Assembly: GCA_951406725.2 (NCBI GenBank) | Contig: OX597822.1 | Location: forward strand, 65,906,001 to 65,970,000 | Direction of reading: 5' to 3' | Origin: Octopus vulgaris | Taxonomy: Eukaryota | Length of the DNA stretch: 64,000 bases | Part shown: positions 1 through 64,000 of the stretch, piece by piece | How the letters are laid out: every line of letters begins with the position of its first letter | How positions within the stretch are numbered: position 1 is the first letter of the stretch | Translations under genes and position numbers: made by a program | The notes under the pieces: generated by a model | Database searches by the model: none | What the model saw: only the letters and a program-made list of their open reading frames with translations | Told to the model about the DNA's origin: nothing

Positions 1-299
1 ACTACTACTACTGCTGCTGCTGCTGCTGCCGCCTGCCGCCGCCGTCGCCGTCACTATCACCACCAGCTTGATTTCAGGTTTACAATGAATTATATCTACA
101 AGATAGTCCTGCGCGCCAGAGCATCCTATGTTAATGTGCTTGTGAAACATTTCCATTGTACATAATCGATATTGTTTGTTTTGCAAGGGTATCATTTCCC
201 ATCACGATCATCGTCACAATCTTGATTACGATCAGCTCGATCGTTATCGCCATCAGCAACAGCAACATTGATAAAAAGCCAAGTCAATAGCTTCGTCTT

Positions 300-591
300 C
301 GTCGACATCGTCGTCATCATTATCATCATCATCATCATCATCATCATCGTCATCATCACCATCATCACCACCATCCTCCTCCTCCTCATCATCATCATCA
401 TTGTCATCGTCGTCATCTGCATCATCATCATCATCATCCGCACCATCACCATCATCATTATTGTCATCTTCATCATCATCATGATCACCATCATCATCGT
501 CGTTGTCGTCATCATCAACATCATTATCATTATCATCATCATCACTATCATCATCATCGTCGTCATCATCACCATCGTCGTCGTCATCATC

Positions 592-623
<32 letters not shown>

Positions 624-945
624 GTCATCATCACCATCATCACCACCATCCTCCTCCTCCTCATCATCATCATCATTGTCATCGTCGTCATCTGCATCAT
701 CATCATCATCTTCATCATCCGCACCATCACCATCATCATTATCGTCATCTCCATCATCATTATGATCACCATCATCATCGTCGTCGTCGTCATCATCAAC
801 ATCATTATCATTATCATCATCGTCATCATCATCATCACTATCATCATCATCGTCGTCATCATCATCATCGTCGTCGTCATCATCATCCTCATCATCATCA
901 TCATATCATCATCATCATCATCATCATGGTCATCATCATCATCGA
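300..945. repeat. Degenerate (ATC)n/(GTC)n trinucleotide field containing a ~281-bp tandem duplication
   Basis: ATC/GTC/ACC triplets. The landmark CATCCGCACCATCACCATCATCATTAT occurs at ~435 and ~716. Confidence 0.9.
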
Positions 946-1925
946 TTTTAATCTGTACTACGGTCATCATTATTCCATTTTCGTCCTTCACATTAATTTT
1001 CTTCTCTCCCGATCGTCACTTAAATCCACCTCATCTCCCTCGTCCTCTTCCTCCCCCTCCCCCTCCAACTCCCTCCTTCCTCCCTCTTTCTTTTCCTCCT
1101 CCCCGTCATCGTTTCCCATACCATTGTCATCATTCTGCTTCTTCAAGATCACCATCATTATAACGATTGTTATCAACGCAATCATCATTGTCATCATAAT
1201 CACCGAGGTATATGCAACACAATGTGTAATTTGTCACCGAGTACAAAGCTCCGCGCGACAGAGCCAAAACCGAAGTGGGGCCCACATTCATTATCCATCT
1301 GTCCAAACACTACGTTGTAATCGTGTCCCCTTCCTGTCCCTAGACCCATCTATATTCTTTTCATTCACTCATTCATTCGTTCATATTTGTATTTATTTAT
1401 TTCTTCAGGATTTGGATGTTTGCTCTCTTTTCAACTTGTTCTCTATTTCTCTGTATCTCATTCTTTATTTGCCCTTATCTCCGACATCCTATCTGAAATT
1501 TAAAAGCTAGCCAGCTGCATCATTGGCTCCATTCGTTCTGCAACGAAAGAAGATACGAGTCAAATTAGTTTGGTCAGCGCAGTTAGGCCGTTTATGATAA
1601 TATAGCTCCTGAAATTTCAATCATTGTTGAGATAGGGTAAATGAGAAATAATAGTTCTTTAATTTGTTGTATTTTATGTCTTTGTTTTACAGCCATTGGA
1701 CTGCGTCCTCAAATGGTGCAGTTGTACAAAGCGACCCAGTGCTTATTTTTAATATCTTCAACTTTTTTCTATCGGTCCATTATTGTTGAACCCCGACGTT
1801 ACAGGACCACGCACAAACGCAAAATCACACACATATATATGCATGCCGACATACGTGTAAATGTACATACATACACTTATACATACACATACAAGCACTT
1901 ATATATAGGGAGATAGATGGATAGA

Positions 1926-2091
1926 TACCTTATTTTCACGCGTATAAGAAACCTCCTAATTTAGCGGGGTTTAAAATTGGGAAAAAAGTTTTGTAAGGGA
2001 GTATAATACTATCCATGTATAAGAAACTCCTATATATTCTAAACCTAATTTTTGACAAAATGGTTTTCTTTCTACACGTTAAAATACGGTA
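1926..2091. mobile_element. Short MITE with pogo/Tigger-like TIRs
   Basis: Left end TACCTTATTTTCACGCGTATAA matches the reverse complement of the right end, TACCGTATTTTAACGTGTAGAA. TA at both ends. Confidence 0.6.
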
Positions 2092-2134
2092 GATATTGTT
2101 CTGATGGTTAGTACAAAATCTGGTTAGAGATAAA

Positions 2135-2150
2135 TATTATTTAATAAGCA

Positions 2151-2231
<81 letters not shown>

Positions 2232-2410
2232 ATAGTTTCATGTGATGCAAACAACTCAATATTTTATAACACTTGTGGCTTTTATAACACGTCCGGGACT
2301 GACGATTGTGTGAGGGCACCATACGTGTTATAAAATGCTGTCGGAATTGTTCTTATCGCATGAAACTATTAATAGCTCATAAAAAGGTATTTAGCGTTTA
2401 TTAAATAATA
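2135..2410. mobile_element. Imperfect palindromic MITE-like repeat interrupted by a (TA)n(TG)n tract
   Basis: TAATAGTTTCATGTGAT...TTTTATAACAC pairs with GTGTTATAAAA...ATCGCATGAAACTATTA. An outer pair is ATTATTTAATAA / TTATTAAATAAT. Confidence 0.55.
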
Positions 2411-2632
2411 TAAATACAATCGCAAGATTATTGATTTTGCCGGCTGAGTGGATAGAAAAAAATTCAAATGAAGTGTTTTGTTCAATAACATCGCTCGGTC
2501 CAGTCATCAAAAGAACAACCTTATTATCATCAGGGAAGCAACCTGAGCACTAACCCGCATACATACATACACAGACACATGCGGCTGCACACACGCACAC
2601 AAATTTGTATGGGTGTGTATGGATATATTTTG

Positions 2633-2900
2633 GGGAGAATTCACAAAAAAACAAACAAAAACAAAAGACGAAGACAGGTGGTGTAGACAACAAAGAGTTG
2701 TATTAGTTTATCGCTCGAGAAGTGAAACAGTCTTTAATGTTCGAGCATACGCTCTTCTACAGAAAGGAACACAGAAAGAAACAAGGAGAGAAAATAAAGT
2801 ATGTGTAGTGGTAAGCGATCTATCATGCCGAATGCTGGACAGAGATGTCACAAAGGAGTGCTATGAAGAAAGGGGAGATAATAATGTAGTGGTGATCCCA
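2633..2900 (-). mobile_element. Dispersed repeat (Penelope pLTR-like remnant), homologous to 55278-55447
   Basis: Both copies share GGAGAATTCACAAAAAA...ACAAAAGACGAAGACA...CGCTCTTC...AGAAAGGAACACAGAAAG...GGAGAGAAAATAAAG. A hammerhead-like motif lies on the minus strand. Confidence 0.6.
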
Positions 2901-3139
2901 AAATGAAGGTGCGCTTGCATACATATACAATATATACGTACTTGGCAACCCTGGATGCCTATCGTAAGACATAAAATATTTTTTTTCGGCTTATCGTACT
3001 TCGATACGGAAAATAATCCATACCCTTCCGCCCTAGAAAACAATTTTTCCTGAAGGTTGTTTTTTTTATATTTTCTACGGATTGCTTGAAGCTCACTTTC
3101 TTCCTACACCTTGATTCTTAATTCTTACATTTGCTATGA

Positions 3140-3213
<74 letters not shown>

Positions 3214-3272
3214 GTCTGTCTGTCTGTCTGTATGTCTATTTATTTCTCTCTCTTTCTTTCACTGTATATATA

Positions 3273-3315
<43 letters not shown>

Positions 3316-3317
<2 letters not shown>

Positions 3318-4105
3318 TTTTACTTGTTCCAGTCATTTGACTGCGACTATGCTTTGGCACTATATTTAGTCGAAAAAATAAACGCAAGAACTTATTCTTT
3401 GTAAGCCTAGTACTTATTCTATCGATTTTTTTGCCGAACCCTAAATAAATTATGATGACTTAAATACACCAACATCGGTTGACAAGCGATGGTGAGGGGA
3501 CAAACATACACACACACACACACACAAGCATACATACAAGAAGATTACATATAAGAAGATCCGAATTCCACAGAATATAAATGTTATTAGCAATTAAAAG
3601 GAGTTCAATAGGAGTTTTACGAGTCCAACAGCTGTTTCTGATATCATTTCTATTCTGTGTAAGTCGGACCATCTTATATGTAAACATATGTACACTTTTT
3701 AGTATTAAATATATCTAATGCTTTTTGTATATAGACTTGCCAAACTTGCTTATCCTTACACATAGAATTATATAGTAAAATAAGGGTTCAGATAGAATTA
3801 GGTACTTATAAAGATATGCACCAAGTAGGGTTGGATAAACTTATAGTTCCGACCTATAATTGGTAAATTTAAAATAGGATATTCCGGTTGCGTACTCTGA
3901 GAAAACTAACCCTACGAGTATTTAGCACCTAGGGGCTGGTTGAAATCCCGCGTTAATTTGAATTGCGCGTTGTTGGTATGCTCTAGGGTTTCCGACAAGT
4001 TGTAAACCCCTTGCTGTATTATAACCAAATGATTAAAAAACATAGGATATACTGTACACACACACAAACACACACACGAGAGGGGCTTTTTTCAGTTTCT
4101 TTCCA
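3316..4105 (-). mobile_element. SINE family A (partial), split by a ~500-bp insertion in its internal microsatellite
   Basis: 3316-3530 matches the 3' part of family A (CAGTCATTTGACTGCG...AGCCTAGTACTTATTCTATCG). GGGCTTTTTTCAGTTTC resumes at ~4083. Confidence 0.7.
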
Positions 4106-4513
4106 CTATATTTGGATGTATGTGGCATTATTTAACGCGTCTGCCTGATTGGATTCCAGCATCTGCAAATTGTGAACTGTTTCCCTAAATTTCATAAACC
4201 TTTATTATTTTTAAACTGCATTAGAATGTGCAGCTTATGGGACAATTTGTTTGGTAGAGTACAAAGAAAGAAAAAAAAACTTAAAAGAAAAAAAACTACA
4301 CCAAAAGATAACAAAGGAACCACTGTGGAAAATCTTTAACAGTTTCTTATTTCTTTGCTGTTGTCCTTAATCAGTCAAGGTTTGCAATCATGGCGACACA
4401 TGCTGTCAGGAGACGACAGCCTTTTGGTAAAACTAGTCACGTCTGCAGTGTTTGTCAACAATACTCCGGTTAAACCCATTACTCCGTCATCCATTGGATC
4501 TTCTTCCCAAGGG

Positions 4514-4601
4514 CTTCTTCTTCTTCTTCTTCTTCTTCTTCTTCTTCTTCTTCTTCTTCTTCTTCTTCTTCTTCTTCTTCTTCTTCTTCTTCTTCTTCTT
4601 C
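4514..4601. repeat. (CTT)n microsatellite
   Basis: Perfect CTT run. Confidence 0.95.
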
Positions 4602-5134
4602 TCCAACTTTTTCTTCTGCTCCTCCCCTCCTCCTCCTCTTGTCGCTATTGCACTTTTTTTACGTCATTATGCATCTCCCACAGGGTGTTTGCGAATGTTA
4701 CCGCAAATCTCATATAAAATACTTCTTCCTTTGTTTCATTCATTTTCTTGATTTTTATATTGATTATTCAACGTGGTTTCTCTCCCACCTCCCTCGCATT
4801 CCCCACTCTCTCTGTATCTCTCCCTTTCCCATTCATGTTACCTCTCTACGTGTATGATGTTCACCCCCTTCGTAATCCATCTTCACTCCTTCTGCTCCCT
4901 TGCAATTCCTCAAACGGGACACCGTGGCGTTCTTGTTACGTCTTACACTTTGTCTCTATCTTCCTGCTAACAAACATCTCATGACACATTTTAGAAACAA
5001 GAAACTCTCCTTTTCTTGTTTCTCGTTTAAAAAGACATACCCATGCCTGCATACTTACACAAACGCACACTCTCCCTCTCTATCTATTTGTAATTATTTT
5101 TCATCTGTAACATACCATCTGCTAGAATTTCTCT

Positions 5135-5137
<3 letters not shown>

Positions 5138-5180
<43 letters not shown>

Positions 5181-5313
5181 ACATACAAATACATATTAGC
5201 ATGTATATGTATGTATTTAGGTATGTATGTATATATATATATATTTATATATACATATATATATATATTTATATATACATATATATATATATATATATAC
5301 ATATATACATACA

Positions 5314-5389
<76 letters not shown>

Positions 5390-5579
5390 ATAATATCGAA
5401 CAGCATTGACAGATAAATTTTCTTTATTTGTGGGGTAACCAGATTACCATGGTTTTCCTTTTGGAAGGGGGACATGTCTCAACAATTATTTAGGTGTATA
5501 CCACGGGACGTTGGTATACACCTCAATCTTGGATAAAAGACAACATATGTATGTATGTATCTACGTATCTATCTATCTC

Positions 5580-5652
<73 letters not shown>

Positions 5653-5700
5653 GTATATATGTATGTCTATATATATGTATATATAGACATACATATATAA
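5138..5700. repeat. Compound (CA)n/(TA)n/(TACA)n microsatellites
   Basis: Seen directly in the sequence. Confidence 0.9.
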
Positions 5701-5701
5701 A

Positions 5702-5931
5702 AGGCGGCGAGCTGGCAGAAACGTTAGCACGCCGAGCGAAATGCATAGCCGTATTTCGTCTGCCGTTACGTTCTGAGTTCAAATTCCGCCGAGGTCGACT
5801 TTGCCTTTCATCTTTTCTGGGTCGATAAATAAAGTACCAGTTTCGCACTGGGGTCTATGTAATCGACTTAATCCCTTTGTCTGTCCTTGTTTGTCCCCTC
5901 TATGTTTAGCCCCTTGTGGGTAGTAAGGAAA
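5702..5931 (+). mobile_element. tRNA-derived SINE family B, monomer
   Basis: GGCGGCGAGCTGGCAGAAACG (box A-like), GTTCAAATTCC (box B) and a central GCCTTTCATC...GGTCGATAAA..AAGTACCAG. Many copies in the window. Confidence 0.85.
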
Positions 5932-5947
5932 TATATGTGTATGTATG

Positions 5948-5994
<47 letters not shown>

Positions 5995-6190
5995 AACAGG
6001 TTGTTCATCAAATGAGATGGAGTGGACATGTTATTAGAATGAAAACGAACGTTTGCCAAATTGTGTTTTTTTATGGTGAGTTCAACTCACCATAAAAAAC
6101 GACCTGAACATAAGCCGAGAAAAAGGTATAAAGACTGTGTGAAGGAAAACTTGAAGAAACTAGATATTAGCAAAAGTGTAAGCTTAAGAA
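5995..6190 (+). mobile_element. RTE-clade LINE 3' fragment (degenerate)
   Basis: Frameshifted translation QMRWSGHVIRM..RLP...FYGE...RPEHKPRKRYKDCVKENLKKL resembles the RTE ORF C-terminus. Confidence 0.7.
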
Positions 6191-6789
6191 AGGTGTAAAA
6201 GCACCATCTCTGTTCAGTACTGTTCAGGCGCATTTCTAGCTCTTTAGACGTTATCTATCGGAAATACCAAAGAGAGGTAACTCTGGATAGATTTAAACCC
6301 GTGACTTTAACTAAAACACACACACACACATCTTTAATTCTACTTCTTCTGCTGGGCTGCACGAGACTGATTATATTCTAAATATCATTCTTCGCCTTCT
6401 ACTTTGTTATAAATTTTGACACCCACTTTTTTAATAATTTGTTGCAGAAGCACCTTCACACACATGAAAACAAAAACACAAATACACTAAGTTTTCTTTG
6501 AAACATTGTTACATGGCATATCAGCATTTCCCTCTGTCCTATAAACTATTCACCAACCTACTTATTATCATATACCTGCAGGTTCTACCCCGATTATTCC
6601 TCGTTATGTACTCACCCTCAGTGTCACCTACTTTTCCTCTCTTTCTGTCCATGCCACACACCCCTCTAACCATCTGTTTTCGTCTACATTAAACTTGTTC
6701 TGAGCACTTTATTGTACATTACTAATACTCAACCATTTAAAAAACTATCGATTGAGTTATATTGATATCCAATATTCATATTTTTAAAA

Positions 6790-7035
6790 AGAGGGTCAGC
6801 GGTCCTTCACGAGCCATCGGCTGACAAGTTCGGTCGGTTTCCCTGGTGTATATATGCCACTCCCAGATAAACCACCGATCCATCACAAGATTATTCAGTT
6901 TTGTCTGCTGAGTGGACTGGACCAATTTGAAATGACGATTTTACTCATCAGGGGGGCATCAATTTGTCCAGGAATCGAAACTACAATATTACGATCATAA
7001 TTACACATTTCTAACTATTAACACATGCATCTCCA
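6790..7035 (-). mobile_element. Diverged tRNA-derived SINE (family D-related)
   Basis: TTTTGTCTGCTGAGTGGACTGGA...GGAATCGAAAC...CTAACTATTA resembles 61490-61615. Confidence 0.55.
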
Positions 7036-8256
7036 AAATATTCGCATTACTCCGATAAAGTACCTTCAGTTAAATTGACTTTTATATTAGATATTTTTAA
7101 AGAAGGTATATTAGTCCATTGTGGCATACGTCATTTTATATTATTAGTATGATGGAGGACATCTCATCATCCCTCATAACATTTTCTCCAACAAAATGTC
7201 TTATGGATTACAGTATCAGTAGAAAGTAGGAGGCTTAATGATGAGTGCAGCTGAGTAAATATATTACAGCCTATAGATTGTACTCCTTTCAGTTCTTCAC
7301 TGCTACGACCTCTGCATCAAGTAGTTTCATTCCTTACTCACACTCGTAACCGAGATACAGACACCTATTCAAAGTATCTCTAATCATCGCCGTCCCTGTG
7401 TCTATCAGGTCATTGGATCACTGATATATTGCGTTTATTTAAATTTCAAAGACATACTATGCAACACTAGCCTACGGCTCGTACTTTGCAGCGTATTAAG
7501 TCAGCTGGGTAGTGGTCCCAAAGCTATAATTATGCTATTTATGATAATAGAATTGCGTCTCCAATAAAACGTCACAGACATATCGATTAATTGCTGAAGT
7601 CATCCTTCATGTAACTCTACACCCAACCATAAGACAAAATTTTAGCCCAAGCAATCATTAGTGCTTTCTTCATAGCTGCATTCGAACCCTTTAGACAAAG
7701 AAAAAAAGCTGCGATTCAGGAAGAAATTACTCATTCGTACAAACGACTTTTACTCAGCAACACAAATCCTACGCAATCATCTTTCCAAATTTAAAAGTGT
7801 ACCCCCAAAATATCACCCAGTATTTCAGTCTAGGTTTCTCGTAATATCTACTAACATAGCATGCATTATATCATCGTATATTCTCTCAATGACAACTGAA
7901 AATAATTTATAAGAAATTTAGCTACCATTTGTAGCAGGTAGAAAGACATCATAAACATTCCCTTGTTGGCTTGATTTTTTCACAAGAATTGTACTACGGT
8001 GAAACCCCACTGGGAAATCTTTTCTATCGATGCATTCTAACGATGTAAGTTGTAGGTAATGTTATAGTCCTAAGTAAAGCATCGAGGAATTGCATTAATC
8101 TTATACGGTTCTCTGGTCTGCAGATGTGCAACAAACCGACCTTCCGTTCAAGTTGCCGAACTACTAAGACGAAGTATTCAAATTCCTATTCTTTAAATTT
8201 GAGGCGAGTGATTAGAGGTAGCTTAGCTTTTTCAAACTCCTCAATCTTCTCCACGT

Positions 8257-8319
8257 GATGATAATGATGATGATATCATCATCATCATCACCATCCTCAT
8301 CATCACCACCACCACCACC

Positions 8320-8392
<73 letters not shown>

Positions 8393-8410
8393 CCATCACC
8401 ACCACCACTA
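8257..8410. repeat. (ATC)n/(ACC)n microsatellite
   Basis: Seen directly in the sequence. Confidence 0.9.
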
Positions 8411-9042
8411 TCATCCCCTTCCTCTTTATCATCCATCCTTATCCTCCTCCCCATCGTCATCATTATGGTAATGCTTCCCCCACTCCTCTCACATTCAACA
8501 TCATCAATAACGTAGTAAATATATCAAAATGAAAATACTAATTCTTTAGGGTATCAACTTCTGTCAGTTGTAACCTCAGACGTATACTAAAACTAACTTC
8601 CCATGCTATCATGGTCGTTGAAACAAATAATACACTAGGAATTTAATATCAGCTCTAGTCAGAACAAATCAGTTTCGTTACTAAAAGAAATATCATAAAC
8701 CATTGTACTTGACAAGAAAGTATTCTACTTCACTAGATAACCAGTGTTCTTTTTTTCCCGTATAACTTACAAACAATGTAAAGGCCTCATATATAACACA
8801 AACAATTGTGATTCAATATCCATCCTTTTTTTTATTCTCGTTGGATTTTTTTCCCCTGTAATCTGTTCTACCTTTGTATTAGTCAGCAGTCATTCCGCTA
8901 AAAGGAAAAAAAAATTAACAGAAAAGCAAAAAGCAAAAATGACTCAAGTTGATTTAGTGTGGGACTATCTAACAAATTTCAGACACTGAGTATCGTAACG
9001 TCGCCTCTTATAACCGTCGCCTCTGATAACCCGGTCTATATA

Positions 9043-9614
9043 TTGAGTTGTCCGGAAAGTACATGCCGATTTTTAAAGGAAAGAAAAAGGCCAATAAATA
9101 CTTGCCATTACATTTTTAATCAACCAAATATTAACCATTTTGTTGCACAATGCATCTCCATCTTTCGTTTAACTTGAAAATACCCTTTTCCCAGAATTGA
9201 GGTGGTTCCATGGCAAAGAATTCATCAAGGTATCTTTTTACGTCATCCAAGGAATTGAAATTTTTATCATTAAGATTATTCTGCAGATACCTGAATAAGT
9301 GGAAATCCGAAGGAGCAATATCTGGTGAGTATGGAGGGTGAGGTAACATCCCAGCCGATCTGTAGCAATTTTTGTCTGGTTCCCAAAGCATCAAGTGCCG
9401 AAAATGAACTTACTTATCTTCCATTTTAAAGGGTTACAGAATTAACACAGGTTATAGGTACATAAACACATAAACCTTCTTCCACGAAAAGATAGCTTAA
9501 ACTGTCCTCTAAATGGAGGTGTAGTCAAATCCTATTTTATGGACTGAACCATGTTCTAAAATAAGTCGAAAGGTAAATTACTATAAATCGGCACGAACTT
9601 TCCGGACTGCCCAA
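9043..9614 (-). mobile_element. Internally deleted non-autonomous mariner element
   Basis: TIRs TTG(A/G)GTTGTCCGGAAAGT with TA flanks. The minus strand encodes an N-terminal MEDK.VHFRHLML fused to HPPYSPDIAPSDFHLFR...GIFKLNERW. Confidence 0.9.
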
Positions 9615-10169
9615 TAGTTATAAGTACTGAGGAAAGGGAATAAACTCACACGTTATAAAGTGGCGTACTGTGGTTATCAACCATTATTTGTTCTGTCATA
9701 CTTGATATATCGAAATAGAATATGTAAAATTTAAAAAAATTCAATGGAGCTTTTTACGATCCGTTATGTTATGAAATATCATTTCTAGTATATATAGACA
9801 CATGGCCTGAAATGTTGGTGAAAGGAGAAAAGGCAAAATCGATCTTGGCAGGATTTGAATTCAGTATGTATAGACGGGTGAGATCCCGCTAATCATTATA
9901 TCCCTCGTGCTAACGATTCTGCTAGATTCCCGTCTTAAAATCGATGTCAGTGGCATTAGAACTAAGAACACAGAGTAGGAAGAAATGCCGATAAGCACCT
10001 TTCGTCCAGCATGGTAACGATTCTGCCACCTCGCCACTACGTAGGTTACGAAATCTACCAAGTAAAAATGCATCAATATCCGTAAATTTTGACGAAGTAT
10101 CAAAGATCCGCTTACATATATAGTCGAAAGACACCTGTTGTTATGTCCTGATATTATTATTGTTATTGT

Positions 10170-10450
10170 ATTTGTGTAACATTCTCCGTTTTTTCCGTCC
10201 TTGCTATCGTATACATTCGCTGCTTTGTTCTAAGGAATCTAATGCTCTTAGTTTAGTTTTTTCTTGGGGCTGGCCACATTGGAGCAATCTCGAGTATAAT
10301 CAGCCGAAATCTGGTACTCCACTGAGGAAAGAAAACTCCGAACGTCTCGTCCTTGTTTTCTTTGTATCGTATATCTAGATGTTTTGTTGTTCCATTGTTG
10401 TATCACCTAACTGTCCGGATGTTTTGCGTTCTTGTCCCATTTTGTATATA
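10170..10450 (+). mobile_element. Dispersed repeat ending at a (TA)/(TATC)n tract; related to 14890-15180 (minus) and 51470-51750
   Basis: Shared segments CGTA(T/C)ACATTCGCT, TCTAATGCTCTTAG, CCGAAA, CTGANGA and TGTCCG(G/A)A.GTTTT. Confidence 0.55.
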
Positions 10451-10456
10451 TATACA

Positions 10457-10527
<71 letters not shown>

Positions 10528-10534
10528 ATATATA

Positions 10535-10748
10535 TATTCTACTCTGGGTACAAGGCCCGAAATTTTTGGGAAGGGGCCCACTCGATTAGATCGGACCCAG
10601 TACGCAACTGGTACTTTACATATCGACCTTGAAAGGATGAAAGGTAAAGTAGACCTCGGCGGAATTTGTGCTCAGAACGTAAATATAGACGAAATACTGC
10701 CAAGCATTTCACCAGGCGTTTTAACGATTCTGGCAGTTCGTCGCCTTA
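10535..10748 (-). mobile_element. SINE family B variant
   Basis: Reverse complement of the family B head and core, with the alternative tail (AAATTTCGGGCCTTGT.CC.AGAGTAGAA). Confidence 0.75.
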
Positions 10749-10882
10749 GTCCCGTCTCTATTGTTCTCATTGAAGAGTACATATATACGTTTAAGTAACA
10801 GTTATACAATAATCGGATATTAGAGTATATTTCGCTTTTCTGTGTAGTGGTATACTCTAAGTGTTGTGAGAATCTTTTAATA

Positions 10883-11079
10883 TTTTACTCCTTTACTGGT
10901 TTCAGTCATTTGACTGGGGCAATGCTGGAGCATCGCCTTTATTTGAGCAAATCGACCCCAGGACATATTCTTTGTAAGCCTAGTACTTATTCTAACAGTA
11001 TCTTTTACCGAGACGCTAAGTTACGGGGATGTAAACTCACCAGCATCGGTTGTCAAGCGATATTGGGGGGACAAACACA

Positions 11080-11140
<61 letters not shown>

Positions 11141-11353
11141 ACACACACATATATATATATATATGTATATATATATATGTACATATATACGACGGTCTTC
11201 TTTCAGTTTCCGTCTACCAAATCCACTCACAAGGCTTTGGTCGGCTCTAGGCTGTAGTAGAAAACACTTGCCCAAGATGCCATGCAGTGGAACTGAGCCC
11301 GCAATCATATGGTTGGTAAGCAAGCTACTTACCACAGAACCACTCCTACACCT
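10883..11353 (-). mobile_element. tRNA-derived SINE family A, full length
   Basis: Reverse complement of the family A pattern AGG.G.AGGAGTGG...GGTTCAGT.CCACTGC...CTTGGGCAAGTG, microsatellite, CAGTCAAATGACTGAAAC. Confidence 0.85.
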
Positions 11354-11355
11354 AC

Positions 11356-11605
11356 GTCAAAGTCGACCTCGGCGAAATTTGAACTCAAGTAATAGATAGA
11401 CGAAATACCTATTTCTTTACTACCCACAAGGGGCTAAACAGAGAGAGGGAAAACAAGGACAGACAAATGGATTAAGTCGATTATATCGACACCAGTGTGT
11501 AACTGGTACTTATTTAATCGACCCCGAAAGGAGGAAAGGCAAAACAGACGAAATACCGCTGAGCATTTCACCCGGCGCGCTATCGTTTCTGCTAGCTCGC
11601 AGCCT
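11356..11605 (-). mobile_element. SINE family B (partial dimer)
   Basis: Family B head ends at ~11605. A second unit starts at the GACGAAATACCTATTTCTTTAC junction. Confidence 0.8.
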
Positions 11606-12064
11606 TATTAATTAAGGAAATTAAAGTTTGTTGTGTAGTTTAGTATATATTGATTCCAATTGATTTGTTATTCTAAGAGATAATAATTATTCACATGTTT
11701 AATTTCTTATCTAATTTCAGTTTAACAGTCTCTGTTTATAAAATAGCATTTCACCATGTTTGCACAGCGTTTGAAGAGAAAATAGAGTCAACTATTTGTT
11801 TCTGTTACTTTTAATGTAAATAAAGCCCTAAGGTATAAACAGGGAATCGTCCTCGTACCTCTAACATCGAAGTAACCTCTCCTTTGCTTCTAAAGTAAAC
11901 ATGTTTTGTATCCTGAGGTTTTGCTTATTTATGATTCTTTATTGAAGCGGTTTAGGATGGTTAAATTTAAAGAAAAGATTCGAAAAATGACTAATAAGCA
12001 TTAATAATCAGCACGGAAATTAAGAATCAAGTATATGCCCGATACTGCCTCATGATCTGGTTGA

Positions 12065-12453
12065 ACAGATTACCAAAAGATTGCTCTTTGGCGAGCTGCA
12101 AAAAGGAAAGCGCTCACAAGGCGGCCAGAAGAAGCGCTTTAAAGATACACTGAAAGCCTCACTGATGCCTTCAACATCGACCATGACACTTGGGAACAGT
12201 CTGCTCTAGACAGAAAAAAGGGGGCCATCAGCTGTCCACAAGGGTGCCAACACATAGGATCGCTGCTGCAGAATACCGCAGACAAGCCAGGAAGAACAGA
12301 GCTAACAACCCTGTAGCAGGCGCTCCCACTCCCTGTCCTCACTGTCAAAGACGCTTTCGGGCGCAGATTGGCCTCACTAGCCATCTGCGGACTCCCAAAA
12401 CAAGCCCACCCCAGGATGACTAGATGGTCTTCGGCTCATCGACGGACAAACTA
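12065..12453 (+). mobile_element. RTE/BovB-like LINE 3' end
   Basis: RLPKRLLFGELQKGKRSQGGQKKRFKDTLKASL..FNIDHDTWEQSALDR, then the zinc-finger-like CPHCQRRFRAQIGLTSHLRT and an A-rich tail. Confidence 0.88.
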
Positions 12454-13363
12454 CTAAAAAAAAAAAGAACAGAAAACAAATCAAAACAAAACAAAATCCA
12501 TTTAGTACTCATAGAAAAATATATTGAAGCATACATTTGTTTTACATTCCTTATCAGATGTAGTGCAAAGGAAGATATATTATGGCGAAAAAAGCCACGA
12601 ACTTTGGGTGAGAACATTGTCGATTTATGCAGCATGAGTTTTCGATTGCTATCAACTCTGGAAGCAGAAAAGAGAGTCTTGATCTTAGTGGCATATGAAC
12701 ACACAAATAAATGAAACAATAACGTATAGACCCAAAGGCGTTTACTCCTGTGCTTTACCGATGTTACAAATGGAAGAAAATTATCACTTATCTCAATCAA
12801 CAACATGGTATTTTGAATATACTAGCATAATCGCAACCACAGAGTATATTCACTTTATATCTTCTACTTTCCTCCAAATTATAAATTAGGGCTACAGATG
12901 GCTGAACAATTAGATAACGGACAAACAGCTGAGAAGAAATGGATTGCATTGTATTCTGTCACAGGCGGTGAGCTGTGACCACGACTGTGGCAATTAAGGG
13001 GGAAATTGCATGTCTATGTAAAGTGGTAATGGCCTGCTTAGGTAAAAACGGAAAAACGAAGCAAGAAAAATGTACGATTAATAATATATCTATAATAAGA
13101 TAAAACCTGTGTGTGGTACAAGACATGGATGTTGACATTTTGGTGAAGACGCATTTTCCAAGAAAATTAATCGAATAAACTCTGTGACCTACATTCTAAA
13201 CTTCTGATATGAAGACAGAATGTTCTATTCCCACTGCGACAAGGAACTACAAGCAAGTATATAATTAAAGTGTAATGAACTTGTTATATACATTTATTAG
13301 TCAGTGTAAAATGGCTCACGATCCTTCCTAATACAGACTTATTGTTTCAAATCCAGGCCATAT

Positions 13364-13776
13364 AGGCGTAGGAGTGGCTGTGTGGTAAGTAGCTTGCTTA
13401 CCAGCCACATGGTTCCGGGTTCAGTCCCACTGCGAGGCACCTTGGGCAAGTGTGTTCTACTATAGCCTCAGGCCGACCAAAGCTTTGTGAGTGGATTTGG
13501 TAGGCGGAAACTGAAAGAAGCCCGTCGCATATATGTATATATATATGTATGTATGCATGTGTGTACATACGTTTGTGTGTCTGTGTTTGTCAACCCAACA
13601 TCGCTTGACAACCGATGCTGGTGTGTTTACGTCCCCGTAACTTAACGGTTCGGCAAAAGAGACCGATAGAATTAGTACTAGGCTTACAAAAAATAAGTCC
13701 TGGGGTCGATTTGCTCGACTAAAGTCGGTGCTCCAGCATGGCCGCAGTCAAATGACTGAAAGAAGCAAAAGAGTAA
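13364..13776 (+). mobile_element. SINE family A, full length
   Basis: tRNA-like head (TGGCTGTGTGG; GGTTCAGTCCC), CCTTGGGCAAGT, internal microsatellite and tail GTCAAATGACTGAAA. Confidence 0.9.
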
Positions 13777-14028
13777 GACATCGAATATTAAAAAATAGCT
13801 GGAAAATGCAAGCGTTTGAACAACCTTGAATATCATCTCCATCGTATTAACGACCACAAATTATCCTAGATATAAACATAAGTGGATAGCGTAGAATGCC
13901 ATCCGGTTTAATATAACTGCCTGGCTTTAGGGTGCATTTAGCTGAGTCTACTATATGGATTAAATGCCCGCTGTTTCTTCCTTTTTTTGTATGGAGGGAT
14001 GCGATACTCTCTTCCATTATACCAATAA

Positions 14029-14432
14029 ATCAACGAATCCCTCCTGGACAGAAGATAAAATGAAATATATAAGAAACTTAGGCGTCGAGATTTCTTTATA
14101 ATGATTACTTAATTAGTATATATTCATAAACAAACACAAACACATACATAATCATACATACGCATACACACAGGCGCACACATGCACACATTTATGTATA
14201 TGTATGTTCATACACATATGCGTATGAACATATATATATATATACAAGTTATGTGTGTGCGTGTGTGTGTGCGTGTGAGTATGCGTATGTTTGATTATAT
14301 CTATATTGCGTGTGTGTGTGTATGTGTGTGTGTATAAATATATACTAATTAACTTATCATAATAAAGATGTCTCGACGCCTAAGTTTCTTGTATATTTCG
14401 TTCTGTCTGCTGTCCAGGAGGGGTACATTGAT
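14029..14432. mobile_element. Foldback/MITE-like element: ~100-bp inverted repeats around a CA-rich then TG-rich spacer
   Basis: 14029-14128 pairs with 14333-14432 (CCCTCCTGGACAG...AAGAAACTTAGGCGTCGAGA...TTAATTAGTATATATT). Confidence 0.8.
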
Positions 14433-14466
14433 ATATATATATATGTATATACCGTAAATTAATATA

Positions 14467-14568
<102 letters not shown>

Positions 14569-14576
14569 TATATATC

Positions 14577-14843
14577 AGGCGCAGGAGTGGCTGTGTGGTA
14601 AGTAGCTTGTTTACCAACCACATGGTTCCGGGTTCAGTCCCACTGCGTGGTACCTTGGGCAAGTGTCTTCTACTATAGCCTCGGACCGACCAAAGCCTTT
14701 TGAGTGGATTTGGTAGAAACTGAAAGCCCGTTGTATGTATGTATATATGTGTGTGTGTGTGTTTGTGTGTCTGTGTTTGTCCCCCTAGCATTGCTTGACA
14801 ACCGATGCTGGTATGTTTATGTCCCCGTTACTTAGCTGTTCGG
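14577..14843 (+). mobile_element. SINE family A, 3' truncated
   Basis: Family A head and body, ending at a (TG)n tract. Confidence 0.85.
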
Positions 14844-15429
14844 CGTGTGTGTGTGTGTGTTGGTATATATATATATATATATACATATAAGTAAAAAAGA
14901 AATTTAACAAGAACGCAACAAACGACAATAAAACATCCGGACAAATGGACGATACGAAGACGGACAAGAAAAACAACAAAAAGACGGATCGGACAAAACA
15001 AGGACGGGCTATTCGTGGCCTTCTCTCATTAGTCTATTTTCCAAATTATCCTTACTGTTTCGGCCGGTTACACTTGACACTGTTCAAATCTGGCTGATCC
15101 CAAAAAGCTAAGGTTAGACCTTTAAATATTTTGGAAGAAAGCAAACGAATATGAACGACAAAGAAAAAAATAAACGAGAAAATGATGCCTGTTTCAATTT
15201 CATATTTCCATAATCTAAGGTAGATATAAAAATGTCAAAACACGAATAGACACACATGTACATACACTTCTTGCACACAAGGATAGGTTGCTGCACACAC
15301 GATCGGGTATATCTAAATAATAACCAGCGTTGATTTATATAAAACAATCAAAGACTACATCATTGGCGACGAAGCCAGATCGAAGCTCATTAACTAAGAA
15401 AGTAAGTAGTCTTGAGAATGTTGACTTCA

Positions 15430-15845
15430 AATTTCGCCATAAAGCTAGCGATATTAGGAAAAGTGTCAGTCGATTACATCAGCCAAAGTGCTCACCTGGG
15501 ACTTGTTTTATCGACATCGAAAGGATGAAAGTCAAAGTCTACCTCAGCGGAATTTGAACTCAAAATGAGCAGCCGGATGAAATGTCGCTAGGCACGTTGC
15601 CCTGCTAAAGATTCTGCCAGCTCGCAATTTTAAAAGAATTTCTAATTTTGGGACAAGGCCAGCAATTTTGTGGAGCGGGTAAGTCGCTTATATCGACCCT
15701 AGTACTCAAATGATATCTTTTTTATCGACAGCAAAATGATGAGAGGCTAATCTCGGCGGAATTTGACCCTTGAACGTAAAGACAGACAACTTGCCGCCAA
15801 GTACTCGACTCGACGTGCTAAAGATTCTTTACGATTGTCGTCTCA
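15430..15845 (-). mobile_element. Two diverged tandem SINE family B copies
   Basis: Two occurrences of TTTATCGAC...CTC(A/G)GCGGAATTTGA...CTAAAGATTCT. Confidence 0.65.
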
Positions 15846-16285
15846 ATAGTCTTTAAAATGTTACCAGTCACTTTGAGCCAATCATCTCTAACACATTAGA
15901 GACACTTGAAAATTAGCTTCATATTTAAAAGTTCAAGAGGTAAAAAATATGCAGACGTTCTGATAGATATTTCAACTTATAGAAAGCATAAAAAATAAAT
16001 AATGTAACTTCAAATATTAAAACAAAAAAAATAGATGAAACGTAGTTTTAAGATGAAAGAATTTTGAATTGTTGTTTTCAGAGACAAAATTTATAATTAT
16101 GAAAAAATTTATGAAATATAATTTCAAACTTATGCTTGAGATCATGTAAAATATTATTGGTGCTACTGCTTGTTATATACTTATTTTGCTCTTCTGTAAG
16201 ACATTTGTGGATTTTATTTTTCATCAATATGTCTGAGTGTGTGTGTGTTTATCTATCTATGTGTCTAAACATACATACACATACT

Positions 16286-16441
<156 letters not shown>

Positions 16442-16555
16442 TATATACATATACATATATATATATAAACAATAATAGACGTAAAAATCTTTTTTAAAAA
16501 TTGTTTATCAGTGGGCAGCATATAAAATGAAACCGATTAAGATGATAATGATATA

Positions 16556-16974
16556 AGTGGCTGTGTGGTAAGTAGGTTGCTAACCAACCACATGGTTCCG
16601 GGTTCAGTCCCACTGCGTGGCATCTTGGGCAAGTGTCTTCTACTATAGCCCCGAGCCTACAAATGCCTTGTGAGTGGATTTGGTAGACGGAAACTGAAAG
16701 AAGCCTGTCGTATATGTGTATATATATATATATGTGTGTGTATGTGTTTGTATGTCTGTGTTTGTCCCCCTAGCATTGCTTGACAACCGATGCCGGTGTG
16801 TTTACGTCCCCGTAACTTAGCGGTTCAGCAAAAGAGACCGATAGAATAAGTACTGGGCTTACAAAGAATAAGTCCCGGGGTCGATTTACTCGACTAAAAG
16901 GCGGTGCTCCAGCATAGCCGCAGTCAAATGACTGAAACAAGTAAAAGAGAATAGAGAGTAAAGAGAGAGAGAGT
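16556..16974 (+). mobile_element. SINE family A
   Basis: Highly similar to 13364-13776. Confidence 0.9.
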
Positions 16975-17368
16975 AATAAATTTTGCTTTGGCAGAATGAT
17001 GCTAATAGTATTGTGTTGGGACTCGTTATACTTATACTGTTGAATAAAGCGTTAGTCGAATTACGGAACGTAATATAAAATTATATAAATGACAAGGGAA
17101 TAGAAATTACGTACTCACCTTCATCATCTTACACTTGTTTCAGTGATGAAGCGCAGTGACTTCAGCTCCGAAATAACCTAGACCATAGCAGAAACAAATA
17201 TAAGCTATTGAATTTGTTTTTGTAATTTCTGTTTCTTTGTCACATTTAGTAATTATATGTACATAATAAAGGGTAAAATTGATTAATCAATTAATAATTA
17301 ATAATTCTACCAAGTAGTTCGGTAGGTTAAAAGAACCATCATCGGTAAACTTATACAAAAATTTTATT

Positions 17369-17610
17369 ATTATAAGCATAATTATAATTAGGGTTCAGCA
17401 AAATTTGCTTCCCCATGTACCGAAATTTAGAAATAGCAGTTGAAATACCATTCTGCTACCATAAGATATATCCCAGACCGGGAGATATCTTATAGGAGAT
17501 ATCTGGGAGATATGTTATGGTAGTAGAATGGTATTTCAACTGCTATTTCTAATTTTCGGTATGTGGTGAAGCAAATTTTGTTGAACCCTAATTATAATTA
17601 TGCTCATAAT
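17369..17610. repeat. Long inverted repeat (~109-bp arms, 24-nt spacer) ending at (TA)n
   Basis: 17369-17477 is the near-perfect reverse complement of 17502-17610. Confidence 0.9.
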
Positions 17611-17614
17611 TATA

Positions 17615-17660
<46 letters not shown>

Positions 17661-17967
17661 CAAAGCTAAATAGAAACGTATTTATTGATTATACATATTA
17701 ACTTTACCGAATATCCCACAGACATACAGGTTAATTATGAAAACAATTCTCATAGAGGAGCATGACACTCTAAGAGACGAAAGGAAAGGCATGCGCACAT
17801 CACAAATATTACAAGAGTGTCATCGATCACGGGTAACTCTAACCTATAAAGGACGCTCACGAAGACAATTAGAACTACGGTCAAAATACGAATCTGATGA
17901 TGTCGAACATTCATACAGAAGCTCTCATAAAATGATGTGGTTTAGAAGCCGACAACACTGTTGGCAC

Positions 17968-18382
17968 TTATTTCTTTACTGCCCACAAGGGGCTAAATAT
18001 AGAGGAAACAAACAAGGAGAGACAAACGGATTAAGTCGATTATAACGACCCCAGTGCGTAACTGGTACTTATTTAACCGACCCCGAAAGGATGAAAGGCA
18101 AATTTGACCTCGGCGGAATTTGAACTCAGAACGTAATGGCAGACGAAATACCTATTTCTTTACTACCCACAAGGGGCTAAACACAGAGAGAACAAACAAG
18201 GACAAACAAATGGATTAAGTCGATTATATAGACCCCAGTGTATAACTGGTACTTATTTAATCGATCCCGAAAGGATGAAAGACAAAGTCGACTTTGGCAG
18301 AATTTAAACTCAGAAAATAGCAGCAGACGAAATACCGCTAAGCATTTCGCCCGGCGTGCTAAAGATTCTGCCAGCTCACCGC
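17968..18382 (-). mobile_element. SINE family B dimer
   Basis: Two ~184-bp units; the head is at the right end. Confidence 0.85.
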
Positions 18383-18842
18383 ATTTTTACTGTTGGCATT
18401 TGAACTGTTGTGAATGTGTATGTGTGTATGTGCGCACGCATGTGTATGTGTGTACATTTCTGTCGGTGTTGATTGGAAAATCCCAGCGGATAGTGACATC
18501 TTTACCTTCAACGACTGGCTCAGGATGATCTTCATACCAGTAAACAGGAGTGCTGATTTCTAGTGTAAATAGTGTCACACGTTATCGTGGCGATATTTGT
18601 ATTCCCTTGGTGTCATCACAGAATCTGCATTTAGAGTCAGCCTGGTAGTTTTTTTGTATCCAAGCTTTGATCTTGTTCCGCCAATATGAAACCTTCTGTC
18701 TCTGCTTTCAGTCCAGAGCTTCTCAGCCACTGATGGGTTATTGCTTGGTCTACATCACTATTTCTGCTTCGAAGTATATATACTGTCCATGCAGAGCATT
18801 CTGGCTCCACCACACCTCAATTTGTTTCTGCTCCTTCTTTTT

Positions 18843-18941
<99 letters not shown>

Positions 18942-18993
18942 GTTGTTGTTGTTGTTATTATTATTATTATTGTTGTTGTTGTTGTTGTTGTTG

Positions 18994-19024
<31 letters not shown>

Positions 19025-19026
19025 AA
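18843..19026. repeat. Compound (TCA)n(TTA)n(TTG)n microsatellite
   Basis: Seen directly in the sequence. Confidence 0.95.
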
Positions 19027-20031
19027 TAGCAAAAAAAAAAGATAGAGGATTTTCAACGAGGTTACACTTTTTGGACATGTAATGTAGTGGAACGCGTGTT
19101 GAGTAATGAAGCGATGACAACTATTATTAATATTATTATTACTTTTTAAAGAAACCCCAAAAACTGCAGATATATTTGTCCGGTGAAGTGGCGATGCGTC
19201 TTCCTGATTTTCTGAATGTCGAAATATTTCCGAGCTCATTTGCTTTTAATAGTCATCCTATCCCCGATAAAAATATTAGTATCTCAATAAGATATAAAAC
19301 TAATCTTTATAAAGACATTAATTAATGGACCACATAAAAGCAGTACAAAGATGAAACACTAAAGATATCTACAAACAAAACAAGATTGTCGGTTACAGAG
19401 GGGCAAAATGGTGAGATTACCAATAGTAAAAAAAAAAATAAAGCATATTAATGAAGAGATAGCAACAAATGATAATTGAGGGTAAAGATAACACGGAAGG
19501 ATTCCCCTAAAGAGGCTGAGGATAGGAAGAAATTAGGGGGATCTACACACTAACACAGACAACTATTTGCCTTCTACTTCTTGCCACAGGCCTTCAGATA
19601 CCGAGATAGAGCAGGCCTATTTTATCGCGCCAATTGAACCACACTTCTAATCTTGAAATTTCCTGAAGAGCAACACACTTTGCCTTCTAGCCTCGTATTC
19701 TGCTTGAAGTGGTACTTAAAGATGTTGACAGCATGGTGTGATAAAAAATATGGGTCCTTGAATATTTCTGTTGTGACTGACTGCTGCAAACTTACTTTGT
19801 CCAAAGCAAAGAATAAACGGCTAAGTGCTATTTCTTGCCAAATGAAGTAGACGGGACGCTCTTCAAGATAACTTGATTAATATTTGTTTTCTTCATGCAA
19901 AGGATAGCCGTAGTTTCTTATATATGATGACATTCAGAACAATCATCGTTGCTCATACCTTTCCGTAATGTTTTATCATATGCGAGGCTTCACATTACAT
20001 CCAGCATATTGCACAAGTGGTAGACCCCGAA

Positions 20032-20583
20032 AAGACGACGAGCTTATCCGTATTGCGTCTGCCGTTACGTTCTAAGTTCAAATTCCGCCGAGGTCGACTT
20101 TACCTTTCATCATTTTAGGCTCGATAAATTAAGTACCAGTTACGTACTGGGCTCGATGTAATCGACTTAATCCCTTTGTCTGTCCTTGTTTGTCCCCTCT
20201 GCGTTTAGCCCCTTGTGGGTAGTAAAGAAATAAGTATTTCGTCTGCCGTTACGTTCTGAGTTCAAATTTCACCGAGGTCGACTTTGCCTTTCATGGATTC
20301 GGGGTCGATAAATTAAGTACCAGTTACGCACTGCGGTCGATATAATCGACTCAATCCGTCTGTATGTCCTTGTTTGTCGCCTCTGTGTTTAGCCCCTTGT
20401 GGGTAGTAAAGAAATAGGTATTTCGTCTGTCTTTAAGTTCTGAGTTCTAATTTTGCCGAGGTCAACTTTGTCTTTCATCCTTTCGGGGTCGATAAATTAA
20501 GTACCAGTTGCGTACTGGGGTCGATAGAATCGACTGCCCCCCTCCCTAAAAGTTTTCCGGCCTTATGCCTAGAGTAGAAAAGA
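20032..20583 (+). mobile_element. SINE family B trimer with target-site duplication
   Basis: Units start at 20050, 20234 and 20418 (184-bp period). Flanked by AAGTG(G/A)TAGACCCCGAA at 20015-20031 and 20584-20600. Confidence 0.88.
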
Positions 20584-21479
20584 AAGTGATAGACCCCGAA
20601 CATTTCAATAGCAGATGCTGGGGACTCAGCCTAGTTCAACTTTTGTTACCATTTTTGTTGCTCTCGTTTTCACTGTTTGATGATTTAACTGCCGATGCTG
20701 CTGTTGCAGCTCTATTATTGAACTTCGATCCCCTTAGAAGATTGGTGATTACAGCGTCGTTATCAAACTCACCGCTAGGTTCCAAGATGACCGTGACAGT
20801 GATAGGTGCTCAATTATTTACTTCCTCGGAAAGAATAGGAACAACAAAGAAGGCTGTTAATGTACTGAAGTATTCGTTAATAAACGGGGTCAGAATGTCA
20901 ACATACTGATTAAGGCATGTGCTCAATATACTCCTGCTTAAATCTAGATTAGCCATTTTAATATGATCTTTATCAAGATATTTACCTCTCTAGAAAAGTT
21001 TTCGAAGTTCATCTCAACTTTTAAATTCACTACCATGAAATCGAAATTTTCGGAAATAGAGAACGACAGACCCATGCAGGAGTAATATCAGTAGTTTATC
21101 GATACTTCTCATCCATCACAAACCAGCAGGTTTTTTATCTGTCAAGTGCTGCATCAGTCTCTGGCCTGAGATATCCGTTTTGAATATCAAATTGGAAAAG
21201 GTTGCTAGCCTGTTGCTAGTGTTACTCAGAACATGATGAAAGGAAACAGACTCTGAAATGTTGAGTGCAAGTGACATGGGTCTATATCTCTTCGCTGGAA
21301 CACTATTCTGTCTGTTATGCCTTGTTCCAGGAAGCATCAGATCAGATTGGAGCGTATGTTTTTGTCAAATGGTTTGGAAGGAAGAGATACATCTCAGCAG
21401 GAAATTATACGTTTTCAAAACCCACGTCTTAGGGAAGTCAGAGTTACCTTCATTGATGACGGAATCGTGCAAATACAAA

Positions 21480-22650
21480 CATAACCGGGTTAATCGAAAA
21501 AATATATCCAGTAGTCGCTGTATTTACACTACAGTAAACGTTATCCGAAGAGATTATCCATGAAGTAATCCTAAAACCCATGGAAACGGTAAAGAACACA
21601 TGTCTACAACAGAATAATGCAAGAAGCATGAGACAAACGACATCTGAAGGCTAAATCAAATCAATAACAGGGCTCACACAAGTTTATAAGGCCATGGGAT
21701 CGGAGAGAATACGTCTTATCCTGCATCAGATTGCTGAAGGCACGCTGCCCAACGTCGTGTTCACTAGTGAAAAGAAATTTGACATAAAAAAAGACAGTAA
21801 TCAACAAAAATGACCGACTTTGGAGTGTATCTGGGTCCGTCGGGGGTTGACAGTCAGTTATCGTTTGGGCGGCTGTGACAGCCACTGGAAGGTCTCACCT
21901 CGTTTTTGTGCCCTCGGGTGTTAAAATTTACACCTAGTGATAAATTAGCGACAATATGGAAGTTGAACTGCTTCCATGGGCAAATGAACACTTTCACGAT
22001 GCACCTTAGAGCCTCCAACTGGACTCGGTACCATCCCGCAGCTCCGGATTCAAGAAAACATTCTGTGTTCATACGCAAGGATGTATGACCCTCAAGAAGC
22101 CCCGATCTCAATCTGTTAGCTTTTTCTATTTGGTCCATTTTGGAGATACAAGAAGAATGAAACAAAAGATCTCTGAAGGCTAAATGTAATCAAGAATCAG
22201 GCTTCACACAAGGTTAAAAGGCCGTGAGACTGGAGAGAAGACAGTCCTGTCCTGCGTCAGATTGCTGAAGGCACGCTGTCCAACCTGGTGTTCACGAGTG
22301 AAAAGAAATTTGACATGAAACAGACAGTAAACAACCACAATGACCGACTTTGGAGTGTATCTGGGTCCATCAGGAGTTGACTCGTCGAGGGTAGGTAGTC
22401 AGTATCTCGAGCACTCCTTATGCTTCACTCAACACTCTGAAGATAAAACTGCTCCAGGAACGGGATTCGATTCCACATGAACAGCTCCGTGTCACATGTG
22501 AAGCATGTATTCAAATTGAATACATGTGGTAGTGTAATAGGTATGTTTCCTTTACAATCGCATTGCAACAATCAGATCCGAAATATAACAATATTTTGCT
22601 TTGGCAAAATTGTAAAAATTTGGTTGCCTTAATTTTGGGACATTCTATAT
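21480..22650 (+). mobile_element. Degenerate Tc1/mariner-superfamily transposon (DD37D/maT-like) with an internal duplication
   Basis: Motif remnants VVFTSEKKFDI...NDRLW, SVIVWAAVTATGRS and PSRSPDLNL.AFSIWSILE. 21621-21851 is repeated at 22150-22381. Confidence 0.75.
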
Positions 22651-22842
22651 GCCAAGCCGCCATTAAAATGGAACACAATTAAAGTCTACGTATGTGTCTA
22701 GGGCACACGTAACTGTGTTCGGTGGCACAATGAGAGCAAAAATTAAAAACTAAAACTTTTAAGATGTACTTTCTGTTTTGTAAATTCGACAAGGGAGATG
22801 GTTCTAGGGACATTATTGAACTGAAACACGACACACAGAAAT

Positions 22843-23272
22843 TGAAGAAGAAGAAGAAGAAGAAGAAGAAGAAGAAGAAGAAGAAGAAGAAGAAGAAGAA
22901 GAAGAAGAAGAAGAAGGGAGGAGGAGGATAAGAAGACGAAGAAGAAGAAGAAGAAGAAGAAGGGGAGGAGTAGGATAAGAAGACGAAGAAGTAGAAGGAG
23001 AAGGAGAAGAAGTAGAAGAAGACGATGGAGGAGGGGAGGAGAAGCAGAAGAAGAAGAAGGAGAAGATGATGGAGGAGGGGAGGAGAAAAGAGAAGAAGAA
23101 GAAGAAGAAGAAGAAGAAGAAGAAGAAGGAGAAGGAGAAGAAGGAGAAGGAGAAGAAGAAGAAGAAGAAGAAGAAGAAGGAGAAGGAGAAGAAGAAGAAG
23201 AAGAAGAAGAAGAAGAAGAAGAAGAAGAAGAAGAAGAAGAAGAAGAAGAGGAGGAGGAGAAGGAGAAGATAA
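22843..23272. repeat. (GAA)n/(GGA)n polypurine tract, ~430 bp
   Basis: Seen directly in the sequence. Confidence 0.95.
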
Positions 23273-24009
23273 AGAAGTAATATATACAAAATAGATATAG
23301 AAAGAAGAGATGAATGAGCTGAAAGGTTGCAAAAAAGTCAGATAAATAAATAAATGGAAGAAATGGAAGAAAAAGGGTTGAATGAATTATTATGTGTGTT
23401 GTTTGTGCGGGAAGAGAATATGAAACGGCCATTCTTTCTCTCTATATTTCTATTCTTTCGTAATAATAAAAAAAAAAAAGAAAGGCTCCTACCCACCTTC
23501 AGACCTGTTTTTCTTATTTCGTCTCATAATTATGCTCTGACAACAGCATGTAGTAGGAAGAGGAAGACTTGATTAAAGGGTGGGAGTAAAGAATAACAAC
23601 AACAACTACAACCACAACGACAAGAAAAAGGGCAACAAAAGATGTAAGGGGTAAAATGATGTATAAAGAAAAGAAAAGATCGTTGGTATAGAAAAAGTGA
23701 AAGGCAGAGTGGGAAGAAATGGTGATGGTTTTTGAAGGAGTTTATGAAAATTTGGAAGTAGGAGCAAAGAGAGAGAGAGAGAGAGCTGGATAGAGGGAGT
23801 TTGTGGTTTTGGAATACAAGGGGAGAGAGAGGGAAATATTGTTGTTCTGGGAGCGAAAGGGAAGGAGGGAAAAAGAAATAGTTCGAGTGTGTATAGGGTG
23901 TAAAAAGAGTGAGATAGAGAAGCCTGTGAATCAGAGAAGGAGGAAATAAAATGCGAGTAAAATGACAAAATAGAGCGCGGAGGAACAGAAAAGATGGAGA
24001 GGAATCTAA

Positions 24010-24025
24010 GAAATGAGAGAGAGAG

Positions 24026-24056
<31 letters not shown>

Positions 24057-24281
24057 GAGGGTGAGAGTGACGGGCAAGGAAAGAGGAATAGAAAGACAGG
24101 AGGGGGGGAAATGGTTGAGAGGGACGTGTAAGAATACTCTAGAGGCAGAAGAAAAGAAAATTAACAACTGAGCAACGTTGAGTGATACACAAAAGGCTGT
24201 GAGTGAATGAATGAATAAACAAAAACATAAAGAAATAATAATCGTAATAACACAAAATGAGAAGGATAGGAGGACACACAG

Positions 24282-24323
<42 letters not shown>

Positions 24324-24405
24324 TGTATATATATACATATATGTATGTATGTATGTATGTATGTATATGTGTGTGTATGAATATATATGTATGTATATGT
24401 GTGTG

Positions 24406-24446
<41 letters not shown>

Positions 24447-24680
24447 CATATATGTATGTATGTAATATATGTATATCTGTGTGTATGTTTGCGTATAGTT
24501 AGATCGATAGATAGACATAAATATAGATAGGTGTACTGATTATGAGATAGAAAGATGAATTAGTATATAGATAGGCAGGAAATTGTTTGTTAGTTAGTTC
24601 AAAGAGAGACGTAGACAGACCGACAGATAGGCTGAGAGTGAGAAATAGATAGACAGACAGATAGATAGATAGGTAGATAA

Positions 24681-24743
<63 letters not shown>

Positions 24744-24830
24744 TATAGATAGATAGATAAAGAGTGAATGAGAGAGAGAGAGCAAGGGAAAGAGTGTGTG
24801 TGTGTGCTTGCATGTGTGTGCATGAGGGAG
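24010..24830. repeat. Cluster of (GA)n, (TA)n, (TATG)n and (GATA)n microsatellites
   Basis: Seen directly in the sequence. Confidence 0.9.
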
Positions 24831-25619
24831 AGAGAGATTGAAGGATATGGGAAAATGAGAAAATAGCGAGAGATCTACAGAAATTAAAAGCGAATGAAAA
24901 GAGAGAGAGAACGATGGAGGGAAACAGAGAAGGGGTTGATTACGTGAGAGTGGGTGGGTATTTATGTGTCCCACTGAAGGGCTATGGAAAGACAATGGTA
25001 CAAACAAAAGTTAAATAATTTCTAGTTTAAAAAAAGAGAAAATAATAGTTTAAGAGAACGAAAGAGTAAGACTCGGGATACCAAGTGACGAATGGGTTAG
25101 ATAAACATACTAGAGTGGTAAAGGTGGTGTTGTTAATGATGGTCGAACTGACGATGATGATGATGATGATAATGATGATGGCAATAGTTATATTAGTGAT
25201 GATGGTAGTTCATGAATGTGAAGATGAGAAATAAAGAAAGAATACAAGAAGAAAAACAATAAAAAGGAACGGAATGAAATAAGAAAACGAAGCGGAAAGA
25301 ATAGTCCGTGGTGGTTATATGTCTCTCAAGGGACAAAGTATGCATTGTCTCTGGGCTGCTTAATTGTCGTGAGTAACGAAGCGTTAATGTAACTTGTATA
25401 GGTAACCTCTGACCTTGCAGCTATTGGCTTCGTGCATGAGGCAGGGAAAAGCAGCAGAGGATGTAGTGAAGTGTACGTGAGTATGTAAGTGTATTTATTG
25501 GTTAGTGAGAGGGGAGTTTGATATCTGTCTGTGCGTAAGAGCGAGGTGCGGTGAATTTTGTGTCAGGAACGATGGTCTAAATAGTTATTAGCTTCATCTA
25601 CGAAAGTGTTAAGCTATTA

Positions 25620-25711
<92 letters not shown>

Positions 25712-26490
25712 TTGTGTATATACGGATGCAAGAATAGATATGAATAGTTTTATGTATAACTGTACATATGCATGTGTATATACGGATGCAAAAATATGTG
25801 AATATTTTTATGCATAAGTGTATGTGTGAGTGTATGTATGTTTGTATGTGTATGCATACGGATGGAACATTTTGTGAATATTTTTATGTATAATTGTATG
25901 TGCGAGTGTATATATGTTTGTGAATTCTCCCTTCGCTATTTCGTAAACGCATACAAGGGAATCAATATTGAACAGCCCGGTAGTGTGACAGTGTGTATGT
26001 ATGTATGTATGTATGTATGTATGTATGTATGTATGTATGTATGTATGTCTGTGTGTGTATGTATGTATGCATGTAGGAATGTATGTATGTATGTGTGTGT
26101 GTATGTATGTATTTATGTATGCATGCATGTAGGAATGTATGTATGTATATATGTATGAATGTATGTATGTATGTATGAATGTATATATGTATATATGTAT
26201 GTATGTATATATGTATGAATGCATGTATGTATGCATATATATATGTATGAATGTATATATGTATATATGTATGTAAGTATGTATATATGTATGTATGTAT
26301 GAATGTATGTATGTATGCATGTGTGTATATATGTATGCATGTATGAATGTATGAATATATGTATATATGAATTTATATATGTATGTGTGTATGAATGTAT
26401 GTATGTATGTATGTATATGTGAATGTTTGTATGTATGTATGCATGTATGTATATAAGTAAGTATTTACCTATATTTGTGTGTGTGTGTAG
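25620..26490. repeat. (GA)n, (TG)n and degenerate (TATG)n field
   Basis: Seen directly in the sequence. Confidence 0.9.
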
Positions 26491-27966
26491 CTACGCAGAT
26501 GATGTAGTCTCTGTATATGGGTGTAGGTGTATTCGCATATAATATATATATATATACACGAGAACGCATGTGTTATCTATGTGTTTATGTGTGCATTATA
26601 TTAAATAGGTCGGTTGCATAAAGGCCTAGAGATAGTCCTGTGTATGCACGTAGCTGTCAGTATGGTTCTACTATGGTTTTCATGTGTATTTCGGCACATT
26701 TGTGTTCTTGTACACGAGGGAATGCACATTCATTGTTGTATGCCAGGGAGTGTACTTACATGCCCCCGTGAGTCTCTAGGTGTGTGTATATGTATGTATA
26801 AATGTGCGCGTGTGTGAGAGTGGTTATGGGTATGTGTCTGGATGTGAATCAGTAACTACGTTAGCAAGAGCATCGAGAGGCTGGGAAGTCACAGCAACGG
26901 TGTGTGTGTGTTAGTGGTGAAGGTTTGGGATGTGGAAAACGGTTAGGTTGGGATGGGTCGGGTGAAACAAATCACAAGCAGTTAATTCGTGTTCAGTCTC
27001 GGAAAAAAGAGAAATGGTAAAGGAGCGAAAATGAGAGAGAACGAGCGACCGAGAGCGAATGAGACGGAGATGGAGAGAGAGAGATAGTGGGGAGGATGGA
27101 GAGAAGGAGTGAAAATCGAGTGAAGGAGGGAGAGATAGAAAGAGAGATTCCATTTTCCATCTGGTACCAAAGTTCTTGATAGGTCAGCACCGAAAACATC
27201 AATTTGGGACAAAGCGTAAAAGAAGGCTCGGAAACATAAAATGTACTTGACAGATCGACGCACAAGTAAACAGTGGCAGGCAGATCGATTGCGAAGTACG
27301 TTCCTTTACGTTCGCTGTTCAAACCCTGTCAGTGTTGACATTAACTTTCAACAACGTGGGGTCGACATTAGTAAATAAGTTTAATAATAAAAAGTTATTG
27401 AAATTTCCCTCTAAAATTTATTCGGAGTCACAACATGTACGAATTGTCATTTAGTTTTAAGTCAGACTTGATCGTATACACACATATTCACAAGCATACT
27501 AGCGTTGACAATATCGTCACTTTTCTTGCCTAGATTGTTTTCCTTTTCTTTTTTTCCAGACAAGCCATTTTAGATTAAAATGTAATCCAATGACACAATA
27601 TCTGGTACAAGACCTTCAGATTGAACGACCGTCCTGAAATGGAAAAGAAATAATTGGAATTGTTCTCTCTCTTTATTTCAAGATCTATCTGATGAACCAA
27701 AATTTTCAATAACAATTCGCAACTACTTCGCAACCTCTCTTTTACTCTTTTACTCTTTTACTTGTTTCGGTCATTTAACTGCGGCCATGCTGAAGCATCG
27801 CCTTTAGTCGAGCAAATCGACCCCAGGACTTATACTTTGTAAGCCTAGTACTTATTCTATCGGTCACTTTTGCCGAACCGCTAAGTTACGGGAAGGTAAA
27901 CAAACAATCATCGGTTGTCAAGCGATGTTGGGGTGACAAGCACAGACACAAACATATGCACACATG

Positions 27967-28016
<50 letters not shown>

Positions 28017-28042
28017 CAATATGTTACATTACTCGGTAGTCA

Positions 28043-28105
28043 AGATAAAACTCTGAGTTTCAGATGCCGAAGTGGAAATCCACAACACCATCTCTTCGGT
28101 TATCT
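28043..28105 (-). ncRNA. Putative minimal hammerhead ribozyme in the 3' pLTR, sense to the GIY-YIG ORF
   Basis: Exact reverse complement of 29057-29119. Confidence 0.7.
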
Positions 28106-28308
28106 GGCTATTTGAAAACGTTATGAAAAAATACCGTTAAATAAAGGGAAATTACTCTGTTATAACTCTGCTTGCCTGCGTACTTATACATCGCTCGCAT
28201 TTTTCGTCATAAAAATTATATAAAAATACATAAAAAATATATAAAAAATATATAAAAATATATAAAAATATATAAATTCTTCTTGGGACATAACATAGAA
28301 AGCATGTT

Positions 28309-29028
28309 CTATCTGTTTTCTTTAGGGGACCAAAAACGTAACAGAAATTTAGTCACATGTGGGCATGATCCGAAAAGCTCTGTCCTTGTATTTAGACATG
28401 TAGTAGGGTCTAAGCTGCTTTTCCAGATAAGCCATCTCTCCATGTCGCATAGACCGCACCTTCCGCTGCCGTTAGTATAGGGCTCACATCTGGCCAAAAT
28501 CTTCCATTGTATGTTATAATCGACACCTTTATCTCTTAAAGACCAAATATGATTAGACAATTGTGTCGCTTTTCTTCTGTTCCAGTGCCTAAAGCTCAAA
28601 GTGTGGTTATTGAACCTGGCCTTGAAATTACCCTCTGTAAGGCCCACGTATTTCTTCGTCGAAACGGTGTCTTTAGTGGTTATAGAGTTTACGGTAGCTT
28701 CATAGATGATGGTCTTGGACATGCAAGCTCCATTTAGCGGGCACAATTCTTTATTCCTGCATGAACAGCTGTTTTCTTCTTGTGTTTTTTGTATGTTATG
28801 TTTGATTATGTTTTTAAAATTGGTAGTTGAACTAAAACTAATTTTTAAATTGTGTCTATTGAAGAGTTTCCTATAAGTATGGTTAACTGGAAAATGTATA
28901 TCTATCAGTGCTAGGAAATATTTACCTATATTGAAGGCCACCTCGGGTGAGTAAGGAAGCGTAAACCAGATGACCTTCTTATTTCTATTATTCCTTTTCC
29001 TTACTGTTGGGCTAGTGATATAGGTAAA
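28309..29028 (-). CDS. Penelope-like element ORF C-terminus: Cys-rich linker plus GIY-YIG endonuclease (RT domain missing)
   Basis: The frame is open from the IR junction: ...RNKKVIWFTLPYSPEV-AFNIGKYFL...CSCRNKELCPLNGAC...IIYEATV...KYVGLTEGNFKARFNNH...LSNHIW...CGLCDME...LNTRTE..CPH. The ORF track calls 28309-28941 from a GTG. Confidence 0.88.
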   Translation of the reverse strand, partial: FTYITSPTVRKRNNRNKKVIWFTLPYSPEVAFNIGKYFLALIDIHFPVNHTYRKLFNRHNLKISFSSTTNFKNIIKHNIQKTQEENSCSCRNKELCPLNGACMSKTIIYEATVNSITTKDTVSTKKYVGLTEGNFKARFNNHTLSFRHWNRRKATQLSNHIWSLRDKGVDYNIQWKILARCEPYTNGSGRCGLCDMERWLIWKSSLDPTTCLNTRTELFGSCPHVTKFLLRFWSPKENR

Positions 29029-29056
29029 TATTTTTTCATAACGTTTTCAAATAGCC

Positions 29057-29119
29057 AGATAACCGAAGAGATGGTGTTGTGGATTTCCACTTCGGCATCT
29101 GAAACTCAGAGTTTTATCT
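29057..29119 (+). ncRNA. Putative minimal type I hammerhead ribozyme (core CCGAAGA, GUU site)
   Basis: AGATAA (stem I), CCGAAGA, GATG...CATC(T) (stem II), GAAA, CTCAGAG-T (palindromic stem III), T, TTATCT (stem I'). Confidence 0.7.
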
Positions 29120-29215
29120 TGACTACCGAGTAATGTAACATATTGTATAGATAAATTTCATCTATTTACATAATATTGAGGTCTCTTTCTTTCTTTTGTT
29201 ATCTTACCGTTTTAT

Positions 29216-29261
<46 letters not shown>

Positions 29262-29769
29262 CGGGCTTCCACTCACAAGGTTTTGGTTGACCCGAGGTTA
29301 TAGTAGAATACACTTGCCCAAGTTGCCATGCAGTGGGAATGAACCTAGAACCATGTGGTTGGTAAGCAAGCTACTTACCACACAGCCACTCCTGCGCCTC
29401 TGTTAGCTAGGATAATTTCAAACTCCTGATCTAAAAGATCATCTCCGTCTCATAGTATGACTTTAACAGACTTCCAACTGACTTGGTGCTACACTTAAAT
29501 CGCATGATGGATCAACGGCGAAGTGCTGAACCTTCAAACACAGTCATCTATGTATTAGTCCCGATAGTAGTCACTCCATAAACTTCTCCAATAATATCAG
29601 GATGCTAATGTAGCGGCAACGCCTTAAAAATATCATGTAAATACGTGGCAATAGAACCAGAGTCATGTGTCTGCTCTGTTTAACAGATATATTCGTAATA
29701 TTATTACAATATGATAATGGACACAACACCCATAATAGTTACTACGCACGTTTTAATTCATATCATTAA

Positions 29770-30140
29770 TTTATTTCTGTCATTAGACTGCGGTCATGCT
29801 GGGGCAACACCTTGAAGAATCTTTAGTCGAATGTATTAACCGCAGTACTTATTTTTTAAAAGCCTGGTACTGTTGGTATCCTTTGCCGTTTCGCTAAGTT
29901 ATGGTGACGTAAACACACCAGCGCCGGTTGTCAAGTGGTGCGAGGAAACGCACACACACACACACACGCATCTACATATACGATGAGCTTCTTTCCTTTT
30001 CCGTCTACCAAGTTCACTTACAAGGCTATGGCCGTACGATGTTATAGTAGAAGACACCTACCTAAGGTGGCGCGCATCGGGACTGAAACTGGAAACGTGT
30101 GATTGGGAAAGCAAGCTTCTTACCACACAACCACGCTTGC
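29770..30140 (-). mobile_element. Diverged SINE family A
   Basis: GTCATTAGACTGCGGTCATGCTGG...CCGTCTACCAA...GCAAGCTTCTTACCACAC. Confidence 0.75.
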
Positions 30141-31095
30141 TTATACAAACAGTTGTATTTGCTCACACGCTGTAATCCACCGAACCTAACGCAGGCGAAC
30201 GATATGTAACTGATGTAATATTTGAAATGGTCAACCAGTCTACAGCCTCTTTCATTAATTCTCCTTTCATTTATTCACTATCCGTCACCGTTGATGTTTG
30301 TTTGGGATAATAGAGCTCCATCTATCGTCAGATTTTATCGATTTACTTATTTTTAGCGTCACCATTAGAGTATTCATTCTCTACATAAACAACAGCTTTA
30401 TACCCAAGTACACTTAGTTTTGTACGTGTGCGAGTGTGACTCCTGTGTATGTGGTTGATAATGTATGATCGTATTTAAAAAGAAGTCAAATACATAGAAA
30501 TACACACACACGAGTACACACGCACGTCTCTATGTGTGTGTATGTTGCACTTACAGTAATATTCTTTCTGCTTTCATTTCATTATTTCACACACCACACA
30601 ACGAAATCTCGAAAAAACGTGAACGTAAGACCGTAATCGTAGGGTGGGGGGGGGGGTGACAAAAGAAAAAAAAGACAAGGAAAAAAGCAACCATAAAAAC
30701 TCTCTTTATTCAGTAACTTTTATGATCCACGCATGCAGACTATTTTACATAAGTTCTGATCGTATGATTTCCAATCCTATGGTTTATACAATTTAAATCT
30801 GATAATGAACGCCTTTGCACGATTCCCAATTTTAATATACCTTTTAATATCTTTTATTTATAATGTAACCATACGCACGCATTATCGGATTATTTAACAC
30901 TACAGAGGTCTTTACGACGTATATGCACAATTCTTATTTTATATTATTAGGTTTCCCAGCCTATTTTAGTCACCTGGATCTACGCTAAAAGTTAAGCGTA
31001 AAAATTTCCATAATCGAGGATTCTATTCGCATTAAAATCTTCAGTCTGTGAGGTCGAACCGAGCTTTCAGCACCCAATTAAAACTTCCTCTTTCT

Positions 31096-31183
<88 letters not shown>

Positions 31184-33569
31184 TTATTGTCTGGAATAAA
31201 ATGATATTCGTAGACCCGTGTTTCAGTATTAAAACGCATCATAAACTGGACAATTTACTACCTTATTCCCAGTATCCACATAACTTATCCAAAACAGATC
31301 CGAAAATATTTTTGGCCTGGGTAATTTGTATAATTTAAACTAAAATGACTTAAGTGAAGAAACTCAGTGACCAGTGGCCTGTATTTGCTGAATAGATAAA
31401 ATGTATTTTCCTCTTAATTTAAAAAATGCCAATTTAGATATCTGTTGTGCATAAATTATGTTGTATGATGTTTGATACTCCTGTATTTGTTTTTGTTATC
31501 CAGATACACGTCATTCACTCATATTGGTTTATATATACAAATGGAGAGCGAGGGGAGAGGTAGAAGGAGAGAGTGAGCGATTTTGAAATATAAAATATGA
31601 AAACTCTGAAACGGAATGGGAAGTTGCGGTGCTAATGGCATCAACAGATGTGAAATATCACAGAAATCGGGAGAAATAATTCCGAGTCGGATTCGAGACT
31701 CCATATTGGCTAAGCTTCTCCATTTCTTGTTTTGTTGTTAATAAAAAGGAACCCCACCACAAATTGATGTCCGTTTTAAAATAACAATGAGATATAGAAC
31801 AATAAAGCGTGAAATACATATATTTACCTATATTCCGATGATTACGTTGGAGCAGGCAAATTTCTAGAACTTAGTTACGAGTTCATCTATTGTAAGCAGA
31901 GGCCTAATCATTCTTGTATCACTTATTTATTATTTGCAAGAATAAAGGATATATTACACAACGTGTAAGAACAAAGGGTATATTACATAACGTGGTCATG
32001 TATTAACCACATCCAGAACTTGGCAAAAATCTACAGAAGCAAAGGTGGCCTAAGTTTAAAGAAGTGAAAATCCAACAATTCTTTAATATAAATATGTTAA
32101 AAATATAGAAATACATTATTAATGTTTATTTTCTTCTTAAAGACATGACAGGAGCTTAATAATTTTAATATTACAATAAGCTGTATACATAGATTTTTCT
32201 CAATAATTCTTTTAATTAAAACCTTAGTTCGTCACAGGTGGTATTGGTTATTGGATGTTTCGTTAATAAACGGAAGCATTAAATTAACGAAAATGCTGAT
32301 AAAAGCCTTGAAAACAACATAAATAATCTCAACTTCGTCAACAACAATAATCTTAATAAGAATTACAATAAGAAAATAAAAAAAATAAAATAGAAAATAC
32401 AGCTAAACAAATTTTAACTAGATTAATACATAATTTTATTTAACAATAAACTAACAGCCTTGCATTCTCCATGATATTTGTGATAAATAATTCCTTAAAA
32501 AAAAGGAATAATTCAATGTTAATGTCTAATGATAAAATTAATCACTTGTATTTGATTTATATCGAGGATATTCGGATACAAAGCACACAAGTATGCGATG
32601 AAAGAAAGAGAGTAAGAAGAGTGGAAGAGAGAACTGAGCGAGGAAGAGGCTGCATAAAAAAAGGCAACGCTCATAAGAACACGCACACGCACGCACACAT
32701 GCACACGCACATATGCACACACACGCAAATTCAACACACACACATATACATAGCTATGCAAACAGGCACATAAATATACGTAGATATATATTCGTAAATA
32801 AAAATAAATGTATTTTATAAACTTATATATATATATATATATATATATATGCATATATATATGTATATACATACATACACACATACATACATATATACAC
32901 ATACACACCTACACACACACACACATATATATATATATACATACCTACAAACATATATACACATACATACATACATACGGACATATACAGATGTATGTGT
33001 GTGTGTGTGCCTGTATGTATGTATAGACAGATAGATAGAGAGATAGAGAGAGAGAGAAATAGACAGAGTGTTAGAGACAGATAAATACATACAGAGAGAG
33101 AAAGAGAGAGCGAGAGAGAGAAAGACATACGTATATATATTAAAAAGACCACATATATTTACGTATACAAGTAAAAAGTATTTATATGTATACATATGTA
33201 CATACATATACATATACCTTCAAACATACACATCCCACGCAAATTAATATATATATATATATATATATATATAACCATATACACATACATACATATGACT
33301 ACTCATATACATTCATTCAAAGCAAATGTAATAGATAACGCAATCAATAATTTACCGACAAAAACTGAATCTTCTTAATATGGCTGGGAGGAAATAATCC
33401 TCAATATTCAACAAATGAAGTAATTAAATTGACGTTAAATAACAAGGAAAACATTAATAGAAGCAGCGCAGTCGGCAGAATTTAACTTAAGCTTTAAAAC
33501 AAAATTATGTAAAATAATATCGGAAACAAAACATTATAGATTGTAAAGAAATCATCATTATAAACCATT

Positions 33570-33808
33570 CTTTTATTCTTTTATTCTGTTTAATTCGTTT
33601 CAGTCATTTGACTGCGGCCATGCTGGAGCACCGCCTTTTAGTCGAGCGAATCAACCCCAGGACTTGTTCCTTGTAAGCCTAGTACTTATTCTATCCGTCT
33701 CTCTTGCCGAACCGCTAAGTGACGGGGATGCAAACATACCAGCATCGGTTGTCAAGCGATGTTGGAAGGATAAACACAGACAGACATACACACACACACA
33801 CACACACA

Positions 33809-33862
<54 letters not shown>

Positions 33863-34020
33863 ACGGGCTTATTTCAGTTTCCGTCTACCAAATACACTCA
33901 CAAGGCTTTGGTCGAGCCAAGGCTATTGTAGAAGACACTTGCCCAAGATGCCACGCAGGACTGAACCCGGAACTATGTGGTTGGTAAGCAAGCTACTTAC
34001 CACACAGCTACTCCTGCGCC
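33570..34020 (-). mobile_element. SINE family A, full length
   Basis: Collinear with the other family A copies. Confidence 0.9.
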
Positions 34021-34079
34021 ATTATAAACAAAATAATAGCAGCCGCCATACCATCAATAATTGTAGAATTGTAATAATT

Positions 34080-34470
34080 TTTTCTACTATAGGCACGAGG
34101 CCTGAAACTTTGATGGTGGGATCTACTCCATTGCAGTGCTCAACTTGTATTATTGTATTTATTTCATTGACATCGAAAGGGTGAAATGTGAAGTTGAACT
34201 CGACGGAACTTAAACTCAGAAGGTAAAAAGCTAGTAATGCCTCTAAGCATTTTGCTCGACATGTTTATTCTTCTGCTAGATCGCTGCCTTATTTATCTTT
34301 CAAATATAGACAGGCATCTTGAAATTTGTTGGAGGTAGGGCTAATTGATTACTACACCCACAGGGTTCCACTGGTATTGATTTTGTTGTTGGCTTAATTT
34401 GCACTCAGAACGTAAAGCACGAAGGAAAATACCGCAAATAATTTTCACGAAAAGCAATCTAGTCCACTGC
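34080..34470 (-). mobile_element. Old diverged SINE family B copies
   Basis: TTCTACTATAGGCACGAGGCCTGAAA...AACTCAGAA...CGCTGCCTTA, followed by a weaker second copy. Confidence 0.55.
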
Positions 34471-34673
34471 CCTAATTACAACAAGACGTGTTACAAAATT
34501 TGGCACCAGGCCAGTAATATTACGGAGAGTTCGTTACTCAAATCGTGTGCCGTACCAGTCTAGAAGAATGAAAGTGGAAGTTGAACACCGATGTAAATCG
34601 TCTGAAAAAGAAAAAAAGGCGATGAGCAATTTCTTTGACGCGCACACATTTCCACCTGCTCGCCTTCTTAATA

Positions 34674-35225
34674 TTGGGTTGTCCGGAAAGTTCGTACCGA
34701 TTTTTAAAGGAAAGAAAAAGGCTAATAAATACTTGCCATTACATTTTTAATCAACCAAATATTAACCATTTTGTTGCACAATGCGTCTCCATCTTTCCTT
34801 TAACTTGCAAATACCCTGTTCTTAGAATTGAGGTAGTTTCATGGCAACGAATTCATCAAGGTATCTTTTTACGTCATCCAAGGAATTGCAATTTTTACCA
34901 TTAAGACTATTCTGCAGAGACCTGAATAAGTGAAAATCCGAAGGAGCAATATCTGGTGAATAACACATCCCATCCGAGATGCAGCAATTTTTGTCTGGTT
35001 CCGAAAGCATCAAGTGCCGAAAATGAACTTTCTTATCTTCCATTTTAAAGGGTTACAGTATTAACACAGGTTATAGGAACATAAGCCTTCTTCCACGGAA
35101 AGATAGCTTAAACTGTGCTCTAAATGGAGGTGTAGTCAAATCCTATTTTATGGACTCAACCATGTTCTAAAATAAGTCGAAAGTTAAGCTGCTATAAATC
35201 GGCACAAACTTTCCGGACAACCCAA
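34674..35225 (-). mobile_element. Internally deleted non-autonomous mariner (same family as 9043-9614)
   Basis: TIR TTGGGTTGTCCGGAAAGTT at both ends with TA flanks. MEDKKVHFRHLML is fused to YSPDIAPSDFHLFRSLQNSL. Confidence 0.92.
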
Positions 35226-35499
35226 TATATTGCAATGATAATAATTCTTTCTTGTATAGTCAGAAAGCCTGATGGTATGGGGAAGGGAACTTGTCATTTA
35301 CTTCGAACTCCCACTGCGTGAATGATACATATCCAATCGACAAGGAGATGAAAATGAAAGACGACTTCGGCGGAATTTTTAATTTGTAAAGAGGGACGAA
35401 ATACAGCTTGGCATTTCGTCCGGCATACTAACAATTCTGTCAGCTCATCGCCTTATATAACAACCGTCATAATAATAACAACAACAGCAACTAAAACAC

Positions 35500-35980
35500 A
35501 AGTCAACACTGACAGAACGATCCAGGCTAATCGAACAGACATAATTATTAAAGACGGAGAAGTAATTACATGCTGACTAATAACTGTAAGTGTTCCCACT
35601 GATAAATATATATATCTGTCAAGAAATTTGACAAATTACGTAAATATAAAGGACTTGGAAACTGAAATACGAAAGATGTGGCATCTTAAAGCGAGAACTG
35701 TTCCTGTTATTTTAGGTGACCTAGGTATGATTAAAAAAAGGGATATTAGGAGCACCATGTCTCAGAGAAATCCAAAACATTGTACTGACGAGTACTGCCC
35801 AAATCCTTACAAAAACGCCATCCATTTAAATGTCTGTGTTGTATTACATGAAGATATTTCGTTATTTCTCCTCCCCAAGCTTTCAGTGATACTGTAACAT
35901 CTCTTACCCTTAACTCGTCTCACGACACTGGGTGTGTCTAGGCAAGTAACTGTAACAAACATGCAGATTAAAAGTAAATA
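35500..35980 (+). mobile_element. 3' fragment of a restriction-like-endonuclease non-LTR retrotransposon (R4/Dong-like)
   Basis: TDRTIQANRTDIIIKD...VSVP...KYKDLETEIRKMWHLKARTVPVILGDLGMI (degenerate RPD motif). It ends at a (TAA)/(TAG) microsatellite. Confidence 0.75.
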
Positions 35981-35987
35981 ATAATAA

Positions 35988-36049
<62 letters not shown>

Positions 36050-36057
36050 ACAATGAC

Positions 36058-36092
<35 letters not shown>

Positions 36093-36124
36093 GAAGAAGA
36101 AGAAGAAAAATAATAATAATAATG

Positions 36125-36180
<56 letters not shown>
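35980..36180. repeat. Compound (TAG)n/(AAT)n/(AAAT)n microsatellite
   Basis: Seen directly in the sequence. Confidence 0.95.
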
Positions 36181-36288
36181 CGACTTCATTGCGAAAAGTG
36201 TATTGTGTAGGATGTCTACCAATCTAATATTAGTTCCCAAACGTTAAAACACCTTCTCACAGCACACATTCACACACATACACACACT

Positions 36289-36325
<37 letters not shown>

Positions 36326-36711
36326 AGAGCCTACCACATGCTACTAACAACATTAGCAAATGAATCAGGAGCAACAACAACAACGAACTAAAACGCATCA
36401 ATCATTTTTAACAGACTCAACTGGGCACAGATGCCATTAAACGACTGGTAAGCACAAACGTCGTCTTCATTAATTTACGTCATCATCACGATCAGCATCA
36501 TCACTGTCAGCAAAAAACAACAATGACATCATCATCATCATCATGCACAGCTGTTATCTCTTCATCTTCTACCAACGCCTCCTCCTCCTCTGCTTCCCCC
36601 GTCATCATTATCCCAACAAGTCTCATCTTTGCCTTCATCGACAAATAATATTTTCAAACTACTTCCATTCCAAAAGAATTCTGATGTCGAATCGCAGCCA
36701 TTATAGTGGCC

Positions 36712-36779
36712 ATCATCGTCGTCGTCGTCGTCGTTGTCATGATGATCATCATCATCGTCATCATCATCGTCATCATAAC

Positions 36780-36837
<58 letters not shown>

Positions 36838-37170
36838 GTCATCATAACCATCATCATCATCGACGTCGTTGTCATCGTCATCGTCCTCGTCGATGTCACC
36901 ATCATCATCATCACCGTCGTCGTCGTCGACGTCCTCGTAATTGTCATCATCATCATCATTATCGTCGTCGTCGTTGTCATCATCATGATCATCAACATGG
37001 TCATCATTATGGTCATCATCATCGTCGTCGTTGTCATCTTCATCGTCATAATCAACATTATCATCAACATTGTCGTCGTCGTCATCATCAACATGATCAT
37101 CCTCGTTGTTGTCGTCATCATCATCGTCATCATCATCATCATCATCACCTTCATCATCATCATCATCACC

Positions 37171-37203
<33 letters not shown>

Positions 37204-37210
37204 TCTATGA
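36712..37210. repeat. Degenerate (ATC)n/(GTC)n field
   Basis: Seen directly in the sequence. Confidence 0.9.
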
Positions 37211-37677
37211 TCAGTGTCATCGTCACCTTCCTTATCGCATTCAACGACAGTCATTATCACAATAATCATCATTGCAGTTTTCAAAATCAATTGAGTTTGA
37301 GTGTCTACCAATTCATAACTTAGAATAAGTAATATTATCGCAGCCATTCTACTTAATTTTAAGAGAATTATGTACTAAGCCAAGTCTGTATTCAAGCATT
37401 GTTTTAAGCTAATCCGAATTTCCTTCATTTCTAATATTGCAGACTATAGAAAATGCTATGTAGCAAATTGAAGAAATATTCTGTTCTACTCTTGGCACAA
37501 GACCTGAAACTGTTGGTGGAGGTGGGGTCCAGTCGATTAGATCGACCCCAGTACGCAACTGGTACTTAATTTATCGACCCCGAAAGGGGGCCACTATAAC
37601 CACTGAGCCATGCTCCACGAAATAATAATAAATAAACCGATCATTTACAAACGTAATCTAGTTGGTATTTTTTTTAA

Positions 37678-38311
37678 AGTCATTTGACTGTGGCCATGCT
37701 AGAGCACCGTCTTTGGTCGAGCAAATCGACCCCAGGACTTATTCTTTGTAAGCCTAGTACTAATTCTATCGGTTTCTTTTGCCGAACCGCTTAGTGACGG
37801 GAAGGTAAACACACCAGCATCGGTTGTCAAGCGATGGTGTGCTGGCGAGCTGGCAGAAACGTTAGCACGCTGGGCGAAATGCTTAGCAGTATTTCGTCTG
37901 CCGCTACGTTCTGAGTTCAAATTCCGCCGAGGTCGACTTTGCCTTTCATCCTTTCGGGGTTGATTAAATAAGTACCAGTTACGCACTGGGGTCGATATAA
38001 TCGACTTAATCCGTTTGTCTGTCCTTTGTCCTCTCTGTGTTTAGCCCCTTGTGGGTAGTAAAGAAATAGGTGTGGGGGACAAACACAGACACACAAACAT
38101 ATATACACATATACATACACACACACACACAAACATATATATATATATATATATATATACGACGGGCTTCTTTCAGTTTCCGTCTACCAAACCCACTCAC
38201 AAGGCTTTGTCGGCCCGAGGCTATAGTAGAAGACACTTGCCTAAGTGGGTCTGAACCCGGAACCGTATGGTTAGGAAGCAAGGTACTTACCATACAGCCA
38301 CTCCTGCACCT
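37678..38311 (-). mobile_element. SINE family A containing a nested family B SINE
   Basis: Family A segments at 37678-37841 and 38069-38311. Confidence 0.85.
37842..38068 (+). mobile_element. SINE family B inserted in family A, possible GGTGTG TSD
   Basis: Complete family B monomer. GGTGTG at 37836-37841 and 38069-38074. Confidence 0.85.
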
Positions 38312-38329
38312 GTGAAAACAAAATTTATA

Positions 38330-39900
38330 TTACTAAAACAAATAGTTCGAAAAATGATTGAAAATGGCCAAACGGCAATGAATTCCATGTTAATTTACTT
38401 AATGAGCACATTCTATGTATAATGTTTTCTTCGAAAGCTCTACTAAATTCAAAATATCACTCACAGCCGATGTTCTTTCTGCTGGATGAATGGACTTATC
38501 GTAAATCATGTAGTCAGCATGCAAGGTAGAAGGGTGGTGTTAGCAAACAATTCCGACGAATGAAAATCTTTTGTATCACAAACTTGAGGACAAGATGAGA
38601 AAAATATAGAGTACCATTTTGAAGTAGTGAAAATAGAAGTGAATGTTTTTCTTTTTAACTGTTTGTAAATGAAAGAAATTTGGCGTATAATGGTGAAGAG
38701 ATTTCGTATTTAAGGGTGAAGATTGGGGACTACCAATAAAGGAAAACTTTATCGTAACCTTAATCGAAAACTTAATGCAGTTTTCGACGCAATTTTATAT
38801 TAATGTGTCGATGTATGTGAAAAGACAATTTTTACTGCACATAGTAGCAGCATTAAATTTTCTTTTCTAGATTTTTACAGAATTGAAGAATTTGAAACAC
38901 TATTTCCACTGAACGACTTCAGGGTAAATTGACTGACAGTGCGGTTTGAAGCTGTAACGACAACTAAAGTCGGATACACGCGTAGTTTAGAAAGACAAAG
39001 GCATATCTCAATATTCAAACGAGAAACCCGAATGCAAGCGAAAAGCTAGCATTTCTCGAAAAAAATTAAGATGGAATATACTATTTTAGCACAAGTTTTG
39101 GGGAAAGGGCTAAATAATTTCAGTAAAACAAATTGAATCCTAAATGCTGGTTGTCATATATTTGAAGGTTCTTTTCATTTTTAATTTACTTTAACATCAA
39201 AGAATTCCGTGAAAATTTAGAAGACAAGATGGCGCTCAATAAATCAGTGGCAAAATATATTCGTGAAGATATCAATTGAAATATTCTGATAATTCCAAAG
39301 TCTTTCTTACAAGCAGTGTTTGACATAGAACACGTGAGGTACTTCTTCGGAAGACAATGGGTAATTTAGAATAGAAGTTGATTATTTGATAACCCTGTTA
39401 AGCAAATGAAGCGACTCATACTGAGAAATTACAAAAGGATTCAACTTGCTCACAGAAATGATAAAAATGTTCATTGACGATACATTGATGGCAGTATTCA
39501 TTGTGGTCAGCGTAAACTTCGTAATATAGAAAGATGTAATATTGACCACAAATTAGCAAATGACTTTTATCTGTTCAGAGAAACTCTTCAGAAATTTGCT
39601 AACACAAATAGATGTGGTCCGAAATAAAATGCTCACAATTTCTTTAGTTTATTTGTGAATAAAATCACCGATATTGCGACTGCACTTTAAATCCAGTTAA
39701 CAATGCGTATCACGGGCTGTGGAGCAGAAAGGAATATCTCAAAGCGTTTCTTTATAACGAACGGATTTCTATCTGCTTTGACTAAAAAGTGCTTAAAGTC
39801 ATTATCGATATTGTCTTGAAAAAGACATTGCCGTGTAAATCTCCTAAGACAAAACATTACATGAATATGCTACGAGATGAAAAAGAAGCAGAAAAATATA
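38330..39900 (+). pseudogene. Highly decayed hAT-superfamily transposase remnant
   Basis: ~39700-39830 translates TMRITGCGAERNISK...LKSLSILS, resembling the hAT dimerisation motif (T.PVT..SAERSFS...RL..L.ILSIE). Upstream fragments are weak, so the boundaries are approximate. Confidence 0.55.
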
Positions 39901-40321
39901 TTTTGTATGATGGATTTCATATTTCATCTAAATTCGTATTCCCATAGGCGTTTAAAATAAATTATTCTATTAACTCTAGTTTTTGCTATGTATAATTTCA
40001 TTAATTTGCAATGCATCAAGCAGGTATATAAAAATCGATAATTTTCATCCCGCTCATAAGTTAGAAATTATATCGCATAGGGAATCTATATTTACGTCAG
40101 TGACTTTAACAAGCAAAGCAACAAAGTACGGCAATTAAAACTTCAATTCCCCAGTAGTGGTTAAATATGTTCAAGTCTATAGTCATCTGTCATGAAAAAA
40201 ATACATAGAAGCTAACAGAGATTACCCAGAAATTGTTGCTGGTAGACTGAATCTCACTGAATGGATCCGTTTTTAAGGACTTCATATAGTTTCACCACCG
40301 ATCTTTGAGAATCAACTTCTA

Positions 40322-41598
40322 CGAGGGGCGTTCAATAAGTAATGCCCCTGACCTACTTGCTGTTGTTTGATCTAGCTGCCATTTTCCATATGCACTTATT
40401 TGTACCTCTATAGATTAAGTGGCGAACTACAGCTCTGAACTAATTTTGGTTTCTGATTTACAGGTGTTTGAACTGAGCCAAGTGTGAAATGGAGCCTGTT
40501 GAGTGTCGAGCAGTGATCTGGATTTTGTATTTGAAAGGACGCACACCACGGGAGACTTTTGATGAATTGAAAGTAACTTATGGTGAAGATGCCCCATCAT
40601 ATGACCTTGTAAAACGCTGGCATTGTGAATTCAAACATAGTCGGAACTCTGTGGAAACAGCTCCCAGATCTGGTCGCCCCCTTCTGCTGTTGAGACGTCT
40701 GTCCGTCAAGTTGAGGCTGCCATTTTGGAAGGTCAACGCATAACTATTCGCCAAATAGCCCATAAGGTCAAGATTAGTACCGGGTCTGTGGAAACTATCA
40801 TTCATGACCATTTGCATATGAAAAAGGTGTCTGCCAGATGGATTTCCAGGTTGCTCACACCTTTCCAGAAGCAAGATAAACGCGTTGAGTGCTCGAGAGA
40901 TGTTGAGTGCTCGAGAGATGTGCCAAGAAGTTGAGTCAAAATTTTTCAAAAGACTGATCACACAGGATAAAACCTGGGTCCATCACTATGATCCATAGAC
41001 CAAAGCCCAGCCAATGCAGTGAAAGCACCGTGACTCACCTCCTCCAAAAAAGGCAAGGGTGCAGCTCTCCGCTGACAAGGTTATGCTCACAGTCTTCTGG
41101 GACCAGGACGGAGTAGTGATGACAGATTTCCTGGCAAAGGGTACCACAATTACAGGAACCTATTATGCTTCACTTTTGAGGAAATTAAGAGAAGCTATCA
41201 AAATCAAGAGGCGGGGCAAGATCAGCAAAGGCATCCTCCTCCTGCAGGACAACGCTCCGGTCCACAACTCGCGTGTCGCCAGATCAGAAGTACAGGCATG
41301 CAGCTATGAAATCCTCCCCTTGCACCCTCTGATTTTCACCTCTTCCCAGCCATGAAGTTGATTTTGAAAGGAAAGCGTTTCCCAGACGATGCAGCCTTGA
41401 TTTCTGAAGTCACGTCGTGGATGGAGGACCAAGCTGGGGTCTTCTACAAAAACGGTCTCCAGAGCTGTATCAAACGATGGGAGAAATGCATAACTCTGGG
41501 TAGTTCCTATGTAGGAAAAGACTAATAACTGTGCCAAGTGTCGTTGCTCTACTGCTATGGGAAGTGGGTCAGGGGCATTACTTATTGAACGCCTCTCG
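40322..41598 (+). mobile_element. Near full-length mariner transposon (~1.28 kb; irritans/Himar1-like)
   Basis: TIRs CGAG(G/A)GGCGTTCAATAAGTAATGCCCCTGACC at both ends, with a TA TSD at 40320-40321 and 41599-41600. Confidence 0.95.
40489..41526 (+). pseudogene. Mariner DD34D transposase, frameshifted
   Basis: MEPVECRAVI...APRSGRP, KKVSARWISRLLT, TQDKTWVHHYDP, KVMLTVFWD, LLQDNAPVH and APSDFHLFP are split over several frames. Confidence 0.92.
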
Positions 41599-42544
41599 TA
41601 TCTTTTGTTGCAAAACGCAGCAGGTGTTGTTTTGTTTTTCCTATCTACGAGGCGCAGATCTCGGACATATGAAACAAGATATAGGCTTGAGGTAATGTGT
41701 CAATAAACATTACGTAAAATTTAAAAAATCTAAAATTTTGTATGGAAATCTGCCGAAAATAAATGTGAAGTGGAACTTCCAATGAATTATCATTTCCAGC
41801 TATCAAAGGCCGTTCGAAAGATTTAAGAAATATCTTAATTCTCACAACCCAAACTTCACTGGTGAAGCTACATGTGCTAATGCGAAAGCTGCTGGGAATT
41901 GTCCGATCACCTGATGAAAACGATTACAAAAGGAGGTTATACATTATAGTAAGTAATCAATGTTGATGACTCTGTAGTTTTTTTAAAACTCATGCTTGCT
42001 CGAACTTTAGTTCACGAGAAGAAAATGAACTTCAGGAGCCATGGCAGTAGTTCTCAAGCGGAGGTCTATATCATCATTAGAGGTGCTCACAAGAAACGTA
42101 GTAAGTTGGGGATCCACAGTAGTATTTTAAGGGTCCATGAAAAAGTGTTGCTTTAAGGTGTAATTATTAATTAATTTAAGAAACCGCTCAGATTCCCTCT
42201 CCCAAAAAAATTAAAAAGACAAAACAAAATAGAATTTCGAAAGAAGCATCTATGTCTAGCTTTGAGAGTTTCTGTAACTGATATATATATATATATCAGC
42301 TACAGAAACTCTCAAAGCTAGACACCAATATCTAAGCGCTTTCAAAGAAGAAAATAGAATATCTATGCTTAAAAACAATAATATATTAATGTAAGTAGAA
42401 GCCTTGTAAGTAGAATTCACAGACACTTTCCACTTTACTAGAATTAAGGACAATTCAGAATAACAAAACTAAGATACAAAATTTCAGAAAAAGCATAACA
42501 AATATGAAATGATACACACACGTACACAAACATTAATATTAGTG

Positions 42545-42595
<51 letters not shown>

Positions 42596-42606
42596 TATAT
42601 CATTAT

Positions 42607-42998
42607 ACTCATTTACTTGTTTCAGTCATTTGACTGCGGCCATACTGGATCACCGCCTTTAGTCGAGCAAGCCATCCCAAGGACTTATCCTGTTTAAGCC
42701 TAGAATTTATTCTATCGGAGTCTTTTGCCGAACCGCTAAGTTACGAGGACGTAAACAGACTACCATCGGTTGTGAAATGATGTTAGGGGGGACACACACA
42801 CAGACATATACATACATACAAATATATGTACATATATGTACATATATACGACTAGCTTCTTTCAATTTCCTTGTACCAAAACCACTCACAAGGATTTGGT
42901 CAGCCCGAGGCTATAGTAGAAGATGCCACGCAGTGAAAACGAACCCGGAACCATGTGGTTGGTAAGCAAGCTACTTACCAGACAGCCACTCCTGCGCC
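42607..42998 (-). mobile_element. SINE family A
   Basis: Collinear with the other family A copies. Confidence 0.88.
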
Positions 42999-43020
42999 TT
43001 TATGTTTATATTATATAATG

Positions 43021-43074
<54 letters not shown>

Positions 43075-43679
43075 TCGTTTTACTATAATTTAACCAGAAG
43101 GTTTTATAGCATGTTGGCCACTTGATATTATCATTTACATCATTTTATCCTTGTTTATATGTATCACACACACGCACAGACACAAACACAGACACACACA
43201 CATATATATATAAGTATATGCAAGATTTTGTATGCATATATATGCGTAAGTGTTGACATTTTTAACTTAAGATGCATTATAGTATGTTTATCATAGCCTT
43301 TCTAGTAACTCATCTTACCTTTTCCGGTCGTCCTAATTATTCTACACCCGAATTACTCAATTAATTGACAAATTGACTTACATACTGATGTGTCGACATA
43401 CAGCGACACAAACAGACACCAATACACACACACACACACATTCTGGCTTACTGCTTTCCCCATAACAAAAATTAAAATATATATTTTTAATTTAACGAAG
43501 CAAACATGAATTGAATACACGGCGTAGAAATCAACGAAGGAGTCATCGCATATGTACACACACAATGACCAGATGTGTGTTTGCTGGTGGAGTTTATTGC
43601 CAAAGAAGCTATCATGTAATTAGTGACACGCGTACGCACACGCACACATGCACACAAGCACACACATTTATTGATTTTG

Positions 43680-43861
43680 TTATTATACGTGTATATATGT
43701 ATATATGTATATATGTGTGTGTGTATGTTTGTGTGTATGTGTGTGTTGTGTGTGTATAAATGTATATATATATATATTATATATGCGTGTATATGTGTGT
43801 CTGTATAAAATAGATCTATATGCATGTAGCATATAAGTATACACACACACAAACACACACA

Positions 43862-43914
<53 letters not shown>

Positions 43915-43984
43915 GTGTGTGTGTAGATGAGTGTATATACACAGACTCACACACGCACTTATACATGTGTTCAAATAGATATAA

Positions 43985-44019
<35 letters not shown>

Positions 44020-44240
44020 CATACATATATACATATATATATGCATACAAGATGTATATATATATGTGTGTGTGTATGTATGTGTATATGTATATATATA
44101 CACACACACACACATATATATAAATATATATACATATATATATATGTCTATATATATATCCATATATTACACATATATATCTATGTATATATATATATAT
44201 ATAGACACACACATATATATAGACGTATATATATATATAT
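43680..44240. repeat. (TA)/(TG)/(CA) microsatellite field
   Basis: Seen directly in the sequence. Confidence 0.9.
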
Positions 44241-44417
44241 AGTTGTACATGCCTTTATTATCCACTCCTTACTAATATATCCATCATAGAACGCCATTCA
44301 CTGACACTTCATTAACTTTCCTATTAAAGACGCTTATAAAATTCTCATTAATTTTGTGAATTTTCAAAAATTGGCTGAATTTAATTTCTATACTTAAGCT
44401 TAAACACAGGATTTACG

Positions 44418-46380
44418 GTGTGGTGGTGGTGTTGTTGTTGGTGGTGGTGTTGGAGTTGATGATGGTGGTGATGGTGGTGCTGTTGGAATTGATGGTAATG
44501 ATGGAGGTCACGGTGACGGTGATGGTGGTGTTGGTGGTAGTGGTTGCGGTGGTGATGATGTCTATGGTGGTGTCGGAGATGGTGGTCGTGCTAATGAAGG
44601 TGATGATGGTGGTGTTGTTAATGGCGATGGTAGTGGAGCGGGGTGATGGTGGTGGCGGTGGTTATGGTAGTGTTGATGCTAATAATGATGGCTGTAGTGA
44701 TGGTGAGATGTGTTGTTGCTATTGGTTCGTTGTCGTTGTTGTGTTTTTGCAGTTATGGTAATTGTGTTTGCGGTGATGGTTTCGCGATGGTATTGGTGAT
44801 GGTGGTGGTAGTAGGGATGGTATGTTGAATTCATGGTGGATATGGTGGAGATGATGTAGAGTTGTGGCGTTAGTGGTAGTTGCTATTATGGCGGTGTATT
44901 TCCTTGTGAGTGAAGGCGTGTAGCCTAGAGGTTAGGTTATTCAGCTCACAATCGTAAGGTCTTGAGCTCGATTCACGGCAGCGAATTGTCTCCTTGAGCA
45001 AGATACTATATACCCCGTAGCTTCAATCAACCCAGCTGGCAAAAATAAGTAGTACCTGTAATTCAAAAAGGGCCAACCTTATCACATTCTGTGTGTCAAA
45101 CTGAATCTCCCTGAGGACTACGTTAAGCGTACGCGTGTCTGTAGATTGCTCAGCCACTTACAAGTTAAGTTTACAAGGTAATTGCTCTGTTCGTTGGATC
45201 AACCAGAATCCTCGCCGTCGTAACCAATGGAGTACCAGTAACTTTTGCTGTGATAGTGTTGGTTTCTTTTACTGTCAGTGACTGTGTTGGTTGCGGTGAA
45301 TCTAATAATGGCAGTGTTGGTGGTGAATCTAACAATGGCAGTGGTTACGGGGAATTTAATGTCGGTGGTGTCATGCAGCGGTTGCTGTATGGTTGTTATG
45401 GTGATAGTTCTGCGTTTTAGTGGCGTTGTTATCAAGCACTGTTGTGCTAGTTCTGTGATTGCGTTAGTGGGTGTTTTGCTGTGACATGAATAGCAGCAGT
45501 ATTGATAGTGATGACACTGCGATTGTTGTAGTGGCGGAGGTAGTGATAGTGGTAGTGTACTGTGGCATATGGTTTTAGTAAGATGCTAGGTGGTGTCTGT
45601 TGGCGTGTTGTGGCACGCGTGGTGTGTGGTGGACACAATGCTTTGATAGAGGTAGAGATAAGAAAGTTAGAATACTGTTGTAATACTGTTTCTAGTAGTA
45701 GTGGTGGTAGTGGTAGTGGTGATAGTAGAGCGGTGGTACGTGCGCTGGTGGCGAACGGTATGGTTTAAGTAAGTGTGCGTACATGCATAGTGGTGGTGTG
45801 TAGTGAGGATAGAGGTAAGGTGCTGATCATGTGATGGTAAATATAGAGACAGTGATGCTGATGGTGATGGTGATGGTGGTGGTGATGATGATGTTGTTGG
45901 TGATGGTGGCGGTGGTAATGGTGGTGGTGATGTTTGTGATCTTGGTAGTGGCAGTAGTGGTGATGATGGAGATGTAAGGGGTTGCGGTGGTGGTGGTGGT
46001 GGTGGTAATGGTGTTGGTGATAGTGGTGATGGAGGTCATGATGGTGGTTATTGTGATGGTGGTGATGATTGCGGTGGTGGCAGTGATGATGCTGATGGTG
46101 GCAGTGGTGGTTGTGATGATAGAGTTGATGGTGTTGGGGATGGTGGTGATGGAGGTCGTGATGGTGATTATAATAGTGGTATTGGTGGTGATGGCATTGG
46201 TATTGTTGGTTGTGATGGGGACAGTTGTAGTGGTAGTGAGGATGATTGTGGTAGTCGCGGTGCTGCTAGTGGTTGCTGTTGTTGTTGTAGGTGGTGGTGC
46301 TGGTGGTGGTGGTGGTGGTGGTGGTGGTGGTGGTGGTGGTGGTGGTGGTGGTATTGTTAGTGGTGATGGTGATAGTGGAG
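44418..46380. repeat. Degenerate (GGT)/(GAT) low-complexity field
   Basis: GT-rich triplet repeats, interrupted by a SINE at 44912-45240. Confidence 0.85.
44912..45240 (+). mobile_element. tRNA-derived SINE family D (CORE-like)
   Basis: TAGCCTAGAGGTTAG (box A), GCTCGATTC (box B) and TCCTTGAGCAAGA. Homologous to 61322-61615 (minus). Confidence 0.75.
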
Positions 46381-46794
46381 ATATATTTTGAGGTGACGCG
46401 TGCGGTGGTGATTCAATGTGAAGTGGTAGTGCCGTGCTGCGGCGTGCAGTGTCGTTGATGGTGCATGGGGACGGTATAGTCTATTGTGCCGCGGGGTGTT
46501 GCTGGTGTTTGCATTGAAAGCTATGGAAGCTATATTGATAATAATGACGATGGCGTTAACATTTTTGACGTGCGGTAGTGTGTGGTGTTTATATAATGCC
46601 TGATGTTTGGCTCAGTATAAGAGGAAACGGTGGAAAGGAATGTGTTGTTGATTGCTGTTCTTTAGCCCGGGTTCGATTCTAACCCAGAAAAATCTATGAG
46701 CAATGACCAAAGATATTAAACATGCCACGCATGTACGTATATTTTAAACGTGTAGGAGACTACATAATCTAATGCACTCTTTATTTGGAAAAGT

Positions 46795-46952
46795 GATTGT
46801 CTTTACGTTTTGAGTTCAAATTCCACCCAGGCTGACTTTGCATTTCATCCTTTCGGGGTCGATAAATTAAGTACCAGTTGCATACTGGAGTCGATCTAAT
46901 CGATTGGCCCCCTCCCCCACCCAATTTCGGGCCTTGTGCCTAGAGTAGAAAA
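46795..46952 (+). mobile_element. SINE family B, 5' truncated
   Basis: GAGTTCAAATTCC...TTTCATCCTTTCGGGGTCGATAAATTAAGTACCAG...CCTAGAGTAGAAAAG. Confidence 0.8.
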
Positions 46953-47072
46953 GGAAAAGTGTTCTGGTATTCTTTGCCAGGAATTTGGCAGGTATTTTTA
47001 AATTCTTCAATACTAACGGATTTCATTTAGGTTATTATAATTACACAGACCGCAAAACACTTCATCATATAT

Positions 47073-47854
47073 AGGCGCAGGAGTGGCTGTGGCGTAAGAC
47101 GTTTGCTTCCCAACCACATGGTTCAGGTCTCAGCCCCACTGCATAGCACCTTGGGCAAATGTCATCTACTATAGCCTCGCGCCGACCAAAGTCTTGTGAA
47201 TGGATTTAGTGGAGGAAACTGAAAGAAGACCGTCGTATATATGTCTATATATATAATGTGGAGGCGCAATGGCCCAGTGGTTAGGGCAGCGGACTCGCGA
47301 TCGCAGGATCGCGGTTTCGATTCCCAGACCGGGCGTTGTGAGTGTTTATTGAGCGGAAACACATAAAAGCTCCACGAGCCTCCGGCAGGGGGGGGGGGAG
47401 GATCCCTGCTGTACTCTTTCACCACTCTTTCTCCCAGTCTTTCTTCTGTTGGCCTGCTCGCTTAGCCAGCGGGGTGGCGTCATTCGAAGGCGATATGTAA
47501 CAACATCTGATGGTCTGGTCACGTGATATATATATATAGACCATCAGCTATTGTTACATATCGCTGGTCACAATGCGTTCGCATTGTTTTAGCCTACATA
47601 TATGTATGTATGTAGATATATACACACATACATATATATATATGTGTGTATATATATATGTGTGTTAGTGTCTTTGTGGCTGTATTTACCTCCTCCCCAT
47701 TACCGCTTGACAGCCGGTGTTGGTGTGTTTATGCACCAGAAACTTAACGGTTCGGCAAAAGAGACAGATAGAATAAGTTCTAAGCTTAAGAAAGAAGTCA
47801 TGGCGTCGCTCCAGCGTGGCCGCAGTCAAACGCGTGAAACAAGTAAAAGAATAA
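47073..47854 (+). mobile_element. SINE family A split by a family C SINE in its (TA)n
   Basis: Head at 47073-47236 and tail at 47670-47854. Confidence 0.8.
47258..47595 (+). mobile_element. tRNA-derived SINE family C with an inverted tail copy
   Basis: TGGCCCAGTGGTTAG (box A) and GTTTCGATTCC (box B). The head is homologous to that of 48885-49156 (minus). Confidence 0.8.
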
Positions 47855-48109
47855 GACAATATAGACATACGCGTGTGTGTCTGTTTGTGTGTATGTTTGC
47901 GTTTGTGTTTTTGTATGTGGTGAATGTTTGTGTGTGTGTGTGTGTTTGTGGGTCCGTGTGTGTAGCATGTACGCGTGTATATGTGTCAGTAGGGCTTTGG
48001 GAAGAGATACGTGGTCTAACGTATGTATGTCCAAAATACCATAACATTGGGCATGACTCACGTGTCTTTGAACTTTTAGCTTTTGTTTAAGTAGAGCAAT
48101 GTTTGTTAG

Positions 48110-48280
48110 CCTGTCTTTTCAACTTACGCTGCTCAATACCACGTCTCCAAACCAACTTCTCCATTTCTGTGTACACTGTCCAAGTTTCTGCCTCGTAGAT
48201 GACATGTAGCATAATACAGCAGTTTACCAGCCTTAGTTCTAGGTGAGTGTTAAGTCTATTTTTTCTTCTGAGACGTCCAA
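48110..48280 (-). mobile_element. Decayed RTE-like LINE fragment
   Basis: The minus strand reads LRLVNCCIMLHVIYEAETWTVY, resembling the LYG.ETW motif. Confidence 0.5.
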
Positions 48281-48884
48281 TGTTTTAACTTCCTTATTTT
48301 CTGAATGACTGAGAGAAATTCTTGAGTTGTAATTTGACTTAATATTCAAGTATTTAGGAAAAATAATAAATTGTACACCGGAATCCAAATTCACATTTTC
48401 ATTCGGTAGTAATCTACAAATTCGGTGGTTTTCTCTTTATGTATGTTTCATACTCTAGTATATATATATATATATATACATATCTGAAAGCAGGGTTCAA
48501 CTAAGAACCTAAAACACTGCAGGCAGTGTACTTTCGAATATTTAACCCTATATATGCATGCACAGGTAAATCTGTGGCATTTTTAGATTTTCAGGACAGA
48601 ACGATTTTATTTCGATTACCATAATTTCACAGCCCGAAGAATATTCCTTGATACGTATATATATGTATACATAAATGCATACATAGTTACATGCATATAT
48701 ACATGCATACATACACGCATGCCCATACATGCATGTATACTTACTTGAACATATACATACGTAAATGCATACATAACCACATTTGAACATATATGTGTAA
48801 CGATATGTGTCTGCAGTCTGGCTCCTCCCTTACAAATGACTAAGCGACCGGTATAATGCCAAACTTAATTTATATTTGTTATTT

Positions 48885-49156
48885 GTTCATTCTCGAACCA
48901 TACCTGACTCATAAGGGCCGGTGTCCCGGTTTTCTTGGCGTATATGTCCCCCACCTAGACGGGACGCCGGTTCGTCGCAGGTGGAGAAAGTGAGAGAAAG
49001 TTGTGGAGAAAGAGTCAGCAGAAGTTCACCATTACCTTCTGCCGGAGCCGCGTGGATCTTAGGCGTTTCGCTCATAAACACACACATCGCCCGGTCTGAG
49101 ATTCGAATCCGCGATCCCGAGACCGCTGCTCTAACCACTAGGCCATGTGCCTCCAC
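48885..49156 (-). mobile_element. SINE family C-related copy
   Basis: Reverse complement GTGGAGGCACATGGCCTAGTGGTTAGAGCAGCGG...GATTCGAATCTCAGACCGGGCG. Confidence 0.8.
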
Positions 49157-49768
49157 TGATTTATATTTAGTTGACTAAATATATAAAGCCCCTAGATGTT
49201 ATGACAAGAACGAAAAATGTGTGTGCAAGTATAAACATACCTATATGTGTGTTTATGTTTCTGTTTCGTAGACAAGAGAATAAATGAGAGAGAGAGAGAT
49301 AGAGAGAAAGAGAGAAAGAAAGAATGAGAGAGAGAAAGAGAAAATATTTAACACTGCTCTTATCATTAAGCTGGATCGATGAGCTTCTACTGTGATTGTC
49401 TCTCTCTGTGGATTTTTCAAATGACCGGCATTACAGCACTCGAAACGTTGGTTAACCAGAAATGTTTGGTAATAGGGAAGTAAACCACCAGACGGTTGAT
49501 GTACAAACGGACGCTAGCAACCGAAACATAAAGGCGATGTTTTAAATGAATTTCTTGAAGTAACATAATTTACATGCAATCTGACGAGGACTTCTTACAC
49601 CAAAATGCAATAAAACTCTAGATGGGGTAATTTATTCATAATAAATATCCCATTAAAAAATTAATGGATTTCTAATATTTTATTTGGTGTATATATGAAT
49701 GTGTATGTGTATATGAGTATGCATATATGTGTGTATATGTGTATGGGTGAGCCTGTGTGTTGTATGGT

Positions 49769-49824
<56 letters not shown>

Positions 49825-50127
49825 CGTGTGTGTTATCAGCGTGTGTGTTATCAGCCAGAAACATAAAACTTTAAGGATGCGATAAATATGTAAAGAATGA
49901 GAGCGGAAGGGAGAAATGGAAAGGAGTAAAGATGTGGTGAAAGAACGGCCGATTTTATTAAATATTTATTGTTGGGAATTGCTAATTATAAAATAATTTG
50001 GACATGATCAGCGCAGATCTGTTTCATCAGACCTTTTAAATATTAGGATCCATAGCTATTTTTTCTGAAAGTACATTCCTGTGTCCGAAGTTTGTTAGAG
50101 CTTCTATAACATTGCAGCGTTTGTAAT

Positions 50128-50519
50128 GCGGCGAGCTGGCAGAAACGTTGGCACCCCCGGGCGAAATGCGTAGCCGTATTTCGTCTGCCGTTACATTCTG
50201 AGTTCAAATTCGGCCGAGGTCGACTTTGCCTTTCATCTTTTCGGGGTCGATTAAATAAAACTGGGGTCGATATAATCGACTTAATCCCTTTGTCTGTCCT
50301 TGTTTGTCCCCTCTGTGTTTAGCCTCTACGTATGTAGTAAAGAAATAGGTATTTCGTATGTCTTTATGTTCTGAGTTCATATTCCGCCGAGGTCGACTTT
50401 GCCTTTCATCATTTCGGGGTCGATAAATTAAGTACCAGTTACTTACTGAGTCGATCTAATCGACCAGCCCCCTCCCCAAAATTTCGGGCCTTGTTCCTAG
50501 AGTAGAAAAAGAATATTTG
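50128..50519 (+). mobile_element. SINE family B dimer with a 12-bp TSD
   Basis: AGCGTTTGTAAT at 50116-50127 and 50520-50531; two internal units. Confidence 0.88.
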
Positions 50520-51117
50520 AGCGTTTGTAATATTTGTATGTCTACGTAAATCGGTATATTTCAGGACACCTAACAAATGCAACATATCTCTAGTGAAGCA
50601 GCGCGGCTTAGAGGTTGAACTTGTTCTCTTACATAGCAGTTTCGATTTCCAGTCGTAATTTGATTGTGAGAAAAAATTTTACTTTAAGGTTGTAATCCAT
50701 TTAGTCGAAAGTGAGTACTAGTATGTGAGAGGGTTAAACCTGGAATCGCAATAAGTACAAGACACACAAATAAGTAAATTTCGCTAACATATTTATTTTA
50801 TCAATATAAAAAATATCAGGTGATACCAATCATGATGGGTTTTACCTTATACGTACATTTATGATTAAAATATAATAAGTTTGTGGTCAGACTGGGCCAA
50901 AATTAGGCGTTTTAAATCAATACAAGATTGCAGTTTTCTTGCTAACCTTCCTGTCGTTTTTATAAGTATGTGTATTGAATCTAACTTCAGTAGCTTTCTC
51001 CAATTTATTGCGTTGTTTCAGTATTATGGGATAAATGTAAATATACTGTACAAAATTTCCAGAGTGCATATAACTGGTAAAAGCGCATACGCTGAGTCGT
51101 AAATATGCTGATATACA

Positions 51118-51348
51118 TAGGGGTGCTATTTTTTTAAAAAGTCACCAGCTTTGATGAACATAGGAGTTAAAATTCTCCGAAGCCACAAAAATTAAGATTA
51201 TATTTACACAGGCATTGTTGGAAAAAAAAAATCACTAATTTTTTTTCGAACCATACCTGTGTAAATGTAGTGTTAATTTTTGGGCTTCGGTGGAATTTTA
51301 ACTCTTATGTTTAGCAAAGCAGGAGTTTTTTAAAAGAAAGTACCCTTA
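51118..51348. mobile_element. Palindromic (foldback) MITE
   Basis: The left half (GAGTTAAAATTC..CCGAAGCC..AAAAATTAA..ATTTACACAGG) pairs with the right half, leaving a loop of ~8 nt. TA at both ends. Confidence 0.8.
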
Positions 51349-51744
51349 TTATATATAGTCTTTTTTATATATACATGTAATCATTTTGCCTATACTGCTG
51401 TAGCTTGCGGCCACAAACATTGATATCTCTCATGAGTATTAATTTTCTTTATGTATGCATGTGTTTGTTTGTTTTCTTTTGTCTTTTTTGCCGTACACAT
51501 TCGCTAGCTTTCTTACAAAGGGGTCTAATGCTCTTAGCTTAGACATTTTTGGGGACAACCAGATTGAACCATTTTAAGTGTAACTGTCCGAAATGGTCGT
51601 GACTTCTGGTACTTGACTGATGAAAGATAGCCAAGAATGACCCATCTTTTTTTGCCTATCCTACTAATTGTTGTTTCTCTTGTCTGCCTTTGTGCTTCCC
51701 TATCTGTCCGAACGTTTTAATGCCCTCTGTTGCGTTTTTGTTCC

Positions 51745-51780
<36 letters not shown>

Positions 51781-51879
51781 TCGTGTATTTGTATGCGTGT
51801 ATATATGATGTATGTATGTTTACATAGACTTAGATACGCAGATAATTAAGTAAGTGTTTTTTTTAGTTTGAATTTTCCC

Positions 51880-52635
51880 AGGCCATGTCTAACTTAATAG
51901 CAGCCTTCGTAAACGATATTTAATATTTCATATTACAGTCACGTTTTTGGGAAGCGTATCCCATTCAAGTAAAAAGTTATTGTTTGCAGAAATATATGCG
52001 AGTGTAGGTGGTTTATTTGGAATTTGTTGCAGACATTCCTTCACGACCCGTTCGAATCTCACGAGATCTGTTACTTCTCTTATGTGTCTTAGCCTAATGT
52101 TAATGATAGCAGGGTCAGCTGAGGTGAAATAGTTTTGCTTTGGTGTAGCGATGTCATGCGAGCATAAGTTTTGTAGAGCCTTGGGTGACTTTTAAAGTTG
52201 ATGACAACTTCATTTGGGCAGCGCAGTGGGAATGTTTTCCACAACATACAAATGATATAGATTGATATCAGCTGATATTTTTTTATAAAGATTGTCGTCT
52301 ATGTCATCTATTTTCTTTCTGTTCAATATTTATTATATATTGTTTCGTGTAGGGAAACTACAGAGGACTGTATTTGATGATGTAAATGATGTCATTAATA
52401 TAAGTAATGAAAAGGAGTGGACCCAGTGCAGTGCCTTGTAGGACTTCACTGATGACTCTTGCTGAGCTAGACCGAACCACAATTACCACCATATACAGGG
52501 TTCTGCTCATCAGGAAACATTCAATCCACTCTAATAGTTACCTTCCGACTCCAGTGTTTGATAAGTGTCTTAATAATGATGCTGTGGTTAACGTTGTCGA
52601 ATGCCTTGTTGAAGTCAAGACAGATGACATCTGCA
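51880..52635 (-). mobile_element. CR1/Jockey-group LINE reverse transcriptase fragment
   Basis: The minus strand gives DVICLDFNKAFDNVNH and VISEVLQGTALGPLLFITYINDI (RT motifs). Confidence 0.8.
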
Positions 52636-54133
52636 TAAGAACCCTCTCCAAAGCTTTTCGGATATCACAAAGTGAATTCCAAGCGAATTCCCTCCCGTTT
52701 CAGTTCTTACATGAATTCCCCCTCCTTTATATTTCCCATCTGTCACTTTGTCCTTCCCAACACACTCTCTCTCTATTTCTTTCTTATAATTCTCTAATAC
52801 TCTATCTCTGTATTTCACTCTTCTACAGGCAAACAAAGAAACAGGTGTAAGGAAAATACAAGAACACTAAAGGAGAAAGACGATTAGCAGTTGACGTCAA
52901 ACTACTTCTTGAATACTTCTCCTCTGGACACTTGAAAACTTTTCAGTCTTCGTGTGTATCTACATTTCGATAACACTACTAAATTCCAATCTGACAGATA
53001 TTAGGGCTTGGCAGCTATTTTTCAATATATGCGATATAAAATTCTTCCCTGCTAGATAGGAAATACTAATAGTTATGATTTAACAGATTCTTATTTGTAA
53101 ATATCTTAATACATATGTGCAATACACACATACACACACACTAACATCCATATTTATACATTTCCCTAATTTCACGCAATACGACAATGCCGTATTTTCT
53201 TAAGCTGGATTGCTCTGCAGATCCCAATATTGTTGTAGCTTAGGGAAATATATATATTAATATATTTTATGTAGTCTGACTGAATTTAAAGAAAAAAAAA
53301 CAATATCTCGTGGTAAATATATTAATATAAGTATGTGTTGTATACCCAAGATGTTAGTTTACTGTATATTAAAAACACAGCAGAACCTCTCTTTAGCTCG
53401 AGGGAAATGAAACTTATTGAAGTGAATTGTGTTATATGCAGACCCGAGGCACTTCTGCGTAAGAGACGAGTTGTCAATATTAATTCGAAATGACAGTGAA
53501 CCCAACCCTTTATATTTATGTATTTTGGTTTTTTCGTGCAGTAGATCTCCAGCAATGTATATGAACACCTTTATAGTTAACCTATGCCTGGGGCAAAAAT
53601 TTATAAGTATTTGCAAAAATACAACGCGGAAATATTTTCCCGTTCTACACTCTAACAAAGAGCTCAATAAACAGAGAGCATAGGGAGATATAAATTAATA
53701 TAATGTAAAGCAGTGGTTTAAAAATAATGCATAACTCATATAGTAAAGAAAATTATATTAAATATTTTAAAAACTGTTTCATGTTTCTCATAATAAAATC
53801 TCCAATCGGAAGAAAATTGTTAATGTTGCACGCTTCCAAGTAAAGTTATATAAATAAAATATTGATACATTTTTTATGCATTTATTGACGGTTCAATCAA
53901 TATATTGAAGAACAGATTCAAACAAAGAAAGTGTTCAGAGCGGCAAAGAAATTTACCGAAAGTTTGATTCGCCAGACTGTCTAACGAAGTCAGTGATTGG
54001 TAAAGTCTTGAATTCAAATTATTCCTTGTACGCACACGCACACACGCACGAGCGCATGCACACACACAGACATATACATACACATATATACACACACACA
54101 CACACATACCTGTATTTATATATATATATCCTG

Positions 54134-54173
<40 letters not shown>

Positions 54174-54485
54174 TGTATATATATATAGATATGTACATAT
54201 ATATATATATAAGTATATGTATATATTTATACATATATATATATACATACATATATATATATATACATATAAATACATATACGTATACACACACACACAC
54301 ACATGTATATATATATGTATATCGATTCCGACATGTTTAGAGTATCAAAGAATACATTAATTAGTTCATACCTGACAAACGATGCATTACGTTGAAAACT
54401 GTGTACACTCATAATGCAAACACATTCAATAAAAACACACACACACATACACACACTCTCTCACACACACATATATATACACAGA

Positions 54486-54565
<80 letters not shown>

Positions 54566-55221
54566 TATAAATTCATATTTATACAAATATATAACTAATA
54601 TACATAGTTATACAATTACAGAAATAATATATAATATATATACAGCCACGTGAACACATACACACGCAGACACGCAAACATATAAATGCAAAAAGACACA
54701 ATCACACACACACGCACACACACACACACAAACACACACACATGCACGTACGAGCATACAAACATATATATGAGAAAGAAAAGGAGGTGGTGAGGACTGA
54801 TCGAGGGTTTATTGATTTTTAGCATGTTCACCTGTACACAGTTGGATATTATAAATATTTTTGATGCCTCTTCTTAATTTACATGCTGCGTTATTCGAAT
54901 AAAGAAATTTGTTGATGCTCCATTTTCGTTGTTACTTCTGTGAATTCCTAGAGTGTTCTGGTGCAGTTAACCTCTATTAATATGGAACAATTATACTTTG
55001 AGTTGTTTTCACTATTAGGCATAGATATATCTATCAAATTTCTTCCAAAATACCCTTGTTCGTCAGAGCTTTGTATGGAAAATATGTGGGCAAAACATTG
55101 AAGGAAATGATAAAAGTATCTTCTATATCCGCCGCACATAAAGTGGAGTCTGCATTAATGCACAGAAGAAGCCAGAGAAATACAGATAGAATATCTAATA
55201 TAAGTAGCTTGGTATGTATGA

Positions 55222-55277
<56 letters not shown>

Positions 55278-55447
55278 GGAGAATTCACAAAAAATAACAA
55301 AAGACGAAGACAACAAACAGATGTATCAGTATAACGCTCGGGAAATAAAAAAATTCTTTAACGTTTCGAGCCTACGCTCTTCCGCAGAAAGGAACACAGA
55401 AAGGAACAAGGAGAGAAAATAAAGAATGTGTAGTGGCTAGTGATCTA
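55278..55447 (-). mobile_element. Penelope pLTR-like repeat between (TA)n tracts, with a hammerhead-like motif at 55356-55391
   Basis: Homologous to 2633-2900. The minus strand reads CTTT-CTGCGGA-A-GAGC-GTAG-GCTC-GAAA-CG-T-T-AAAG. Confidence 0.6.
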
Positions 55448-55478
<31 letters not shown>

Positions 55479-55550
55479 ATATGTATATATAAATATATGA
55501 AAAAACAAGTCAAGATAGAAAATGCTAAAATAATTTTCTAAAGAACATTT

Positions 55551-55587
55551 CAGTACCGGTTTCAGTCATTTGAAACCTTTTCAACTG
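55551..55587 (-). ncRNA. Putative minimal hammerhead ribozyme, inverted copy
   Basis: The minus strand reads CAG-TTGAAAA-GGTTTCAAATGACT-GAAA-CCGG-T-A-CTG. It differs from the right copy only inside stem-loop II. Confidence 0.62.
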
Positions 55588-55711
55588 TAACGAAAATTTA
55601 GAAAAATTAAAAGAAAAGGTTTTTTAAAAGAATATTTGTATAGTGTTCAAATATAAGTGACAATTTCCTTGTTTCTGCCTTTCTCTGTCTCTCTTGTTTA
55701 CAATTGTGGGA

Positions 55712-56889
55712 TCATAAATGGGGTCCGGAACTCTCGTGGGAAAAAAATTTCGTGGCCCGGTCTGTCAAAGACCCGACCATTGTTTCGTAGACACGCCGTG
55801 TCACCACCATAGTCGATTAAATTAGTTTGATAGTTGATCTCTGATTGGCTGTATGCAAATAAGTTCATAAATGGGGTCCGGAACTCTCGTGGGAAAAAAT
55901 TTCGCGTCCTGGTCTGTCAAATTCCCGACCATCGTTTCGTAGTCACGCCGTTTCAACACTATCTTTGATTAAATTAGTTTGATAGTTGATCTCTGATTGG
56001 CTGTATGCAAATAAGTTCATAAATGGGGTCCGGAACTCTCGTGGGAAAAAATTTCGCGTCCTGGTCTGTCAAATTCCCGACCATTGTTTCGTAGTCACAC
56101 CGTGTCACTACCATATTCGATTAAATTAGTTTGATAGTTGATCTCTGATTGGCTGTATGCAAATAAGTTCATAAATGGGGTCCGGAACTCTCGTGGCAAA
56201 AAAATTTCGCGTCCTGGTCTATCAAATTCCCGACCATCGTTTCGTAGTCACGCCGTTTCAACACCATCTTTGATTAAATTAGTTTGATAGTTGATCTCTG
56301 ATTGGCTGTATGCAAATAAGTTCATAAATTGGGTCCGGAACATTCGTGGGAAAAAAATTTCGCGGCCTGGTCTGTCAAAGTCCCGACCATTGTTTCGTAG
56401 TCACGGCGTGTCACTACCATAGTTGATTAAATTAGTTTGATATTTGATCTCTGATTGGCTGTATGCAAATAAGTTCATAAATGGGGTCCTGAACTGTCGT
56501 GGGAAAAAAATTTCGCGGCCCGGTCTGTCAAATTCCCGACCATTGTTTCGTAGTCACACCGTGTCACCACCATATTCGATTAAATTAGTTTGATAGTTGA
56601 TCTCTGATTGGCTGTATGCAAATAAGTTCATAAATAGGGTCCGGAACATTAGTGGGAAAAAATTTCGCGGCCTGGTCTGTCAAAGTCCCGCGTCACCACC
56701 ATAGTTGATTAAATTAGTTTGATATTTGATCTCTGATTGGCTGTATGCAAATAAGTTCATAAATGGGGTCCTGAACTGTCGTGGGAAAAAAATTTCGCGG
56801 CCTGGTCTGTCAAATTCCCTACCATTGTTTCGTAGTCATGTCGTCTCACCACCATAGTTGATTGAATTAGTTTGATAGATGGTCTCTGA
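55712..56889. repeat. Tandem array of eight ~152-153-bp units
   Basis: CATAAAT landmarks at 55713, 55866, 56018, 56170, 56323, 56476, 56629 and 56758. Unit 7 has a ~23-bp deletion and unit 8 is truncated. Confidence 0.97.
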
Positions 56890-56978
56890 ATAATGCCACT
56901 TATATTTGGACACTATACAAATATTCTTTTAAAAAACATTTTCTTTTAATTTTTCTAAAGTTAATTATTTAATCGTTC

Positions 56979-57015
56979 CAGTTGAAAAGGCCTCAATTGC
57001 CTGAAACCGGTACTG
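56979..57015 (+). ncRNA. Putative minimal type I hammerhead ribozyme (U3-A8 core variant, GUA site)
   Basis: CAG-TTGAAAA-GGCCTCAATTGCCT-GAAA-CCGG-T-A-CTG. Stem III is the palindrome ACCGGT. Confidence 0.62.
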
Positions 57016-57254
57016 AAATGTTCTTTAGAAAATTATTTTAGCATTTTCTATCTTAACTTGTTTTTTCATATATATCAACTCGTGTGTTCCTTTTCATCCT
57101 TATACATATATATATATATATATATATACGTACTCGTGTATGTATTTATGCATCTGTGCATGTATGTGCATATTTGTGTGTGTTTAAAAATTATATACAT
57201 ATATATACATATATGTACATTATCTATATATATATCTATATTTATAGCTATGTC

Positions 57255-57285
<31 letters not shown>

Positions 57286-57349
57286 CACCCTTTATTATTA
57301 CTGATAACCATATTTTATCCCAGTATATATATATACATATATATATATA

Positions 57350-58200
57350 CGTGAAGGCTGATCAATGAATACCTGGACTGTAGCCAAAGTAATGAAGTTA
57401 AAGCACCCCGAGTGTAACTGCTCGACAAAAACTGTGCTTGAAATCTGCTGTGCTAGAGCATAAACTTTTTACGTTCTAGCTCACTTCCGCTCTTCACACT
57501 AGCGCTTGGGAGGAAGGTGTGTAGCATGTGAATGTCGCGTTGACCAAGCGAGTGAAAGTTGTCATGCTGATACCGGTTCAGAGGCCTACGCAACGTTCCA
57601 GAAAGGGTACGGTGAGGAGTGTATGAGCAGCACACAAGTGTACGAGTTTTTAAGACGTTTCCAAGATTGCCAAAAAAAAATGTCGATTTTGAAGAACGTT
57701 CTGGGAGGGCCGCAGCCAGCAGAACAGAGAAAATCATCGCAGATGTGTGTGCAGATGTGTGAAGTTATACAGATGAGTTATGGTTCAGTTTAGTCCTTTA
57801 TCACTAAAGATTTGGTTATGAGACGCGTGTCTACAAAAACTGTTTCCAGCTGACCAAGAAGGCACTCGGGGTTCAGTTGCACAAGTTCTTGATTGTGTCA
57901 AGAACTTTGAAAACTGTTTCAAAACTTTGCCTAGGTCCCTGAGCGGGTATTGCCAAGCTTTTGGCAAACGATTATGCAGATTGTCTGCTCAACTTTGCCT
58001 GTCGTGGTCAATGTGACGATCACTCGCTACACACGTTCATTCCAATCACTGCTGTAAACAGCGGAAGTGAGTCAGAACGTTAAAACTTAATCCACATGCA
58101 CAAGAGTGTTTACGGTCAATCCGTGCCAAGCGACTTAACTCTACATGCTTTAGCTTTGTTACTATGGCAACAGTCCAGCTATTTATTGATAAGACCACAC
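57350..58200. mobile_element. Mariner derivative made of two inverted 5' ends
   Basis: TIR-like CTGATCAATGAATACCTGGACTG / CAGTCCAGCTATTTATTGAT. The plus strand gives SEAYATFQKGYGEECMSSTQVYEFLRRF (mariner HTH-like). CTCACTTCCGCT and GTGTAGC occur on both arms in opposite orientation. Confidence 0.72.
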
Positions 58201-58210
58201 CCACATATAT

Positions 58211-58607
58211 ATTCTTTTATCCTTTTAATTCGTTTCAGTCATTTGACTGCCGCCGTGCTGGACCACCGAATTTTAATCGAACAAATCGACCCCAAGACTT
58301 ATTCTATCGGTCACTTTTGCCGAACCGCTAGTTACGGGCATGTAAATACACCAGCACCGGTTGTCAAACGATAGTGAGAGGACAGACATGCAAACACACA
58401 CGCGAGCGCACACACACATACATACATATATATATATACATATATACGACGGGCTCCTTTCAGTTTCTGTTTACAAAATCCACTCTCGAGTCTTTGGTCG
58501 GCCCGAGGCTATAGTGGAAGACACTTGCCCAAGGTGCTACGCAGTGGGACTGAACCCGGAACTATGTGGCTGGTAAACAAGCTACTTACCACACAACCAC
58601 TCCTGCA
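58211..58607 (-). mobile_element. SINE family A
   Basis: Collinear with the other family A copies; another tail fragment lies at 58675-58760. Confidence 0.85.
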
Positions 58608-61321
58608 CATACACATGCATAAAATATATGTGTGTATACGAATTTATGCATGTGTGTATGCATGTATTCCTTTATTCTTTCATTGGTTTCAGCCATTTGA
58701 CTGCGGTCATGCTGGAGCGCCACCTTTAGACGAACAAATCGTCCCTAGGACTTATTCTTTGGAAGCAACACATCTAGGAGTTAAACGTATTGTTTGAAAC
58801 AATTTGATTCGGCTGCGTGTCACTTCAAAATTAGTAGGACCTTAACGAGAGCGCGACTGTTTCAGGCCTCTGGAATGCCGAATGGAGAGGTACGGAAAGT
58901 GCAATCTGGCTACCGTAAGATAGACTGCTACTGGTTAAGGCGAGTCACATGGTAGGAAATATTGTCAATTCCTTAGCGACATCAATTCCATCTGAAAGAG
59001 GACTTTCTTTCATGGCCGGTGTGTTGTAAGCACATGATGACATTTCGCGATGCAATCTCCAGTAGAAAACCTTCTATGTGTGTATGATATCATTTTTAGT
59101 AGGCTAGATATTACGATAAGATACAGTCAAATGTTTGACTGTTAATGATCAAAGGGAGAACTTCCTGCCTACCTACTTGTCTTATATATTACTAACCAGT
59201 TTACATATTGTAACACACTGCTCCATACGTTTCCCATTATTCATGACAGTTATTATTTTATAAAGTTTTGGCTATTATTTTAAGCTCAGAAATCCATAAT
59301 ACAGGGGTTCGTGTTTTCAAAATGTTACGTTTCAGGCTATGAACATCCAGCACGAAATATGATCCCCACATTTCAACTGCGTGCTCCCTGTTGTTTTAAT
59401 CTTTTATTGAGTTGAATTATTACTGAGCGATCTGACTGTTTTTTTTAGGCAGGAGAGGAGTCAAATCAATTATTTCTTCGGATAGGCTGTAATTATGGAA
59501 TTTTATTTAAACATGAGTTGTGTAACGTTTTCTTTTAACATGAATCATGTAATCTTTTCTGTTAGCATAAAAATGGGGTTCATTGCAAGCCAAGAAGGTA
59601 ACATCTAACCAGCTCCTTTGCCTGTTGGAAATAGCAGCTAAATCTCTCTCAGATCATGTCTCATTTTCTTAAAAAGAGAATAAGTCAGATGATAATGTGG
59701 TTGGATCTATATGCTTACTTTCGTGGAAAGAAAAGGAATATTTATTTGAAAAAATCATTGGAAATTAGGAAAAGGTTAATCTCATATCAGTCAGATCTCA
59801 CTTACATGTAAAGCGTTTTACCACCACCACCACCACCACCACCACCACTACCTTCTTTATCAATAATATCAGCGGCTGCATGAAAATAATTGTTATTCTC
59901 ATTGCCACAAGACTAAAATTTGGGACTGATGACACGTAGTAAAATTTGAAGAATTCCACGTCAAACGCAACAAAATAATTTAAGATAATGCAAAACACGG
60001 CTCGAACAAAACAATAAAACATATTATACTATTCCATTCCACTAGTTTGTACTAAAATTAGAAATAAAAACACTACAACCTATTACGACTATCAGTACTC
60101 AATAATCAATTTATATGGATTCCATAAATATCTTACTTCAATGAAACGTATCTATAACAATCTGTATGATACCAACAACAACCACAGCAACAGCACAGAC
60201 ACACGAACCAGATTAATACCCTAGCATTAAACAAAAGCGGAAAAGAGGAAAGAAGAAAAAAATGAACTCTAAAGAAGAGAATTCGCTGTTATTAATTTCA
60301 GTGTTTACTGTTATTATTATTGGTTTTCATTCATCCAAAATTCAATATGCAGTATTAAGGAAAGCCGCCATTCTCTTCATTCTTTCTTCCCAGAAGCGAG
60401 GGAATTAAAAGCTCTAATTAAGTGCCAAATCACTTCTAATAGCCTATTATAAGAATAAAAGAAGTATACTAGTATAGAGACTGTGATTGAATCTCTCCAT
60501 TTGGTCACGCAATAATAATTTCCTAATTAAAAAGTTTTGAGACAACGATACGATAATATCCAGAGGAACTTGCTAAAAGAAAAAAAAAGTTGCTATTGTT
60601 TATGGAGATAAATTGCAGACATTTTTTCAGGTTGTTTAGAGCTGATAGCAATATGTGGTTCAGCTGGCCGATCTTAATGGGAAAACGAAGTTTATTTATA
60701 GCGATACTTTTATGTGCACGTTGTAATTTGGTGCAGACATCTTGGGTTATTTTCGCCGTAATCTGACAATGATTTTTCGTTGGAAGAAAATAGCCTACTT
60801 CATAATAGGAATGTTTTGAAAATTAGGCAATCGAATAAGAAGCGTTTATAAATATATGCGGGGAAAAGGTGACTAGCTCTAATTTGAATAAATCTTCAGA
60901 AGTGAAGTGCCTAGTTAGAATCGTAGAATCACCAGACAAAATGGCTTCCAGTACTTAGCTTAGTCCCTTTACGTTCTTTGATCAAATTCCCACGGGGTCA
61001 GCTCTATATATCATTGTTTTGCTAAAGATGAAATTAGTCAACTTCACCTAATGAGATTAAATTACACGTCTCTTCCTTCGAAATTTGCATTCCTCTTAGA
61101 AGTCAATATCACATGCTTGAATGTTTACATCCATATAATAATATGACGCTTACATACTGAAGTAAAGTGTTAAACCTAGTTTATTATCCCTCTACACCTG
61201 ACCGAAAATATAAGTAAACGTCATATAATCTGTAATAAATTAATCGACTATAGCCTTCCATCATAGTGCCTATGTTAGAACGAATTATTCGTAGTTCTGC
61301 ACAAATGCATTGTTGTATAAC

Positions 61322-61615
61322 CGGCACACCCTCAGTTGCGACGACGAAGGTTCCAGTTGATCCGATCAACGGAACGGCCTGCTCAAGTTCAAGAGGCTGA
61401 GCACACCTCAGACGCGCGTACACATAACGTAGTTCTCAGGGAGATTCAGCGTGATAAGACCGGCTCTTTGAAGTAAAGGAACAACTCATTTTTGCCAGCT
61501 GAGTGAACTGGAGCATTGTGAAATAAAGCGTCTTGCTTCAGGACACGGTGCTCCGTCGGGAATCGAACTGACGATCTTCCAATTGTGAACCGATTACCCT
61601 AACCACTAAGCCACT
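61322..61615 (-). mobile_element. SINE family D
   Basis: Reverse-complement homology to 44912-45240 (CGTAGTTCTCAGGGAGATTCAG; TTTTTGCCAGCTG). Confidence 0.78.
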
Positions 61616-62266
61616 CATAGTTCCATTATTCAAAATCTGTCACATGGATTTTATGAACATTATATTCAGTTCAATTCTTTTCTGGCCAGACAGAATCTGG
61701 CATTGTACAAAGCTACATTTCCTCGGTTGCATATATTTCCTCAAAATATAATGCCATTTGCAGAATCTCACGAGCGTCTGACAATATGCTGCGGTAATTC
61801 TTCTGGAACTTTATATTCGGAGTTCAAATCCCATCACGGTAAACTTGCCATTGGGCTGTCTACGATCGATAAAATGAAATACCAGTAAAGTATAATATAA
61901 TTGACAACAACCAATGCATTCTCCGAAATATCAGGCTTCAATCAAAATTTAAAATGATATTTAGTTATGTAGGTTTATGTACCTTAGACAAATTAGCAAC
62001 AATTAGTTCTCAGTTGAGTCTGTGTAGAATTGTTCTGCAGATTTGACACAAGAATCAGCAATCTTCTTACCAAAATGAGAGGAATTCTATCAATGTTAAA
62101 TATAAATATTATACAATCCATCGAGATAGTGGCTGGACATACTAAAGAAAAGTCAGCCAACGTTCTCATATTCTTATATATGTGCGCGCGCGTATGTATG
62201 TGTTTGTGTGTATCTATACATATGTATATATGTATGTTTGTATGTGTTTTAGCGCTTATACAATCC

Positions 62267-62298
<32 letters not shown>

Positions 62299-63641
62299 CG
62301 AGGGAAATGAGACATTTGCATTTCGCAAACTTCGAATGCATAACAACGGGGAAATTAATCTCGGCCGTCATATACTGACATAATGAAGAGAAAATAATGA
62401 TCTCAAAAATATGCATTTTAATCATCAGGCCTAAGACAAAACAAAAAAAGTATGATTGTTCGAAAGTGTATATATTTTCAATTTGATCGACATAGCTTTT
62501 AATTATTTTACCAATCCCGGATATCTATCATGCAAATTCGACCGTCGCTTGCCGGATTTGCACTCAAGGACTCTCTGGGCCTAAGACGTTTGAAGATTAA
62601 TCCGATGCTCTTCCTAGTCTCTTAAATTACAGACGGATTTATATATAAATACTTTTGAAGTGAACCGTCTCGGCAGCAACAACAGGTTTAATATTGCTTT
62701 CTAATTGATTGAATATTGATTTTCAATGAGTATATTTAGTAGAAACAATCACCCAAATCAGTCATAATATAATACATATGCGACGGGAAAGGAAATCTTA
62801 CTTAATGATATCGTTTTACTTTAAATAATTCGAGAATTTCAATCAAAAATATTTAAAGAAAAGCACACATAAAGTACACAAATACCCACTCACCCACAAA
62901 CTCACAAACATATACATGATTCCTGTATTATAATATTTTCCAAAGCAGTAATTTCTAAAAATTCCTTCGAAGTAGGTTACCAGATACTTTCACCTGCAAG
63001 TGTGAAGTGACAATTATCAGGAAATATCAATTTTTTTCATAAGCTTTTCCTTGTGATATTTAAAAAATTAAAATTTCCACTTTTTTCGGTTAAAATATAA
63101 AACAAGAAGAATTCGAGAGAGAGAGAGAGGGGGGAGAGATGGAGAGAGAGAGGGAGGACTCGTTGCCAAGGTATAAAAGAAAATAAAGAAAAGTATTATG
63201 GAAGCACTGTGTCTCAGTGTAAGGGGAGATCTCGCAAGCATACTAATTGCGCAAGAGATGTAATAGAACACTCCCTGTCTGAACCCAAGTGCACTATTGC
63301 GGTTCCCCAAGTGCAATATGCAGTTAAAATCAGTGACTAATATATATATTTTAGAAATGAGGTCAGAAATTGATTTGGTTTGCGAGCGGTAGTTACATAT
63401 CAAAATGTTCAAAAGGTGGTGCCAATGTTTATGGTAACCTGACCTTTTGAGCAGCATTCTTTGTTCAGAAGGTGAAAAGTTATTTTGAAATATCAGTAGA
63501 CATGTGTATAAATTTCTACATGCATAATGCTCTAATACATAATTACACTCGCAAATATATACACTTATAATACATAAATACATACATGCAAGCGCACATG
63601 CTCCCACATATTTATTTATGTATAAATAGTGTGTGTGTGTT

Positions 63642-63683
<42 letters not shown>

Positions 63684-63713
63684 GAGAGAGACGCACACAG
63701 ACATATATATATA

Positions 63714-64000
63714 TACATGCATGGTCTGATCATTAAGTATCAGTGTTGTTGCCATAGTAACGAAGTTAAAGCACGCAGAGTAAAACCGATTGGCACAGAT
63801 TAACATCCAACTCTGCTGGGCATGCGCACTAAGTGTTACCGCTCTAATTCACTTCTGCTGTTTACAGCTGTGTCTTCGAAGGAAAGATTTTAGTATGTGA
63901 TCGTCGCATTGTCCGTGACATACATTTAAGGAGATCTTCGCAACTGAAACCCAGTGTCATTTCGGTCAGCTGAAAGCAGTTTTGACACACAGTTGGCATA
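63714..64000 (+). mobile_element. 5' end of a mariner-like element (family of 57350-58200), running off the window
   Basis: GGTCTGATCATTAAGTA...TTGCCATAGTAACGAAGTTAAAGCA...TCACTTCTGCTGTTTACAGC. Confidence 0.65.

Follow-up and report, generated by a model that had tools for sequence, protein, structure and literature searches.

The window analysed here comprises 64,000 nucleotides of Octopus vulgaris DNA (contig OX597822.1), to which all positions refer. Toward its right end lies a non-coding element in which two inverted arms, each bearing a hammerhead motif, enclose a linker and an array of tandem units. Its features are as follows:

55446–55498 (no strand): TA-rich tract where the long copy has its 3′ end, identified by TRF and presumed to be the target microsatellite
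55493–55667 (minus): left arm, 175 bp, read as the 3′ end (pseudo-LTR) of a long, putatively 5′-truncated copy; 165/175 positions identical to the right arm
55551–55587 (minus): minimal type I hammerhead of the left arm, predicted cut after 55554
55668–55710 (minus): linker, purine-rich on the sense strand, belonging to an abundant family and not locus-specific
55712–56889 (minus): array of eight units, delimited by TRF and BLAST/alignment
55744–55818 (no strand): GC-rich middle of unit 1, ~75 bp, absent from the shorter units of other copies
55819–55864 (no strand): AT-rich block of 46 bp, the first of seven copies, the others starting at 55971, 56123, 56276, 56429, 56582 and 56711
56888–57067 (plus): right arm, a short inverted copy with a 2-nt overlap (GA) at the array join
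56979–57015 (plus): second hammerhead, in the right arm, predicted cut after 57012
57068–57100 (plus): one-sided extension of 33 nt, seen in the sequence and read as the tail of a Penelope-like element (PLE)
57101–57130 (no strand): TA tract at the end of this tail, seen in the sequence

Related copies were followed in public runs. Parts of the stretch are contained in 16 of the 24 runs listed (nine studies, five organism labels), and four of them (X1, X3, X5 and X12; three labels) were examined, leaving out rows with small shares. That X12 consists of RNA is a guess; its 484 contigs and its lower depth over a putative intron were not counted as evidence of expression or splicing.

Inverted repeats of about 170 bp had been described in an earlier note on this DNA, and BLAST recovered them at the same positions (55493–55662 and 56894–57073; 88.9% identity including gaps). 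Local alignment widened the arms to 55493–55667 and 56888–57073, where 165 of the 175 aligned positions agree and the right arm is about 10 nt longer. The divergence between left and right arm is 5.7%, and in the predicted fold of a full transcript 159 of the 175 left-arm bases pair with the right arm. Both arms carry the allele C55538/G57028, which makes up less than 1% of the summed depth in X1 and X3 and therefore indicates that the arms stem from one template or from a small subfamily. The ends of the element are asymmetric, with the linker on one side and the 33-nt tail on the other, and a target site duplication (TSD) is unreadable within the TA tracts. The location of the repeats between TA-rich tracts, as described earlier, applies to the left side but not to the right, where 33 nt (57068–57100, the first eight being an ATAT run) separate the arm from the TA run. 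Contigs of the family enter (TA)n before 55502–55503 in all four runs. On the other side, the summed contig depth in the bin 57059–57100 relative to the preceding bin was 0.83, 1.32, 0.97 and 3.89 in the four runs, compared with ~0.36 expected if the extension were private to this locus; this test is coarse, summed contig depth being only a rough guide.

The hammerheads of both arms have a U3-A8 core replacing C3-G8 and a palindromic CCGG helix III. The left-arm motif further consists of a 3-bp helix I and a helix II of four pairs, two of them G-U, while helix II of the right arm has a C-C mismatch when read in register, or three pairs when the register is shifted. A type I descriptor applied to the 64-kb window produced five matches (cleavage base at 28049 minus, 29113 plus, 55360 minus, 55554 minus and 57012 plus), which correspond to the two arms of the element, the two arms of another copy at 28–29 kb, and a neighbouring repeat at 55360. 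It thereby confirmed the two outward-facing hammerheads, with sites at 57012 and 55554, that had been proposed from the sequence. The background was low, with a mean of 0.1 matches over 30 shuffled windows and none among 2000 shuffles of the right arm, but these figures overstate the significance, as the descriptor was composed with the motifs already in view. The units of the array contained no descriptor match. A search of the whole window against Rfam at the gathering score gave no match, and hammerhead families were also absent from the 49 matches obtained up to E 10 for 55200–57300. Single-strand minimum free energy folds did not form the hammerhead, as would be expected because such motifs are thought to need a dimer or the help of proteins (PMC4209133, PMC11167929).

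At positions 10.1–11.1 of helix II, the family contigs carry a G-U pair (as in the window), a G-C pair (57002 T>C) or an A-U pair. The last variant lies in a loose end behind 55570 and was found in 46, 19 and 6 contigs in X3, X5 and X12, respectively. In most of the depth of the public runs a U-A pair replaces the C-C mismatch of the right arm, and the U-G pair at 10.4 of the left arm is mostly C-G. The variant rows behind this comparison are unphased and are among the 40 of 155 rows listed. The minimal hammerhead motifs are thus borne out as real, helix II being preserved by different base pairs among family copies.

The left arm has two further features. An ATG at 55569, inside helix II, starts a frame of 14 codons, and a pyrimidine-rich stretch ending in CAG lies upstream of the hammerhead core, where it could act as a splice acceptor. 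A splice joint was not among the 15 of 76 joints listed for the public runs. In a metagenome scan, the 21-nt hammerhead pattern had a single match (L001), which was rejected as only the pattern matched and the flanks were unrelated; two viral scans and a scan of prokaryote genomes gave no match.

These motifs resemble the minimal hammerheads of PLEs. In PMC4209133, palindromic helices III are described for PLE minimal hammerheads and covariation of U3 with A8 for those of Schistosoma, and the intron of Drosophila virilis Penelope ends at helix I; the ORF of Poseidon_Ac is stated to start at an ATG within helix II (PMC11167929). The element shares with the PLE minimal hammerheads, including the U3-A8 variant of Schistosoma Cercyon, the U3-A8 core, the palindromic helix III, possibly an intron end at helix I, and the pairing of nearby opposite-strand motifs, which that source attributes to truncated PLEs. 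Differences from the hammerheads covered there are the four pairs of helix II, the 3-bp helix I and the variable G10.1-C11.1 pair, as well as an in-register fold that lacks an unpaired base between A9 and 10.1 (PMC4209133). The annotation paper of O. vulgaris mentions hammerheads neither in its main text nor in its supplement (PMC13282606).

The array had been described as eight units of 153 bp. The number of units stands, but only six are full, one is internally deleted and one is truncated. The units start at 55712, 55865, 56017, 56169, 56322, 56475, 56628 and 56757, and their lengths are 153, 152, 152, 153, 153, 153 and 129 bp, the last of these after a 23-nt deletion, followed by a partial eighth unit that ends at ~56889 at the right arm. 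Pairwise identity among the units is 83–98%. As the earlier note had it, there is no ORF of note: the longest in the element measures 56 aa from ATG and 72 aa from stop to stop. Linker and array meet within a unit, where the unit and the continuation of the family sequence have the four nucleotides GTTC in common; the window shows one mismatch there. Units 2 and 4 differ at three positions and units 5 and 7 at five, the latter two both with the sole block variant, and TRF also reported a period of 306; this two-unit periodicity suggests duplications of dimers after, or shortly before, insertion.

Variation is unevenly distributed within the units. Among units 1–7, variable columns number 1 of 46 in the AT-rich block, whose boundary was set from joints in the public-run contigs, 18 of 71 in the GC-rich middle and 7 of 36 in the head (Fisher p = 0.0006 for middle versus block). 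At half the divergence of the arms, 9.2 changes would be expected over the seven blocks, and one event was seen. The near-invariance of the block suggests constraint, as judged from the aligned units, but later homogenisation of the array fits it equally well. Moreover, of the 18 variable columns in the middle, 8 involve a CpG, and the contrast between block and middle may be partly due to CpG mutability.

By match to consensus sequences, the block contains a putative GATA-like site, a CCAAT in an NF-Y-type context and a perfect (POU) octamer. An octamer at most 25 nt from an NF-Y-type CCAAT arose in 1 of 20,000 shuffles of the unit, in a comparison made post hoc. Octamers next to CCAAT occur in the distal element of snRNA-type genes (as in U3 snoRNA), in the newt satellite 2 promoter and in the histone H2B box. 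Inspection by eye revealed no convincing snRNA proximal sequence element. At 55861 and 55871, and at the equivalent positions of every unit, the units in the window have A, and most of the family depth has G and C, respectively; the G form at 55861 matches, on the minus strand, the context of the histone H2B box.

In the public runs, arm and linker belong to an abundant family: the rows with the best coverage in X1 and X3 have 99–118 contigs that bear variants (104–118 at position 55538 of the left arm and 111–114 at 55660/55663), close to the upper limit of 128 that such a count can reach. Loose ends, which overall span 55701–55710, lead behind 55708–55710 into one other sequence (32+17 contigs in X1, 42+20 in X3, 11 in X5 and 5 in X12). 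Hence, the linker belongs to the family, many copies of which do not continue into this array at that point. The flank of the block with the octamer is likewise well represented (92–106 contigs at 55861 in X1 and X3), and both block and arm are present in all four runs at a similar order of abundance. The GC-rich middle is rare, with 1–14 contigs per listed position. The ratio of summed depth between arm and middle was 213 in X1, 296 in X3 and 168 in X5, and that between block and arm was 0.75, 0.26 and 0.54, respectively (overall range 0.24–0.75); these summed contig depths are rough and do not represent copy numbers. Joints at 55743>55819, 55743>55826, 55895>55819, 56048>55992 and 56049>55979, among the 15 of 76 joints listed, imply that units of ~71–81 bp occur elsewhere that have the head and the AT-rich block and lack the middle. 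Pieces 85–90% alike to the long unit occur in X3 and X5, so the 153-bp unit is not unique to this locus. In other copies, another conserved sequence adjoins the block at 55818 (24 contigs in X3 and two in X12). Among the 32 of 14,404 pieces listed, no contig bridges either junction of the array, which does not speak for the absence of such contigs, and the separate abundance of arm and array parts is no proof that they form a single element.

A second copy with inverted hammerhead arms in the same window served as a comparator, with which the family of the element shares one short word:

28017–29217 (minus): 5′-truncated PLE copy of a different family, with an ORF remnant at 28309–29046, inverted hammerhead arms and a one-sided extension of 72 nt
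28056–28065 (minus), 29115–29126 and 57047–57058: shared AT-rich word, seen by sequence

Its arms (28006–28133 and 29029–29156) are 98.4% identical, and the one-sided extension runs to 29217. The ORF remnant is C-terminal and open, encodes 245 aa, and is 39% identical to a protein that contains a reverse transcriptase (RT). Pfam at E 0.01 returned no family for either the remnant or this relative, and the copy was labelled a PLE on the basis of the 39% match together with the hammerhead arms and what we take to be RT and endonuclease motifs. The earlier note had regarded its outer architecture as the same as that of the element; this holds for the layout but not for the sequence, as BLAST found no match between them at E 1e-3. 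The polarity also agrees: in both cases, TA follows the end of the long sense piece, and the extension belongs to the short inverted one. In the 28-kb copy the place of the array is occupied by the PLE ORF remnant, whose stop lies ~290 nt from the end. Its family also has an ATG inside helix II, which starts a frame of 20 codons. In the hammerhead of this copy the core is C3-C4, and an additional U precedes G12 (alternatively, there is an A9-U pair). Judged by their identity, its arms are younger than the studied element, and the 72-nt extension exceeds the usual 30–40 nt of such tails. The shared 10-nt AT-rich word lies soon after the cleavage site in the 28-kb family and in the common allele of the family of the element; this may be chance.

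According to the literature, PLE insertions are 5′-truncated, often have an adjacent inverted truncated copy and a one-sided tail of 30–40 bp, target microsatellites and leave no discernible TSD (PMC8557442; PMC3846280). The element has a terminal-repeat hammerhead, an inverted truncated copy at its 5′ end and an AT-rich or microsatellite target, as expected of an EN+ PLE insertion. Compared with the EN+ insertions of Adineta Pen2a/Pen1 and Poseidon_Ac, it also agrees in the size of the hammerhead terminal repeat (~180–220 bp) with its shorter inverted copy, in the putative one-sided tail of ~31–33 nt and in the ATG inside helix II; it differs in that the 1.4 kb preceding the 3′ end contain no ORF. 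An AC-rich tail stem-loop as in Poseidon_Ac was not found at the tail of the element (fold of −1.1 kcal/mol). An origin of the arms by PLE-type insertion is, taken by itself, highly probable, and the arms are probably products of the insertion and not the ends of a mobile cassette.

We favour, with modest confidence, the fuller interpretation that the locus is a dead-end insertion made by PLE enzymes, composed of a truncated and a head-to-head inverted copy, in which the array represents the multiplied promoter or enhancer block of the family itself. The long copy on the minus strand, putatively 5′-truncated, would comprise array, linker and hammerhead arm, and would face the short inverted copy with its 33-nt tail head to head. 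For the Poseidon protein, PMC11167929 reports that the purified enzyme cleaves AT-rich DNA on both strands and extends both, that reverse transcription starts at two internal RNA sites whose offset gives the tail, and that it proceeded without need for hammerhead cleavage. By analogy with this published PLE biology, an RT-endonuclease may have cut both strands of the AT-rich target, and two cDNAs, one of ~1.4 kb and the other of ~0.2 kb, may have begun at two internal RNA sites close to each other, and their offset would be the tail. The 153-bp unit would be a rare variant made of a short unit plus the 75-bp GC-rich insert, and the join at 55710 is likely a microhomology deletion of intervening element sequence. 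Similar to the U3 of an LTR, the block at the 3′ end of one tandem copy would drive the next copy through the intron acceptor and the hammerhead, as the anatomy implies. Here, the downstream sequence is host TA repeat, and the copy thus could not regenerate itself. The position of the block array upstream of the acceptor-like sequence and the hammerhead fits, on anatomical grounds, the reported promoter and 5′-UTR intron of PLE pseudo-LTRs (pLTRs; PMC8557442). That the source copy encoded an RT seems to us about as probable as that it did not. The 1.4 kb without a coding remnant argues for a non-coding source copy; the spacers of 0.9–1.5 kb between ORF and pLTR in Adineta Pen1 (PMC3846280) weigh against it.

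A broader version of this reading is tentative and on the whole doubtful: an abundant octopus PLE family would use a variable-number NF-Y/POU-octamer array as a U3-like enhancer, have scattered many promoter arrays free of coding sequence, and vary its unit between ~77 and 153 bp. In that case, since PLEs insert 3′ end first and are often truncated, promoter arrays would become dispersed without coding sequence. For the preferred reading, too, a functional analogue is the U3 enhancer of ERV9/LTR12, where 5–17 CCAAT/GATA repeats are bound by NF-Y (PMC11853044). The likeness, by analogy only, is that a terminal repeat of a retroelement contains, or here would contain, repeats of variable number in which CCAAT and GATA are conserved (PMC11853044; PMC10968565). 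It is limited by the different class of retroelement, by units of 41 bp in LTR12 versus 71–153 bp here, and by an activity that is demonstrated in LTR12 and putative in the octopus family (same sources). The full-text literature searched, a scope outside which most subscription papers fall, contained no report of CCAAT-octamer units arrayed in tandem in a PLE terminal repeat.

The array could instead have been captured from an unrelated abundant repeat and play no part in the PLE cycle, the locus then being a one-off chimera that arose by template switching or read-through, at this insertion or in a small ancestral subfamily. We regard such a capture, which shares the PLE-type insertion with the preferred reading, as possible though not probable. 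In its favour, family contigs leave the window sequence at 55708–55710 in all four runs, the join falls within a unit at the GTTC microhomology, and the block has a different conserved neighbour at 55818 elsewhere; Adineta also provides a precedent, since spacers ahead of the 3′ pLTR and non-coding sequence between pLTRs are described there as captured (PMC3846280). However, the microhomology is also compatible with an internal deletion in one element, block and arm are of similar abundance in every run examined, and a CCAAT-octamer array directly upstream of an acceptor-like sequence and a hammerhead stands where PLE promoters are reported to lie (PMC8557442). The earlier note had instead proposed that arm, array and arm together form a non-autonomous element that is re-mobilised by PLE enzymes and disperses the 153-bp array as cargo. 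Its PLE-type origin, hammerheads, (TA)n flanks and variable units elsewhere are borne out, but the arm-array-arm structure as a mobile unit is improbable. Consistent with that proposal, pLTRs suffice in cis for moving unrelated sequence (PMC3846280), diverged relatives of the 153-bp unit, 85–90% alike, exist in X3 and X5, and the 1.4 kb has no ORF. Yet the opposed hammerheads could not excise a unit-length RNA and the arms would pair with each other, the summed depth of the 153-bp middle is roughly 170–300 times below that of the arm in X1, X3 and X5, and the published cargo case has two direct pLTRs plus an inverted one, the upstream direct pLTR being absent here. The note had made its proposal depend on arms and array being linked elsewhere in the genome; for the 153-bp form this linkage is partly lacking, as contigs leave at 55708–55710 and the middle is rare.

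That the locus derives from a MITE or foldback DNA transposon, its arms being terminal inverted repeats of 175 bp that enclose internal tandem repeats at a TA target, and its hammerhead incidental or inherited, appears very improbable to us. The long inverted ends, AT-rich arms and TA flanks would suit it, and tandem arrays are well documented within DNA transposons (PMC12692304), but the maintenance of the hammerhead core and of helix II by different pairs, the asymmetric ends (linker versus tail), an abundant family sequence that passes the repeat boundary on one side only, and the same layout in a known PLE copy of the same window speak against it. A tail on only one side, with inversion points that vary among most copies, would also count against it, and the public-run contigs already hint at this. 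Animal non-LTR retrozymes, as described in PMC7229834 and bioRxiv 10.64898/2026.07.22.740005, are likewise non-coding, hammerhead-bearing and PLE-related and contain tandem repeats, but differ in having same-strand hammerheads in consecutive tandem units, which carry none here. A retrozyme reading was rejected because the array units lack a hammerhead and the two motifs lie on opposite strands; with this orientation and the pairing of 159 of 175 arm bases, the locus cannot yield a retrozyme-type monomer.

The outer structure of the element is ordinary PLE anatomy, and the array is its point of interest. Inverted hammerhead arms, tails, U3-A8 cores, non-autonomous PLE derivatives and PLE-derived satellites are already published. 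PLEs make up 6.83% of the O. vulgaris assembly, in 190 families (PMC13282606 supplement), and their promoters have been characterised in very few elements. If the family indeed has a multiplied NF-Y/octamer block, PLEs could have in it a means of spreading enhancer-like arrays through cephalopod genomes; should the array be a one-off capture, what is left is a routine truncated insertion.

Several other repeats were observed in the window. Directly left of the element, a separate hammerhead repeat on the minus strand (55274–55445; predicted cut after 55360) shows C in place of A6 and an additional A following A9 in its core, together with an ACGT palindrome, and a 77% identical copy lies at 2634–2821. 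This repeat, which shares the TA tract with the element, probably represents a solo end of a further PLE family. Inverted tandem dimers/trimers of a 184-bp dispersed repeat occupy 17966–18343 and 20042–20535, 1.7 kb apart and 85% complementary, with further copies at 5699–5933 and 37844–38026. Finally, the segments 9131–9409, 40641–41355 and 57550–57800 resemble what we take, from motifs such as YSPDIAPSD, to be remnants of Tc1/mariner transposases.

What the first reader, a model, noticed from the sequence alone, without database searches (positions are those of the whole stretch)
55712..56889. Each array unit is a cluster of transcription-factor motifs with an invariant CCAAT+octamer block
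Seen: the 37-bp block GATCTCTGATTGGCTGTATGCAAATAAGTTCATAAAT is identical at all seven complete junctions, while the rest of the unit varies. It holds an inverted CCAAT box (e.g. 55996-56000), a perfect octamer ATGCAAAT (56005-56012) and a TATA-like CATAAAT. Six of eight units also have CGTGGGAA (e.g. 55888-55895), and most have TTTCGCG (55900-55906). The units are CpG-rich compared with the flanks. Known: ATGCAAAT binds POU/Oct, CCAAT binds NF-Y, CGTGGGAA is the CSL/Su(H) consensus and TTTCGCG is E2F-like; CCAAT plus octamer is typical of vertebrate histone H2B promoters. Inference: this may be a multimerised, possibly bidirectional promoter/enhancer that could transcribe outward into both hammerhead arms or affect neighbouring genes.
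Basis: partly seen in the sequence, partly recalled or inferred. Interest (0 to 1): 0.72.

Follow-up and report, generated by a model that had tools for sequence, protein, structure and literature searches.

The report
Promoter-like repeat between retroelement ribozyme arms
A short tandem repeat with a well-kept pair of transcription-factor sites sits between two broken, back-to-back ends of a Penelope-type jumping gene in what looks like an octopus genome; it is most likely captured cargo, and whether it switches anything on is untested.

Summary
The 37-bp block is identical at 7 of 7 complete junctions of an eight-unit, 153-bp array and carries extended NF-Y-type and octamer sites, found together in 2 of 20,000 shuffles. 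The invariance is only suggestive: P = 0.007 by naive permutation, 0.05-0.26 with neighbouring changes merged, 0.01-0.15 in neutral array simulations. The quiet zone is really 58 bp. The CSL, E2F and ETS words vary between units, and the CpG excess is largely G+C content. The flanks are the informative part: two head-to-head arms, each with a minimal type I hammerhead (U3-A8 core), set in TA microsatellite, with a candidate one-sided tail. These are the published marks of Penelope-like element (PLE) ends, and a Hydra-clade PLE fragment in the same window has the same layout. Best reading: a promoter-like module from another repeat, captured between two truncated PLE ends and since evolving in concert. 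No transcript, host gene or second copy was found; no animal genome could be searched. Known kind of structure, unusual cargo.

The parts
55444..55496 (.). Left (TA)n-type microsatellite flank, the likely insertion target
55497..55711 (-). Left arm: 3' end of a Penelope-like element reading outward. 55497-55662 pairs with the right arm; 55663-55711 is present on this side only
   Evidence: 10 substitutions in 166 aligned bases plus a 10-nt indel
55551..55587 (-). Left minimal type I hammerhead: 3-bp helix I, U3-A8 core starting at 55584, short helix II, T before GAAA, palindromic helix III, predicted cleavage after 55554
   Evidence: compared with PMC4209133 and PMC8557442 File S2; cleavage not tested
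55610..55719 (-). Possible frameshifted remnant of the last codons of a PLE reading frame (two frames). By-eye resemblance only
   Evidence: no database support:
55712..55719 (.). Left junction: 8 bases TCATAAAT that begin unit 1 and may also belong to the arm (possible microhomology)
   Evidence: ambiguous because the parent PLE sequence is unknown
55712..56889 (.). Tandem array of 8 units (152-153 bp; unit 7 is 129 bp; unit 8 truncated), partial 306-bp higher order, mean pairwise divergence 7.5%, mosaic variants, no open frame across it, no hammerhead inside
   Evidence: (18 of 78 site pairs fail the four-gamete test)
55836..55872 (+). Invariant 37-bp block, copy 1 of 7 (others start at 55988, 56140, 56293, 56446, 56599, 56728)
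55967..56024 (.). 58-bp quiet zone, example copy: AT-rich stretch, CCAAT box, octamer, CATAAAT
55994..56002 (-). Extended NF-Y-type CCAAT site (pattern RRCCAATSR, recalled), example of 7
   Evidence: 7 in the array, 5 in the rest of the window
56004..56015 (+). Extended octamer site TATGCAAATAAG, example of 7
   Evidence: 7 in the array, 0 such 12-mers elsewhere, one 9-mer elsewhere
55878..55906 (+). Variable motif group, example unit 2: ETS-like CCGGAA (55878), CSL-like CGTGGGAA (55888), E2F-like TTTCGCG (55900); each is lost in 1-2 of 8 units
56890..57073 (+). Right arm: shorter 3' end of the same PLE family reading outward
56979..57015 (+). Right minimal type I hammerhead: U3-A8 core starting at 56982, predicted cleavage after 57012
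   Evidence: cleavage not tested
57074..57101 (+). 28-30 bp extension on the right arm only: candidate PLE 'tail'; could be host DNA
   Evidence: tails of 30-40 bp described in PMC8557442
57102..57130 (.). Right (TA)n-type microsatellite flank

Best explanation
The 1.6-kb unit 55497-57101 is one old insertion made by Penelope-like element (PLE) machinery into a TA microsatellite: two 5'-truncated PLE 3' ends joined head to head, with foreign DNA caught between them. The foreign DNA is a 153-bp repeat that came from a promoter/enhancer module of some other repeat or mobile element; its core is an adjacent NF-Y-type site and octamer (POU) site. Shown in sequence: the arms, their hammerhead anatomy, the TA flanks, the array and its uneven variation. 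Inferred: capture happened by a template jump during integration or by repair of the unstable centre of the inverted repeat; afterwards the units exchanged sequence by unequal crossing-over and gene conversion; the block stayed uniform probably because binding was or is selected, possibly by chance. The array may bind NF-Y and a POU factor and give local transcription, but it is a passenger, not the PLE's own promoter. Component odds: arms are PLE ends about 0.9; array is foreign cargo about 0.75; unit derives from a functional module about 0.6; active at this locus today about 0.25.
For: Arms: the only two U3-A8 hammerhead hits in 128 kb of both strands are the two arms, in mirror positions. 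The same core, opposite-strand pairs of minimal hammerheads and palindromic helix III are described for PLEs (PMC4209133). T before GAAA and (TA)n targeting are usual in Hydra-clade PLEs (PMC8557442 Files S1-S2). Inverted 5'-truncated copies and one-sided 30-40 bp tails are standard (PMC8557442). Capture of non-coding DNA between pLTRs is reported (PMC3846280). PLE protein nicks and extends both strands of AT-rich DNA in vitro (PMC11167929). Internal control: a PLE fragment at 28006-29215 with an endonuclease-like frame has the same head-to-head arms (98% over 128 bp) and TA flanks. In-place evolution: unit divergence (7.5%) is close to arm divergence (6%); edge unit 8 has 7 private changes against 0-3 in the others; 18 of 78 site pairs are incompatible. 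Module; no variable column in the 24 columns spanning both sites, P = 0.008-0.044; the signal survives CpG and G+C stratification, P about 0.0075.
Against: Only one locus: no second copy of unit or arm in the window and no animal genome to search, so the source of the unit is unknown. The PLE reading-frame remnant found no relative and did not beat shuffles convincingly against four PLE C-termini (best P = 0.04 of 12 comparisons). Rfam has no hammerhead hit, the monomers fold no better than shuffles (z = -0.43 and -1.70), and the descriptor finds 4 U3-A8 hits in 12 shuffled windows, so a single hit is not rare. No target-site duplication can be read in TA repeats. Invariance is compatible with neutrality at the 6-15% level if mutations cluster. 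The motif panel was chosen after the fact.
Confidence: 0.55

Rival explanations
1. Neutral minisatellite. The array is filler between PLE ends; the motifs are chance words and the block is uniform by chance or through a local conversion hot spot.
For: P of a 39-column run reaches 0.057-0.145 with clustered mutation and 0.26 with generous merging. The quiet zone extends over 18 AT-rich bases without the named motifs. CSL, E2F and ETS words decay. CpG excess is mostly composition, and octopus transposons are poorly methylated anyway (PMC9476566). Both array ends fall in the block (chance 0.065), as for junction motifs of nematode satellites (PMC3694981 abstract).
Against: Extended NF-Y and octamer sites together in 2 of 20,000 shuffles; 0 of 344 window segments match the motif score; the invariant run coincides with the two strongest sites.
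Confidence: 0.2
2. Self-driving non-autonomous PLE family. The units are internal promoter monomers that transcribe outward through a hammerhead arm; PLE enzymes copy that RNA in trans and regenerate the inverted arm at each insertion. The minus strand (array into the longer left arm) would be the body.
For: pLTRs suffice for mobilisation in trans (PMC3846280). The right arm is a shorter copy of the left, as expected for a regenerated inverted copy. On the minus strand the CCAAT box reads forward and is followed by the conserved AT-rich stretch. Satellites with internal polymerase II promoters in their most conserved part exist (PMC2220036).
Against: One copy in 64 kb; arms 6% diverged, so not recent; the candidate tail is on the shorter arm; no transcript data; hammerhead cleavage was not needed for PLE insertion in vitro (PMC11167929).
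Confidence: 0.13
3. Foldback or MITE-type DNA transposon with about 170-bp terminal inverted repeats, TA target duplication and internal tandem repeats; the hammerhead look is inherited or accidental.
For: Both arms end at the same base next to TA; inverted ends around internal tandem repeats are a common MITE layout (recalled).
Against: Complete hammerhead anatomy of the PLE type in both arms; unequal inner ends; same layout as the PLE fragment at 28006-29215.
Confidence: 0.06
4. Host-recruited enhancer. The block is kept by selection at this very locus because it regulates a host gene.
For: Unit divergence matches arm divergence, so most variation may have arisen in place, and then so would the constraint.
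Against: No host gene found among 184 of 231 frames scanned (exons under 55 codons are invisible to this); the neighbourhood is repeats; no comparative or chromatin data.
Confidence: 0.06

Closest known systems
Penelope-like element insertions with inverted pLTRs and captured DNA (Adineta vaga Pen1/Pen3a cases, PMC3846280; PLE layout, PMC8557442)
   Same: Head-to-head truncated 3' ends of about 180-220 bp, minimal hammerheads, AT-rich target, one-sided tail candidate, unrelated non-coding DNA of about 1.2 kb between the ends.
   Different: The cargo here is a tandem array with promoter-like sites. The published cargo was unique spacer DNA or a host gene, the gene lying between direct pLTRs. 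No target-site duplication and no reading frame can be shown here.
PLE minimal hammerheads, U3-A8 variant (Schistosoma Cercyon family, PMC4209133)
   Same: Same core covariation, palindromic helix III, U/AU-rich context, two motifs on opposite strands.
   Different: About 1.4 kb apart rather than 100-700 bp; helix II is 3-4 bp rather than 7-8 bp and has drifted between the arms; activity untested.
Satellite DNAs with internal promoters or conserved boxes (beetle PRAT, newt satellite 2 as cited in PMC2220036; Meloidogyne junction motifs, PMC3694981)
   Same: Tandem unit whose most conserved part looks like a polymerase II promoter; array ends fall in the conserved part.
   Different: Eight units at one interspersed site, not a large satellite as far as can be seen; transcription not shown; no hammerhead in the unit, unlike newt satellite 2.
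Metazoan non-LTR retrozymes (PMC7229834)
   Same: Short tandem repeats of 150-450 bp and type I hammerheads in an invertebrate genome.
   Different: Retrozymes carry one canonical hammerhead per unit in direct orientation; here the units have none and the two hammerheads are minimal and inverted.
Vertebrate histone H2B promoter (recalled, not checked in a paper)
   Different: Order and spacing differ, the sites are multimerised, no histone gene was found nearby, and the host is an invertebrate.

Membership tests
Penelope-like element ends (pLTRs) | Minimal type I hammerhead with conserved core, palindromic helix III, U/AU-rich context | tested here: met
   (both arms, U3-A8 core); compared. 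Helix II short and drifted
Penelope-like element ends (pLTRs) | Inverted, 5'-truncated copy in head-to-head arrangement | tested here: met
   inner ends differ by 49 bp
Penelope-like element ends (pLTRs) | Insertion into AT-rich or microsatellite target | tested here: met
Penelope-like element ends (pLTRs) | Optional 30-40 bp tail at one end | tested here: inconclusive
   28-30 bp one-sided extension at 57074-57101; cannot be told from host DNA
Penelope-like element ends (pLTRs) | Link to a reverse transcriptase plus GIY-YIG endonuclease reading frame | tested here: inconclusive
   30-34 residue remnants gave no hit; too short for these searches
Penelope-like element ends (pLTRs) | Self-cleavage of the hammerhead (as dimer or protein-assisted) | not testable with these tools
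   co-folding of two right-arm copies pairs helix III between copies, the left arm does not; folding is not activity
Non-LTR retrozyme | One type I hammerhead in each tandem unit | tested here: not met
   0 hits in the array on either strand with strict and relaxed patterns
Non-LTR retrozyme | Stable self-paired unit RNA with covariation | tested here: not met
   plus strand, 6 of 8 units: 0 of 39 predicted pairs with a compensatory change; minus strand not folded
Promoter-bearing satellite or promoter monomer array | Binding-site block more conserved than the rest of the unit | tested here: inconclusive
   P = 0.007-0.26, 0.013-0.145, 0.008-0.044 directed; 7-8 related units only
Promoter-bearing satellite or promoter monomer array | Motif content above chance | tested here: met
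   panel recalled and chosen after the fact
Promoter-bearing satellite or promoter monomer array | Transcription starts in the unit and depends on the sites | not testable with these tools
   no expression or chromatin data; the promoter scanner covers bacterial sigma-70 sites only (0 found, not informative)
Foldback / MITE DNA transposon | Terminal inverted repeats with a target-site duplication | tested here: inconclusive
   inverted ends present; duplication unreadable in TA repeats
Foldback / MITE DNA transposon | Many copies with the same termini and a cognate transposase | not testable with these tools
   1 copy in 64 kb; no animal genome collection
Histone H2B-type promoter | CCAAT boxes upstream of octamer and TATA box, in front of a histone gene (recalled) | tested here: not met
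   spacing 4 and 5 bp; no histone domain in 184 of 231 frames scanned

The most novel reading that the evidence does not exclude
A non-autonomous Penelope-type family in cephalopods that carries its own multimerised NF-Y/POU promoter between two inverted hammerhead arms, transcribes outward through them, is copied in trans by PLE enzymes, and so scatters ready-made enhancer arrays through the genome. None of my ten paper searches listed such an element.
Probability: 0.13. Interest if true: 0.68.

Novelty: new variant of a known kind. Interest (0 to 1): 0.33.

Why it matters
As it stands it is one more case of PLE ends trapping foreign DNA, with an unusual cargo. It matters modestly as a route by which retroelements could move clustered binding sites in cephalopod genomes, where PLEs are abundant and include recently active families (PMC13282606). 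If it is a family with a working internal promoter, it would give a small, testable substrate for two open questions: how PLE inverted ends form, and what PLE hammerheads do. A read-through transcript would also fold back on itself through the 170-bp arms (duplex about -206 kcal/mol), a possible substrate for RNA editing or small-RNA pathways (inference).

Tried and rejected
Rfam, whole window at gathering score: 0 hits; 55200-57200 at E up to 10: 35 weak hits, mostly on TA repeats, none a hammerhead. Coding repeat: all six frames of the array are interrupted, longest open stretch 68 codons. Retrozyme: no hammerhead in the units, no covariation. Vector, plasmid or phage origin: no match in 72,556 plasmids or 50,697 phages. 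Other copies in the window: none by blastn or nhmmer profiles; nearest match to the block has 13 mismatches in 37; one looser CCAAT-octamer pair at 62511 is not homologous. CpG hypermutability or base composition as the cause of the quiet block: stratified permutations left P at about 0.0075. Arm reading-frame remnant: nothing in Pfam, 1.84 billion representatives, the 5.8-billion set with longer proteins, the Atlas (best 0.85, lead level only) or the PDB (2 irrelevant repeats); not significant against four PLE C-termini; arm and unit motifs absent from the Naiad/Hydra supplement except one unrelated hit. tRNA genes: 0. The primary paper on the newt satellite 2 promoter was not held. The O. 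vulgaris repeat library is on Zenodo and could not be seen; it may already contain this unit or these arms.

Full report
Observation. The array spans 55712-56889 (period 153, with a 306-bp higher-order call). It has eight units; unit 7 lacks 23 bp and unit 8 stops just before its CCAAT box. The 37-bp block is present exactly seven times in the window, once per complete junction. CGTGGGAA is in 6 of 8 units and TTTCGCG in 7 of 8.

Is the invariance more than chance? Across units 1-7, 26 of 153 columns vary and the longest invariant run is 39 columns. Permuting columns gives P = 0.007 (0.004 for the 35-column run when the partial unit 8 is included). Holding CpG columns fixed or stratifying by G+C leaves about 0.0075. 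Merging changes within 1, 2 or 3 nt into one event gives 0.045, 0.095 and 0.26. A neutral simulation with point mutation and in-register gene conversion gives 0.013-0.028 without clustered mutation and 0.057-0.145 with it (17 of 18 parameter sets usable). The low-variation region is wider than the block: 58 columns with one variable site against 25 in the other 95 (P = 0.0007-0.037, window size chosen after the fact). A directed test on the 24 columns covering the two best sites gives 0.008-0.044. The signal is therefore suggestive and not decisive.

Is the motif content more than chance? With a recalled panel of 25 animal consensus words, unit 3 has 7 hits against a mean of 2.3 in 5,000 dinucleotide shuffles (P = 0.0024), and 0 of 344 non-microsatellite window segments reach its rarity score. 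The panel was written after reading the finding, so this overstates the case. More telling, both core sites are in extended form: an NF-Y-type RRCCAATSR on the minus strand and TATGCAAATAAG on the plus strand (patterns recalled). They occur together in 2 of 20,000 shuffles. The CSL, E2F and ETS words are each broken in one or two units, so only the CCAAT/octamer/CATAAAT part behaves as if constrained. The CpG excess is mostly G+C content: 19-25% of 129 matched segments reach it. In octopus, transposons carry little methylation (PMC9476566, passages), so CpG richness is weak evidence of a promoter there.

The flanks. The array sits between inverted arms, 55497-55662 and 56894-57069, which differ at 10 of 166 bases plus a 10-nt indel. 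The left arm runs 49 bp further inward. A type I hammerhead descriptor run on both strands of the window returned three hits: the two arms, with a U3-A8 core, and one decayed motif at 55387. Twelve shuffled windows gave four U3-A8 hits in all, so one hit alone is not rare; the mirror position and full anatomy are what count. Cervera and de la Pena describe this core covariation, palindromic helix III and opposite-strand pairs for PLEs (PMC4209133, parts 1-2 of 4 of the text and supplement passages, one supplementary file not searchable). The T before GAAA is usual in (TA)n-targeting Hydra-clade PLEs (PMC8557442 Files S1-S2, supplement part 2). Inverted 5'-truncated copies and a one-sided 30-40 bp tail are typical of PLE insertions (PMC8557442, passages); the right arm has a 28-30 bp extension at 57074-57101. 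Against this: Rfam finds no hammerhead, the monomers fold no better than shuffles, and helix II has drifted between the arms. The inner part of the left arm reads by eye like the end of a PLE endonuclease in two frames (against the alignment), but no search supported this.

Internal control and host. At 28312-29046 (minus) a 245-residue frame matches three database proteins (best E = 6e-52), has a weak GIY-YIG score (E = 0.026, below the cut-off; one relative passes it), and ends like the Hydra-clade proteins, nearest by eye to the Octopus bimaculoides one (PMC8557442 Fig. S7). It is framed by head-to-head arms (28006-28133 and 29029-29156, 98% identical) in TA repeats, with a hammerhead-like core and the same T before GAAA. 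It is a different family from the arms studied here. The host is probably an octopus: this rests on that resemblance and on recalled SINE look-alikes, and was not tested directly.

History of the array. Mean pairwise unit divergence is 7.5% (units 1-7), close to the 6% between the arms; 13 biallelic sites are shared between units and 18 of 78 site pairs fail the four-gamete test. Edge unit 8 has 7 private changes, the others 0-3. This fits one insertion followed by unequal crossing-over and conversion in place (inference). Both ends of the array fall in the conserved block (chance 0.065), and the left junction has 8 bases that could belong to either side. No other copy of unit or arm is in the window, and there is no plasmid or phage match.

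Mechanism. The array lies 5' of both PLE ends. A PLE's own promoter and 5' region lie in and downstream of a sense pLTR (PMC3846280 passages; PMC11167929 parts 1-2 of 4), so the array is foreign to the PLE. Capture of non-coding DNA between pLTRs, and mobilisation of it in trans, are reported in rotifers. The purified PLE protein cleaves and extends both strands of AT-rich DNA and does not need hammerhead cleavage for insertion. The most likely story (0.55) is capture of a promoter-like repeat from another element during integration or during repair of the inverted junction, then concerted evolution. Rivals: neutral filler (0.2), a self-driving non-autonomous family (0.13), a DNA transposon (0.06), a host-recruited enhancer (0.06). 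No host gene was found among 184 of 231 stop-free frames of 55 codons or more, which include all from 14.9 kb on; the only Pfam hits were mariner transposase pieces.

Comparison and verdict. It works like published pLTR-flanked captures, and its cargo resembles satellites whose most conserved part is a putative promoter (PMC2220036, passages; PMC3694981, abstract). It is not a retrozyme (PMC7229834, passages; no hammerhead in the units) and not an H2B promoter (recalled features; spacing). Ten paper searches listed no description of this unit or of such a combination, but the O. vulgaris repeat library (PMC13282606, part 1 of 3 and passages) could not be inspected. Verdict: observation confirmed, interpretation partly supported, new variant of a known kind, interest 0.33.

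Noticed in passing
window 28006-29215: Young-looking Hydra-clade PLE fragment: 245-residue stop-free endonuclease frame (28312-29046, minus), inverted arms 98% identical, a longer extension on one side, TA flanks; its hammerhead-like core has C in place of U4.
   Followed up: partly
window 55278-55448 and 2634-2823: A second short repeat family (78% identical copies) with a decayed minimal hammerhead on the minus strand; one copy lies just outside the left arm, in the same orientation, across a TA run.
   Followed up: partly
window 40477-41352: Broken mariner transposase (HTH_48 and Transposase_1 Pfam hits).
   Followed up: no
window 57335-58212 and 63701-63920: Element with about 220-bp inverted ends (71% alike) right of the array, and a partial copy near the window end; mariner-like by eye, not tested.
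   Followed up: no
window 62511-62537: A looser, single CCAAT plus octamer pair with no homology to the array unit.
   Followed up: partly
window 17969-18336 and 20050-20535: Tandem 184-bp copies of an abundant short interspersed repeat that also occurs singly at several places in the window.
   Followed up: no
window 9040-9616 and 34671-35227: A 577-bp direct repeat, 89% identical, of unknown family.
   Followed up: no
window 22800-27000 and 44000-47000: Long strand-biased stretches (GC skew up to 0.65) made of GAA, GA, TGTA and TGG simple repeats.
   Followed up: no
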